Below, piece by piece: positions 1 to 55,595 of a DNA stretch of 55,595 nt. The DNA comes from Prorocentrum cordatum (lineage: Eukaryota): contig CAUYUJ010000150.1 of NCBI GenBank assembly GCA_963575745.1, forward strand, positions 62,001 through 117,595. The letters are read 5' to 3'. The position numbers and the translations under genes are program-made. The notes beneath the pieces were generated by a model. The model had not been told where the DNA came from and made no database searches. It was given only the letters and a program-made list of their open reading frames with translations. Numbering within the stretch: position 1 is the first letter of the stretch; each line of letters starts with the position of its first letter.

Positions 1-175
1 GGAATGGGCGGACTGGAGTCCGTATTCGTAGGTATTATGAAGCCGGAGGGGTTTCCCGTTTCCTGTTTCCCGTTTCCCGCCGCCCCCCCCCCCCCCCATG
101 GGGCCTCCAGCTAAGGTCCGTACAAGAGGGTAGGGACAGCAAGGTAGAATGGGGCCTCCAGGTAACGTCCTTACC

Positions 176-5615
<5,440 letters not shown>

Positions 5616-5819
5616 TGATTGGTTTTTAAGAAAAACGAAAAAGAACAAACAAACAAACAGTAGTGTTGATTCCCCGTGACCGGTGTATTTTTTGTTTCTC
5701 ACTTCCTGTGTTCCACCTGGGGCTGGCACGCAGCTTTCCCAAACCAGCATGTGGTGTTGCGTCCTCGCTTTGAAGAAACAGCGCCATGCGTCCCACCCCT
5801 CCTTCTCCTCCTCTTCCCC

Positions 5820-8390
5820 CTCACCCCCTCACACGCTTCGTGGCCCCATAGGGAGGAGATCCACCGACGGCCCCAGCGGTACCGTCCACGCGCCCGCGCC
5901 ACCAAGCTCGGCACACCCTTCACACGCCTCTGGACCCCATAGGGATCTCCACCTAAGGCATGAGGCATGAGTGGCACCGTCCACATGCGTCCGCGCTCCT
6001 CATTTCGGCACACACGTCACACGCTTTTTGGCCCCATAGAGAGCTCCGCTCCACCCAAGGTCCCAGTGGCACCATCCACATGCGTCTGCGCAACCAATTT
6101 CGGCACACCTCTCACACGCTTCGTGGCCCCGTGGGGACCGTCCACGTGCGCCCGCGCCACCCATTTTGGCGCACACCTCACACGTTTCGTGGCCACAAAG
6201 GGAACTCCACCCGAGGCCTTGGTGGCACCGTCCACATGCGTCCGCGCCACCCATTTTCGGTACAACCCTCATACGTTTCGTGGCCCCACAGAGAACTCCA
6301 CCGAATGCTCCAGCGGCACCATCCACATGCGTCCGCGCCACCAGTTGCGGCACACCATTCACACGATTCGTGGCCCCATAGGGAGCTCCACCGAATGCTC
6401 CAGCGGCACCGTCCACCTGCGTCCGCGCCATCCATTTCGGCACACCATTCACATGTTTCGTGCCCCAGAGGGAGCTCCACCCAGAGACCCAGTGGTACCA
6501 CCGCGTGCGTCCAGTCCACCCATGTCGGCGCACCCCGCACACGCTTCGTGGCCCCACAGGGAGCCCCACTCGACGCCCGAATGGCACCGTCCCCATGCGT
6601 CCGCGCCACCAATGTCGGCACACCCTGCACAAGAGCCGTGGCCACATAGAGAGCTGCACCCAAGGCCCCAGTGGCACCGTTCGCATGCGTCCGGCCCGCC
6701 CATTTCGGCACATTTCACACGTTTCGTGGCCCCATAGGAAACTCCACCCAGCGCCCAAGTGGCACCTTTCAAACGCGCCCGCGCCATTCATGTAGGCGCA
6801 CCCCTCACACGTTTCGTGACCCCGCCCCAGAGGGAGCTCGTACCAAGGCTTCAGTGGTACGGTTCACATGTGTGCGCGCCACCCATGTCGGCGCACACCT
6901 CACACGTTTCGTGACCCTAGAGGGAGATCCACCTACGGCCTGAGTGGTCCCGTTCGCATGCGTGCGCGACACCCATGTCGAACCACCCCTCGCACGTTTC
7001 GTGGGCCCCCAGGGGGCTCAACTAATAAAGATCCCAGTGGCACCGCTCTCGCGCGTCCATTCGACCAATTTCGGCATACCCTTCATACGTATCGTGGCCC
7101 CATCGGGAGCTCCACCCAAGGCCCCAGTGGCACCTTCCACACGCGTCCGCGCCACCCATGTCCGCACACCCCTCACACGTTTCGTGGCCCCATAGGGAGC
7201 TCCACCCAAGGCCCCAGTGTCACCGTCCATGTGCGTCCGCGCGATTTTTCCCGGCGCACCCCTCACACGTTTCGTGGCCCCATAGGGAGCTCCACCCAAG
7301 GCCCCAGTGGGAGGGTTCGCATGCGTCCAGTCCACCCATGTCGGCACACCCCTTACACGTTTCGTGGCCCTACACGATTCTTCACCCAATGCCCCAGCAG
7401 AACCGTCCACATGCGTCCGCACCAGCCATGTCGGCGCACCTCTCACACGTTCCGTGGCCCCATCGGGAGCTCCACCCAGGACCGGGATGGCACCGTCCAC
7501 ATGCGTCCGCACCACCCATGTCGGCACACCCTCACACGCTTCGTGGCCCCATAGGGAGCTAACCCAAGGCCCCAGTGTCACCGTCCACGTGCGTCCGCGC
7601 AATCTATTTCGGCGCACCCCTCACACGATTCGTGGCCCCATAGGGAGCTCCACCAAGGGCTTCGCAGGAGCGGTCTACATGCGTCCGCCCGCGCTCCCCA
7701 TTTCGGGATACCCCTCACACGTTTCGTGGCCCCATGGGGAGCTCCTTCCAAGGCCCCAGTGGCACCGTCCACACGCGCCCGCGCTACCTATTCTGGCACA
7801 CCTCTCACACGCTTCGTGGCCCCATAGGGAGCTCCACCGAAGGCCCCAGCGGCAAGCGGCACCGTCCACATATGTCCGCTCCACCAAGGTCGGCACACTT
7901 CATGGTGAGCTCCACCCAAGGTCCCAAGGGCACCGTCCACATGCGTCCGCGCCACCAATTTCGACTACCCCTCACATGTTTTGTGGCCCCATAGAGAGCT
8001 CCACCCAAAGCCCCAGTGGCACCGTTCGCATGCGTCCAGACCGCCCGTTTCGGTACAACCCTCACACGTTTCGTGCTTCCATAGGGAGCAGCACCCAAAG
8101 CAGCCCAATGGCACCATCCACATGCGTCCGCGCCATTCTTTCAGGCGTACCTCTCACACGTTGCGTGACCCTAGAGGGAGCACCTACGGCCTCAGTGTTA
8201 CCGTTCGCATGCGTGCGCGACACCCATGTCGGCCCACCCCTCACACACGTTTCTTGAGCCCCCAGGGGGCTCCACCGAAGGTCCCAGTGGCACCGCTCGC
8301 ATGCGTCCGCGCCACACAACCTCTCATACGTTCGTGGCCCCATAGGGAGCTCCACCGATGGCCCCCGTGGCACCGTTCGCACGCGTCTGA
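5820..8390. repeat. ~90-bp minisatellite (cctcacacgtttcgtggccccatagggagctccacccaaggccccagtggcaccgtccacatgcgtccgcgccacccatgtcggcgcac)
   Basis: Unit starts recur at 7171, 7261, 7351 and 7441 (period 90), with diverged copies throughout. Confidence 0.95.
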
Positions 8391-9001
8391 GAAGAGTCAT
8401 GCGGTAAGCCGCGACGGGCCCCACAGGGCACGCGGGGAGCCCCAGGAAATCTGGCAATGTGGGGCCTGGGCTCCTAACAAGAATCCTCAGGATCAAGGGC
8501 TGAGGCTTCAGCGGTTCGGTCAAGCACGTGAGGTCATTCCAACCCGTGCCCCAGGGCACTGGCGGACAGCCGCGCGGACATATATGTTACGTTTGCGGGT
8601 ATCAGCCGCGAAGTACACTCGTCGGGACACTCGGCGGTGCACTCGCGCGCTACTGTCGGGCGGCTCGGTCGGTCGGTACATTCGGGCGGTGCGATCGACT
8701 GGGTTTTTTTGGCGGCACACTCGGGCGAGTCTTTCGGGTGGTGCACTCACGCGGTAGAGACGGGTGATCGATTCGGCCATGGCCCATCACTCCAAGAGTG
8801 GCTCTTGTGCGGTATCCGAATCACCCCGTTGTTCTCAACAGCATCCTGCTCAACGCCATTCCCTTTGTCAGAGTCGTTGTCATCCGTTTTCATGGCCATC
8901 GCTCCCATTGCCATCTTCCGTAAAGTCCTTCCGGATCAGCGCCGTCTGTCTTGGAGTTCTAGTCAGGTTGATCTTCCGCACGAGCCAAGCCAAGCTCTCC
9001 A

Positions 9002-11008
9002 ATGATGGTGCCAGACTTATCCGGTTCTGTCCACTTAGTGGAGCTTATTTGCGCTGTGGCTTGCGCCGCTATGATGCTGGGGCACCTGATTCGGCAGTTG
9101 TGGACTGGGGGCGCCTCACGATCTTGCTTTCGCGATTACTATGCTCGATTGCTCGCGTTCTCTACAGTCGTTAGGGCGGTGATTCTTGGAAGAAGTGGCA
9201 CCCAATACTCTGTTCACGCGCGCATGCAATCCATTAGGCTTGCCATGGCACGGAGAAGCTACCAGATTTGTTGTGCCACGGCCTTCGGGACCATTTTCCT
9301 GATCTTCTTCTCCCCCGAGCCGATCTTCTTTCCTACCGAAGATGTCCGCCCGCATATCGTTCCGAGGCGCCTGCATTACGCTTTCGTCTGGGTGGTCGTT
9401 GTGTCAGTCAATGTGTTTCCTAATTTGTTGACCCCATCGCGTCTTCATATGTGGTATTCCCTCCTGTCGTTCTCACACGCGATGACGCTCTCACCGCTGT
9501 TGCAGTTCTCTGGAGCGATTGGTCCCCTCAAGTTTCAGATTTTCTATGATTGTTTGATGTATTGCATGGTTGACCTGAGCCTTCCAGCGAATGTGTTTTG
9601 GACGACTGTTTGCTATCTTTCCGCTTCGTCCACGGTGCTTGCGGGCGAATCCAAACCAGCCGCAACGCGCGCTGGCAAACCGATCGGCATGCCGTACCCC
9701 AACCCTGACATAATCCATGACGTTTTACACGATTGGATTTTAGCCGTCTTACTTGTGGTAATCATCCACGTCGTGTTCTTTATGGTGGTCAATTCCCTCT
9801 TAGAGGGTCAAGCATGTCGGAGCGAGTTGCGCGCCGCAACGTCGATCTTAGCAGGCGTTTGTGACGCCGTGGTCGAGCTCGATTCCGGGCTCATGCTCAA
9901 GGGGCCTTCCGAAAAATTCGCGGCTTTGCTAATGCATAGCCAGCCTCGATCTTTAGCGGGAGTGAGTGTGTCGTCCTTTCTTGCCACAGACGCCGATCGC
10001 GAGAAATTTGCCAAAGAGGTGACCTCCATTAGTTTGTATGATGATTTCTGCACGGCTTTTCATGTACAATTGCGGGACAGTTGTGGCGTCTCTGTGTCGA
10101 TGGAAGTGTTCAGCGTGCGTTTCAGTGGTAGTGATGAAAAAGGGTCGTACCTAGTCGGTTTTCGGGAATTTGCGGATCTGGCTCCACCAAGGATGATTCA
10201 GCCGAGTGTGCCGAAATTGCCCAGTGATGAAATGACGTTGGATGTTCAGAGCAGTTTGCAGTCGCACGAGACTGAACACGGTGATGTTGACACCATTTCT
10301 GAAGGGGAGTCTCGCGCAACGTCTTCTATTCCCGAGGTTGCTGTTTGGGTCGACGCTATGTCACCAGAGTTAATCATTTTGTCTTGCACCATTGCCTTCG
10401 AGATGTTTAGTGGCAGCTCTTGGGCGACCATCAGTGCTACCCAGCGTGGTCTTCTGCAATGTACTCGGCCAGACCAGCGAGATGACTTGAAGTTTTGGGT
10501 TCGTCACGCCTGCGACGAGCCCACTGGACGTGAGCTGCCCGTTGTGTGTGGGGTGAGTTTCTGTTTCAGTGAGCGTCATCGTCGTTTCGGTTTCGCCATC
10601 AACAGCATGCTGAGAGTGTCTGTGGCTCCGCCAGGCGGCGAGGACTGGCCTGAGGGCCTGGACCGATCTTCGCGCGTGGTGAAGCTCGTTCTCGAGAAGC
10701 CCACGTGGATCCAGGGTCAGCGCTTGACCAGGCGCGTTCGCGCGCCCGTGCGCTCCCACGCCCCTTCGCCAGCAGGCGTCCTCGAGTCGGATGGCGCTGG
10801 CGCGGCCGAGGCGGCGGCCCCTGAGGACGTCGGCAGCGCCCCGACCCCATCGCGACGCATCGGCCAGGCGGCACAGTCGATGGTGGCGAGCGAGCCGTGG
10901 CTCGAGGACCCCGCGGGCGCTGGCGCGTTCCCGCCCGAGGTGGGCAGCGCCCTGGCGCCAGACAGCGATGGGAGCCACGCAACTGGTGGCGGGCGGCTCG
11001 CGCTCTGA
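9002..11008 (+). CDS. Intronless 668-aa membrane protein: several N-terminal hydrophobic helices followed by one or two PAS-like domains and a low-complexity tail
   Basis: Long non-repetitive ORF. Hydrophobic stretches include AFGTIFLIFF, YAFVWVVVVSVNVF and WILAVLLVVIIHVVFFMVV. A PAS-like segment (ILAGVCDAVVELDSGLMLKGPSEKFAALL...AFHVQLRDSCGVSVSMEVF...YLVGFREF) is followed by a second weaker one (VAVWVDAMSPELIILSCTIAFEMFSG). The domain call is by eye. Confidence 0.75.
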   Translation: MMVPDLSGSVHLVELICAVACAAMMLGHLIRQLWTGGASRSCFRDYYARLLAFSTVVRAVILGRSGTQYSVHARMQSIRLAMARRSYQICCATAFGTIFLIFFSPEPIFFPTEDVRPHIVPRRLHYAFVWVVVVSVNVFPNLLTPSRLHMWYSLLSFSHAMTLSPLLQFSGAIGPLKFQIFYDCLMYCMVDLSLPANVFWTTVCYLSASSTVLAGESKPAATRAGKPIGMPYPNPDIIHDVLHDWILAVLLVVIIHVVFFMVVNSLLEGQACRSELRAATSILAGVCDAVVELDSGLMLKGPSEKFAALLMHSQPRSLAGVSVSSFLATDADREKFAKEVTSISLYDDFCTAFHVQLRDSCGVSVSMEVFSVRFSGSDEKGSYLVGFREFADLAPPRMIQPSVPKLPSDEMTLDVQSSLQSHETEHGDVDTISEGESRATSSIPEVAVWVDAMSPELIILSCTIAFEMFSGSSWATISATQRGLLQCTRPDQRDDLKFWVRHACDEPTGRELPVVCGVSFCFSERHRRFGFAINSMLRVSVAPPGGEDWPEGLDRSSRVVKLVLEKPTWIQGQRLTRRVRAPVRSHAPSPAGVLESDGAGAAEAAAPEDVGSAPTPSRRIGQAAQSMVASEPWLEDPAGAGAFPPEVGSALAPDSDGSHATGGGRLAL

Positions 11009-11264
11009 GATGCGGTGTTGGCGGTCCACTTGGATTCAAGCAGTAGTGGCAGCTGGGCACCAGCTCTTCTGGCCAGCTAGGTGGCGACGGGGGAGGGAGA
11101 GAGGGGAAATGCAGGATGAGGAGGAGGGAGTCTTCGCGGATTTGTTTTGCCCTGTGTCCTTTTGATGGGCGATCCGTAAGGGCTTCGCCCCATGCCGCCG
11201 GCCCCCTTCCTCGGATAATGGGAGATGCAAAAGCTAAATCATGAGGTCGGGACTTGTTTGTTTT

Positions 11265-12100
11265 TCGATCCTGGCTCCGCCGATGTGCGTGAGGGGCGCA
11301 ACTGAATTTCAGGAATGGTGCAAATCCCATGTGTTTTTGGACCCTGACCCCGCCGATTTGCGTGAGGGTGTGTTGCCGAATTTCAGAAAGGTAAATCTTC
11401 TGTGTTTTTGGACCCTGACCCCGCCGATCTGCGTGAGGGGTGCCACCGAATTTCAGAAATGTAGCAAATCCCTTTTGTTTTTGCACCCTGACCCCGCCGA
11501 TCTGCGTGAGGGGTGCCACCGAATTTCAGAAATGCAGCAAGTCCCGTGTGTTTTTGGAGCCTGACCCTGTCGATCCGCGTGAGGGGTGCCACCGAATGTC
11601 AGAAATGTTGAGAATTTTTAGGGTTTTCAAGCCCTGACCCCGTTGATCCGCGTGAGGGGTGCCACCGAATGTCAGAAATGTAGCAAATCCGATGTGTTCT
11701 TGGACCCTGACCCCGCCGATCTGCGTGAGGGGTGCCACCGAATTTCAGAATTGTGGCAAGTCCTGTGCGTTTTTGGACCCTGACCCCACCTATCTGCGTG
11801 AGGGGTGCCGCCGAATTTCACAAATGTAGCAAATCCCTTTTGTTTTTGCACCCTGACCCCGCCGATCTGCGTGAGGGGTGCCACCGAATTTCAGAAATGT
11901 GGCAAGTCCCGTGTGTTTTTGGACCCTGACCCCGCCGATCTGCGTGAGGGGTGCCAGCAAGTTTTAGAAATGTGGCAAATCTCATGTTTTTTTTTGACCC
12001 TGACCCCGCCGATCTGCGTGAGGGGTGCCACCGAATTTTAGAAATGTGGCAAATCCCATATGTTTTTGGACCCTGACCCCGCCGATCTGCGTGAGAGGTG
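11265..12100. repeat. 73-bp tandem satellite, about 11 copies (gaccctgaccccgccgatctgcgtgaggggtgccaccgaatttcagaaatgt...)
   Basis: Unit starts at 11411 and 11484 and continues at 73-bp intervals. Confidence 0.95.
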
Positions 12101-12149
12101 TAAATTTCGACCCACCCCAGCAAGTCAGACAACACAGAGGAGGAAGTGA

Positions 12150-15100
12150 GGGAGGATTTACGCCGATCAGTGGGAGGGGGTGCTGCGCGTGCGGCGCAAA
12201 GGGTCACGTTGCAGCCCGCTTCCACAAGAACATCAATGATATTGCTCCAGGTTAATGGTGGCGGAAAGCCCGGGGTTGCCTGCGCAGTTGTCTGGGCAAC
12301 TTTTTCCAGGGCGAGGGTGCAAGGGCGTCGAGTTGGGCGGAGTCACTGACGGATGCGCCGGCGAACCCGAGACGCTGGAGCCACCTATGGGGGGCGCTGG
12401 AATGGAGGACGCAGTGCCGGGTGGCGAAGAGGAGGGTTCGGGAAGTCAAGCTAGGGGTGACGGGGATGTACGCGGTGCATGAGTGCGGCGTTGTCTGCAG
12501 CGGCGGCACTAACTTGGGCAACTGGGCTTCACAGTGTGTCGAGCAGGAGAAAAGTTGGACGCGCAAATCTGCCGTGCTACAATCAGTCGAGATTGAGGGT
12601 CCCAACCAAGAAGTTAATCAGGTACCGACGAATGGCCAGGAATGTGGGATTGGAGTCGATTGTTATTGCTGTGGAATCGGGAGCTTACAATGCGGGGCCC
12701 TCAAGTGCAGGAACTCATTTCCCGGTTTCTATCACGGATGACTCCAATAAAGGCACGCGCCGCCGTGCAGCGAATGGGGCCGTTATCAGGAAACATGGGG
12801 AACTGCTTGTTTTGGATATAAAAACAATGGTTTCATGGTGAGCATGCCCATCCAAATGGCTCCTGTTAAACAAGGACTCGGGTCAGCCCGTGAGATACTC
12901 GTATCGGGGAATCGCGCGGCGTTGGTTCGAAACATCGACGGGCGATCCCGCAGTTGCCTCGAGCGCGAGGCAAAGGGGCGCAAGGCGGGGCACAAGGCGA
13001 AGATCTGCGAGAGAAGTGTTACCTTCTTGTTCGCCACGCGGGCCTCGAAAGGAGCTGCGGGTTGAGAGGGGGCAGGAAAGTTGGGGGAGGTTGGCGAGGG
13101 GAGATGCGAGGGTTTTCCCGGGCGTGAAAGTCCCCTGGCGGGCCTGTTCCAGTGAGTCCAGCTGAACCCGGGGGCCTTGGGCAACATCCGGTCGCAAATG
13201 TGGAGGGCGACTGAGAGGGCGCGGGTGGGGGTGGTGAGTGAAGCGATGTCGAGGGCGTGTCTGTAGGAGACGATGCAGAAGTGCCCGAGGCAGTCGCGCG
13301 CGATTTGACCGACCAACGAGGACGTCGAGCGACATGACACATGTCATCTATCATGGCGGATTTGGCGCCCTCGTTGCGTTCGAGGAATGGCGGAGACGAG
13401 AGCGCGCGAACGGATGATGGAATCACGGCGGCGAGGGGCACCTGTGGTCTCGGTCGACAGCGCGCGGTTCAGTGGCAAGTGAACTACTGGAGAAGAATAA
13501 GAACGCAGCACAACATTGATATTCCATGGTGGCCATGCATTGCAAGGGCGCCAGGTTAACCCGGAGCCGCGTTTTACTTGGCAAGGGTGCGGCTGCTGCC
13601 TTGATCGAGGTGGGTCGGGGCGCGATTTGGTTCTCTGGTCGCGAGGGGCAACCCAGACGGCGACCGTGAGTCCTCCATCGCAGCTTTCATGGTTCAATGA
13701 GGCCGTTGAGGCTTCGGGCGACCTAGACCTAGGAGTGGGGGTTGGCGCCGCCGGTCAAGGCCGGGCGTTCGAGAATGCTTTGGGCGACGCGTGCAGGGTT
13801 GTTCGGAGAAGTGCATGCGCATAGACCTTGGTCTGTTACTTGCGCGCCTGTCCTCGTCGACAAGTTCGCCGCGCCACGGGCGGAGGAACGGCTCGCGGGA
13901 GGTGCCGAGGTCGCGAGGTCAACGGTGCTTTATCCGAGTTCGGAGAATGCGTCATGCATCTGAAGAATCCCCCCCGACCGGGAAACGTCGACCTCGGCGC
14001 GGGCGGGGCGTTCTTGCGGGCGCGCGGGGCAAGCCGGAAGTTCATCGTCAACCTTCGCGAAGCCTGCGAATCCCGCGTTTTTTTTGCATGATGCACGCGT
14101 GGGGGCGCGTGGTGGGGGGGTGGGGTGGGGGGGCGGAATCTGTTGCCAGCGTGGGGGGGTTGCCATGGCACCCAGATCCCAACGCGCACGTGGCGGGCGT
14201 TGAAGCGGGGGTGAAATTATTCACGGCGGTGCCTAGCCAAGACTCGTCCTCCGTCGACGGGCCCTTCGTGGCCCAGGCGGTTGCCGTGGGGAAGTCGGGG
14301 TGCATGGCGACGGGGCCGACGCCTGTGCGTTATGGCTGCACGGCCATCGTCCGGGGAAATGCTGCGCATGGGCCGCGTGGCCCAAAATGTCGCGACAGAG
14401 TTACTGAGTGGTTTGAAGGACAAGGCTGTTCTAACATCCAGGATGCGTCAGCGGCGGCCCAAATGAGGATGGAGCCCGACAGCACCAGGCAAGCCAAGTG
14501 TTAGGGGGCCCATTGATAGGCAATTAAGTCTGTAGAGACGGGGTCACAATTCGACATCGCCGTGGACGCAAGTTCAATCTTCATGCGCCTGGGGACATAG
14601 GGTTGGCACTCCCAAAAGATTATTATGCGCAACGAGCGACGAACGCATCTGATATGCGCGGGCGCTGCTGGGATGGGGGACGTGGCCGACGGTTGGACAG
14701 GCGAAGGCGCTGCGGAGTTACGAGGGCCTTGGGTGGGGGGTGGTGGACTGAGTCCCGTGCTTTCTCCAGGGGCGATGACGACGCGCGACCAGCGTGTCCC
14801 CCAGCCGAGGCCAGTTGCCACTCAGCGAAAAGCGGGGGAAGCCGGAGATGATGAGGGGGCCAGAGAAGTTAGAGAGGCAGAGGATGATAATGGGAAGGCG
14901 TTCAACGAGAGCCCAGAGGCCAAGGTTGGCAAAGGGGCCGGGCGATGAGGACACGCGTAGAAATGAGCCTGGACATGCGGGCGAAAAGCAGGTTTGCATG
15001 AACGCTTTAATGCGCTTCGGGTTGAGCATCATTTTCTGGCCACGCTGGAGTTGTGGACGAGTTAATCAGCGCCGCGTTGGATTTCATCGAAGAGGTGATT

Positions 15101-17650
15101 CAAATTAGATGGGCAACGACGTTATGCGGCAAGTGCACATGCCACGTGTGCACTCGCATGTCTCTGAGGCGTAGTCACTAGTCCCGGCTATTGGCATGGC
15201 GGAGGAAATGAGGCCCATGCCAGGATCAGCCACGGGCTGAACTACGCGCGATGAATATGGAGTCCTCTGCCAGCGAAAGTGATGAAGTCCATCGAGAACA
15301 GAGCAGCGTATTCATCGCGAGTCCAATGTGCAGCCGTCAGCAGGCTACAGGCATCTAGCTCGAAACGCATGGGGGCTGAACAGATGGGGGAAATTTGGGG
15401 GCGCAGGCATGCGGGCCGCAAGTTCGTGGTGGAACTCTGTGAGATCCAGTTGAACAGTTGGTTTTTGTTATTGAACACCCCGCGGGGGCCCGAAGCTGGG
15501 CCGCGTCGCCAGTGCAGAGAACATTTGAGCGCGGGGGCGCTCTGACCTACAATGGCAATGTATGCTGCTATGACATAAAGCAAATGGCGAAAAGAGCGGA
15601 GATGCTCGCGGAGAAACCTCCGCGGTTCACGACCAACGGCCCAGGCGTCGGAAGGGCCTGCAGCGCGACGTGACAAGGTCGCCACATCGAGTTCACCGGA
15701 GGAGGCAGAACGAGGAGACCAGAGGTATATCGGGACCGATTCAGTCCAGCCTTACATGAAGGCTCAGTCAACGATGACGGCTGACGACCGATTGGGGTGC
15801 TCGATCAGAACTGGTGGCCCCGACGCCAATTGGAGGGGCGAGCCGGGCGAAGACGTCGCAGTGAATGGGGTGGGTCTCGAGCCGAGTCAATGTTGAGATG
15901 GGCCTGCGTTAACTTGGGCCAGGGGAGATTGTGGCGCATCTCGCCTCGTGCGCCCAGGAAATGCATGGCAGGCGTGGAGCGCGTGCCTGCGCAGACTCAC
16001 CCGGGACTTGGACACCGGCCAGGTGCTCGATGACAGGGGGGTCAGCGATGGCAATGGAAACAAGCGGAGGAAGTAATCCAGAGGAGGAGCGCGCAACGTT
16101 GCTGCCGAATTCACTTGCAGAATGGCCCGGGTTGTCCAGCCTTGCCAATGGATACGTGGAGCGTGCCAACACCTGGGGTGGTTGAAAGTTCCAGGGCCGT
16201 GCGAGACACGCGGGGATGTTGCTGTCGTTCAGCCAGGTGCCAGAGGTGACGCGCGTGTTGTTCACCGCGAACATGGGGAAGCACAGGCTGGGGATGATGG
16301 CAGGAAGTGAGCCGGATCCAGAACTCGCGCCAATTGCTCGTGGGGGCGTGGAGGAGGAGGAGTTCTGGGCGGTGACTGGCCAGGCCGCCTCTTGGCACGA
16401 TTTGGGTCGATGGCAACGGGGCTGGCAAGGCCTACCCTTCGTTTCGACCCCCGCTGGACGCGCGGCAAGTTAAGTGCAGTCCCAAAGGGGCGTGCCATAT
16501 TCGCAGCCGCCCTCCATTGAACGCAGCAGCTTCCGCGCTTCATGGCAGTTGCCGAGGGAACTGGGCATGGCCGAGGGGGGCGCGGGGCAGGATTGAAGCC
16601 GGGCTTGCCGGCGTTATGCGGGCTTGCTTCTACGCCGAGGCCCGCGAGAACATTCCGCTGGGTTGCCTGAAGAAAACTGAGGGGGGGGGGGGTGGCACGC
16701 GTCGAAAGTTTCTGAATCGATGTGCGGAGCGCGAGACGCCGCCGGCGCGCGGGGTGGCCGCCGCGTGGATTATGGGCGCGATCTCGGTTTGGACTTCGGG
16801 GGGGCGTGGGGGATTTTCTTTCATTGGGTGATGATGTTGGTCTCGCTTGGTTCGAAGGTGTCATCAGAGGGAGATTCGATTTCGCAGCCCGAGGCAGACT
16901 CGGACCTGGGCCAGCCGATTCGAAGTCCATTCAACCTTCGACCGAACTGTGGAGTGGCGTCGGGATGGGCCTTGACATGAGGCGGATCAACGGAGCGCAG
17001 GGTATTTGTCGCGGAATTGGGCTCGGAGCAGAACAAGGTAAGATTTGATCTGCCAGGTGGGAAGCAGCTCTGCGAGGGAGAGGGCGAGGAGCTCCCCCGA
17101 AGTCGCGAAGTCAAGACAATCGAAACCATCGTTTCAGCCCCAGCCCGAAGGGTGCGGAGCAGTTCCACAAAATCAAGCAAGCACCTGCAGGACCACGACA
17201 GGCGCGGGCATGATATCTTGCATCAAGAACGACGACGTCGGAGGCGATTGCGTCGACGGACGCGGACTATGCACGCCGCAGAAGAACGCGTCAACCAAGT
17301 AGGGGAGGAAGAGTTTTATGTGGGGTCACATGTGTTAAGAAGTCGTGGAGTTTGTCTTGTGGCGCCCTGGCGTTGTTCTTGGGGAAGCAAGCATTATGGC
17401 ATGGTTAAGGGTGGATCAGCAGCGTCAGGACTACAAACAGTTCTCGAAGGTTCCATCGTTGAGTGCGGCACTGCGTTATAGACTGATGCCAGCGCGGCCG
17501 CTGCCATTGGAGGGGGGGGGGGGGGGGGCGGCGGCTAGGGCAAGTCGGGCGGGTCGAGATCCGCTGGGCGCGCAGGGCAGACAAAGTGCGACGAGGAAAC
17601 ATCAAACTGAGAGAAACTTGCAGGTGCTTTAACCGAGCGCGCGAGCAAGG
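12150..17650 (-). mobile_element. Possible highly decayed non-LTR retrotransposon (LINE-like) relic
   Basis: Fragmented minus-strand peptides occur in LINE order: MWRPCHVALQALP (~15.65 kb), NQLFNWISQ...EYAALFSMDFITFAGR (reminiscent of the RT D-x-x-K-x-F-D region, ~15.3 kb) and LTGAIW (~12.86 kb). No intact YADD or QG motif was seen. Confidence 0.3.
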
Positions 17651-17775
17651 GCGATCTGTCCATGCACCTACGAGGTACCAATCAATGTATATTGTGCGCG
17701 GAAGGCACGAGCTGCCACCTGCTACGGCGTGTTAGCGTCGTGTATAAAAGTATATGTATATATTGATGTGTACGC

Positions 17776-18545
17776 ATTCCCTACCTAGGCTCTGCCTAGA
17801 AGGGTTCTTACTCGGCGTGCTTAAAGGGCCGGGCAGTGCAACCCGCCCCGGGCGGTTCCCCCAGCATTCGCCCCGCGGTTCCCCCAGTTGCGCCCCCTTG
17901 GCTTAGCAGTGTTTATCTCATCTTAGCTAAGCCTATTTCATCTTAGCTTAGCTTAGCTTCATCTTAGCTCAGGTTTATTCCCTACCTAGGCTCTGCCTAG
18001 AAGCGTTCTTACCTTGCGTGTTTAAAGGGCGGGGCAGTGGAACCCGCCCCGAGCGGTTCCCCCGGCATCCCCTGGGAGCGGTTCCCCCATTCCTTCGGGG
18101 GCGTTAGCTTTAGCTTTAGCTTGAGTATTAGCTTTAGCTTTAGCTTCAGCTTAGCTGTAGCTTAGCTTTAGCTTAGCTGTAGCCTAGCTGGAGCTTTGCT
18201 CTTGCCTAGCTTTAGCTTAGCTTTAGCTTAGCTTTAGCTTCAGCTTAGATTTAGCTTAGCTTTAGCTCGGATTTTTGCTTAGCTTTAGCTTAGCTTTCGC
18301 TCAGTTTTAGCTTAGCTTTAGCTTAGATTTAGCTTAGCTTTAGCTTAGCTCCAGCTTAGCTTTAGCTTAGCTGCAGCTTAGCTTTAGCTTAGCCTTAGCT
18401 AAGCTTTAGCTAAGCTTTAGCTTCGCTTCAGCTTATATTCAGCTTTGCTTTAGCTTAGTTTTAGCTTAGCGTTAGCTTAGCTTTAGCTTAACTTTAGCTT
18501 AACTTTAACTAAGCTTTAACTGAGCTTTAGCTTAGCTTTACCTTT
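17776..18545. repeat. Two tandem copies (period 201) of a ~130-bp head, each followed by a (TTAGC/TTTAGC)n tract
   Basis: attccctacctaggctctgcctagaag...aacccgcccc..gcggttcccc occurs at 17776 and 17977. TTAGC-type tracts lie at ~17900-17970 and ~18104-18545. Confidence 0.9.
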
Positions 18546-19399
18546 ACTACGAATGCTGCTTTCCTAGGGGCTCTAACTCCTAGGTAAGGTAGGTCTGGGA
18601 TAATTTGTATTTAAACACGTGTGTGTATATATATACATGTATATGTATATGTGTGTGTGTGTATGTGTGCGCGACCCCTCCCGGCTGTCGTTAATGTTAC
18701 ATCAGTCCTTGAGCTCCTCATGCGTGCCATTGCTGATGATCCGCATTTTTTTCGTCCGCGCCGGCTCGCTTATCTTTCCGAACCGTCATTTCTCTGTTGT
18801 TTTCGCGCTGGAATCTCAGCAGAATCAGCTTGATTTGGGATCTGCGTAATTCTACATCTCAAGGATTCCCAATAATAGTTGAATTTGAATCAGCTGTAGA
18901 TTGTAATTGTGTCCCATTGAGAAATTGTTCGGGATCGGTTGGATCTGGGATCTGCTCAATTCTGAATAGGTTCGAATTCTACTACAGTTGGAATCCAATC
19001 GGGATCAGCTGTATCTGGGGTTCGGCCACGCCGACTTCGACCTTGATTAGATTTCAGCAGGAATCCATTCGGACACAGCCGTATCTAGGATCTGCCCCAT
19101 TCGGGATATATTCTACTTCGAGTCCACTAGGGATCATTGGAATCATATGGAACTGGGATTCGCAGAGCGGCTATGCCGCGTTTATCGTGGCAGCTTCCCT
19201 TGAAGCCCTGGACGCGCCTTTAATGACACGCTGCTGGCCGAAGAGAGGCTCCAGAAACAGCCGCGGCGTCATATGCCTTCTTAGAGCCCTCTTCGACCTA
19301 AAAATCGAGAGTCCCAGAAATTCCCCCCACCCCCCGCCAAAGGAGTACCGACCGAAGGTTTAGACGGACTTGGATCCGATGTTGTGTTTGTTTTGTTTT

Positions 19400-20580
19400 G
19401 GGGGGTTCCGACGTTCCAGGGCTGCCCAAGACGCCCCCCAAACCGCCCCAAGACGGCGCAAGTCGCCCCGAACACGCCCCCACGAAGGGCCAAGAGGGCC
19501 CCGAAACGGCCCACGAGGCGCCCAAAATGGCCCAAGAGAGCCCCAAGACGGCCCTCGAGACCGGCAGCAGGCCCCCAACAAACCCCCAAATGCACCCGAA
19601 AGTCCCAGAAAACGTCCCGAAAGGCTTCTAAACTGCCCCCAAGAGGCCCCAGGAGGCGTCCTGAAAGGCCCCACCAGTAGCTCGAACCTCGAAGCGCACG
19701 AAGGATCGCGCACCATAGCCGCTCCCCCGCTCATGAACCGAATCGAAGCGCCAATTAGTACGGCGACGGTCAGAAAGTCAATTCGTGTGTGTGTGTGTGT
19801 GATTATATATAATATAGAATATATTATAACATAGTATACTATAATATAATATAATATAGTATAAACTAATATACTATAATATAGTATGATACCATATAAC
19901 ATAACATAACATAATGTAATATACTATGATATATTATAGTCGAGTATAGTATAATATCATATAATATAACACAACATATTATAATACAATATAATATACC
20001 ATAATATAATATAACATATTAGAATATCATATACCATAATATACAACAACATAGTATAGCATAATATGATATGATGTAATACAATATAATATAATATATA
20101 GTATAATATAATATAAAGGAATATTATATAATATAGTATACTATAATATAGTATAATATAGTATATTATACTAGAATATACTATAATATATTGTAATATG
20201 TTATAATACAATACAACCCGTTACACTATAACATAATGTAATATAATATAGTATAGTATAATATAACATAATATAATACAATATCGTATAATATCATTTA
20301 ATATACTATAATATGCCAATATACAATATAACATAATATAATATAAATATATATAATAATATTATAATATAATATAATATAATATAATATAATATATATA
20401 ACCATACTATATAATATAGTATGGTATAGTGTAATAGATTATAATAGAATATAATATAATATAACACAATATAATAACACATAATATTATAATATAATAA
20501 TAATATAATATAAATATAATATTATATAATATATTATAATATATATAATATATAATATAGTATAATATAATATAATATAC

Positions 20581-20617
<37 letters not shown>

Positions 20618-21260
20618 AATAAATACATATATCCCTTGGGGGCAGGCCCCGGGCCCACAAACAGGTGCCCCGACCCCCCATGGCAGGACGGGGCGGCCGG
20701 GGAGGTCGAAAATAATCCAGGATGGCCTCCAGAGGCTCCCCAACACGGCCCAAACGGGTTCCGAGTCGCCCAAAAACCGTTCTTGGACGCCCAAGATAGG
20801 CCCAAGACGGCCCGAGAGGTCCCCCCAACGCACTCCACGACGCCTCAAGACGCCTTCCCAGAGCGCTCCAAGAGGCCGAACTCGGCAATTTTACGCAGGG
20901 TTTGGACAGATTTTGGCCTTCCAGCCTTTTCGGCTGCCCGACGTTCCAAGACGGCTCAATAGGCCCCCGAAAGCGCCCCAAGACGGCCCGAGAGGGCCCC
21001 CAGACGGCCCCAGAGGCGCCCAAGACAGCCCAAGAGGGGGGCCCAAGACGGCCCCAAGATGCGCCCAAAAGGGGGACCACGACTCTAAAATTCGACCCTT
21101 CCGCCTGAAGAGTGCCCCAGGAGGCCCCAAGACCTCCCAGGATACCCCCGAGAGGCACCCCGGAGACCCAAACAAGGCCTCAAGAGGTCACAAAACAGCC
21201 CCGAGGAGGCCCCACAACGATCCCAAAACGGTTACCGAGGAGCTGCGACGCCTGCCCTCA
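19400..21260. repeat. Degenerate ccccaagacggcc-type interspersed repeat (19400-19680 and 20700-21260) flanking an extremely AT-rich (TATAA)n/(TA)n tract (19800-20630)
   Basis: Repeated cccaagacggc / cccaagag / ccgacgttcca motifs occur in both arms; the AT microsatellite is directly visible. Confidence 0.85.
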
Positions 21261-21429
21261 TGACACTTCAAATCGGCTGCCTTCACGACGTCCCCGACAG
21301 GCCAACCACGAGATCCAAGCCAACACCCATGAGGCCTCTGACCCACCACCCAGGGCACGGTGGCGGGAGCAGGGACAACACTTTTGCACAGCACGTTCCG
21401 GCGGGAGCCTTCCGGAACACGCTGCAGGA

Positions 21430-21572
21430 GGAGGAAGATCAGGAGGAGAGAGAGAGAGAGAGAGAAAGAGAAAGAGAAGGTTGGAGTGGAAGGAGGAGGA
21501 GGGGGGCGAGAAGGAGGAGAGGTGGAGGAGGAGGAGGAGGAGGAAGAAGAGGAGCAGGAGGAGGCGGACGGG

Positions 21573-21627
<55 letters not shown>

Positions 21628-21737
21628 CATGCATGCATGCATGCATACATGCATGCATGCATGCATGCTTACATACATACATACATACATACGTACACAC
21701 ATACACAAAGATACGCATTTATAGTTATACACATTGC

Positions 21738-21770
<33 letters not shown>
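21430..21770. repeat. Compound microsatellite (GA)n, (GGA)n, (TA)n, (CATG)n, (TACA)n
   Basis: Directly visible. Confidence 0.9.
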
Positions 21771-21773
<3 letters not shown>

Positions 21774-22430
21774 CCGTGCACGAGGCCCGGGCCCCCGGTG
21801 CTCGGGGCCACTGGGGGGCAGTATAGTGAACCTGTTGGGTGGGCTGGGTTGTAAGGTCTTTGAAATGTAGTTGTGAGATAGTTGTAAGGTAGCTGCAACA
21901 TAGTTGCAAGTCTGTTAAGCGGTTGTAAGTTCAGGTGTCCCACGTAGCTATATGAGCAAGCCGCATAACATTTGCAGCAGTGGGCCAGCATTCGTCTTAC
22001 CCTATCTTGACTTAGGCCGAGTTGCAATTTCACGCAGCGATATTTTGTTGATGGCTGAACTAGGATTTGCCCAATGTTAACGGTAGAATTACACTTCACA
22101 ATTTTTTGTATTCAGATGGGGCCCGCATTGCGTGTTTCTGATTTTCAAACGTTGCCCACGGGGCAATTACGAATTGAATTTCTCACTTGCGTGAAGACGC
22201 ATCCGTCGCTTCTTTGTGTGCCTAGTGGCAACTGCACGCTCGACGAGCGACACCGCGATCAAATGTGGTCCGCGTTTGCAGCAATTGCATTATCCATACT
22301 GTGTCGCAATTCATTCTGTCGTTCATCATGCACGCATTCGTCGCAGCGCGTGGCATTATTCCGGGTCGCGCCACATGGTATATCAAGAAGAATGTTGCTG
22401 TGTCAGCATTGGGACTTGCAGTGACGATGT

Positions 22431-24875
22431 GTGGGCGTGTCAGGCTCGAGCTCGCTTCTCTCTTCTGCAGTTGCTGCGTTTCCAGTGCGCACAGTGCAGA
22501 ATTTCTATCCGCAAGAGCTGGTGGATTTCATCAGCGGACGCATCGGAATTCAATGCGAAGGCAAGTTTGCCCCGATCGCAGCTAGGAAGGATTGCGTCGA
22601 CCGCCTTTTGACGGCGAAGGTCGCCACGCAGATCGTCGCCGAGGCGGACGATCTCATCATCCACCCCTCGAGCCGTTCTGGTCTTGGCGTGAACGCCTAC
22701 GACGTCCACTGGGTTGTCGCCATGCTCCTGCATATCGGCGCTGACCCTGCAGAGCTCGAGAAGGCGTTTGCGCTCGAGCGCGCGCCCGCAGATCCGATGC
22801 AGTCGCCCCAAGCTGCGTTCAAGCAAAAGTTAATGTCCTCCATTAAGGGCATGCTGGCGCCGATGGCGCGCGCCGCGAAGGTTTGCGCGGCGGGGGCGGG
22901 CCGCGCCGCGCAGTTTTTCAAGGCAGTGAAGGCGGTGTTTTCCACGCCTGAACCGACCCTCGCCGACCCGGCGATGGGCGGGGAGATGAACGCCGGGACT
23001 CTGTCCCCGGAGCCGCGTTTTCACATCGCTCTCGCGAAGGGCTGGCGTTGGGCCGTCGTGCCGCGGCAGGCAGAAGTTTCGCGGCCGCGCCTTCCAGATT
23101 TGGCATTGCGCGCCCTTAACGCGGGCAACGACGCTGCCAGCTGGATGTCGGAGCTCGAATTGTGCGCGAGCGTTGCAGAATTTGCAGCACTGATGCCACC
23201 TGAGTCTACGTTCGGCGCCTGCGTTGATGCAGCGAAGATGAACCAGCCACCGTGCCAGGCAGGCTGCTTGGGAACGCGTCGCTTGCAAATGCGCGCGGCG
23301 CACGCGGCGCGTTGAAACGCCAGCAACATGTTGCCGATTGCGTTTATCCGACATGCGTCTTGCACGCGGTCTGCGCTGCGGCCGCACGCGTCTGCGCCGC
23401 GCAGCGTCGGCGCGGAGGGGGGGGGGGGGCGTCTCCACCGAGAGGATTACATTGATAAAATTGGCAAGCTCGCAACGCACGGCGGCGGGGGACCTGGGCC
23501 CCCGCGGGTCAAAGTTCATGGATCGGTTTGGCAAGATGCACGGTGCTCGCAGGAAACTCGGGCAAGATTTCGTCGCGTCAATTGTCGACGTCCATTTGGG
23601 TGTTCTCGAGCCGCGTGTCTTCCTGCGCGCTGCGAGCATCCTTGCAGACCTTGCCCCAAATAGGCAGTCGGGCGGCGCGGCGGGGCTATGGCCCCCAGCG
23701 ACGTTGAGAGGTTGAAAGGCAAACTCGTCAAGAACAAACCGATTGCGCTCGACAGGGGCCTTTCCAAATGTGATCGCATCGCAGGCCCCCTGCGCACCGG
23801 CGGCCGCGTCGACCTAGGGCAGCGCGACATGCTGGTTGGGAAGTTCATCACTCGTTCAGTTTTGCGCTCAATCGGGAAGGGCGAGCATGGGCCAGAGGGC
23901 GTCGTTTTTGAGAGCCGGGCGCCGGTCATCTCAGACTTCGTATCTGAGGCAGCCAGCATGACTGGCAGCGGAGCCGTCATAGACCCAGAGGGCGCGCGGG
24001 AACTTGCTGCGCCCCAAGCCAGCGAACCACGTTCTACAGATGACAGGGCGGCCGCGATGACCGAATAGGACCTGCGCAACCCAGAGCGCATCTCGGCAAC
24101 CAAAAACCTCACTGTTGGGTGCATCGTGTTACCGCGCGCCGCGAGCGCGAATGCGGGGCTGTGCAAGATGGCGCCCATCAGTTCAGCCGAAGTAACCATG
24201 GGGCTGCTGACTGCATTTTCTGAGCCAGCGTTTGACGTGAAGGTCGCCCTCGCGCTCTTCTTGAAGGAGTGGGCGTCGTGCAAGGGCAGCGCGCCCTTTG
24301 CGGCGCCGATGTCTGCAGCGACGTGCGCTTCGGCGCGTCAGCAGATGAAGGCGGATGAGTTGCGCTGCGCCGCGTTCAAAGCCCTCGAAGATGTTGTGCA
24401 GACTGCCATTGCTGGCGCGATGTTGCAACGCGGCCTTGCCCCCAGCGTTGTCGTTGCTGCCCGGGGGGTCGAGAAGGGCAAGCTCGTCCTTGCGCCGCTC
24501 TGAGAGCTGAACAAGATCAGGGCAGAACCGTCGCTGGGCGCGGCCCAGGTGGAACGCGGGCCCGCAGCGCTGCGCGCATCGCCCCCGACGAGGGCGACTG
24601 GTCAGCAAAAGGCCGAAGCTGCAGAGGTGCTCTACGTTCCTTATTGGTGGGTTCGGGGGACGGACGAAGAGGACTTTGTCAGCGTTGCTCTCGTTCAACA
24701 GAGCACCGTCCACATCAGCTTCAAAGCTTGCAAGAATACCGAGGCCGCGCAGCAGTTCGACAAACTGCTTGCATATAAAGTCAAGGGGCGCCATGCGCCG
24801 TTGCAGTCTGCAAAGAGGGTCAATCTCTCAGAGGGAGATGCCAAGCCTAAGGGCAAGGCAAAGGCTAAGAGGTAA
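22431..24875 (+). pseudogene. Frameshifted remnant of a large protein with a possible N-terminal ParB/Srx-like region
   Basis: Consecutive protein-like ORF pieces in shifting frames (22431-23315, ~23500-23715, 23688-24068, 24126-24503, 24549-24875) with motif-like segments IIHPSSRSGLGVNAYDVH...LLHIGAD, GWRWAVV and VPYWWV. The ParB/Srx resemblance is a weak inference. Confidence 0.55.
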
Positions 24876-25478
24876 GCATGCCCACCAGAGGCCCACCAGA
24901 GCGGTGACGAGACATATGCTATAGCTCTCGCAGCGCGGCTTTCATTCGCGCGCCATTTGGTTGCGAGTGCGCGCGAACGGCGCATGTTAGAAGCGCCATG
25001 CCGCGCGCAATTCATGGACATGCAGCGGTTTATACACGTTTCACATGAGAGACATCGCCCATATGTCTTTGGCGGGCGCGCCAACGCGCCCCGCGATCCA
25101 CAGGCCTGCACGATGTCGCTGCGGGTGTGGCGCGGGCGAAGCAATAGCAAGGGACACGCGAAAACGCGTGCCCATCGCCTCATCTCTAGCGTCTGCAGCA
25201 CGTCGGCTTGAGGAGGAGGAGGAGGGGGAAGAGGAGGAGGGAGTGGTGGCGAGGGTGGGAGGGGGGGAGGTGTTTTGCAGTCCGCCATATGCGACATTTT
25301 CGCACGGGTTCGCTATGCGGGCTCCTTTCGTCGCATATACATGCGTTCGCGCGCGTGAAGTGCGAGCATGTGGAGACGGCCTCCCGACCGCGCCGCAGTG
25401 CGCGTTCGCCCATGCATAGCCATTTGCAGGCGTTTGACCTTGATCGCCGCATTCGTGGCCACCATAGTTCGCGGCGCC

Positions 25479-26111
25479 ATGGCAATGCTGGAACGCTCGG
25501 TCGCATGGCGACTAGAAGTCCACATTGGCGACTACACGTGGGCCCCCGGGATTCGTCAGAAGGTTGACGGCGACGCGTGCGCAATGCCTCACCCATCTGA
25601 TCACAGCTCATGCAAAGCTATATCGCAGAATGTTTGGGGGGGCACGCCCCAGGTCAACGGCCCGACCATGCCGGCAACGCGCCTGGATACAACGCAATCG
25701 TTGCTGCGAGACTCGCGCCCCAGCCCGAAGGCGCGCCCGCGCGCGAGCGCGAGCCTGTCGGGCGCCCGTTTGCTCAGAAAGAAGAACAGCCCGAAGCGTC
25801 GGCCCAAGCCAAAGCGTGGTCCAAGCAGGAGGTCAAGGCCCAGAGTGGTTGTTGATGTCGAACTGCCCCTTGCCGGCGACGTCGCCTTCCCCCGCGTGAA
25901 GATGATGATGCCAGCGAGGGCAATCGATCGCACGTGGGCCAACGCGTCTGACGATTCTGTCTGCGCGCTCGCGCAAGTCATCGCAGCCCACGGCGTCGCA
26001 AACCAGATGATCGCGGCCGAGGGGGCGCGCGGCAAGAGGGGGGCGCCGACGACTGCGACGCCGAGGGCAGCGATCATGCAGTCGTTAGCCCATGCGACAC
26101 TGAGCCGCTAG
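25479..26111 (+). pseudogene. Hypothetical protein remnant
   Basis: gccATGg start, protein-like sequence MAMLERSVAWRLEVHIGDYTW...VVVDVELPLAGDVAFPRVKMMMP, and the same orientation as its neighbours. Confidence 0.35.
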
Positions 26112-26934
26112 ACGATGCAGCGGGGCCATCTGAAGTAGACTGCGTCACCGCACCGAGGCGCCCCAATGCGCGCGTGCAGGGTGCCGCGTATAAGCGCATT
26201 TCTGTTCGCGCAACATCATTTAGTTGTTGCGATGAATGCGCGTTTGCATTGCAGTATTAGAGGTCAGTGTTTTCATGTGCGCGCGCATGGTTATGCAGTT
26301 GTCGCGCTCTTTGTTGCATTTGCTGTGTTGCATTTGCTGCGTTGCATTTGCTGTGTTGCATTTGCTGCGCTGCGTCTGCTGCGTTGCATTTGCTGCGTTG
26401 TTTTCGCCCCGTTCTCGCGCGCCGGCTTCTCGAGCCAGCTTTTGGCGAGGCTGGCGGCGCCAGCCTTGGGGCGGGCCCAGGCTGGCCCCCTCTCCCGCCG
26501 CCGCGGGGCGTCGGCGGCCCCATCGCGGCCCCTCCGCGGCCCCCGTTGGCGCGCCGCCGCGGTCCCAGGCGGGCCCCCTCCCCCGCCGCGGCGCGGCGCG
26601 GTCGCTGCTTGGCGGGCCGCCCGCAGCGGGGGCTTCTCCAGCAGCGGGCGCTGATGGGCCTCGAGCAGCGATGTGAAGAGCTCGCGACTTGTCGGTGTCG
26701 CGTCGCGCTGGCGCGGCCCCGCCTCGCGCCGCGATCGGCGCGTGGCGGGGCGGCGCCAGAGCGGCGCGCGGTGGCCAGTGCATATCGGATGCGCCGCGAC
26801 CCCCCCCGTCCGGCATAGGCACCCCCCCCCCCCCCCCCCGCCGACCTTCCGGAATGTTTTGTTTTTGAGGCTGCGATGCCTTTCCCCCCGCCCCATGTGC
26901 ACCCCCCTTCAGAGGGGCAGGGGGGCGCGGAGAG

Positions 26935-27350
26935 CGCCGGCGAGAAGCAGCGCGTCGGCGAGGTCTCGACGGTGGAGCTCCAGCAGATGCTGAATTCTGG
27001 AGCGTCGCAAGGGCGCGCGGTCGCGGCGATGCGCGGACGCCCTCGCCTTTCGCCGCCTGGGCGATGCTGGCCAGAACGAGCTCGCGCGCTGTCTCAAGGG
27101 GGCCCTGCGCAAGATCGGCGCGGTGAACGGGGGCCCCGTGTGCCGCCGGGAGGCGATCGAGGGCGGGGCCGCGCTTGACCGCTCCGAGCCCCTCCTCTCT
27201 CATGCGCGCGTGGTCGAGCGCAGCTGGGAGCGGTGGGTGACCAGCTCGACCCTCGACATGGCCAGCATCTGCAGCTACCCCGATGGATGCGTCTGCGCCA
27301 GCGGCGAGGGCGACGCCGAGGAGCGGCCGCAGGTGCTGCGCCAGATCAGG
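26935..27350 (+). pseudogene. Probable coding fragment between poly-G/C tracts
   Basis: GC3-rich codon-like text (EVSTVELQQML...; LARCLKGALRKIGAVNGGPVCRREAIEG...SWERWVTSSTLDMASICSYPDG) with an apparent frameshift. Confidence 0.3.
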
Positions 27351-28829
27351 AGGAGGGGGGGGGGGGGAAGGGGGGGGGAAGGAGGGGGGGGGAGGGGGAT
27401 GGGGGGGGAGGGGCACGAGGAAAAGGAGGCGGGGGAGGGGGGGGGGAGGAGGAGGAGGAGGGGGGGGGGGGGAGTTTCGGACAGGCGCAGAATTGCATTT
27501 TGGGCGAGTGCATTCGCTTCTTGCGCGCCCCCCCAATTTCCAAACTTACTTTTGCGCCGTCGTCTTGCGCGTTGGTTCGCCCGCGGTTCGAGGGGGCCGA
27601 TCGCGCCTGTTTGATTTGCCGGGGCCTCGGCGTCTCTTGCCAGTGTCAGTCTGGAACCAGGACTTGCTCCTCGCGAGTGGATTGGAGGATGAGCGCAAGG
27701 TGAGTCTCTCAGCCGCGGGGGGGCGCGGGCGTTTGCCGCCGCGCAGGGGCCAGGGGCAATTGAGAAAGGCCCAGGGGAATGGGGGGGTTGCAGGTAGAGG
27801 AAGAACGGGGGGGGCAAAGCAGCGGGCAGGAATGGGGAACGTAGCGACTGGGCGATATACTCTGATACGGGGAGCGATGTGGGCGGAGGCCGCAGTTGGA
27901 ATTCCTTCGGATTGCCCCGGGAAGTGCAGACACCTCCGCCCGGAGGCCGGCGGGGGGTTCAGCGGCCCCTGCCTTCCTGACTCAGCGAGCGGGGCGCGAC
28001 GACGCACCCGACCAGCGCCCCGCCCCTTTCGGTAGGTGCCGGTCTGCGCGTGCTCGCCCCGCGCGAGACATCCAGCGCTTTCAGACTTACAATCGGCCAG
28101 GCACGAGGTGTAGTTCTGCGCGCGCTGGTTTCGCTGGAGACATCCTCGCAAAACGGGGCGCGCGTAGAACTGCACCTAGCCACCGGGGAGGGGCGCATGT
28201 CGGGCGCCGCCGCTCGCGCCCCCAACGCGCACCGCGCCCTGGCCGCTAAGTGCCGTTCCGTGCGCGCCCCGTTTTCGCGAAGCATCGGCTGCCCGCGCTG
28301 CCCATCGCCGAGGCCCCGCCCCCTGGGCCGCCCCCCGCCGACGCCCCACGCCCCCTAGTTCGGCGAAGCCAGCCGTATGCCTGGGGGCCTCGACCTCGCG
28401 CAGCCCGCCCCCTTCCCCCGCCTGTGCCCCAGCAGCAAATTCGCGATCCGATCGCCCGCGCTTTCGAGTTCTTCTTCGCGCTGGATTCCCCGCCCGAGGG
28501 TGAAACGCTTGTTCGCGCCGTGATTTTTCTTGCTGCTGCCGCCAAGTTTCGCCGCGAGACGCGGCGATCGCTTCCACGCTTGGCGCGCGACGTCGTCGGC
28601 GCGAGGCGGCGCCCGTCCACCCAGGCCGACCGACGCGCCAAATCTATGCGTGATTGCCCCCGTTGGCCCCCGCAACAGGGCGCAGTTTTGCTGCGTGTAG
28701 TTGTAGATGTGTTCGGGAGTTGGAAATTTGAAAACAAGGAGTTGATTTTATTTGCGAGATAATTTTTTATTTTTTCTTCTAGTCAGCGGGGGCGGCCAGG
28801 GATGAGGGGGGGGGGAGGGGCGGGGGGTG

Positions 28830-29548
28830 GGGGGGGAGGAGGAGGAGGAGACGGAGGAGACGAAGGAGCCACCTCAGGGCTTCTCGGAGGATATCGTGGA
28901 CCAGCTCGAGATCCCCCCGTGCGCGGAGTTCCTCGAGCAGGCCATCGAGGATCACATGGGTGGCTGCGCAGAGCCTCCAGCAGCGCCGCGCGCAGCAGCG
29001 CCAGCGCCACCAGTTGCGCGCGCAGTGCCAGCAGTGCAAAGCGCAGCGGCGCCCGACGAAGCAGCGTTTCCACCCGCAGCAGCGCCGGCGAGCGATGGCC
29101 CGAGGCCAGCAGCGACGCCGCCGCCCAGTGGCGTCATCAAGGGGTGGCCGAGGCCGACGGCGCCACCGCCCGCTCCGCCGCCGCCAGCGCCGACGCCTGT
29201 GGTGGACCATCGGTTCAACGCCCACGGCGATGAGCAAGTGCGCGGTGGGTGGACCGGGCGGCGATGGCAGACTACTGCAGCAATGGTGATTGGCCTGCCT
29301 TCGAGACGATCATCGCAGCCGCGCGGTGCGGCGAGATCGCCAGGGGCACCGGGTGGTTCTCCGATCGCGGCTCCGACGCGATCGACGCCGACGAGAGGGG
29401 GGACTTCGCGAAGGGCGAGCAGATCCTCGCGATGGCGCGCGAGATGTTCGACAACAAGGGCGCCAAGGGCGGCGCCGTGGGCGGCGGCGAGGGCGGCGAG
29501 ACTGCCCTCGAGGGCTGCCGGTCGCGGCGCAGCATGCGCGTCGGATGA
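28830..29548 (+). pseudogene. Hypothetical protein remnant (acidic/Pro-Ala-rich N-part, frameshift near 29250)
   Basis: FSEDIVDQLEIPPCAEFLEQAIEDH...VVDHRFNAHGDEQV continues in another frame as DRAAMADYCSNGDWPAFETII...EQILAMAREMFDNKG. Confidence 0.4.
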
Positions 29549-29609
29549 GCCCGCGACCGCCGAGGTCGACAGCTGTGGGCGAGCCGCGGTGAAACGCGCA
29601 TGGCGCCTA

Positions 29610-29751
29610 AAAGTGCGATCGCACTTTAAGGTGGGCATGCGACCGCGCGCGCAAGTGCGTCGCACTTTAAGGTGCGCTTAAGTGCGCCCAGAAATGTGAT
29701 TACATCTTTAGGCGCGGTCGCCAGCACACCAAAAAGTGCGATCGCACTTTT
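29610..29751. promoter_or_regulatory. Cluster of AAGTGCGATCGCACTT palindromes (candidate protein-binding sites)
   Basis: Perfect 18-bp palindrome at 29610-29627, perfect 20-bp palindrome at 29732-29751 and a 1-nt-deleted copy at ~29653-29668. Function unknown. Confidence 0.4.
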
Positions 29752-31284
29752 GGGCCTCATCCGCATCATGCGGCCCCCTGAGGCAGAGGGGGTTTATGCG
29801 CGCCGCTGCAGGCTCGGTGGAGGCGTGCAGCAGCTTCCACGAGCAAGCCTGGCGGCGCTCGTCTTGCGCCAATGGCGCCAAGGTCTTGCCGCGCTGGCCC
29901 AACGCTTACTTTTGGGTGGCCGCAGTTTCGGCCGTGGACAACCTCGCGAGTATCTCCATCTGCCACTTCTGGTCCTCCCTCGCCGCTGTCGGCATTGTTT
30001 CTGTCCGTGTCTCCCCTTTTGTCACATTTGCCATTCATGAGGTTGGTTGCTCGCATGTCCCTTTCTTTCGCCATGCATTCGACGTGGCGCTCTGGCCACC
30101 CACGGGCTGCACTCCAGTGCGTTCGCGCCCTGAGATTGTGCATCGCGCTGCTTCTCTCTGGGCGCCCGGGTGCTGCAGTCCACCGCGTTAACGCCCGACG
30201 GCAATGCGCGGCGCGGGCTGCAGTCTATTGCGCTCGCGCCCGCGGGGTTGTGATAGGGGTGGGGTGGGGTGGGGGGGGGGGCGCGTGGGGATGCAGCCTA
30301 ATAGTTCGGCATCAAGCGTTAGCGCGCGCGCTCGAGCTTCTCGCGCCTGTTCGCGCGCATTCATCCGAGGCCCGATGGCGCCGAAGGCGATGGCTGCAGC
30401 TGGCGCTGCAGGCGCGGCCGCTATCAGGAGCGAGTCGGACATCCTGCAGGCTAGGATCCGTGACCTCAAGAAGGGCCGCAATTACTGGAAGGATATGGCT
30501 CTTGGCCCCCAGCGTTTCGTCGCGGCTGTGGCCGAGGGCTCGAATCAGAAACCTTGCGCGAGGAATGCATTCGTCGAGCCCGGGCGCCTGTGGTCTGGCA
30601 CCCGCGCCGTCGCGGCGCAGACGAGGGCGACGTAGCACGGTCGGCTGCAGCGCCTGACTGAGCTGCCAGTTGTCGCGCCTGCGCAGCCCTCGTGAGCATC
30701 GGCGTCGCCAGTTGCTTGAGGATTCAGCGCGCGCGCGCTCGCGCGGGGAGGGGGGGGGGGCGAGGGGGGGGGGGGGGGGCAGAAGGAGAAGGGGGGGATG
30801 ATGGAGGAGGGCGGAGACGATTTTGAACTGCCATATGATGGCGTATACCTTTCTGCGCGCTAATCTCGCCGCGCGAGCGCGAAGTTCCAGTCGCGCGCGT
30901 ATGCGCTAGAAGGTTGCCTTCCACCACCGTTGCGTTTCCTTTCGCCACGTTGTGATCCAGTTGCGGCGCTTCCGATGCCGCGCCCCTGCCCCGCGCTCGC
31001 TACCCGTGCCAGGTTTAGCCGCGAGACTGACCCGCAAGCCCACTCGCATTCGGATTTGCATGCACCTGAGCTGGATGCCTGAAGCCAACAGCGTGATCTG
31101 TGCATTATCATTTGTACGTTGTCATGCCCGCGGTGCGCCCTGCGCGAGCTGTGACGACTCATGCAGTCGTTCATGTTTTCTCTTTGTCAATTGCGATATC
31201 GGCATGCCATAGCCGTTTTCGGATCAAGCCTTGAGGGGCTGCAGGTGCTGCAAGGGTGCAGGAGTGCGCCGCGCGCCGTCCGGC

Positions 31285-32646
31285 ATGGTCAGTACCGAGG
31301 ACATAAAGCGCGACATTTCAGATGTTTCGGACTTGTTGGCGAAACGCCCCGACAGCGAGGACCTGCATAACAACTTGTCTGCGTCTCTGCGCACTCGCAT
31401 ACAATCGCTGTCAACGCGTTCAGCGCCAGATGCTCTCGTCCTCGCCGAGTTGATTGAAGAGAAGTGCACGGTATGCTCCGCGAGGCGTGCAGCGCGGGCG
31501 GCAGTCGACGCCAAGGTCGCCAACATCGCTACAGCGGCCCCAAGTAGCATCACCGATGCTGGGGATCATACGCTTGCTCACTTATACAACTGCCTAACGG
31601 GCAAGGATTGGATGGCCCTGGAGGGCCACAGAGCGTCGGAGACCAGGAGCACGGCCATCCTTACAACACGGGCACAACAAACATTGGCCTAGCTACCAGA
31701 GCATATACAACAGCTTCCGCGACTTGGCGGGCCACGCGAAATACACGGCGCCCCCATTCACGAACTCAAAGCTCACGACGCATCGCGAGTTTCACGAGGA
31801 TTTGCCCGCATCTTTGTTCAAGGCTGCTTATGATGATGACCACCCGCCCGTCGAGAAGTTCATCGAAGTGCATGCGTTCCCGGGCAAGCGCGCCCCGTTG
31901 CGCGACAACGACTGATTGCTCCAGAGTAGCGGGCTGGCAACTGGCAGCCGCCTGGCTGGGCTCCGATTCAGAAGGAGCGGCGCTGCGGCTGGCGCTCGTC
32001 CTGGGGCCGGCGCTCCAAGGACGACAACTCTGACTTGACTAAGCTGGCCGCTCAGATCCACGGTTTGCACGCTGCAGGGCAAGCAAGTGCTAGCTTTGCT
32101 CACGCGCCAGCCGCGTCGTTCAAGCCAGGCAAGAGAAGCGCTGCAGGTGCGGCCCCAGCCGCAGATGCAGCTCACGCTGGTGAGCCCAAGGCCACAGTAC
32201 GTCCACCCGGCGACGGTGTAGCAGCTCCTGCTGATGGTGACGCAGCTCTTGCGGCGGGCGACGCGGCGCCCGGCGCAGCGTCGGCTGCCGATGGCGTCGC
32301 GCAGGAGGATTGCGAGAAGCAGGCGTTCGACGCCTCGGCGAAGAAGGGCGCCCGTGCAATGAAGAAGCGGCGCGCTGCTGCAACGGATGTTGCAAAGAAG
32401 CCATCGGCGGCCGCTCCCGCCCTGAAGAAGCCCGCCGCGTCGACGGCGTCCAAGGGCGATCTTTTCAATATAGTTTTTGAACCAAGTGGCCGCCAATGCG
32501 CGCAGAATGCGTTCGCCTCCAGGTGGCGCGGAAGGGCGCCCGCGTGGGCCAAGGCGAACGACCGCGCCGAGAAGCAGGCGCTCGTCTTTGCAAAGGATGC
32601 ATACAGGTCAGCAAGCGAGATGTGGAGGGGCAAGAAGAACGCTTGA
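31285..32646 (+). pseudogene. Disrupted hypothetical protein with a basic KKP(S/A)A-repeat C-terminus
   Basis: Three collinear pieces: MVSTEDIKRDISDV...HLYNCLTGKDW; EDLPASLFKAAYDDDHPP...APLRDND*; and ...KKPSAAAPALKKPAAS...AKDAYRSASEMWRGKKNA*, broken by stops and frameshifts. Confidence 0.5.
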
Positions 32647-33562
32647 GACATGTTGCGCAGCAGCGCTGATTGGATGCATGAGCTGACGGGTCTCTAATGC
32701 ACTATATGCGTATAGTGTGTGTCATTGCTCGCATCTTGTGCCTTCGGAGCTTTGCGAGTCCTTCGCCGCTAGCGCGCCTCTGACAACAATGTCTCGCGTG
32801 CCATTCGCCTCGCCTGCGCACTTTGGCGCGTTTTTCCGCACGTACATGTCGGCATTTGCGCGTGCAGCGCACGTTCCGCCCATCGCTGCAGCAGCCCCTG
32901 CAATTTCGACCGCGGCGCATCCTTCGGACTTTGCAGCTGCGGCTGCAATGTTGCATGTCTGCTTACATGCCGTGGTCGACCATGGTCGCGCGCTCAGGGG
33001 ATGCGATCGGTGGAGGGGGCCCGTTCTAAGAAAGGGGGATGCATGGGGGGGGGGGGCAATGGATCATGCGTAGGGAAGCATCAGGGCGAGGTGAGTTCGG
33101 GGAGGGGCGGGCGAATTCACAGTCGATGCAGTAATTACTGCATGTGCAGTTGAGGCAGCATTCATGCGCCCTCTGTAACAATGATTGCAGTTTTGACTGC
33201 ACGGGCGCACATCTTAAGCAGTCGCAGCTGTAGGGCCGCTCTGCATTCACAGATGCGTTCAAACACGCGCGCCCGATTGCAGAACGTGCGTTCAGATGCA
33301 CAGGTGATTGCGCCTGCTGTGCGCACGCTGTTGCCATGCAGTCCGCGATGTGTTCGATGAAGTGGTGTGTGCAGGTGGCTGCATTGACGAATGCACCCGT
33401 GGCGCAGGCATACTTTTCCCGAATGGGTGAGCCGCGTGCCTTTGAGGCCCCCCATATTTCTGCTGCAAAGGCGCGCGCTTCTATGCGCCAGCGTCGCTCC
33501 AACCCCCAAAGCCCCGCAGTTGCTGTGCATGGCTCGAGGGCGGGCTCGCGGTCGCGCTGGCC

Positions 33563-35730
33563 ATGGCGCTGAAACCCGATAAGTACGACAAGATAGGATC
33601 ATTGAGGAGAGAGTGTCCGCATGTATCTGCTGCTGCACTGGCTGCAATCTTGGACGAGGTCACGCGGGGGCCCTTCTCATCATCGCGGAAGGAGATCCGT
33701 GGCGCTAGAGATTCGTTTATACATCAAGCGACCCTTCGCGGCAGCTTGTTCGGTGAGAGCATCTTTCTGCCGATGATTCCGAGAAGGTGTTTCCTGTTGC
33801 CAATATTCTTGCATTGTTGTACGTGGCGCACGCCCAATGCAGCACCTGGGGGGCCCTCAGTCAAAACGCACCGGTGGCGGGGCCGTGCTCTTTCGAGCGA
33901 CCGTGGTCGTTGATATCTTACTCTGGCGAAGGAACGCCAGGCAATGACTTAGCTCCAGACAGTTCAAGGAAGATGTGGATGTTCTACGTATCGTTTCTAG
34001 TACTGGGGTCAGCAGTGTTGTCGCGAGCAGATGCGTGGTTCTGCGTAGGTGCCACGAGGTCAAAAGTGTATCCAATCTAGATGCAGGCGTCACGCAGGCA
34101 TTCAAAATGTTTACAAACGTCTCATTTTGCAGGTCGGATTGCTCGCTGCGAACAACGGGCGTTGCATCGGGGCCCGGCGTCAGGCTGCATTGCAAACATG
34201 GGGCGGATCTCCAGGGCGGCGGTGCCCAGAAGTTGGTTTGGCAGATTAAAGGAGGTGTTGGTGCCAAATGCTGCATGCTTTGCCGCAGTGCAATTGCGAT
34301 GGGCAGCTCCCTGGTCGACGGAGATGGGGCGACCCTTCTGAGAGCGGACGTCGCGCGCGGGCGCGATATCGACGTTGTGGCGAACGATGACATCAGGGGC
34401 AGCGCGCGGCGCCCGGCTGAGTTCCACGCGACGGACGCCAACGCCAATTTCAAGACCTGCAGGGGGGCCTGCACATTCTGAGGAGGGGGAATAACCTGGG
34501 ATGGGGAAGGGGAGGGATTGGAAGGGATTGGGAGGGGGATTGGAAGGATTTGTGGCTGAGCATGATGCGCGTTCGCCTTCTCCAGGATCCGCGCGCAAGC
34601 GTTCGGTTTCAAACGTAGATAGCGTGCAGAACATGCTGTTCGACACACATCTGCATCGCGTTATCTTACCTGTGGACCAGTATTGCCACGACCGCACGCG
34701 CGCATTCTTTATTCGGGGTGTTTGCAACATTTGGACGCATCTCTTTCTTGCAGGTTGTAAGAGTAATGCGTTGTCCAACGTATACTCATGCATCGCAATG
34801 CATCGGGATGTGGGCACTGCCCATAGCGCACGGCAGCGCTGGAAAATTGGCAACCTTTTTTTCCAGAAGGGCCGCGAGATTGCCAACGGCAAGGCGAAAT
34901 CGTTTAAGTGCCTGGCGAGTGAGCCATTGTCTTTGCTGCCGCTGATGCGTGCGTATGTGATGACGGTTATATGGCCTGCAGGGGTCGCGCGCGCGGAGTG
35001 CACCGCTTGCGTTCGGTTGCGTGATTTCGTGTGGCGCATCCAAGTTGCAACGTCATCCCGTGCGTCTGCTGGCGCACTCAGGGACAAGACGAACGCGTTT
35101 CTGGATGCTTGGGAAGCAGCAGGGTGGCAAGAGTACACGACGCCGAAGATCCGCTGGCCTGTCCATTTCCCAAGGCACCTGATCAAGTTCGGATGCCGTT
35201 TTGTCGTGCTTTGTACACGACAGGAAGCAAAGAGTGCCCAAGCGGTTCGGCAATGATATGCGCCAGCTGGAAGCTCCTGAGAGGAGCGTGCTGTCCGAGG
35301 TCACATGCCTGCATTTTGCAAATTCACCCCGCGCCAGCGCGTTCGACTTCTCGCCGCATTTGCGCGCCCTAGGGCTGCACCTAGGAAGATGCACGCCTTT
35401 CTCGAGGAGAAGCTCGGCCAGCGCTTCCCCTGGAACAGCGCGAACGCGGCTCTGAGAGCTCGGGCGTCAACGTTGTCGACACGTCAGTTCCGCGACATCG
35501 CGCTGCTTTCCGTTGCCAATGGTGGCAAGGCGTGTAGGGGAGGTTTGGTTTCGCGCTGCTGCGCGCGGAGCGACGGTGTCGGTTGGTTCAATCTGGGACA
35601 CCCCTCGCCACGATGATCGGCTCGGCGTGCTGGCCGCGGTCCCAACCGACGACGACTTGCAGCTGGTGCACACGACCGACATCGTCACTGCCATGGCGGG
35701 GCGTTTGTCAAGTTTCCAAACCACCACCAA
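33563..35730 (+). pseudogene. CACTA/EnSpm (CMC-superfamily, Plavaka-like) DDE transposase pseudogene
   Basis: Motifs appear in canonical order across frameshifts: PWSLISYSGEGTPGN...SRKMWMFYVSF (first catalytic D strand, D>G); LQGGGAQKLVWQIKGGVGAKCCMLC (D-x-x-A...G..CxxC); HDRTRAFFIRGV (D-x-M-H...GV); TPKIRWPVHFPRHLIKFG (PKxHxxxH...G); SCFVHDRKQRVPK (F-x-x-E-R). Catalytic residues are degenerate. Confidence 0.7.
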
Positions 35731-36892
35731 CTATACGGGCGTGCCCTCTGCAAGCAACTGTCCGCATTGCACGCGTGGAATTGTGAAAATGCATGGCGGA
35801 CATTTGCGATGGGCGGGGCGTCCGCGTGGCTGGTTGGAAAGGTTCGAGGACTTGCAAGGAGTGCAGGCGCCGTGGAGGCGGGTCAATCCTGATAGTGCCT
35901 CCCGTGTTCAAGTGGTGAGACATCGCGCGAGTTGCTACCTGCTTTCTTCTGCTCAGCAGCGCAAAAGACTTGCAGTCGAACGCATAGTGTCGCTCGCCTT
36001 GCGCCTCGCGCGTAGAGCATCATCAGTTCGGAAGCTAAAAATGCAGCGGCTGCACGTCAACACGCAAATGCTTGCAACTACTTGCGTTCAGTTAGCGCAA
36101 CTTATAAGTTTCCGAAACCACTTGCTAAGTCTGCGAATTCTTACAACTGCCCAAGATCACCACAGCATGGGGGGACTGGGGCCTCTGTGCAAAGATCATG
36201 TATGTCGGCCCGCGTGGGCGCCGGGGTAACCAACAGGGGTTTGAAACTTCTACATAACCAACGACAAACGTGACATTTACTTAAGTGGTTGTGATTTCGG
36301 CGTAACACTATGATCTTTGCCACCGAAAACCAACGAACCCTGGCAAAACAGGTTGATTTCGACCTACATGATTCTTTTCCCATGCATTTCATGAAAGTAG
36401 CGGGAAACTTTAAAAGTAAGTCCAAGGGCGCGCATCGGCAAGAAAACCTCGCATTCATTGCTCGCCGCGCTTGCAGCGGAACCAATTTCGGCAACCAACG
36501 TTTAAGAAACCTAAGCGCAGTGCAAAATCCAAACGTCACGCCGCGAAAAGACATTGGCAGTTCCGAGCGATCCGTAGGACAAAACACCATAGGTCGCCTC
36601 GAAACGCTCCGCGGGGGGCCTGAACACACTGGCGTGGCCAGAGTCGCGACCGCAAATCGGGAACACCAGTTGGACAAATCCGCTGCGCGATCAAATCCGA
36701 AGGTCGTGGCTGCCAACGATCCTTCGGAAAGTCGTGAGCGCATCAGCAGGGTTCGGGCACTTTCGCGTGCATCGCGGACAGCCGCGCCCATGGCGCCGCC
36801 GCCGCCGCGACCGCGCTCGCTCGCACCGCGGGCGGTCCGCGGGTAGCGCCATTAAGCGCCTCTGATGTCGCCGAAATGTTTCGGCTACGACG

Positions 36893-36914
36893 TCTGAGCC
36901 AAAATGGCAACGGA
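36893..36914 (-). other. Dinoflagellate spliced-leader relic (TCCGTTGCCATTTTGGCTCAGA)
   Basis: 19 of the first 20 nt match DinoSL DCCGTAGCCATTTTGGCTCAAG. A gccATGg start lies about 100 nt downstream at 36791. Confidence 0.85.
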
Positions 36915-37299
36915 TCCCCCCCCAAAAAAAAAGGAAAGAAGCCGAAAAACAAAAAAAGAGGGCGGGGGGGGAGGGGGGAGCAGCAGGGGCAGGCGGATGA
37001 GAAGAAGGAGAAATGAGAAGGGCGAGGGAACGACAGCGGCGCCGGGGACCAGGGGCGGCGGAGACGGGGCGGAACAGAAGGGAAGCAGCAGGCGAAGAGA
37101 CTCGCAAGCTCGGGCCCCCGCGCTGCCGTTGCGGCGCAAATGCCGCGGGGGGCTGGGGGCCCACCTGCTGTCCAAGGCCATGGAGGCCCAGCGACGCCCC
37201 CGCCCTTTCCTTCTTCTCTTCAGGCTGAGGCGCAGGAAACGAAGCAGAAGGGGGAGAGCAAGGAGAGTACGCGGGGAGCAGAGAAGAGCGAGGGGGTGA

Positions 37300-37620
37300 T
37301 TGAGGAAGCGAGAAGACAGCAACGAGAGCGCGGGAAGAGAGAAGAGAGAGAGAGAGAGAGGAAGAGAGGGAAGGAGGAAATGAGACACAGAGAGAGAGAG
37401 AGAGAAAAAAAAAGGGATGGAGGGGGAGAGAGAGGGAGGGAGAGGGAGAGAGAGAGAGAGAGAGGGAGACGGAGAGAGAGAGAGAGAGAGAGAGAAACAC
37501 AAAAAGTAGAGAGAGGGAGGGGGATGGGAGGGAGAAAGAGAGTGAGAGAGAGAGAGAGAGAAAGAAAAAGAGAGAGAGAGAGAGACAGACAGGCAGACAG
37601 ACAGTCAGAGACAGAGTGAG
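37300..37620. repeat. (GA)n / polypurine tract
   Basis: Directly visible. Confidence 0.9.
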
Positions 37621-38634
37621 CACAGGACCAGGCTCCGAGATCGCCATTTCATCGGATATCTGCCTGCTCGTTTCCCTCGGCAGGCCCTGCAACTTGCAAC
37701 GTGGCGCGGGCGAGTCTACCGAGCCAAAGGGGTCGGGGCTTGGGGGGATCTGTCCGTGCCCCCTCATCTATGTACCCCTCTCCCACCCACCCTACCCCCT
37801 TCCCCCTATGGGCCCTCCATCGGCCCAAATCTCGCCAACTCGAGAAGCGCGTGCACGTCTTCCGCCACTCCTCCGCATCATTCCAATTCCTTCTCTGTCC
37901 ACTCGTTCTGTGTCCCCCCACCCCCCCTGGCCCTGCCCTCCTCTGGCTCCTCTCCCCTTGGCCCGGCGACGCGCCCGTGAACGGCGTCGCGCCCTCGCCA
38001 GGCGTGCGCGACGGCCAAAATGGCCAAGCTGCTTGGCTACCCGCTGGAGCGGCCAGGCGACGGCGGGCGCGCGAAGCTGGGGAGGAGGTGGAAGGGCATT
38101 CGAATACGACGCAGAGGGCGAGGAAAAGGAAAAGAGCTGAGGGGGGGAACGAGGAGTGGAGTGAAGGGAGGAGGCAGGAACAGGAAACAAATCAAGTCTG
38201 AAGGAGGAGGAGGCCGAGGCAGAGGAGAAGACAGTGGAGGGGGTGAGCAGGAAGAGAAGCAAGGCGGAGAAGGAGGAAAGGGAGGATGGCAAGAGGATGC
38301 GAAGGTCAAGATGAGAACGAGACAGACGACCACTTGCGAGCCAATGTCCTTTGTCTGTGACGGATGGACGGATCAGTAGATCGTGTATTCCACTGCGGCC
38401 TAAGTGAGGAGGGCGACAACCCGTTCCTCACTTGTGCCGCGAGAGCGGAGGCTACGAGCTAGAGGGGTGAAGAGGAAAAGGAGAAGCGACGGGCAGGGCG
38501 GGCCGCCTCCTCAGTCCTCCATCCTACTCCTGTCTCCTCACTCCTGATTCCTCCACCTCCTTCATCCCCTCACCCCATCCATATTTAACTCCTCTCGCTC
38601 CTTCCATCCTCACCCCTCGCGCTGAGGCTCAAGC

Positions 38635-41600
38635 TCACGAGGGCCGCGACTTCTTCAGCGCCCAACCATCGAACTCGGAGAGCGCCATCTGCCGCTTGCC
38701 AGGCGGCGGCGGAGGCGCTGCGCCGCCGCTGTTGAAAACGTTCACCGTCACCCCAGCCGCCGCCGCCGGGACCGTCACGCTGACAAGGAGGTGCGGGCCC
38801 TGCACCTTGCCACTCCAGCTCCAAGCATCGTGGCGCCGGTAGAAGCTGACAGCCATGTCGGGCGGCAACTGGTTCTCGCGCAGACTCTCGCCGCCGAGGC
38901 CACTAGCGGTGCCCCACACCGTCCTTACCTTTACCTCGTCGAGCGGCGCCTCGGACACGTCGGAGGCTCCGTCCTTGATGTCTGGTGGCTGCTCGGCTGC
39001 TGAGGCAGAGCTGGCGGCTGCTCGGCTGGTGGCTGCTGGCTGGTGGCGCCCTGCTGGTGGCTGCTCGGCTGGTGAGCTGGTGGCTGCTCGGCTGGTAAAC
39101 TGGTGGCTGCTGAGCTGGTGGCTGCTCGGCTGCTCTGCTCGTGGCTGCTGAGCTGGTGGCTGCTCGGCTGCTGGGCTGGCGCCCGCACTGACCCTTTTGG
39201 GAAGCTGCCACTCCGCCCACTCGTACATCCCCATGATTCGCATCAACGGGCAGAGGGCCCTGCCCACGGACGACACCGCCATGCTGTTGCCAACAGCAGC
39301 GTGCACGGCGCCAGGCGGCAGGGTCGAGAGGAGGCTGTCGGGCCTGAAGCCCATGGCGGAGGCCTTCTCTCCCGCCGTGAGGTACCTCCCAGCCCCTGCT
39401 ACTCTGCCTGGAGCGCTGCCTACCACCCATAAGTACTCGTTCCGTGTTGTTAGACACGGAAGAGCGCCAGGCACCAAGATCGGGCCGTAGGTCTTCTTGG
39501 GATCGCGGGTGAGGTCCGCTACTGCAAGCTCGCACCCCGTCTTGTTCTTCAGTTCTGTGAAGAGCTCGTTGTAGGCCTGCGCAGGCCAAGTGTCCATTTC
39601 AACAATCAGAAAACTTCCTCCATGATCCCCCATCTCCGCCTCCCTCCTCTTCCTCGTCCCCCTCCTTCCTTATTTATGTATCCGCTCCACTTCCCGCCTC
39701 CGACCGCCTCCTCCTATGTCATCTTCCATCCGCTTTGCATCCAAGCTCCACTCCCCCCCCCTCCACATCCTAACCACCTACTGGCGCGCCTCGACGTTGG
39801 CGAGAAGGCCCGGCGCGGTTGGCAGCGGACCCGCCGCCAAGTCGCCCTTCACCTCCAGGATGTCAACCAAGCTGACTGGATCCTCAGGGCGCAACGGCCT
39901 CAGCCACGAGCCCTCGCGCTGCAGAACGGACGATGCCTCTGGAGCGCAGGAGGCCCTCTCCAAGATACTCTTGCGGATGCCAACGATGAAGACCCGGCTC
40001 CTGTGGCACAGCACGCAGTCCCCGATGGCGTCCACTTGGTGCCAGTTGACCTCGAAGTCCTCGCTCGGAAAGCAAGCGCAGGGAACGAGAGCAGGGGGGG
40101 ATGACGAGGAAGGGGGTGACCCCTCGGCGTTTTGGCGGGCCTTTGCACCACCCCCAAGGGGGGCAGGCAATGGCCGAGGAAAGGATGGAAACCCTGCAGG
40201 GCGCCACAGGCCTCAAAACGGAGGTGGAGAAAAACCTCACAACACTGGGCACATAATGTCCGACTCCCTTTCGGTCCGGCAACTTCTCAGAGAGCCAGGG
40301 TAAAAGCTCGGAGGTCAAGAATGAGGCCTTGCCGTGCTGGCGCCTCGCGATGCCCTGGACGTTCTCCAGGAGGAACCAGCGCAGGCGGTTGCCCGCCAGC
40401 CACTCCAAGAGCTCTTTCATCTTGCAATACACCTACGGCTTAAAGCAAACAAAAAAGGAGGAGAGAAGAGAAAGGAGCGGAGGAAGGAAGACTTGCAGGG
40501 AAGGAAGAGGGGGGGAGGAGGAGAAGGAGGAGGGTGAGGAAGAGGGAGGGGGAGGAGAAGGAGGAGGGGGGAGAAGGAGGAGGAGGAGGAGGAGGAGGAG
40601 GAGGAGGAGGAGGAGGAAGGGCGCCCCCCATCATCAGCTACAAGGCCCAGGCAATGACAACAAGGCCCCGCCACCTCAGCCCCTCGACTCGAGACGTCCA
40701 AGTCGGTCGCCGTTGTCGCCATCCATCTGTCGCGCCCTCGTCCCTCGTCCCCTTGTCAACCCTCTCCCCCCTCCTCTCGTCATCCGTTCGATCCACCACG
40801 ACATCCTCGCACTCTGTCTCCTCTAGCTTGCTACTCCAAACGAGGCCCAATGACCCCCGCCGAGCCCGCGCGGGGCCCTCCAAGACCCAGCGGTATCAAA
40901 GCCCCCCCACAGACGACCTGACAATCCTCAAGGCCCCCCTCCCCCGGCAACAGAGCACCTGGGCTCTCTCGTCCTCCATGCCAGCCTTCTTGCCCAAGAA
41001 GCTCCAGGGCGGGCATGGGAACCCGCAGACGAAACCCTCGCTGGGGACGAAACCCGCGGGCCGCCCTGCCGGCCCCTCCACCAGGCCGTTCCTGATCCTC
41101 AAGTTCAGGATGTCGCCAGCGACCTGGCGGCGCGGAGGGAGGAGCCCCGCCCCAGCGGCCAGAGGGAGGATCAGGGGGAGAGGGGGATGAGAAGGAGGTC
41201 GAGGAGAAGGTGGCGGAGGAAGTGCAGGAGGAGAGGGTGGGCGATGATGAGGAGGAGGAGGAGGATAGAGTAAGGGGCGAGCGAGGGACGGAGGGATCTC
41301 CACTCCACCCCCTTCCCTCCCTTCCAACCTCCCTCCTAGGAACGTCATCGATCCATTATCCTCCTCCTCCTTGCCCGCCGTCCTCTGACCCGAGTGAGGC
41401 CTCATGAGGTGTCTCCAGGATCCTCATCCATGGCGTCTGCAGGATCCTCACCCATGCGGTCTTCAGGAGACAATTCGTGACTAGCGGTGTCGAGCTCACT
41501 GGGCTCATCGTCGAGGTCGGTCCAGCTGGGCGGGCTGGGCGGTCCAGGTGGCGGTAGCACGAACCGCGGCACGACGTAAAGTGGGACGCAGTCCCAGTTA

Positions 41601-44600
41601 AACACGGATTCCACGAGTTCTACCCAGCGCCCCTGAGATAAGTCGAAGCCCGCCATAATGATATCTCGAGCCGAGATCTCACATGCCTCGTTGATTGCGG
41701 AGCCCCACGCCCCCTGAGAGGACCGAGGAGGAGTGGAACGAGAGCCGAGCTCAGGGTTATCACCGAGGAGGATGGAGGAGAGGATCAAGGATACAGCACC
41801 ACAAACCGTAAGCTAATGCCACGCTCCAGGGTGATGACCGAATCGAATGTTGCCGGCGTGGCATGCCCCAAGGCGGACCTGGGGCCTCAAAAAAACTCTG
41901 CCTGGGAACAATCGACCTACTGCTCGACAGGCCCATCCCAAGGGGCCATCTCTCCGTCGACCTCCATTCCCAAGTTGCCGTCAACGCGGCGAGCCGAGAG
42001 GGGGGCAATGGGAAGCAAGGTTTCTGACAGAAGCGCGAGCGCAAATCCCTTCGACTGCTCGTCCGCATCATCGATAGTTCTACCAGCGATGCTCAGCAGC
42101 GCGCCTCCATCGAGGCGGAGCAATTGAATCTTAGCCCTTGCCATCGAGTAGGTATGTTTCTGCCCTATGTGCCTCTGGTCCCCCTGCGCTCGCCTTTCAG
42201 GAAATCGAAACTCGGCGGTGGACCCACCCACGATGGCATAACGGCTGTCGCCCATTGACGAAGGCTGGCTCTTGAGCTGTCGAGCGCCAGCACAAAGAGC
42301 ACGAACTGTATTAGGAGCTGGATACCCACTACCAGCTACAAGCGGCAACAATCGAAAACTGAAACCAGCGTCGAACAAAGGCCAGACGAGAGATAAGCAG
42401 AGCGTCAGGGCCACAAAGTGGAGGATAGAAGATGAGGCGGATCGAGCACGGTGAGAAGGGGAGACAGAAGGAGATGGAGAGGTCATTGCACGAGGAGGCA
42501 GCAGGATAGAAAGGGAGGCGCGCCAGCAGCAGCAGAAGGAGCATCTTGACAAGGAAAGGCTGGATGATGCGGAAAGGTCAGGCAAGCAGAGACGAGGGAA
42601 GAGGAGGGAAGGGCGAAGGAGGGAGAGAGGCTGGCCAGACGCGTAGGAGTAGAAGGGCAGGAGGAAGCGGGGGTGGAGGCGGAGGAACAGGAGGCGGAGA
42701 GAGGGACGGGAGTCATGATATCCTCATCGCCCCCCTCTGTACCCCTGCCCTCCTCATTGCATTCCCTTGCTCCCTCTGCCTTCCCTTCGTCGTCGTCCTC
42801 CTCCCCCATGGTATATCCTCCCTCTCTTCTTCTTCCTCCCCATCCTCCCCATCCCCTCTCTTTCTCTCTATCTCTCGCCACTCACCCTCCATCATACTGC
42901 GTCTCCCTCCTGATATCCACTCCTCGGCTGGATGGGGAGGGGGAGAGGAGACTGCTGAGCTGCGCGGGCCGCGGGCCCGTCGAGCGAGCGGGCGGCCTGG
43001 TGCGCGCCTCAATCACCGATCGCCGAGCTCCGCGAGCTTGTCCCACCAAGTCTCGTACGGCGAGCCCTTCACGGCGCTGTGCGCCTCCATGACGCTCGCC
43101 ACGCTCATGCGACAGGTGGACAATTCGCCCTGCCACCCCGCGCAGAACCCCCACCGCATGCCCTGGCACGGGACAGGCCGAAAAGTGAGGTACACGAAGC
43201 CGGCGGGCAAGACGGCCAACGAACCTTCGCGGATGACCATGGCGAAGTTGCCCTGCTCGCGCGCCAACTGAAGGAGCCCTGCACCAGGAAGGCTCTTCAA
43301 GAAGCCAACGGTCTCGGCCAGGGAGTGCTCCTGCTTCGCCTTGACGCCCACCACCACTTCTTCTCCGCCAGTGACGACCCTGACCTCGCTGAGGCCATAC
43401 GAGGAGGGGCCCGCAGAACAGTGCCCGGCTGGGATCGTATAGATTTGAACTCCGAAGATGTGCTTGTGGAGAGCCTGGTCCTTCGGCGTCACCGGCACGA
43501 AGGCGCTTCGGAAGATAGTCTGGCCATTCGCCTCGTCTTTCACCAACCCCCTCAGCATCATGAGGATTCCAGGCTGAGACACTGCCCCAAAGGCGGGCGC
43601 CGCGCCATCGCTCTCCCAGGACATCACCTTTTCCTTGCACCATTTGGCCAGCGGCTTCCAGTCAGCTGAGGAAAGCAGGGGACCCAGTGAGGCCTTGACG
43701 TCGATGAGGCAAGCGTTCTGGAAGTCGAGGTTGCACAACGAGTTCATCACTCCTACAGGTGCGTCGTGGATCGTAGCTTTTACCATCGTCAGCGCTGGGC
43801 GGTAGTCCTGCGTCTCGCCAATGTCCAGAATCTCTGCCCTCTCTCCAGCCTTGCGTTTCTTGGAAGAGGCACCGCCGCTGGCGGCCTTCGCGAGAAGAGA
43901 CCGACAATTCTGCAACATCTTCGCTGTCAAGACCTGGTGGCAACAATCTTTTTTCTGTTCGGCAGCGATCTTCTTGAAGGCCTCTTTCACACCAGCGACA
44001 GACAAGTCCCAAGCCGGCGAATCGATGTGAGCACAAAGCTTCGAGATTCTGGCTTTGACATTATTGATCTCATCCTGCGCGGCTGTGGAGAGGGCCTCAA
44101 GCTTGTCTTTGAAAGGTTTCCATGGCTCTCCATCTAAATCCGTCGCTGAAATCTTAGATTTCATGTATTCGAGCACGTTGATTCCTTCCGATACCTGGTT
44201 CTCCAAGGCGCTCACCAAGGAACTCTGAAGACGATCCGCCAGCTGCAAGGTACCGAGGCGGACTGTGACTGGATTCACCTTGGCCGCCGCAGCATCCTTG
44301 GCCAAATTTTTTGCCTCGATGTCCTCGAGCGCCTCCATGTGGGCCAAGACCTTCTCCTTCTCCGCCCTCGTAGTCTGATCCTCGATGAAGCTGCCGAGCG
44401 CGCCGTGAAGCTGAGGGGCACAGTCCAGCGTGCCTCTGTACACGCTCTCCAGGAAATCCTCAGGAACAGCAACGTGATCGCGATCCTCCCCTTGGCCGTG
44501 CGACGCCCTCTGGCTCTCCTGGACCGCCGTCAACGCAGCGCCAACGTTCGACGCCATGCTCTGCAAGGCCGTGTCCAGCTCCGTACCAGTGAGGCTCGAC

Positions 44601-47600
44601 GAGCTGCTCTTCGTCAATGACGCCGTCGTCCCCTTCGTCAGCACAGCGTCGTCGATCTCGCCCTGGTACTCCGCGATGAGGTACCCTCCTGGGCGCCGCG
44701 GGTCGGGCTTCACCGTGTACTCACGGCTCATGCACCGCCGACGGAACTCCAGCTGCTGGTCTTTCGGGTTGGTAAACCCCTCCAGCGCCAAGTCCCGCCT
44801 CACCAGGGTCCACGGCTCCCAGTGGGTGCGCTCCCGATGTTGATCCTCGACCTTGGTCTCCGTCGTCGTCACAAGCGTGAGCATCTCGTGCGCTTCCTCG
44901 GGAGGCATGGCAAAGCTGGAGGTGGAGGGGCAGGAACGGGAGGAGGGGGGAGGCGGGAGAAGGGGGAGGGGAGGAGGGAACGAGGGGAAGGGAGGACGGG
45001 GGGAGAGGAGGGGGGAGAGGAGAGGGAGGGAGAAGGGCGAGAGCAAGAGGAGAGGAGACAAGGCAAGAGAGAGGAGGACGCGGGGGAGTGAAAGGTGGGA
45101 AAGGGGGTGCCAGGTGAACGAGCTACGGTGAGGGTGAAAGGGGGTGCGGGGGTGCGGGGGCGCCAGGTGAACTACGACGTGAACGAGCTCAAGGTGGGAA
45201 AGGGGTGCCAGGCGCCCAGGAGTCGGGGGCAGCATAGTGGTGGTCGCTTTCCTCCTCCTCCTCCTTGTCCTGCCTCCTCCCTCGCCGGCCTCCTGCAGAT
45301 TCTACTCCTCCTCCTCCTCCTCCTCCTCCTCCCCCTCATCCTCTTCCTCCTGCTTGCGCCTTTCCCTCCTCCTCCTCCCCCTCACCCCTCGCGCTTCGCA
45401 TCCATCCTCATCCTCATCGTCCTCGCTAGCTTTTCCTTGTCATCCCCATCCCCCCTCTTCCCTCAGCCTCCCCTCACAACCTCATCATCCCATCTCCTCT
45501 TCCTCGCCCTCCTACTCCCTTTACAACGCCATCCGTTGTCCGGCACGGCTGTCTCCCGATGGTCGATGTACCACTGCTGCTGCTCCTTCGCGCTCTTCTC
45601 GGTCCACCAGGGCTTCAGCTGCTTGTTCCGCTTGAACCTGCGCAGCAACGTGCGGCTGTTCCCATAGCATTTCTCGCACAGATCGCGAGCGCATTTGCGA
45701 GAGTCGGCGTCCCGCACGCGCTCGTCCTCTGCGAGCTCCAGGCCGCACTTCTGGCACGTGAAGGCGCCGCTGCAGCTGCCTCCTGCGCCCTCGCCAACGG
45801 GCTCCACGCCATCGAAGTGGATGAACACAGGCGTCGCAGTCCCTCCAACTGGCGTCTTCGGTCCAGATGGAGGCTGAACTGGTGGCCCTTGATGCTGCTG
45901 AACTGGTGGCTGCTGAACTGGTGGCTGCTGATCTGGTGGCTGCTGATCTGGAAGCTGCTGAGGCTGAGGACCTGGTGGCTGCTGAACTGGTGGCTGCTGT
46001 GGCTGCTGAGCTGGCGGCTGCTGATCTGGTTGCTCGGCCGGTGGCTGCTGATCTGCGGGCTGATGACCTGGTTGCTGCTGATGATCTGGCGGCTGCTGAG
46101 CACGTGGCTGCTGATCTGGTGGCTGCCCGCCTGGTGGCTGCTGACCTGGTTGCTGCTGAACTGGTGGCTGCTGATCTGGCGTTTTCTGATTTGGTGGCTG
46201 CTGAACTGGTGGCTGCTGAGCTGGTGGCGGCTTCTGAGCTGGCGGCTGCTCGGCTGGCGGCTGCTCGGCTGGTGGCTGCTGTGGCTGCTGAACTGGTGGC
46301 TGCTCGGCCGGTGGCTGCTGATCTGCGAGCTGCTGACCTGGTTGCTGCTGAACTGGTGGCTGCTGATCTGGCGGCTGCTGACCTGATGGCTGCCCGCCTG
46401 GTGGCTGCTGACCAGGTGGCTGCTGAACTGGTGGCTGCTTGGCGGAGCTGGCGGCTGCTGAGCCGGTGGCTGCCGAGCACGGGGCTGCTGGCGACGCAGC
46501 GGCGGCCTAGTGGAAGCGCCCATCCTCCCTCTCCCCCCCGCGGAGGAGGAGTGGAGGAGGAGGCGGAGGAGAGGAGGAGGGAGGGAGGAGGGAGGGGGGA
46601 GGAGGAGGAGGAGAAGGAGGAGGAGGTGGAGGAGGAGGAAGAAGAGGAGGATGAGGAGGGGGCGGGGGCAGAAGGATCAGGAGGTGGAGGAGGAACAAGA
46701 GCAGGAGGAGGAGGAGGGGAACAATGCGAGCGCGAGAAGGGATGGGAATGGGAATGCAGGAGAAGGAAGATTCATCATCATTCTAGTGTTTCCCCTGGTG
46801 CCCTCCCCTCCTCATCCTCCGCCTCTTTCGGCTCTCCATCCTACTCCTCCTTCTCCTCCCCATTGTCCTCCTGCTCCTTATCCTGCTCCTCCTCCTCCTC
46901 CTCCCTGTCCTCCTCCTTCTCCTCCCCTCAAACCCTCTACTTCCTTCCTCTCCCCTTCTCCTCAAACCCGTGGCCTTCTTCTCGGCGTGCAACACCTTGA
47001 AGCACGACGAGATGCCCTGCCCGCTGGGCACGGGCGGCGGGGGCTTCTTGCCAGGAGCCATTCCACAGGCCGCCGCTCCGCCGCTCGTCACTGGGCGCCG
47101 CCGGGCGCCCGAAGCCAAAATGGCTGTGGACGGGTGGAGGGAGGAGCGGAGGAGGAGGGGCCCGCGCCCGCGCCCAGGACCCCTTTGACCAAATCAAACC
47201 AAGTGACCTGGGGCCAAGAGCGGAGACGGTGACCAGGGACCCCGAACATATTGGATGCAGCGAAGCCCTTGCCCACAAACCAGGCATGAACAGCTGAGCA
47301 AGGCCCCTCCCCCCTGCCCACTAACCAGGCATGAAACCTAGACGACGTATCAGCGCGAGCCAGGCCGCTGGAGGCAAAACGAGATCCCCCCACGTGCTGA
47401 TCCTGGCTGATCCCCACACACCCCTGCCTCCACCTCGCGCCGTCCAATTCGACGCCGTCCTGATTCCTGTCGTTCCTCTTCAGCTCCTCACTCTTAGCTA
47501 CCCCCTTCATCCATTCGTAGTCCTCCCTGAGGCCACCCCTGTGCGCCCGATCGGTTTATCCACCCGTCCTCCTTCTCCTGACCTCCTACTCGTCATCCTT

Positions 47601-48754
47601 CTCGAGGTCCCTCAACCTCCTGATGACCCTCCTCTTGCTGCTGCTCCTCCATCTCCTCCATCTGCTCCTCCTCCACCCTTCCTCCTCCCCCTGGTGCTCC
47701 CCCTCCAACGGCGCCTGCCGGCCGGGGCCGGCCTTCCCGTAGTGCAGGTGGCACTTCTTCGTCCCCATCGACGAGTGGAGCAAGTTGGCAGCCGGGCGCA
47801 GGTCGTCCTGGCTGGGGAGAGGATGGGGGGCGGAAAGAAGGGCGGCCAGGATGAGGTGGATGAACCAATACACAGACACGTACGCGATGCATTGCAGACA
47901 GAAGCCGCGGCGATTATAGGAGGGCCAGGAAAAGAGAAGGATGGGGCAAGGGCGAGGAGGGAGGTGGAGAAGGAGGGTGAAAAGAGGGGGAGACGGAGGA
48001 GGGCAGGATGCGGAGGAGGCCACGAATATTCTGGATACCGCAACAAACAGTCAGCAGGACCAAACGATCAACAGGAGGCTATACAGGAGCGTCAGCAAGA
48101 CAAGGCGCTTTGCATGGCAAGCGTCATTACGCGGGAAGCAGCTGAAGAAAACACAAGAAGAACGCTGTCCGAGATGTCGTACACGTTCACAGCGCACCAC
48201 GGCCACTGCGCCTCCAGCGCCGCCCTCTCAGGGGCGCCGATGCCTCCCCTGCCCGAGGTCGCGCGCGCACTGAGAGCCCACCTCGCTCTGACTCTGACTC
48301 TGCATTTTCAAAATCCACGGGTTCATTCCAGGATATCCGATCGAAACCGGGCCCGTTGGGCCCCCCCCAGGACAACGGATCGGGCCCTGAAAACAAAAGA
48401 AAAGCTGGATCATCACTACATTGTGAATCCGCCCGCCTCTGCATCGATACATGTGCGACGAACGCAGACAAGGGGCTACCAATGATGCATATATCGAGAG
48501 GTTGCTCGCGATTGAAAGCTGGGCTGCCTGTCTCCAAAGACCAGAATGCGTCGAGTAGAAGTGCGATTCCCACGAAAGCTTGCAACCTACGAACACAGCA
48601 CCCCCCCCGTCCAACCAGCACACAACAGCGTCACGCGCATGGGCGTGAGCGGGCGCCCGAAGTCGGGGTACACGGAGCGAGCAACCCAGGGGGCGTCCTT
48701 GCGGACGCAACAGTCTGGAAGAAGAACGGCGTCGGGCCCTCGGGCCAAGGGCAT
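38635..48754 (-). CDS. C5 cytosine-specific DNA methyltransferase, 7 exons: 48754-48616, 48243-48170, 47807-47733, 41123-40959, 40432-40277, 40059-39790, 39576-38635 (1821 nt, 606 aa)
   Basis: All six joins are in frame, with GT, GA, GC, GT, GA, GC donors and AG acceptors, from a gccgccATG start. The spliced protein has motif I RVTLLCAG|IGAPERA, II VNVYDIS|DD, III K|VAGDIL, IV GFPCPPWSFLG (catalytic PC), V DERAQ|V, VI WFLLENVQGI, VIII CHRSRVFIVG, a TRD-type PCLTT, IX RYLTAGEKASAMGF and X VGNSMAV, followed by a QQPP repeat and a short C-terminal extension. Confidence 0.88.
41402..42256 (-). CDS. Possible small spliced hypothetical gene inside DNMT intron 3
   Basis: Two protein-like minus-strand ORF segments, MGDSRYAIVGGSTAEFRFPE...GFALALLSETLLP and GAWGSAINEACEISARDIIMAGFDLSQGRWVELVESVFNWDCVPLYVVPRF plus an acidic tail. 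The splice junction was not resolved. Confidence 0.4.
43013..47061 (-). CDS. Nested ~978-aa protein, exons 47061-46975, 46506-45541, 44896-43013: Q/P repeat, CxxC-x23-CxxC-type zinc finger, helical middle region, degenerate JmjC/cupin-like C-terminus
   Basis: In-frame joins are AAG|GC..TAG|GCC and CCG|GA..GAG|GAA (the second is less certain). The protein has CQKC...CEKC, a 628-codon open last exon, and a C-terminal EVRVVTGGEEVVVGV...AMVIREGSLAVLPAGFVYLTF...GMRWGF that resembles the beta-strand pattern of a double-stranded beta-helix. Confidence 0.75.
45860..46480 (-). repeat. Coding minisatellite, ~15-bp unit cagcagccacca(gtt/gat/gcc) = QQPPx
   Basis: Directly visible. The same repeat family occurs at ~38985-39180 and ~51110-51315. 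Confidence 0.95.
47109..47130 (-). other. Degenerate spliced-leader relic (TCCACAGCCATTTTGGCTTCGG) about 50 nt upstream of the nested gene's ATG
   Basis: 17/22 identity to DinoSL with an exact 13-nt core AGCCATTTTGGCT, on the correct strand and in the expected position. Confidence 0.7.
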
Positions 48755-49059
48755 GGCGGCACGCGGCCGTGGGCTGGCGGCGCCCACGGCCCAAAAGGGG
48801 CCCGCCCAGCGGTGGAGGGGGCGGGCCAGACGCCCCTCAGCCACAAGGGCTGCAGGCGTTCAAGAGGCCTCAACAGGCCAGCAACGCCAGGCCCATCCAC
48901 GACGACCCCCTTCCAATGCGCTCGTGGGAACGCGCTCTTTCGAAGAAGCCCTGAAAGAAATCCACCCCTGCTGAGACATATCTCCAGGAGTGCACTCGAC
49001 GTCCCAAGATCAATGCGAAACAACCTGGCAAAGACCAGGAACACCAAACGGAAGATGAG

Positions 49060-49107
<48 letters not shown>

Positions 49108-49449
49108 GAGAGAGGCGCGACGATAAAAGAGCGAGGGGGAGGAGAAAGAGAGATGGGAGAGAGGGGGCGCGCACCAGGTGGGGAGGAGAAAGAGAGAGGG
49201 AAGAGAGAGGGAAGAGAGAGAGAGGGGATATGTCGAGAGAGAGAGAGAGAGAAGGATAGCAGGTGGCTTCACTGACTGTTCCTCGACCCTTCCTCGATCC
49301 TCACTCCTCGACGCGCTGCTCATAGACCGTCCGAGTCTTCTTCAGGTGCCGCAAGTGCCCTCGCGCCTGAACCTGTGATTGCCAACGCCTGAAACCGCAA
49401 GAAGGACTCAACTTGAAATCCCCAAATCCTCGCCCTCACAGCGCCTCGG

Positions 49450-49800
49450 TCCCGAACCCAACCCAGATCCCCCCGGACAACCCCCGACCACACCCCCGAC
49501 CAACCCACCCACCGACCACCCCGACCCACCCCCCGACCACCCCCGGCAACCCCCCGACCACCCCCCGACCACCCAACGACACCCCCCGGACCACCCCCGA
49601 CCACCCCCTCCGACCACCCCCCGATCCACCCACGACACCCCAACGACCACCCCCCCGAACAAACCCACGAGCCACACCCCGAACCACCCCCGACACCCCC
49701 CCCGCACCACCCCCCGACCAACCACGACCACCCCCGACACCCCCCGACCACCCCCCGACCATCCTCGACCACCACTCGACTACGCCAGACCACGCCCCAC
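49450..49800. repeat. C-rich ccccgaccac-type minisatellite followed by (GAC)n-rich low-complexity sequence
   Basis: Directly visible. Confidence 0.85.
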
Positions 49801-50867
49801 CAATATTGCCAGGCACCATCCGCAGACATGGCGACGCCGAGGTCGACGACGTGCCCGATCAGGGAAGAATGTAGAGCGAACGAAGCGATGGAGACACGAC
49901 CAGCGATGAAGTCGACGACGAGGACGACATCGACGCATCCGACGACAACATGAACGACGACGGCGGCGACAACGTCTGCCAACGACGACGATGACGACGA
50001 CGTCAGGCGCAACGCCGCCTAGATTGCAAGACGACGACGTAACGATCAAGGCGACGGCTGACAACGACGACGACGACCAGTGACCAGAGCGCAAGAGAGA
50101 GCAAGCATTTCAGACTCCGCTCGGGTAGGTCAGGCGACCCCAACTCCGCCCTCGCCGAGGAGTCTGAAGGCCTCCATCACTTCAGCGTCGTCAGGCCTGC
50201 GGGCGCGGCATGGGGGGGGTGTCGTCGGCAGCGCGGCAAGGGAAGCGCATGCAAGTGGAGGGTTGGAGGAGAGAGAAGACGACGACGTCTGATAACGATG
50301 GCGCGGAGGCAGGGGGCACGACGACTTCAAATAATGAGCAGAGGGAAAGAGAGGATGAATACGATTTCTGATCACGACTTCTGATAGTGGTGGCTGCGAT
50401 GGCAAGGATAGGGATAGGAAGAGGAAACACGCTTGCGAATATAACGAGGGAGCGTGGTGAACGATGATTGCGACGCAGGCAGGGCGAACGTGGAGGGAGA
50501 AGAGGAATGAATAGGTCGGTAGGTCGGTAGGAGGAGGACGTAAGATGTATGCCGAGGTAGGGTGGATGGAGGACCGAATGAAGAGGTCATTTCAAAGGCG
50601 ACCGACGACGGACACTACGGCGGCGACGATGACCGATCATCAGGCACGTGATGAGTATGGTGGTTACGACCGCTACGAACGATGGACGATGACAACAGTG
50701 ATGACAAGATGGCAAGTTGGCACTCGCTCGGGGACCTCGAGCATGGGTGTGCACGAGGTGCAAGTCCATCGCGGTCCGAGCATGGGGCGGCACACGGGCC
50801 GCGCAAGCTGGCCAAAGGCGAAGACGCACGGGCCGCAGGAGCCAGCTAAGGAGCGGCGGAGCAGTGC

Positions 50868-52354
50868 TCAATCCTCCGCGAAGATCTCCCGAAGCTCCTG
50901 CCTGAGCGAACAGTCGGCGACATCGCTGGGCGCTTCGTCAGCGGCTTGCGATGTCTCCGTGGGCGACGGCGGCAGCGCGGTCCAGCCCTCCGCGGTTTTG
51001 ACAACGGCAACGGGCCTGGGCAACGGCGGCGTCTTCGGGACCCCAGGCAAGCGGAACCTCGGCTCGTTGAACACATCATCACGCGGAGGCTGCGGAGACT
51101 TCGGCTGCGCAGCACGTGGCTGCTGATCTGGTGACTGCCCGCCTGTGGGCTGCTGACCTGGTTGCTGCTGAACTGGTGGCTGCTGATCTGGCGTGTCGGC
51201 TGGCGGCTGCTCGGCTGGTGGCTGCTGTGGCTGATGAACTGGTGGCTGCTCGGCCGGTGGCTGCTGATCTGCGAGCAGCTGACCTGGTTGCTGCTGAACT
51301 GGTGGCTGCTGAACCGTCGGCCCCTGCATTTCGGAGACGTCCTCGATTGTGAAGGGCGTGATGTCGAACGCAGGCGACGTACCCTCCGCGACCCTGGAGA
51401 CGCACACGAGCCGGCCACTCTTCGCGATTTTCCTAGGAGGGGAAACAGCATCGGGATTTGGATGGAACGCTTCCAACGCGGCCTCCGTGATCGCTGGCAA
51501 GGTGCCCGACCCCACGTCGACGACTTTGGAGTTCGCGATGGCGGTCGGCAGCGGCGACCTCGAGGCTCCAGGGGCGGATGAGTGCATCAACGAACTTCCT
51601 CTCATCCACCATCTCCTCCACCTCCTCCTCCTCCGCCTTCTCCCCCTTAGCCCATCCCCCCTCCTCGTACTACTAGCCCCTCCCCTCCTTCTCCTCATCC
51701 TCCTCGTCCTACTCCTCCTCCTCGTCCATCCAACTCCTCCTTCTCCTCCTCCTCATCCTGCTCATCCTCCTTGTCCTCGTCGTCCTCCTCCGCCTTCCCT
51801 CATCTTCCTGCTGCGATTGCACGCCCAACGTGGAAACGACCCAAAGACCCAAGGTGACCTGGTCGGGCTGCTCCGCGCCATCTTGCTGAATGACGGGCTA
51901 CCCTTCAGATCCCCCTGAGAGCAGGGCAGAGGCGCGGGGCGGAGGTCACCCGCGCTGTCGTCGCCCTGAGGGGCAGGCCATCGGTCGCGTGCTCAGCCAA
52001 CCCTGACCCTGCCCCCACCTCCCACCCCCACTGTCAAAGGAAGGACAGCGGGTGCGAGGGCAAAGCTGACCGAACACGGACCACCCCCAGGACAGTTACA
52101 ATGGGCCATCAACCTACATCCCCTTGCCCCTGCCCTTTGCCCTCCGTGGGATGCTCCTTCTTCCAGGGGCTCATGTCGCTCAACGCCTGGCTGTCCTCTT
52201 CGCCCTGGGTGTCGTGCAGCGGCGGCGGCGGGTAGCTGCCCGCGGCGACGTCCGAACCCGAAGGCGACGGCACCTCGGCGCGCAGACGCTTGTCCGCGGG
52301 CGACCTGCCGAGCTGGCCCAGCGCCGGGCGCTTGTCGCCAGAAGACGTGGACAT
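50868..52354 (-). CDS. Low-complexity hypothetical protein (~320 aa) with QQPP repeat; exons 52354-~52145, 51914-51859, 51558-50868
   Basis: ctcgccATG start (MSTSSGDKRPALG...). The join AG|GTcacc..AG|GTcgcc is in frame (SPT-R-SPLPTAIANSK). The first donor is uncertain. Confidence 0.6.
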
Positions 52355-52990
52355 GGCGAGAGAGAAGCTGAAGTGAATGCAATGGGGGCGACGCCAACGC
52401 GGCCTTGCGGCGCACCCCTCTCTCGTGGGCCCTGCAGAGGGCCCATGAGGGAGGGTGCCTCCCTCTGGCTTCCAGAAGGCACCGCGACCCACGAGGCTTC
52501 TACCCCCACCATCCCTGAAGCCCGAGCCCGCCGAAACGAAATTGCGCTGGCCCGCCGTCAGCGCGTCTTGAGAGAGATATGGGAGTGGAGTGGACTGCCA
52601 TCGTCAACGGTGCCGCATGTCATATGTTTGTCATGCTTGCCTTGCTTGCCGTGCTTGCCCCCTTCTCCTCCTCCACCTCTTCGCCCTCCTCAGCCACCAG
52701 CCCCATTGTTCGCGCGTGGCGAGTCATCGTTTCCTCGCGATGAGAGGATGAAGAGAAGGAGGACGAGGCGGAGGAGGACGGACGGACGAGGAGGAGGAGC
52801 TGGAGGAGGAGCTCGGAGGAGGAGAAGGAGGAGGAATACGAAAAGTTGCCATGTTGCCAGCGTCGCGCTTGCCATTGCATCGTGGTTTCCGTCGTCATGA
52901 TCGTCATTCGTGTCACCGCCATCATGGTGTCATTCACCGTAATGACACCATCGTCGACATGAAATCGTCATCATCGTCCGCCGTCGCCAG

Positions 52991-55595
52991 TCAGTACGAC
53001 GTGCTTGCCATATCGTTGTCAGCATCATCGCTGTCGGCGTACTCTTGCTGCCAAAGCAATCGTCGTCGCGAGCGTCGCCGTCGCCACTTGCTGCGTCGTC
53101 GCCAGTGGGCGCGAGCAACAGGGGGGCGCCTATGAAGCATGTGTTCCCGCCTCGTGTGGTACCTCTCCCCGGCCAGGTCCCAGGCGACCAAGAACCCGAC
53201 CACCTCCGCCACGGTGGCGTACTGGTTGACCTGGCAGTACTTGCTGCACGCCCCATGCCTGGCGAAAAACACCAGGAGCGGCGCAAAGGGTGCCCATGCA
53301 TTTGCAGTGGTTGCAGCAATAGAGGAGAGCGGCAGGGCTCATCAATAGCAGCTGCAGCGGCTTTGGCTGCGGCATCAGCAGCGGGCGCCGCAATTGCGAT
53401 AGCAGTAATCAGCAGCGGCTGCAGCAGCAATGGCGATAGCTCGGAGCGGGGGCAGAGGAGGAGAGTGTTCAGGGGAGTGGAGCAGAGAGCAATAGAGAGC
53501 ACAGACAGCGAGCAGCACGCCGCGCCTGTGAGGATTGTCACTATCAGGGCGCCCTCGACAATGACACGAAATCCACGCTCGCTGAATACCTACGATGCCA
53601 GGATGCGAGGCGGGCGGGCGCCGGGGGGGCGGGAAGGAAGGGCCCAGACGCCAGAGGCTCGGAAGGGTGAAGGAAAAGGACGTGGGAGGAGAAGGAGAAG
53701 GAACAGGGGGAGGAGGAGGAGGACGACGACGACGAGGACGAGGCAGGCGGGAGGAGGACAGGAGGAGGACAAGGGCGGATGGGGGGGAGAAGGAGGGAGA
53801 GGAGGAGGAGGACGAGGAGGAGGAGCGCCCTTCCACTCTCCTGCCCACCATCTAGGACTCACCCTTCTCTCACTGCTCACTCTGGTCTCACCTCTCCCCC
53901 ATCCTCGGTCACATCCTCGACATCCCTCCTCATGTGTTCCTCCTCTTCGCCCTGATTTGACAGTTCCAGGGGTCGCCACTCGCATGGCTGCAATTATCGA
54001 AATGCACCCTGCGCTCATGGACGCGCAAAGTAAAACCACGTCGAAACTCTGGTGACAGATCTTCGGGGGGCTGAAGAAGAATCTCAGGAGGCGGCTCAGG
54101 TGCCGGCAAGTCCTCCTCATCCGACAAATCACCGAGTGCAGGGTCTCTGTGATCGGGCCCAGGAACCCCAGGTAAGGGCAATGGCGCAGGGTCGCCGCTA
54201 GCAGAACCATCCAGGAGTGCTGGCGGCTCATCCAAATAACTCAAACCGTCTTTCAATATTTTCAGAAAGTCCAGGTCCCGAAGTTGGTCGAATCGCGGAT
54301 GGCTGTGGAGCCTGTCAAGACCTGCAGGCAATTCTAAGAGGCAGCGGTAATACCCGTTCGTTCCAAGAGATCGAATGAAGGGAGCCCCTTTCCTTTGAAT
54401 TTCATCCTCATACAGCAATGCCAAATAATATGATAATGGCCGCGAGTCCACGCTGCGAGAGAAAGCCCGTGCACCGAAAGCGTGGTCAGCCAAGGGGCCC
54501 ATCTCTGGCCGCCAACCGCGGCATGCTAACCTCAAGCACAGCAGCAATTTCGACGTGGCCTGCCCATGCTCTGCGCAGGCATTCAATATGCTTCGCGGGC
54601 GATCGAGAAGGCGATACTGGCGGTAAGACATTGCCGATTGCTTGACCTGAAGCTCGGGCTCAAGGAGGTCTTCGGAATATGTTACGATGATAGCGCCTGC
54701 CCCCTCCAAAAAGGGGACCATGCACATCCTATGCCCAGCCATGGAACAGTCGAACCACCCCTCGCGACGCTGGGACCCCTCGAAAGCGCCACGCTCCACA
54801 AGATGCTCGACCAGCCGAACAGCGTCCAATATAGTAGCTGGCTCGCTCACCCCATCTGAAGCGTCCTCAGGGCAACAGGGGGCATATGGGGGTGACAACT
54901 TCGATGGGAAAACGCAGAGTGCTTACCCCTTGCCCAGTCCTCAATCCCCCCCCAAAAAAAAAACGTTAGACTGATTAGATCACGTACATGGCTCGAAACT
55001 CTTCTTTTCTACGTCGCTCATCTCATTTGCTTATTACCCACAAAAAGTGTCAGTGTTCCGTGTCCGTCCCCCATCAACCCTTGCCAATTGCCCCTCCTTT
55101 TCGTTTCTGTCATCTCCTGGGTTTTCTACCCCTCCCAGGCCCTGCACCAGTCACCCCCTCGAGTCTGGGCGAAAGACACTTCGATCGATTAGAGGTCCTG
55201 GGTGTGAAAAGAGACGGCGGTCAACGCATCTTCAAGAGACGCAATGATAGCATCAGGAAGCTTGTAAGGTGCTCTGTGCTGAGACCCGTCATCCCACGAT
55301 ACTAACGTAGGCAGCCGCTCCACAGTGGCAAGATGCGAGGCGTCCATTACCGCAAGTCGAGAAGAACTCGCTACTTCGATGGCCCCACGGGGCCCACCTG
55401 CCCTCGCTTCCAGGACAACTATTCCGAATTCGGTTTTGCTCCAGGCCAAATGGGTTGGTCGCAACACCTTCCGTTTGTGCCGCGAGACCGAAACGACCCG
55501 AAAGAAAACGTGCGAGTCGATTGCGTCCAAAATATCAATTGGTCTCCCAACGGCGGAGCAAAGGGTCTCGACTGCCAGCGCAAGCGAGGGAAGCT
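52991..55595 (-). CDS. 3' part of a large hypothetical protein running off the window; exons >55595-55198, 54865-53977, 53589-53553, 53258-(~53130 or 52991); C-terminal His/Cys cluster
   Basis: In-frame joins CAG|GA..GAG|GAC, G|GC..TAG|GT and GG|GC..CAG|G give ...RVHFDNCSHASG-IQRAWISCHCRG-HGACSKYCQVNQYATVAEVVGFLVAWDLAG...REH. The frame is open to the window edge. Confidence 0.7.

What the first reader, a model, noticed from the sequence alone, without database searches (positions are those of the whole stretch)
38635..48754. Hidden complete C5 DNA methyltransferase split over 10 kb, with its SAM-binding half separated from its catalytic half by a gene-filled 6.6-kb intron
Seen in sequence: seven minus-strand exons join in frame into 606 aa carrying motifs I-VI, VIII, IX and X in canonical order with intact PC, ENV and RxR residues. 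Motifs I-II (48754-47733) lie 6.6 kb from motif III onward (41123 down), and the join reads CHLHYGK|VAGDIL. Established: these motifs define C5-cytosine methyltransferases, and Symbiodiniaceae are known to have DNMT domains captured by retrotransposons. Inference: this copy is stand-alone and intron-rich, has no recognisable regulatory N-terminal, RT or SNF2 domain, has an atypical motif I (LCAGIG rather than FxGxG), and carries a QQPP-linked C-terminal extension. It may be a distinct DNMT lineage not tied to a retroelement.
Basis: partly seen in the sequence, partly recalled or inferred. Interest (0 to 1): 0.9.

Follow-up and report, generated by a model that had tools for sequence, protein, structure and literature searches.

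The report
Intact stand-alone dinoflagellate DNA methyltransferase gene
The seven pieces do join into one complete cytosine-5 DNA methyltransferase gene, but its 6.6-kb intron and 10-kb span are normal for this Prorocentrum-like dinoflagellate genome, so it is a real but fairly ordinary gene of a little-studied enzyme lineage.

Summary
A profile built only from 10 outside relatives aligns it over positions 7-382 of 400 (270 bits). The three upstream exons add 50 bits; none of 50 shuffles added any. They are the only motif I-II sequence in the window. PC, ENV, RxR and GN are intact.

The framing needs correcting.
- The genome is Prorocentrum cordatum-like, not Symbiodiniaceae.
- In that species the mean intron is 4.7 kb and the mean gene 24 kb. 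GC and GA donors and AGG acceptors are the rule (PMC10666404).
- Exon-rich, domain-only DNMT genes are already described in dinoflagellates (PMC5890265).

Intron 3 does hold an annotated intronless gene on the same strand. No reverse transcriptase, integrase or transposase was found in 105 long ORFs. The class is unresolved: it does not fit DNMT5/5c or a retrotransposon copy, and DNMT6 or "orphan" could not be tested. Splicing is inferred from homology only, because no RNA run was listed. Relatives carry C-terminal PCNA-box motifs, which hints at replication-coupled methylation. Verdict: a new member of a known kind, of modest interest.

The parts
48616..48754 (-). Exon 1: start ATG at 48754, N-terminal PxW element and the first half of motif I (ends ...LLCAG, phase 1). 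GT donor at 48615-48614.
   Evidence: Weak colinear family-profile hit to profile 7-35 at 48706-48608, E 0.34. In-frame codon log-odds +7.6 against -5.7 and -22.3 in the other frames. Alignment.
48164..48243 (-). Exon 2: second half of motif I (..IGAPERAA..) and motif II (VNVYDISDS). Acceptor AG|G, GT donor.
   Evidence: tblastn of P0014 residues 32-57 at 69% identity, E 1.7e-5. Family-profile hit to profile 32-60, E 9e-5.
47733..47807 (-). Exon 3: helix between motifs II and III, ending ...HYGK. Acceptor AG|G, GC donor at 47732-47731.
   Evidence: No hit on its own (score -1.6), but colinear and gap-free with P0014 in the joined model. In-frame codon log-odds +16.7.
41124..47732 (-). Intron 3, 6,609 bp, GC...AG|G. 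It contains the QQPP/zinc-ribbon ORF, the annotated intronless gene P0068 and several simple repeats.
   Evidence: No terminal inverted repeat beyond chance (41 of 200 shuffles).
40959..41123 (-). Exon 4: motif III (GDIL) and motif IV (GFPCPPWS). The catalytic Cys codon is 41015-41013.
   Evidence: Pfam PF00145 E 6.4e-5, 23 bits against a cutoff of 22. Family-profile hit E 7e-9. The P0057 alignment starts exactly at 41123.
40277..40432 (-). Exon 5: motifs V-VI, with ENV at 40366-40358. Acceptor AG|G, GA donor.
   Evidence: Family-profile hit E 7e-7. Three tblastn alignments (P0042, P0049, P0055) end exactly at 40277.
39790..40059 (-). Exon 6: motifs VII-VIII (CHRSR: RxR kept, Q replaced by C) and the start of the variable target-recognition region. 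GC donor.
   Evidence: Family-profile hit E 1e-4. The P0014 tblastn piece starts at 40059. The boundary was chosen by colinearity with P0014.
38638..39576 (-). Exon 7: target-recognition region, motif IX, motif X (GN at 39291-39286), minisatellite linker and C-terminal tail. Stop at 38637-38635.
   Evidence: Family-profile hit E 2e-29. phmmer found 67 relatives. The P0002 alignment starts at 39576.
38982..39174 (-). 15-bp minisatellite (about 13.5 copies, 13% indels) forming the AEQPP/SSHQ/AATS linker inside exon 7. The same repeat family occurs at 45894-46490.
   Evidence: Tandem Repeats Finder. This stretch has no coding GC3 pattern: 0.74/0.69/0.63.
38668..38691 (-). PIP-box-like motif Q-x-x-L-x-x-F-D, 10 residues before the C-terminus and followed by KK.R.
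   Evidence: Read. Canonical versions sit at the same place in relatives P0002, P0005 and P0062.
43013..44908 (-). Nested intronless gene of unknown function on the same strand. Annotated protein P0068 covers 44896-43016. Candidate ATGs at 44908 and 44884. It is preceded by about 200 nt of pyrimidine-rich sequence and AG sites.
   Evidence: 100% match to P0068, 92% to a Prorocentrum cordatum protein, 53% to P0070. Sequence read.
45463..46506 (-). Second open frame inside intron 3: 347 aa, a QQPP minisatellite plus a Cys-rich zinc-ribbon-like tail. Whether it is coding is unproven.
   Evidence: Pfam hits are all below threshold: Extensin_1 63.6 bits (cutoff 105), Zn_ribbon_2 E 0.014.

Best explanation
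This is one intact nuclear gene of a Prorocentrum cordatum-like dinoflagellate. It encodes a stand-alone C5-cytosine methyltransferase of about 608 aa.

Gene structure:
- It has seven exons over 10.1 kb, joined by ordinary dinoflagellate cis-splicing. Donors are GT x3, GC x2 and GA x1. The acceptor is AG|G in 6 of 6 introns.
- Intron 3 (6.6 kb) separates the SAM-binding exons (motifs I-II) from the catalytic exons (motifs III-X).
- That intron hosts at least one same-strand, intronless, separately annotated gene. This fits the unidirectional, polycistronically transcribed gene arrays of dinoflagellates.

The protein belongs to a small family of domain-only enzymes of about 380-470 aa. It would work as a classic PF00145 enzyme:
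- SAM is bound by the motif I-III lobe.
- The target cytosine is flipped out and attacked by the Cys of motif IV (PCPPW).
- The ENV glutamate and the motif VIII arginines assist catalysis.

Shown: exon content, colinearity with relatives, intact catalytic residues, coding-type codon bias in every exon, and no retroelement domain nearby.

Inferred: that the exons are actually spliced together, that the substrate is DNA, and that the C-terminal PIP-like motif tethers the enzyme to PCNA.
For: - Relatives: phmmer with exon 7 found 67. The full-length ones are 370-469 aa, and 13 of 16 tested match PF00145. P0014 matches over profile positions 6-312.
- Colinearity: P0014 maps in five ordered pieces, including 48244-48167 at 69% identity. 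A family profile built without the window aligns the joined model over residues 17-432 to profile 7-382 of 400, 270 bits, as a single domain. E1-3 contribute +50 bits; none of 50 shuffles exceeded 220.4.
- There is no other motif I-II candidate anywhere in the window.
- Coding signal: all seven exons are open. In-frame codon log-odds are positive in 7 of 7 exons and negative in the other two frames. GC3 is 0.86-0.87 in exons against 0.52-0.69 in introns.
- Splice sites match the species' published usage: GT 24.7%, GC 51.4%, GA 23.8%, AGG acceptor 79.7%, mean intron 4,709 bp (PMC10666404 Table 2, passages read).
- The PC, ENV, R.R and GN residues are present.
- A structure model of relative P0014 has pLDDT 86.7. 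Its listed top Foldseek matches are C5-methyltransferases or close kin (one is a C5-carboxymethyltransferase).
- No RT, integrase or transposase Pfam hit in 105 long ORFs of the window.
- The nested gene is the window's own annotated protein P0068.
Against: - No transcript evidence: no RNA run was listed, so no junction is observed.
- The protein collection holds the nested gene's model but returned no protein of 231-2000 aa containing exon 7. It also returned no window-encoded protein of 244-777 aa related to P0014. The gene may therefore be unannotated, or not supported by the annotators' transcripts.
- Pfam alone sees only the motif IV exon (1 of 14 ORFs; 0 of 3 upstream ORFs at E<=10).
- Exon 3 alone has no score and exon 1 alone is weak.
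- Motif VIII has C where Q is usual.
- A same-strand gene inside the intron, if cleaved and polyadenylated, would compete with splicing across it.
- The minisatellite in exon 7 shifts among three reading frames of the repeat and shows no coding bias.
Confidence: 0.65

Rival explanations
1. The gene is split and dead. A segment carrying other genes (P0068 and the QQPP ORF) was inserted or expanded between the two halves. Exons 1-3 and 4-7 are no longer joined into one mRNA, so the locus is a recent pseudogene or two non-functional fragments.
For: - A separately annotated same-strand gene with a close paralogue elsewhere (92% identity) lies between the halves.
- No window-encoded DNMT protein was returned.
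- No RNA evidence was available.
- Motif VIII has Q replaced by C.
Against: - The interruption falls exactly at a codon boundary, flanked by G|GC...AG|G.
- No residue is lost or gained relative to P0014.
- All seven exons are open, with coding codon bias and intact catalytic residues.
- 6.6 kb is only about 1.4 times the species' mean intron.
Confidence: 0.18
2. The gene is real, but the enzyme is an RNA (tRNA) methyltransferase of the DNMT2/DNMT6 kind, not a DNA methyltransferase.
For: - A domain-only architecture is what PMC12344493 (passages) reports for the RNA-associated DNMT2 and DNMT6.
- That paper says the substrate of orphan DNMTs cannot be predicted.
- The family profile hits S. pombe Dnmt2 at E 8e-23, well above DNMT1 (9e-10) and DNMT3A (6e-7).
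Against: - The best PDB sequence matches are bacterial DNA enzymes: M.HaeIII 1.4e-29 and M.HhaI 1.4e-26.
- C-terminal canonical PIP boxes in 3 of 68 relatives (0 of 2000 shuffles reach 3) point to the replication fork.
- No DNMT6 reference was available, so this rival was not properly tested.
Confidence: 0.15
3. It is a retrotransposon-borne DNMT of the SymbioLINE-Dnmt or SymbioDIRS-Dnmt3 kind, or a decayed copy of one.
For: Retrotransposon DNMTs are by far the most numerous DNMT copies in Symbiodinium (PMC5890265). The nearest relatives come from unnamed environmental assemblies of unknown context.
Against: - Those elements are intronless and sit next to an RT ORF. This gene has six introns.
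- No RVT, endonuclease, RNase H or integrase hit in 105 long ORFs of the 55.6-kb window.
Confidence: 0.03
4. The 6.6-kb separation is an assembly artefact, for example a mis-join between two tandem or dispersed copies.
For: The region is rich in simple repeats and minisatellites. 64.8% of genes in this species are dispersed duplicates (PMC10666404).
Against: The window has no N. The two halves complement each other exactly, with no overlap or loss.
Confidence: 0.04

Closest known systems
Exon-rich, domain-only DNMT genes of dinoflagellates (Dnmt5/Dnmt6/Dnmt2 paralogues of Symbiodinium; de Mendoza et al. 2018, PMC5890265, passages read)
   Same: A methyltransferase domain with no companion domain. 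Many short exons spread over about 8-11 kb. Head-to-tail orientation with neighbouring genes. No retroelement attached.
   Different: The species is Prorocentrum-like. The class is unresolved. This family has a short PxW N-terminus, a C/F-x-G-[IL]-[GD] motif I and, in several members, a C-terminal PIP box. None of these features appeared in the passages I read.
'Orphan' eukaryotic DNMTs (Mol Biol Evol 2025, PMC12344493, passages and supplementary table read)
   Same: A lineage-restricted clade without companion domains and with an uncertain substrate. Symbiodinium kawagutii is listed with 6 orphans.
   Different: That paper links many orphans to viral or LINE origin. Here the gene has six spliceosomal introns and host-like codon usage. 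Prorocentrum is not in the supplementary table I searched (0 occurrences).
Bacterial type II C5-methyltransferases M.HaeIII and M.HhaI (PDB 1dct, 10mh)
   Same: The best sequence-profile matches among solved structures: E 1.4e-29 and 1.4e-26 over motifs I-VIII. Same motif order, similar size and single-domain build.
   Different: No restriction partner and a eukaryotic gene structure. The Foldseek TM-score is only about 0.5. The target-recognition region is not alignable by sequence.
DNMT5 / dinoflagellate DNMT5c (Hoguin et al. 2023, PMC9998398)
   Same: DNMT5c is the only DNMT class that paper lists for the Prorocentrum minimum CCMP1329 transcriptome (supplementary data 2). Cryptococcus DNMT5 is the top Foldseek hit (2e-13), though barely ahead of M.HhaI and Dnmt2.
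   Different: That paper says DNMT5 has Ser in place of the motif IV Phe, and DNMT5c has an N-terminus of about 1000 aa. Here motif IV keeps Phe (GFPC) and the N-terminus is about 40 aa. DNMT5 is not among the 60 best PDB sequence hits shown.
DNMT1 (PCNA-binding maintenance enzyme)
   Same: It is a possible functional analogue only. DNMT1 binds PCNA through a PIP-type motif (established knowledge, recalled). This family carries PIP boxes at its C-terminus.
   Different: No RFD, CXXC or BAH domains. Weak sequence relation (E 9e-10, motifs IV-VIII only). The window's own motif is non-canonical.

Membership tests
C5-cytosine methyltransferase (Pfam PF00145) | Motif IV Pro-Cys catalytic dipeptide | tested here: met
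   GFPCPPWS in exon 4, Cys codon 41015-41013. Pfam PF00145 E 6.4e-5, 23 bits against a cutoff of 22.
C5-cytosine methyltransferase (Pfam PF00145) | Motif I SAM-binding loop (FxGxG) N-terminal to motif IV | tested here: met
   CAGIG spans E1/E2. It is homologous to P0014 residues 32-57 (69% identity), and those residues lie inside P0014's PF00145 alignment from profile position 6. Pfam alone does not detect the isolated exon. The Phe position is Cys, as in several relatives.
C5-cytosine methyltransferase (Pfam PF00145) | Motif VI ENV, motif VIII QxRxR, motif IX, motif X GN, in canonical order | tested here: met
   ENV at 40366-40358. Motif VIII reads CHRSR: both Arg are kept and Q is replaced by C. 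GN at 39291-39286. The order is I-X in the joined model.
C5-cytosine methyltransferase (Pfam PF00145) | Whole spliced protein passes the Pfam gathering score, with the alignment reaching exons 1-3 | not testable with these tools
   Joined sequences cannot be handed to the Pfam tool. The substitute was a family profile built from 10 relatives, which reaches model residue 17.
DNMT5 / DNMT5c | Ser replacing the motif IV Phe; SNF2 ATPase (5a/5b) or an N-terminal extension of about 1000 aa (5c), as described in PMC9998398 | tested here: not met
   Motif IV is GFPC here and GPPC or GFPC in relatives. The N-terminus before motif I is about 40 aa. No SNF2 hit.
Retrotransposon DNMT (SymbioLINE-Dnmt / SymbioDIRS-Dnmt3) | Intronless ORF inside an element with a reverse transcriptase | tested here: not met
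   Six introns. No RVT, endonuclease or integrase hit in 105 ORFs.
DNMT1 | RFD and BAH domains N-terminal to the catalytic domain | tested here: not met
   No such Pfam hits. The PDB profile match covers motifs IV-VIII only, E 9e-10.
DNMT3 | Clusters with DNMT3 catalytic domains; short target-recognition region; often PWWP/ADD | tested here: inconclusive
   Weak profile match to DNMT3A (E 6e-7). No PWWP or ADD hit. No tree could be built.
DNMT2 | tRNA methyltransferase clade with a conserved Cys-Phe-Thr element in the target-recognition region (recalled, not from a call) | tested here: inconclusive
   Profile match to S. pombe Dnmt2 at E 8e-23, weaker than to M.HaeIII and M.HhaI. The family has C-L-T-T at a similar place. 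No tree.
DNMT6 | Placement in the DNMT6 clade | not testable with these tools
   No solved structure and no reference sequence could be obtained. PMC9998398 supplementary data 2 lists no DNMT6 for P. minimum CCMP1329.
PCNA-interacting proteins (PIP box) | Q-x-x-[ILMV]-x-x-[FYW]-[FYW] (the strict pattern scanned here) near a terminus | tested here: not met
   The window has Q-M-A-L-S-E-F-D, so the second aromatic is missing (38691-38668). The strict motif is present in 3 of 68 relatives, 5-10 residues from the C-terminus. The shuffle mean was 0.08, and 0 of 2000 shuffles reached 3.

The most novel reading that the evidence does not exclude
This orphan, domain-only DNMT family may be tethered to the replication clamp through a C-terminal PIP box. 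It could then act as the replication-coupled (maintenance-type) CG methyltransferase of dinoflagellates, which lack DNMT1 yet keep most CGs methylated. A second possibility is that its expression is gated by competition between cis-splicing across intron 3 and 5' trans-splicing/3' cleavage of the same-strand gene nested in that intron.
Probability: 0.12. Interest if true: 0.75.

Novelty: new member of a known kind. Interest (0 to 1): 0.3.

Why it matters
Dinoflagellates methylate nearly all CG sites but have no DNMT1, and which enzyme copies the pattern at replication is an open question (PMC5890265, discussion passages). A complete, apparently unannotated, retroelement-free DNMT in a 4-Gb bloom-forming species adds a candidate, especially since relatives carry clamp-binding motifs. 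The locus also shows how homology across species can recover genes that annotation may miss in genomes with 5-kb introns and GC/GA splice donors. The gene architecture itself is not surprising for this genome.

Tried and rejected
- RNA evidence: the look-up of sequencing runs listed no RNA holder.
- Whole genome: not held.
- The search for homologous proteins with exon 7 at 'longer' lengths found nothing. With P0014 it found only P0014 itself and P0071.
- Metagenome loci:
  - P0014 gave 0 of 88 candidate stretches;
  - alignment A2 gave 0 of 55.
- Viral contigs: 2 loci at 31% identity over the N-terminal half only. I did not follow them up.
- Introner test: no terminal inverted repeats beyond chance in any of the 6 introns. 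Between 24 and 85 of 200 shuffles did as well.
- Relict spliced leader in front of the nested gene: none found. The single match in the window is at 36893-36913.
- C-terminal tail against P0003: not significant (E 0.13).
- Structure of the nested protein: pLDDT 37.9, unusable, so not searched. It had no PDB sequence hit. The Atlas call for it did not complete.
- Foldseek of the DNMT model does not separate DNMT5, M.HhaI, Dnmt2 and M.MpeI. All score 1e-13 to 1e-11 with TM about 0.5.
- Supplements searched for family-labelled sequences containing the motif IV peptide:
  - PMC5890265: none in 3 files; one file was too large to read;
  - PMC9998398: none in 12 of 23 files or in file 19; the other 10 files were not searched.
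- Earlier findings of this scan: nothing.
- A search for 'PIP box', DNMT, dinoflagellate and PCNA found 63 papers holding at least 3 of the 4 terms. None of the 8 listed mention dinoflagellates.

Full report
**What is there**

On the minus strand between 48754 and 38635, seven open segments carry C5-cytosine methyltransferase motifs in canonical order. Guided by outside relatives, I set these exons:

| Exon | Coordinates | Donor |
|---|---|---|
| E1 | 48754-48616 | GT |
| E2 | 48243-48164 | GT |
| E3 | 47807-47733 | GC |
| E4 | 41123-40959 | GT |
| E5 | 40432-40277 | GA |
| E6 | 40059-39790 | GC |
| E7 | 39576-38638 | stop at 38637-38635 |

- Together they give 1824 coding bases, or 608 codons, with no internal stop.
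- The acceptor is AG followed by G in 6 of 6 introns.
The critical join 47733^41123 is identical.

**Is the distant N-terminal half real?**

phmmer with the conserved part of exon 7 against 1.84 billion representatives gave 67 relatives. Five had E<=1e-10 and none E<=1e-30. The full-length ones are 370-469 aa. Of 16 tested, 13 match PF00145, and the three that do not are short C-terminal fragments. P0014 (444 aa) matches over profile positions 6-312, so that alignment includes motif I.

- tblastn of all 67 onto the window shows P0014 in five colinear pieces. Its residues 32-57 fall on 48244-48167 at 69% identity, E 1.7e-5. The rest falls on 41051-39220.
- A profile HMM of 10 relatives (window not included) was run over every six-frame ORF of 15 aa or more. 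It finds six colinear minus-strand hits in this gene. The only hits to profile positions 1-60 are at 48706-48608 (E 0.34) and 48247-48161 (E 9e-5). The eight other hits in the window have E 0.4-9.6.
- The joined model aligns as one domain: residues 17-432 to profile 7-382 of 400, 270 bits.
- Removing E1-3 drops the score to 220.5 bits. Fifty shuffles of those 98 residues gave a mean of 219.9 and a maximum of 220.4.
- On their own, E3 scores nothing and E1 is weak. Their support is colinearity and codon usage.
- In-frame codon log-odds are positive in 7 of 7 exons and negative in both other frames. GC3 is 0.87 in E1-3 and 0.86 in E4-6. In the one phase computed for each of the six introns it is 0.52-0.69.
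- Across the E3|E4 join, the model and P0014 align residue for residue without a gap.

Pfam itself sees only the motif IV exon (1 of 14 ORFs). It sees none of the 3 upstream ORFs at E<=10.

**Catalytic residues**

- Motif I reads C-A-G-I-G across E1/E2. The family consensus is PCxGLD, so the deviation from FxGxG is a family trait.
- Motif IV is GFPCPPWS and motif VI is ENV.
- Motif VIII is C-H-R-S-R: both arginines are kept and Q is replaced by C.
- Motif IX and the GN of motif X are present.
- A structure model of P0014 from 33 relatives has mean pLDDT 86.7 and pTM 0.85. Foldseek returns C5-methyltransferases and close kin throughout its listed top matches.

**Whose genome, and is the architecture unusual?**

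The 762-codon open frame inside intron 3 is identical to protein P0068, which the tool marks as encoded by the window itself. It is 92% identical to a protein that NCBI names from Prorocentrum cordatum, and 53% identical to P0070. Window GC of about 0.6 fits that species' 59.7%.

The species' genome paper (PMC10666404, passages including Table 2) reports:

| Feature | Value |
|---|---|
| Mean intron length | 4,709 bp |
| Mean gene length | 24,462 bp |
| Donor usage | GT 24.7%, GC 51.4%, GA 23.8% |
| AGG acceptors | 79.7% |
| Gene orientation | mostly unidirectional |

So a 6.6-kb intron, a 10-kb gene and GC/GA donors are what one expects here. The host is not Symbiodiniaceae.

**What sits in intron 3 (47732-41124)**

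- An intronless gene of unknown function lies on the same strand (P0068, 44896-43016). It has candidate ATGs at 44908 and 44884, behind about 200 nt of pyrimidine-rich sequence and AG sites.
- A 347-codon frame (46506-45463) is made of a QQPP minisatellite plus a Cys-rich tail. It has only sub-threshold Pfam hits.
- Several simple repeats are present.

The nested protein has no Pfam family above threshold, no PDB relative and no usable structure model (pLDDT 37.9). I found no relict spliced leader in front of it. None of the six introns has terminal inverted repeats of the introner type beyond chance.

Because dinoflagellate genes are co-transcribed and resolved by trans-splicing and polyadenylation (PMC10666404 passages), a same-strand nested gene is plausible. 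It would compete with splicing across it. That competition is my inference.

**Retroelement link**

Pfam on 105 further long ORFs of the window (each at least 130 aa, selected from 117 after dropping those already scanned) gave no reverse transcriptase, endonuclease, RNase H, integrase or transposase. The only hits were sub-threshold MINT_RAM7 x2, TCAD3 and Extensin_1. Together with six introns, this argues against a SymbioLINE or SymbioDIRS type copy (PMC5890265).

**Which DNMT class?**

| PDB match to the family profile | E-value |
|---|---|
| M.HaeIII | 1.4e-29 |
| M.HhaI | 1.4e-26 |
| S. pombe Dnmt2 | 8e-23 |
| DNMT1 | 9e-10 |
| DNMT3A | 6e-7 |

- DNMT5 is not among the 60 hits shown.
- By structure, DNMT5, M.HhaI, Dnmt2 and M.MpeI are indistinguishable: 1e-13 to 1e-11, with TM about 0.5.
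- PMC9998398 (passages) says DNMT5 has Ser for the motif IV Phe, and dinoflagellate DNMT5c has an N-terminus of about 1000 aa. Neither is true here.
- Its supplementary data 2 lists only DNMT5c for P. minimum CCMP1329, so this gene's class was not recorded there.
- DNMT6 and the published orphan clades (PMC12344493) could not be tested, because I had no reference sequences.
- I therefore file it as a PF00145 enzyme of an unresolved, probably orphan, dinoflagellate-type lineage.

**C-terminal extension**

After motif X comes a 15-bp minisatellite (38982-39174, about 13.5 copies, 13% indels). It is of the same family as the array at 45894-46490 and has no coding GC3 pattern. A tail with GC3 of 0.85 follows.

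The tail ends with Q-x-x-L-x-x-F-D, ten residues from the C-terminus, followed by basic residues. In the last 35 residues of the relatives, the strict PIP pattern Q-x-x-[ILMV]-x-x-[FYW]-[FYW] occurs in 3 of 68 (P0002, P0005, P0062). It sits 5-10 residues from the end. There is 1 occurrence in the 14,484 body residues. Shuffles gave a mean of 0.08, and 0 of 2000 reached 3. P0014 and P0003 have near-matches.

The relatives are kin, so this shows conservation, not independent events. Many are fragments, so 68 is a generous denominator. The window's own motif fails the strict pattern. The reading that the family is clamp-tethered is an inference. I found no paper combining these terms for dinoflagellates in the listing.

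**Verdict**

It overstates how unusual the split is and names the wrong host group. Exon-rich, domain-only DNMT genes in dinoflagellates are already in print (PMC5890265). What remains open is whether the exons are spliced, which class this is, whether the substrate is DNA, and whether the PIP-like tail is used.

Noticed in passing
window 36893-36913 (-): This is the only match in the window to the 21-nt dinoflagellate spliced leader (3 mismatches; 0 of 100 shuffles gave any match). It lies just upstream of a 216-aa ATG ORF (36791-36141, minus strand). It looks like a relict leader marking a retroposed gene downstream of the DNMT.
   Followed up: partly
window 43013-44908 (-): Intronless gene of unknown function nested in DNMT intron 3. 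It has a 92%-identical paralogue in Prorocentrum cordatum and a 53% relative in another assembly. It has no Pfam or PDB match and no usable structure model.
   Followed up: partly
window 45894-46490, 38982-39174 and about 51119-51264: One 15-bp minisatellite family (encoding QQPP/AEQPP on the minus strand) recurs in three places: the DNMT C-terminal linker, the ORF inside intron 3, and an ORF at 50871-51752. The blastn match 46329-46473 against 51119-51264 is 75% identical.
   Followed up: partly
window 45463-45860 (-): A Cys-rich, zinc-ribbon-like tail (Pfam Zn_ribbon_2 E 0.014, below threshold) follows the QQPP array. Whether it is an exon of some gene is unknown.
   Followed up: no
window 1-5300: Repeated ORF units on the plus strand (512-1828, 2546-3832 and others) have similar N-termini and sub-threshold MINT_RAM7 hits. 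They are flanked by long poly-N/poly-Q/poly-L codon runs. This looks like a tandem array of a low-complexity gene or repeat.
   Followed up: no
window 18000-22000: GC content drops to 0.42-0.47 in a window that is otherwise about 0.6 GC, with TA/TG-type simple repeats in the ORF translations.
   Followed up: no
L001 5575-5943; L002 7574-7942: Two IMG/VR viral contigs encode a methyltransferase 31% identical to residues 29-177 of relative P0014 (E 7e-6).
   Followed up: no

What the first reader, a model, noticed from the sequence alone, without database searches (positions are those of the whole stretch)
41124..47732. Same-strand nested gene(s) inside the DNMT intron, the larger one carrying its own spliced-leader relic
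Seen in sequence: intron 3 contains a 3-exon ~978-aa gene (47061-43013) and possibly a second small gene (~42256-41402) on the same strand as the host, and a DinoSL-like 22-mer sits about 50 nt upstream of the nested ATG. Established: dinoflagellate genes recycled through mRNA retain SL relics. Inference: an SL-capped mRNA was retro-inserted into the DNMT intron and later gained introns. Making DNMT mRNA now requires skipping the nested exons and their 3' ends, which could make the two products mutually exclusive, a possible splicing/trans-splicing switch.
Basis: partly seen in the sequence, partly recalled or inferred. Interest (0 to 1): 0.85.

Follow-up and report, generated by a model that had tools for sequence, protein, structure and literature searches.

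The report
Ordinary nested genes in dinoflagellate intron
A DNA-methyltransferase gene of the dinoflagellate Prorocentrum cordatum really does carry at least one conserved same-strand gene and a spliced-leader relic inside its 6.6-kb third intron, but this layout is already known to be common in dinoflagellates, so it is an ordinary example and not a new mechanism.

Summary
The window is Prorocentrum cordatum nuclear DNA. The host gene is real: seven minus-strand exons (48754-38638) give an open 605-codon C5 DNA-methyltransferase model that aligns end to end with PF00145 proteins. The DinoSL-like 22-mer is real too: 17/22, with a 13/13 core at 47125-47113, 47 nt before the ATG at 47061. The "3-exon 978-aa gene" is not supported as drawn. 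The conserved unit is a single intronless ORF (44884/44908-43013, 623-631 aa). Its three family members begin at or next to that Met. The upstream ORFs (47061-45463) are more likely a separate, unverified unit that owns the SL relic. Much of that stretch is a dispersed 15-nt minisatellite. The small "gene" at 42255-41402 has no support. No RNA data could be obtained. Genes nested in introns make up 6.5-8.4% of Polarella and about 25% of Amphidinium genes, and relic DinoSLs are routine. P. cordatum introns average 4.7 kb. Verdict: real, but a new member of a known kind, of low interest.

The parts
48616..48754 (-). DNMT exon 1 (ATG 48754; ends inside motif I, ...LLCA + first base of Gly; GT donor)
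   Evidence: Sequence. Open joined model. Its N-terminal part (..APWV....RVTLLCA) parallels P0019 and P0047.
48170..48243 (-). DNMT exon 2 (rest of motif I and motif II region, GIGAPERAALEAQW...NVYDIS; AG|G acceptor, GA donor)
   Evidence: tblastn of P0019 residues 32-57 maps to 48244-48167 at 69% identity, E 4.7e-6. In all, 5 of 26 long homologues hit this exon at E<1.
47733..47807 (-). DNMT exon 3 (25 codons, ends ...LHYGK; AG|G acceptor, GC donor at 47732)
   Evidence: tblastn of P0019 residues 59-82 maps to 47801-47730 (E 0.28 alone). The alignment through this exon is gapless.
41124..47732 (-). DNMT intron 3, 6609 nt, holding units A, B and C
   Evidence: Boundaries fixed by colinearity with P0019. 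GC donor and AG|G acceptor read. The P. cordatum mean intron is 4709 bp.
47109..47130 (-). DinoSL-like 22-mer (relic), core AGCCATTTTGGCT at 47125-47113, directly after a pyrimidine tract plus AG
45463..47061 (-). Unit A (hypothetical). ORF piece 47061-46968 (GC3 0.94), a hairpin-type intron of about 46967-46488, then ORF 46487-45463. That ORF contains the 15-nt minisatellite (45894-46490) and a Cys-rich zinc-ribbon-like segment (45879-45526, GC3 0.79). Its own stop is at 45465-45463.
   Evidence: Pfam Zn_ribbon_2 scored E 0.0024, below the cut-off. No homologue search was possible.
43013..44908 (-). Unit B: conserved intronless gene. CDS 44884-43013 (623 aa), or from ATG 44908 (631 aa). Candidate SL acceptors at 44917/16 (pyrimidine tract 0.90) and 44898/97 (AG|G).
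41402..42255 (-). Unit C: two ORFs (42255-41917 and 41812-41402) with no support as a gene
40959..41123 (-). DNMT exon 4 (motif IV, ..GFPCPPWS..)
   Evidence: 12 of 26 long homologues hit it by tblastn at E<1.
40277..40432 (-). DNMT exon 5 (motif VI, ..LLENV..)
39790..40059 (-). DNMT exon 6 (motif VIII, ..RSRVFIVG..)
38638..39576 (-). DNMT exon 7 (motifs IX-X, ..GNSMAV.., an in-frame minisatellite stretch, a conserved C-terminal tail, stop 38640-38638)

Best explanation
This is an ordinary dinoflagellate nested-gene locus. A seven-exon, DNMT-only C5 cytosine methyltransferase gene of Prorocentrum cordatum (48754-38638, minus strand) has a 6609-nt third intron. That intron contains at least one independent same-strand gene, unit B: an intronless 623-631-aa protein found only in P. 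cordatum and one other sampled organism, of unknown function, with an invariant KKRKAG stretch that looks like a nuclear localisation signal. Upstream of it lies a second, unverified coding unit (unit A), whose 5' leader carries a degraded DinoSL relic. Inferred mechanism: the region is transcribed in one direction. The nested units mature by SL trans-splicing at AGs that follow pyrimidine tracts (47125/24; 44917/16 or 44898/97) and by 3' end formation. DNMT mRNA forms when the 47732 donor is cis-spliced to the 41124 acceptor. Inferred origin: unit A, and perhaps the intronless unit B, entered the intron as retro-copied SL-capped mRNA. Shown here: the exon-intron structure, the conservation of unit B, and the SL relic. 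Not shown: any transcript.
For: Species. A paralogue named Prorocentrum cordatum has 93% identity.

DNMT. 66 relatives of exon 7 were found. 6 of 6 long ones tested are PF00145. P0019 maps colinearly on both sides of the intron. The joined seven-exon model has 1818 nt and 0 internal stops. Its donors are GT, GA, GC, GT, GA, GC and 6 of 6 acceptors are AG|G. It has 157/394 identities with P0019 over model residues 34-454 against residues 19-432 of 444, with no gap at the exon 3/4 joint. These splice types match the species statistics of GT 24.7%, GC 51.4%, GA 23.8% and AGG 79.7%.

Unit B. There are 3 family members at 100, 93 and 54% identity over about 99% of the length. P0004 starts at the aligned Met. 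GC3 is 0.76 and the ORF runs uninterrupted for 1.87 kb. The ORF stretch upstream of 44908 has GC2 above GC3, so it is not coding-like.

SL relic.. Only 4 AGs in the whole intron follow a tract of 80% or more pyrimidine. Two of them sit exactly in front of the relic and in front of unit B's ATG.

Literature, from passages read. Nested genes are 6.5-8.4% of Polarella glacialis genes, confirmed there by full-length transcripts, and relic DinoSLs are described (PMC7245778). 25.2% of Amphidinium carterae genes are nested (PMC12584245). P. cordatum introns are long and multi-coding-unit gene models exist (PMC10666404).
Against: No transcript evidence of any kind was obtained. No single DNMT exon of the window reached Pfam significance on its own. 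The PDB sequence search found nothing. The joined model could not be sent to Pfam. A search for a public protein of 264 aa or more containing exon 7 found none, so the seven-exon model rests on homology and splice logic alone.

Unit A has a good GT donor (45524) shortly before its stop. It is followed by the same purine-then-pyrimidine spacer seen in true introns. It could therefore splice onward, to unit B or elsewhere. However, the same type of spacer also follows unit B's verified stop.

The unit A body is not intronless as drawn, unit B has no relic, and no poly(A) remnant was found. The retro-copy origin is therefore only partly marked.
Confidence: 0.7

Rival explanations
1. Units A and B are one 3-exon ~978-aa retro-inserted gene that later gained two introns. 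Its processing and DNMT splicing are mutually exclusive and act as a regulated switch.
For: The spacer between A and B (45526-44897) has the same purine-rich 5' half and pyrimidine-rich 3' half as the verified DNMT intron 4. An in-frame join is possible with a GA donor after 45541 and the AG|G acceptor at 44898/97 (my reading). The two P. cordatum models of unit B are 5'-partial and begin exactly at that acceptor.
Against: P0004 (636 aa) starts with the Met aligned to 44884 and has no N-terminal extension. Neither P. cordatum model includes upstream exons. The best donor (GT at 45524) is out of frame. Unit A has its own stop at 45465-45463. About 600 nt of 'exon 2' is a 15-nt minisatellite also present at 38982-39174 and 51088-51321, and in the required frame it has GC3 of 0.50. 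The same spacer type follows unit B's genuine stop, so it does not mark introns specifically. No RNA data exist for a switch.
Confidence: 0.15
2. The DNMT is dead. An old DNMT gene was broken by insertions, and the two halves (48754-47733 and 41123-38638) are no longer spliced together. Units A-C are then simply tandem genes lying between two relics.
For: No transcript evidence was obtained. No public protein of 264 aa or more containing exon 7 was found. A 6.6-kb intron full of competing acceptors is a hard splice.
Against: The joined model has no stop or frameshift over 605 codons. All six intron phases fit. Motif-like stretches I, IV, VI, VIII and X are kept (motif names recalled, sequences). 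The break coincides to the nucleotide with a GC donor and an AG|G acceptor. 6.6 kb is close to the species' mean intron length of 4.7 kb.
Confidence: 0.1
3. Assembly chimera. The 6.6 kb was placed between DNMT exons 3 and 4 by mis-assembly of repeats.
For: The region is rich in low-complexity purine/pyrimidine tracts and minisatellites, which can mislead assemblers.
Against: There are no Ns in the window. The flanks carry proper splice signals at exactly the positions homology requires. Nothing else points to a breakpoint.
Confidence: 0.03

Closest known systems
Genes nested in introns of multi-exon dinoflagellate genes (Polarella glacialis, PMC7245778; Amphidinium carterae, PMC12584245; passages read)
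   Same: One or several genes lie wholly inside a long intron of a host gene in a unidirectional gene array. In Polarella this was confirmed by full-length transcripts. In Amphidinium, nested genes are often more highly expressed than their hosts.
   Different: This example is in P. cordatum, the host is a DNMT, and no transcripts were seen here. I did not find this particular locus described.
Relic DinoSL in recycled (retroposed) dinoflagellate genes, as described in PMC7245778, which cites the original report. The attribution of that report to Slamovits and Keeling 2008 is recalled, not read.
   Same: An SL-derived sequence sits in the 5' leader, starting at the SL's internal AG (AG|CCATTTTGGCT), a short distance before the ATG.
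   Different: It is degraded at both ends (17/22). The unit it precedes is unverified and as drawn contains an intron. No poly(A) trace was found.
Exon-rich, DNMT-only cytosine methyltransferase genes of dinoflagellates (de Mendoza et al. 2018, PMC5890265; passages read)
   Same: A multi-exon gene about 10 kb long, head-to-tail with its neighbours. The protein has no known domain besides the DNMT domain. 6 of 6 long relatives tested match PF00145.
   Different: The subfamily (Dnmt5, Dnmt6 or other) was not determined. It is not the intronless retrotransposon-borne type. No reverse transcriptase or any other Pfam domain was found in the window's ORFs of 180 aa or more, 86 of 103 of which were scanned.
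Multi-coding-unit (polycistron-like) gene models of P. cordatum (PMC10666404; passages read)
   Same: Several complete coding units on one strand, separated by spacers or introns, and thought to be resolved by DinoSL trans-splicing.
   Different: There the units are copies of one gene (HSP70, RuBisCO). Here unrelated units sit inside an intron of a different gene.

Membership tests
C5 cytosine DNA methyltransferase (Pfam PF00145) | Significant similarity to family members over the whole catalytic domain | tested here: met
   The exon 7 piece finds 66 relatives. 6 of 6 long ones are PF00145, with E from 2.5e-16 to 4.3e-25. The joined model aligns with P0019 over 394 columns at 157 identities.
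C5 cytosine DNA methyltransferase (Pfam PF00145) | Direct match of the window's own protein to the family HMM | tested here: inconclusive
   The single exon-bearing ORFs of exons 5-7 scanned (and upstream ORFs that overlap exons 1-3 mostly out of frame) gave no Pfam hit at E<=0.01. The joined model could not be submitted, because joined sequences may not be typed.
C5 cytosine DNA methyltransferase (Pfam PF00145) | Catalytic motifs: I (GxG), IV (PC), VI (ENV), VIII (RxR), X (GN). Motif definitions are recalled. | tested here: met
   CAGIG across the exon 1/2 joint, GFPCPPWS, LLENV, RSRVF and GNSMAV are seen. The relatives carry the same PCPPWS-type motif IV.
Nested (intronic) gene | The host intron is defined on both sides and the nested ORF lies wholly within it | tested here: met
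   The intron is 47732-41124. Unit B is 44908-43013.
Nested (intronic) gene | The nested unit has a transcript of its own, and the host mRNA skips it | not testable with these tools
   No RNA run was listed. No genome is held. Metagenome scans found nothing.
DinoSL-relic retrogene | An SL-derived sequence in the 5' leader, more than chance would give | tested here: met
   17/22 with a 13/13 core. 3 core 11-mers in the window against 0.08 expected, and 0 of 100 shuffles reached 3.
DinoSL-relic retrogene | Intronless body and a poly(A) or target-site trace | tested here: not met
   Unit A as drawn has an intron, a hairpin with 109-nt arms. The only A-rich 12-mer on the minus strand between 36000 and 49500 lies inside unit B's coding sequence. 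Unit B is intronless but has no relic.
JmjC / cupin (considered for unit B) | Match to a family HMM or fold, and the HxD/E...H metal site (motif recalled) | tested here: not met
   There is only an ESM-Atlas feature lead at 0.87-0.89, below the tool's 0.9 line. Pfam gave none, or Cupin_1 at E 0.28 for P0004. The PDB profile search gave none. AlphaFold models were too poor to search (pLDDT 37.9 and 34.2). By eye, none of the invariant His residues has D/E at +2.

The most novel reading that the evidence does not exclude
Maturation of the DNMT mRNA competes with SL trans-splicing at the strong pyrimidine-tract acceptors of the nested units. DNA-methyltransferase dosage would then be set inversely to output of the nested genes. 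Unit B, a nuclear-looking protein with a weak cupin/JmjC-like signal, would work in the same DNA- or chromatin-modification pathway as its host.
Probability: 0.05. Interest if true: 0.6.

Novelty: new member of a known kind. Interest (0 to 1): 0.2.

Why it matters
It matters little beyond annotation. The work gives a clean, nucleotide-level example of a nested-gene locus in P. cordatum. It supplies a seven-exon DNMT model; my one search for a public protein of 264 aa or more containing exon 7 found none. It corrects the proposed 978-aa fusion to a 623-631-aa gene so far seen only in P. cordatum and one other sampled organism. The general question remains open: how do cis-splicing across an intron and trans-splicing of genes inside it coexist in dinoflagellates? 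This locus, with a short host gene and well-defined acceptors, would be a convenient test case once long-read cDNA is mapped.

Tried and rejected
Whole genome of the window: none is held.

RNA runs: none was listed for 39000-48900, and the single search was then spent. Read laying was therefore never used.

Earlier findings of this scan: nothing relevant.

Paralogues inside the window: tblastn of 14 ORF pieces gave self-hits only.

Search for a public protein of 264 aa or more containing DNMT exon 7: none. The 'near' and 'shorter' length ranges were not searched.

PDB sequence searches with exon 7, the unit C ORF and the unit B profile: 0 hits each.

Profile search for more unit B relatives: the same 3 proteins.

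Metagenome scans with the unit B profile and with a 30-nt stretch of its 5' end: nothing.

Structure prediction of unit B, whole and C-terminal 214 aa: pLDDT 37.9 and 34.2. No fold search was run, because matches would be meaningless.

ESM-Atlas: a JmjC/cupin lead below threshold for unit B. Nothing usable for the unit A C-terminus.

Rfam on the whole window: 0 matches, so there is no SL RNA gene.

Pfam on 86 of the window's 103 ORFs of 180 aa or more, plus a few shorter pieces: only low-complexity sub-threshold hits.

Cluster look-up: the database was switched off.

Ideas rejected. The ORFs at 42255-41402 are the DNMT N-terminus: rejected, because homologues map the N-terminus to 48.7-47.7 kb. 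The motif-I-like read-through after exon 1 (about 48615-48500) is a real exon: rejected, because no homologue hit it at E<1.

In one search a few weak hits (E 0.27-0.88) fell inside the intron, at 44681-44749, 44137-44078, 47141-47034, 47173-47391 and 42968-43162. They are not colinear and I treat them as noise.
Full report
WHAT THE WINDOW IS. The window has 57-70% G+C over most of its length and contains no N. The long minus-strand ORF 43013-45301 found three proteins in the 5.8-billion-protein collection. One is the window's own model (P0002, 627 aa, 100%). One is a 93%-identical protein named 'unnamed protein product, partial [Prorocentrum cordatum]' (P0003). One is a 54%-identical 636-aa protein from a 2088-bp Logan contig (P0004). 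The DNA is therefore nuclear DNA of the dinoflagellate P. cordatum. No whole genome is held for it. Nothing below rests on transcripts.

THE HOST GENE AND ITS INTRON. Stop-to-stop ORFs on the minus strand show DNMT-like pieces at 41.1-38.6 kb and at 48.8-47.7 kb. On their own these pieces match neither Pfam nor PDB sequences. A full HMMER search with 150 residues of the last exon found 66 relatives. 6 of the 6 long ones I scanned are PF00145 DNA_methylase; two short fragments gave no hit. I ran tblastn of all 66 against the window and printed the 26 that are 280 aa or longer. P0019 (444 aa) maps colinearly:
- residues 32-57 to 48244-48167 (69% identity, E 4.7e-6)
- residues 59-82 to 47801-47730
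- residues 98-130 to 41051-40953
- residues 129-185 to 40432-40274
- residues 198-266 to 40008-39793
- residues 299-404 to 39516-39199.
5 of the 26 hit the 48.2-kb exon and 12 of the 26 hit the motif-IV exon at E<1. A few weak, non-colinear hits fell inside the intron and look like noise.

Reading the sequence, I placed seven exons: 48754-48616, 48243-48170, 47807-47733, 41123-40959, 40432-40277, 40059-39790 and 39576-38638. Joined in a script, they give 1818 nt with no internal stop. The donors are GT, GA, GC, GT, GA, GC, and 6 of 6 acceptors are AG followed by G. The local alignment with P0019 has 157/394 identities, covering model residues 34-454 against residues 19-432 of 444. It has no gap at the exon 2/3 and 3/4 joints. 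The splice types are those reported for this species: GT 24.7%, GC 51.4%, GA 23.8% and AGG acceptors 79.7% (PMC10666404, passages). At 6609 nt it is unremarkable in a genome whose mean intron is 4709 nt. The C-terminal tail beyond an in-frame minisatellite is still alignable with P0008, so the last exon is read through to its stop.

WHAT LIES IN THE INTRON. Unit B is the only part with proven conservation. Three family members align over the whole length, with 54% identity to the distant one. A profile search found no more. P0004 begins with the Met that aligns with the ATG at 44884. Both P. cordatum models begin at 44896, the base after an AG (coordinates). The ORF stretch upstream of the alternative ATG at 44908 is a pyrimidine tract with GC2 above GC3, so it is not coding-like. 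In the whole intron only four AGs follow a tract of 80% or more pyrimidine. One (44917/16) lies 8 nt before ATG 44908. Another (47125/24) is the AG of the SL relic. Unit B is therefore best read as an intronless gene of 623-631 aa with its own start.

Unit B's function is unknown. It has no Pfam family and no PDB relative. The structure models are unusable (pLDDT 37.9 and 34.2). The only lead is a sub-threshold language-model resemblance to JmjC/cupin proteins (0.87-0.89), which the invariant histidines do not back up. An invariant KKRKAG stretch suggests a nuclear protein. That is my inference.

UNIT A. The ATG at 47061 opens a 94-nt piece with GC3 of 0.94. It is followed by a GT donor and a roughly 480-nt spacer whose two halves form a 109-nt, 71%-complementary inverted repeat. 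Then comes the ORF 46506-45463. About 600 nt of that ORF is a 15-nt minisatellite of 39.5 copies. The same minisatellite recurs in the same orientation at 38982-39174, inside DNMT exon 7, and at 51088-51321. In the frame the model needs it has GC3 of 0.50, whereas another frame has 0.93-1.0. The last 118 codons before a GT donor at 45524 look coding (GC3 0.79). They hold a CxxC...CxxC segment with a sub-threshold zinc-ribbon match (E 0.0024). The ORF has its own stop at 45465-45463. The GT donor is out of frame with unit B's acceptor, and an in-frame join needs a GA donor after 45541. Unit A is therefore a plausible but unverified separate gene.

UNIT C. The ORFs at 42255-41917 and 41812-41402 have background-level GC3 (0.63-0.66) and no family match. 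I give this unit no weight.

THE SPLICED-LEADER RELIC. The stretch 47130-47109 matches the DinoSL consensus at 17 of 22 positions, with 13 contiguous. The 11-mer core occurs three times in the window, all on the minus strand (47124-47114, 38024-38014, 36908-36898), against 0.08 expected. 0 of 100 shuffles reached three. The copy at 36913-36893 is nearly complete, with 3 mismatches in 21. The relic at 47125 starts at the SL's internal AG, right after a pyrimidine tract, and ends 47 nt before the ATG of unit A. That is the arrangement described for recycled, retro-copied dinoflagellate mRNAs (passage in PMC7245778). It belongs to unit A, not to the conserved gene. No poly(A) trace was found, and no Rfam family, including SL RNA, matches the window.

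SPACERS. Every spacer in the locus starts purine-rich and ends pyrimidine-rich. This holds for true introns such as DNMT intron 4 and equally for the stretch after unit B's genuine stop. The pattern therefore cannot decide whether the A-to-B spacer is an intron.

COMPARISON WITH WHAT IS KNOWN. Nested genes are a documented, frequent feature of dinoflagellate genomes. [quoted passage not shown] In Amphidinium carterae, 25.2% of genes are nested, with expression on average 2.07 times that of the host (PMC12584245). The P. cordatum genome paper reports long introns rich in inverted-repeat 'introner' elements. It also reports gene models holding several coding units thought to be resolved by DinoSL trans-splicing (PMC10666404). 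Exon-rich, DNMT-only methyltransferase genes in head-to-tail arrays are described for Symbiodinium and other dinoflagellates (PMC5890265). For all four papers I read search listings and passages found by term, not whole texts or supplements. Supplementary gene tables of the P. cordatum paper might show how this locus was annotated. I did not open them.

VERDICT. The gene model inside the intron is wrong in its main point. The conserved gene is a single exon of 623-631 aa, and the relic belongs to a different, unverified unit. The proposed splicing switch is an untested inference that would apply to any nested gene. The locus is a new member of a well-known kind, and I score interest at 0.2.

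Noticed in passing
window 45894-46490, 38982-39174, 51088-51321: A 15-nt minisatellite (unit GCTGCTGAGCTGGTG on the plus strand) occurs three times in the same orientation. One array lies in frame inside the last DNMT exon. The tail beyond that array is still conserved with homologue P0008, so the array appears to be translated there.
   Followed up: partly
window 36500-49400, minus strand: Every spacer begins purine-rich (GGA/GAG runs) and ends pyrimidine-rich. This holds both for introns and for stretches after stop codons. In the unit A intron the two halves form a 109-nt imperfect hairpin (46557-46665 / 46855-46963). This may be the 'introner element' type reported for this genome.
   Followed up: partly
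window 36893-36913 and 38014-38040, minus strand: Two more DinoSL relics lie downstream of the DNMT, each right after a pyrimidine tract. The one at 36913 is nearly full length (3 mismatches in 21) and is followed by a second, degraded CGTAGCC...TTTCGGC copy. The one near 38040-38014 looks like two partial copies. No clear ORF follows either.
   Followed up: partly
window 38641-38700, minus strand (DNMT C-terminus), and the C-termini of P0007, P0008 and P0019: The DNMT and several relatives end in a Q-x-x-L/I-x-x-F-(F/G/D) stretch followed by basic residues. This resembles a PCNA-interacting (PIP) box. The motif is recalled and was not tested.
   Followed up: no
window 48500-48615, minus strand (start of DNMT intron 1): Reading on past the exon 1 donor gives ..CAGWTGG.. 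and, after a one-base shift in a run of eight G, a stretch that by eye resembles the motif I-II region of DNMTs. No homologue hit it by tblastn at E<1. It could be chance or a decayed duplicate exon.
   Followed up: partly
window 18001-22000: An island of low G+C (0.42-0.47) sits in a window that is otherwise 0.57-0.70 G+C. It was not examined.
   Followed up: no
window 49064-49252: A long (AG)n/(CT)n microsatellite of about 95 copies lies 300-500 nt upstream of the DNMT start codon.
   Followed up: no
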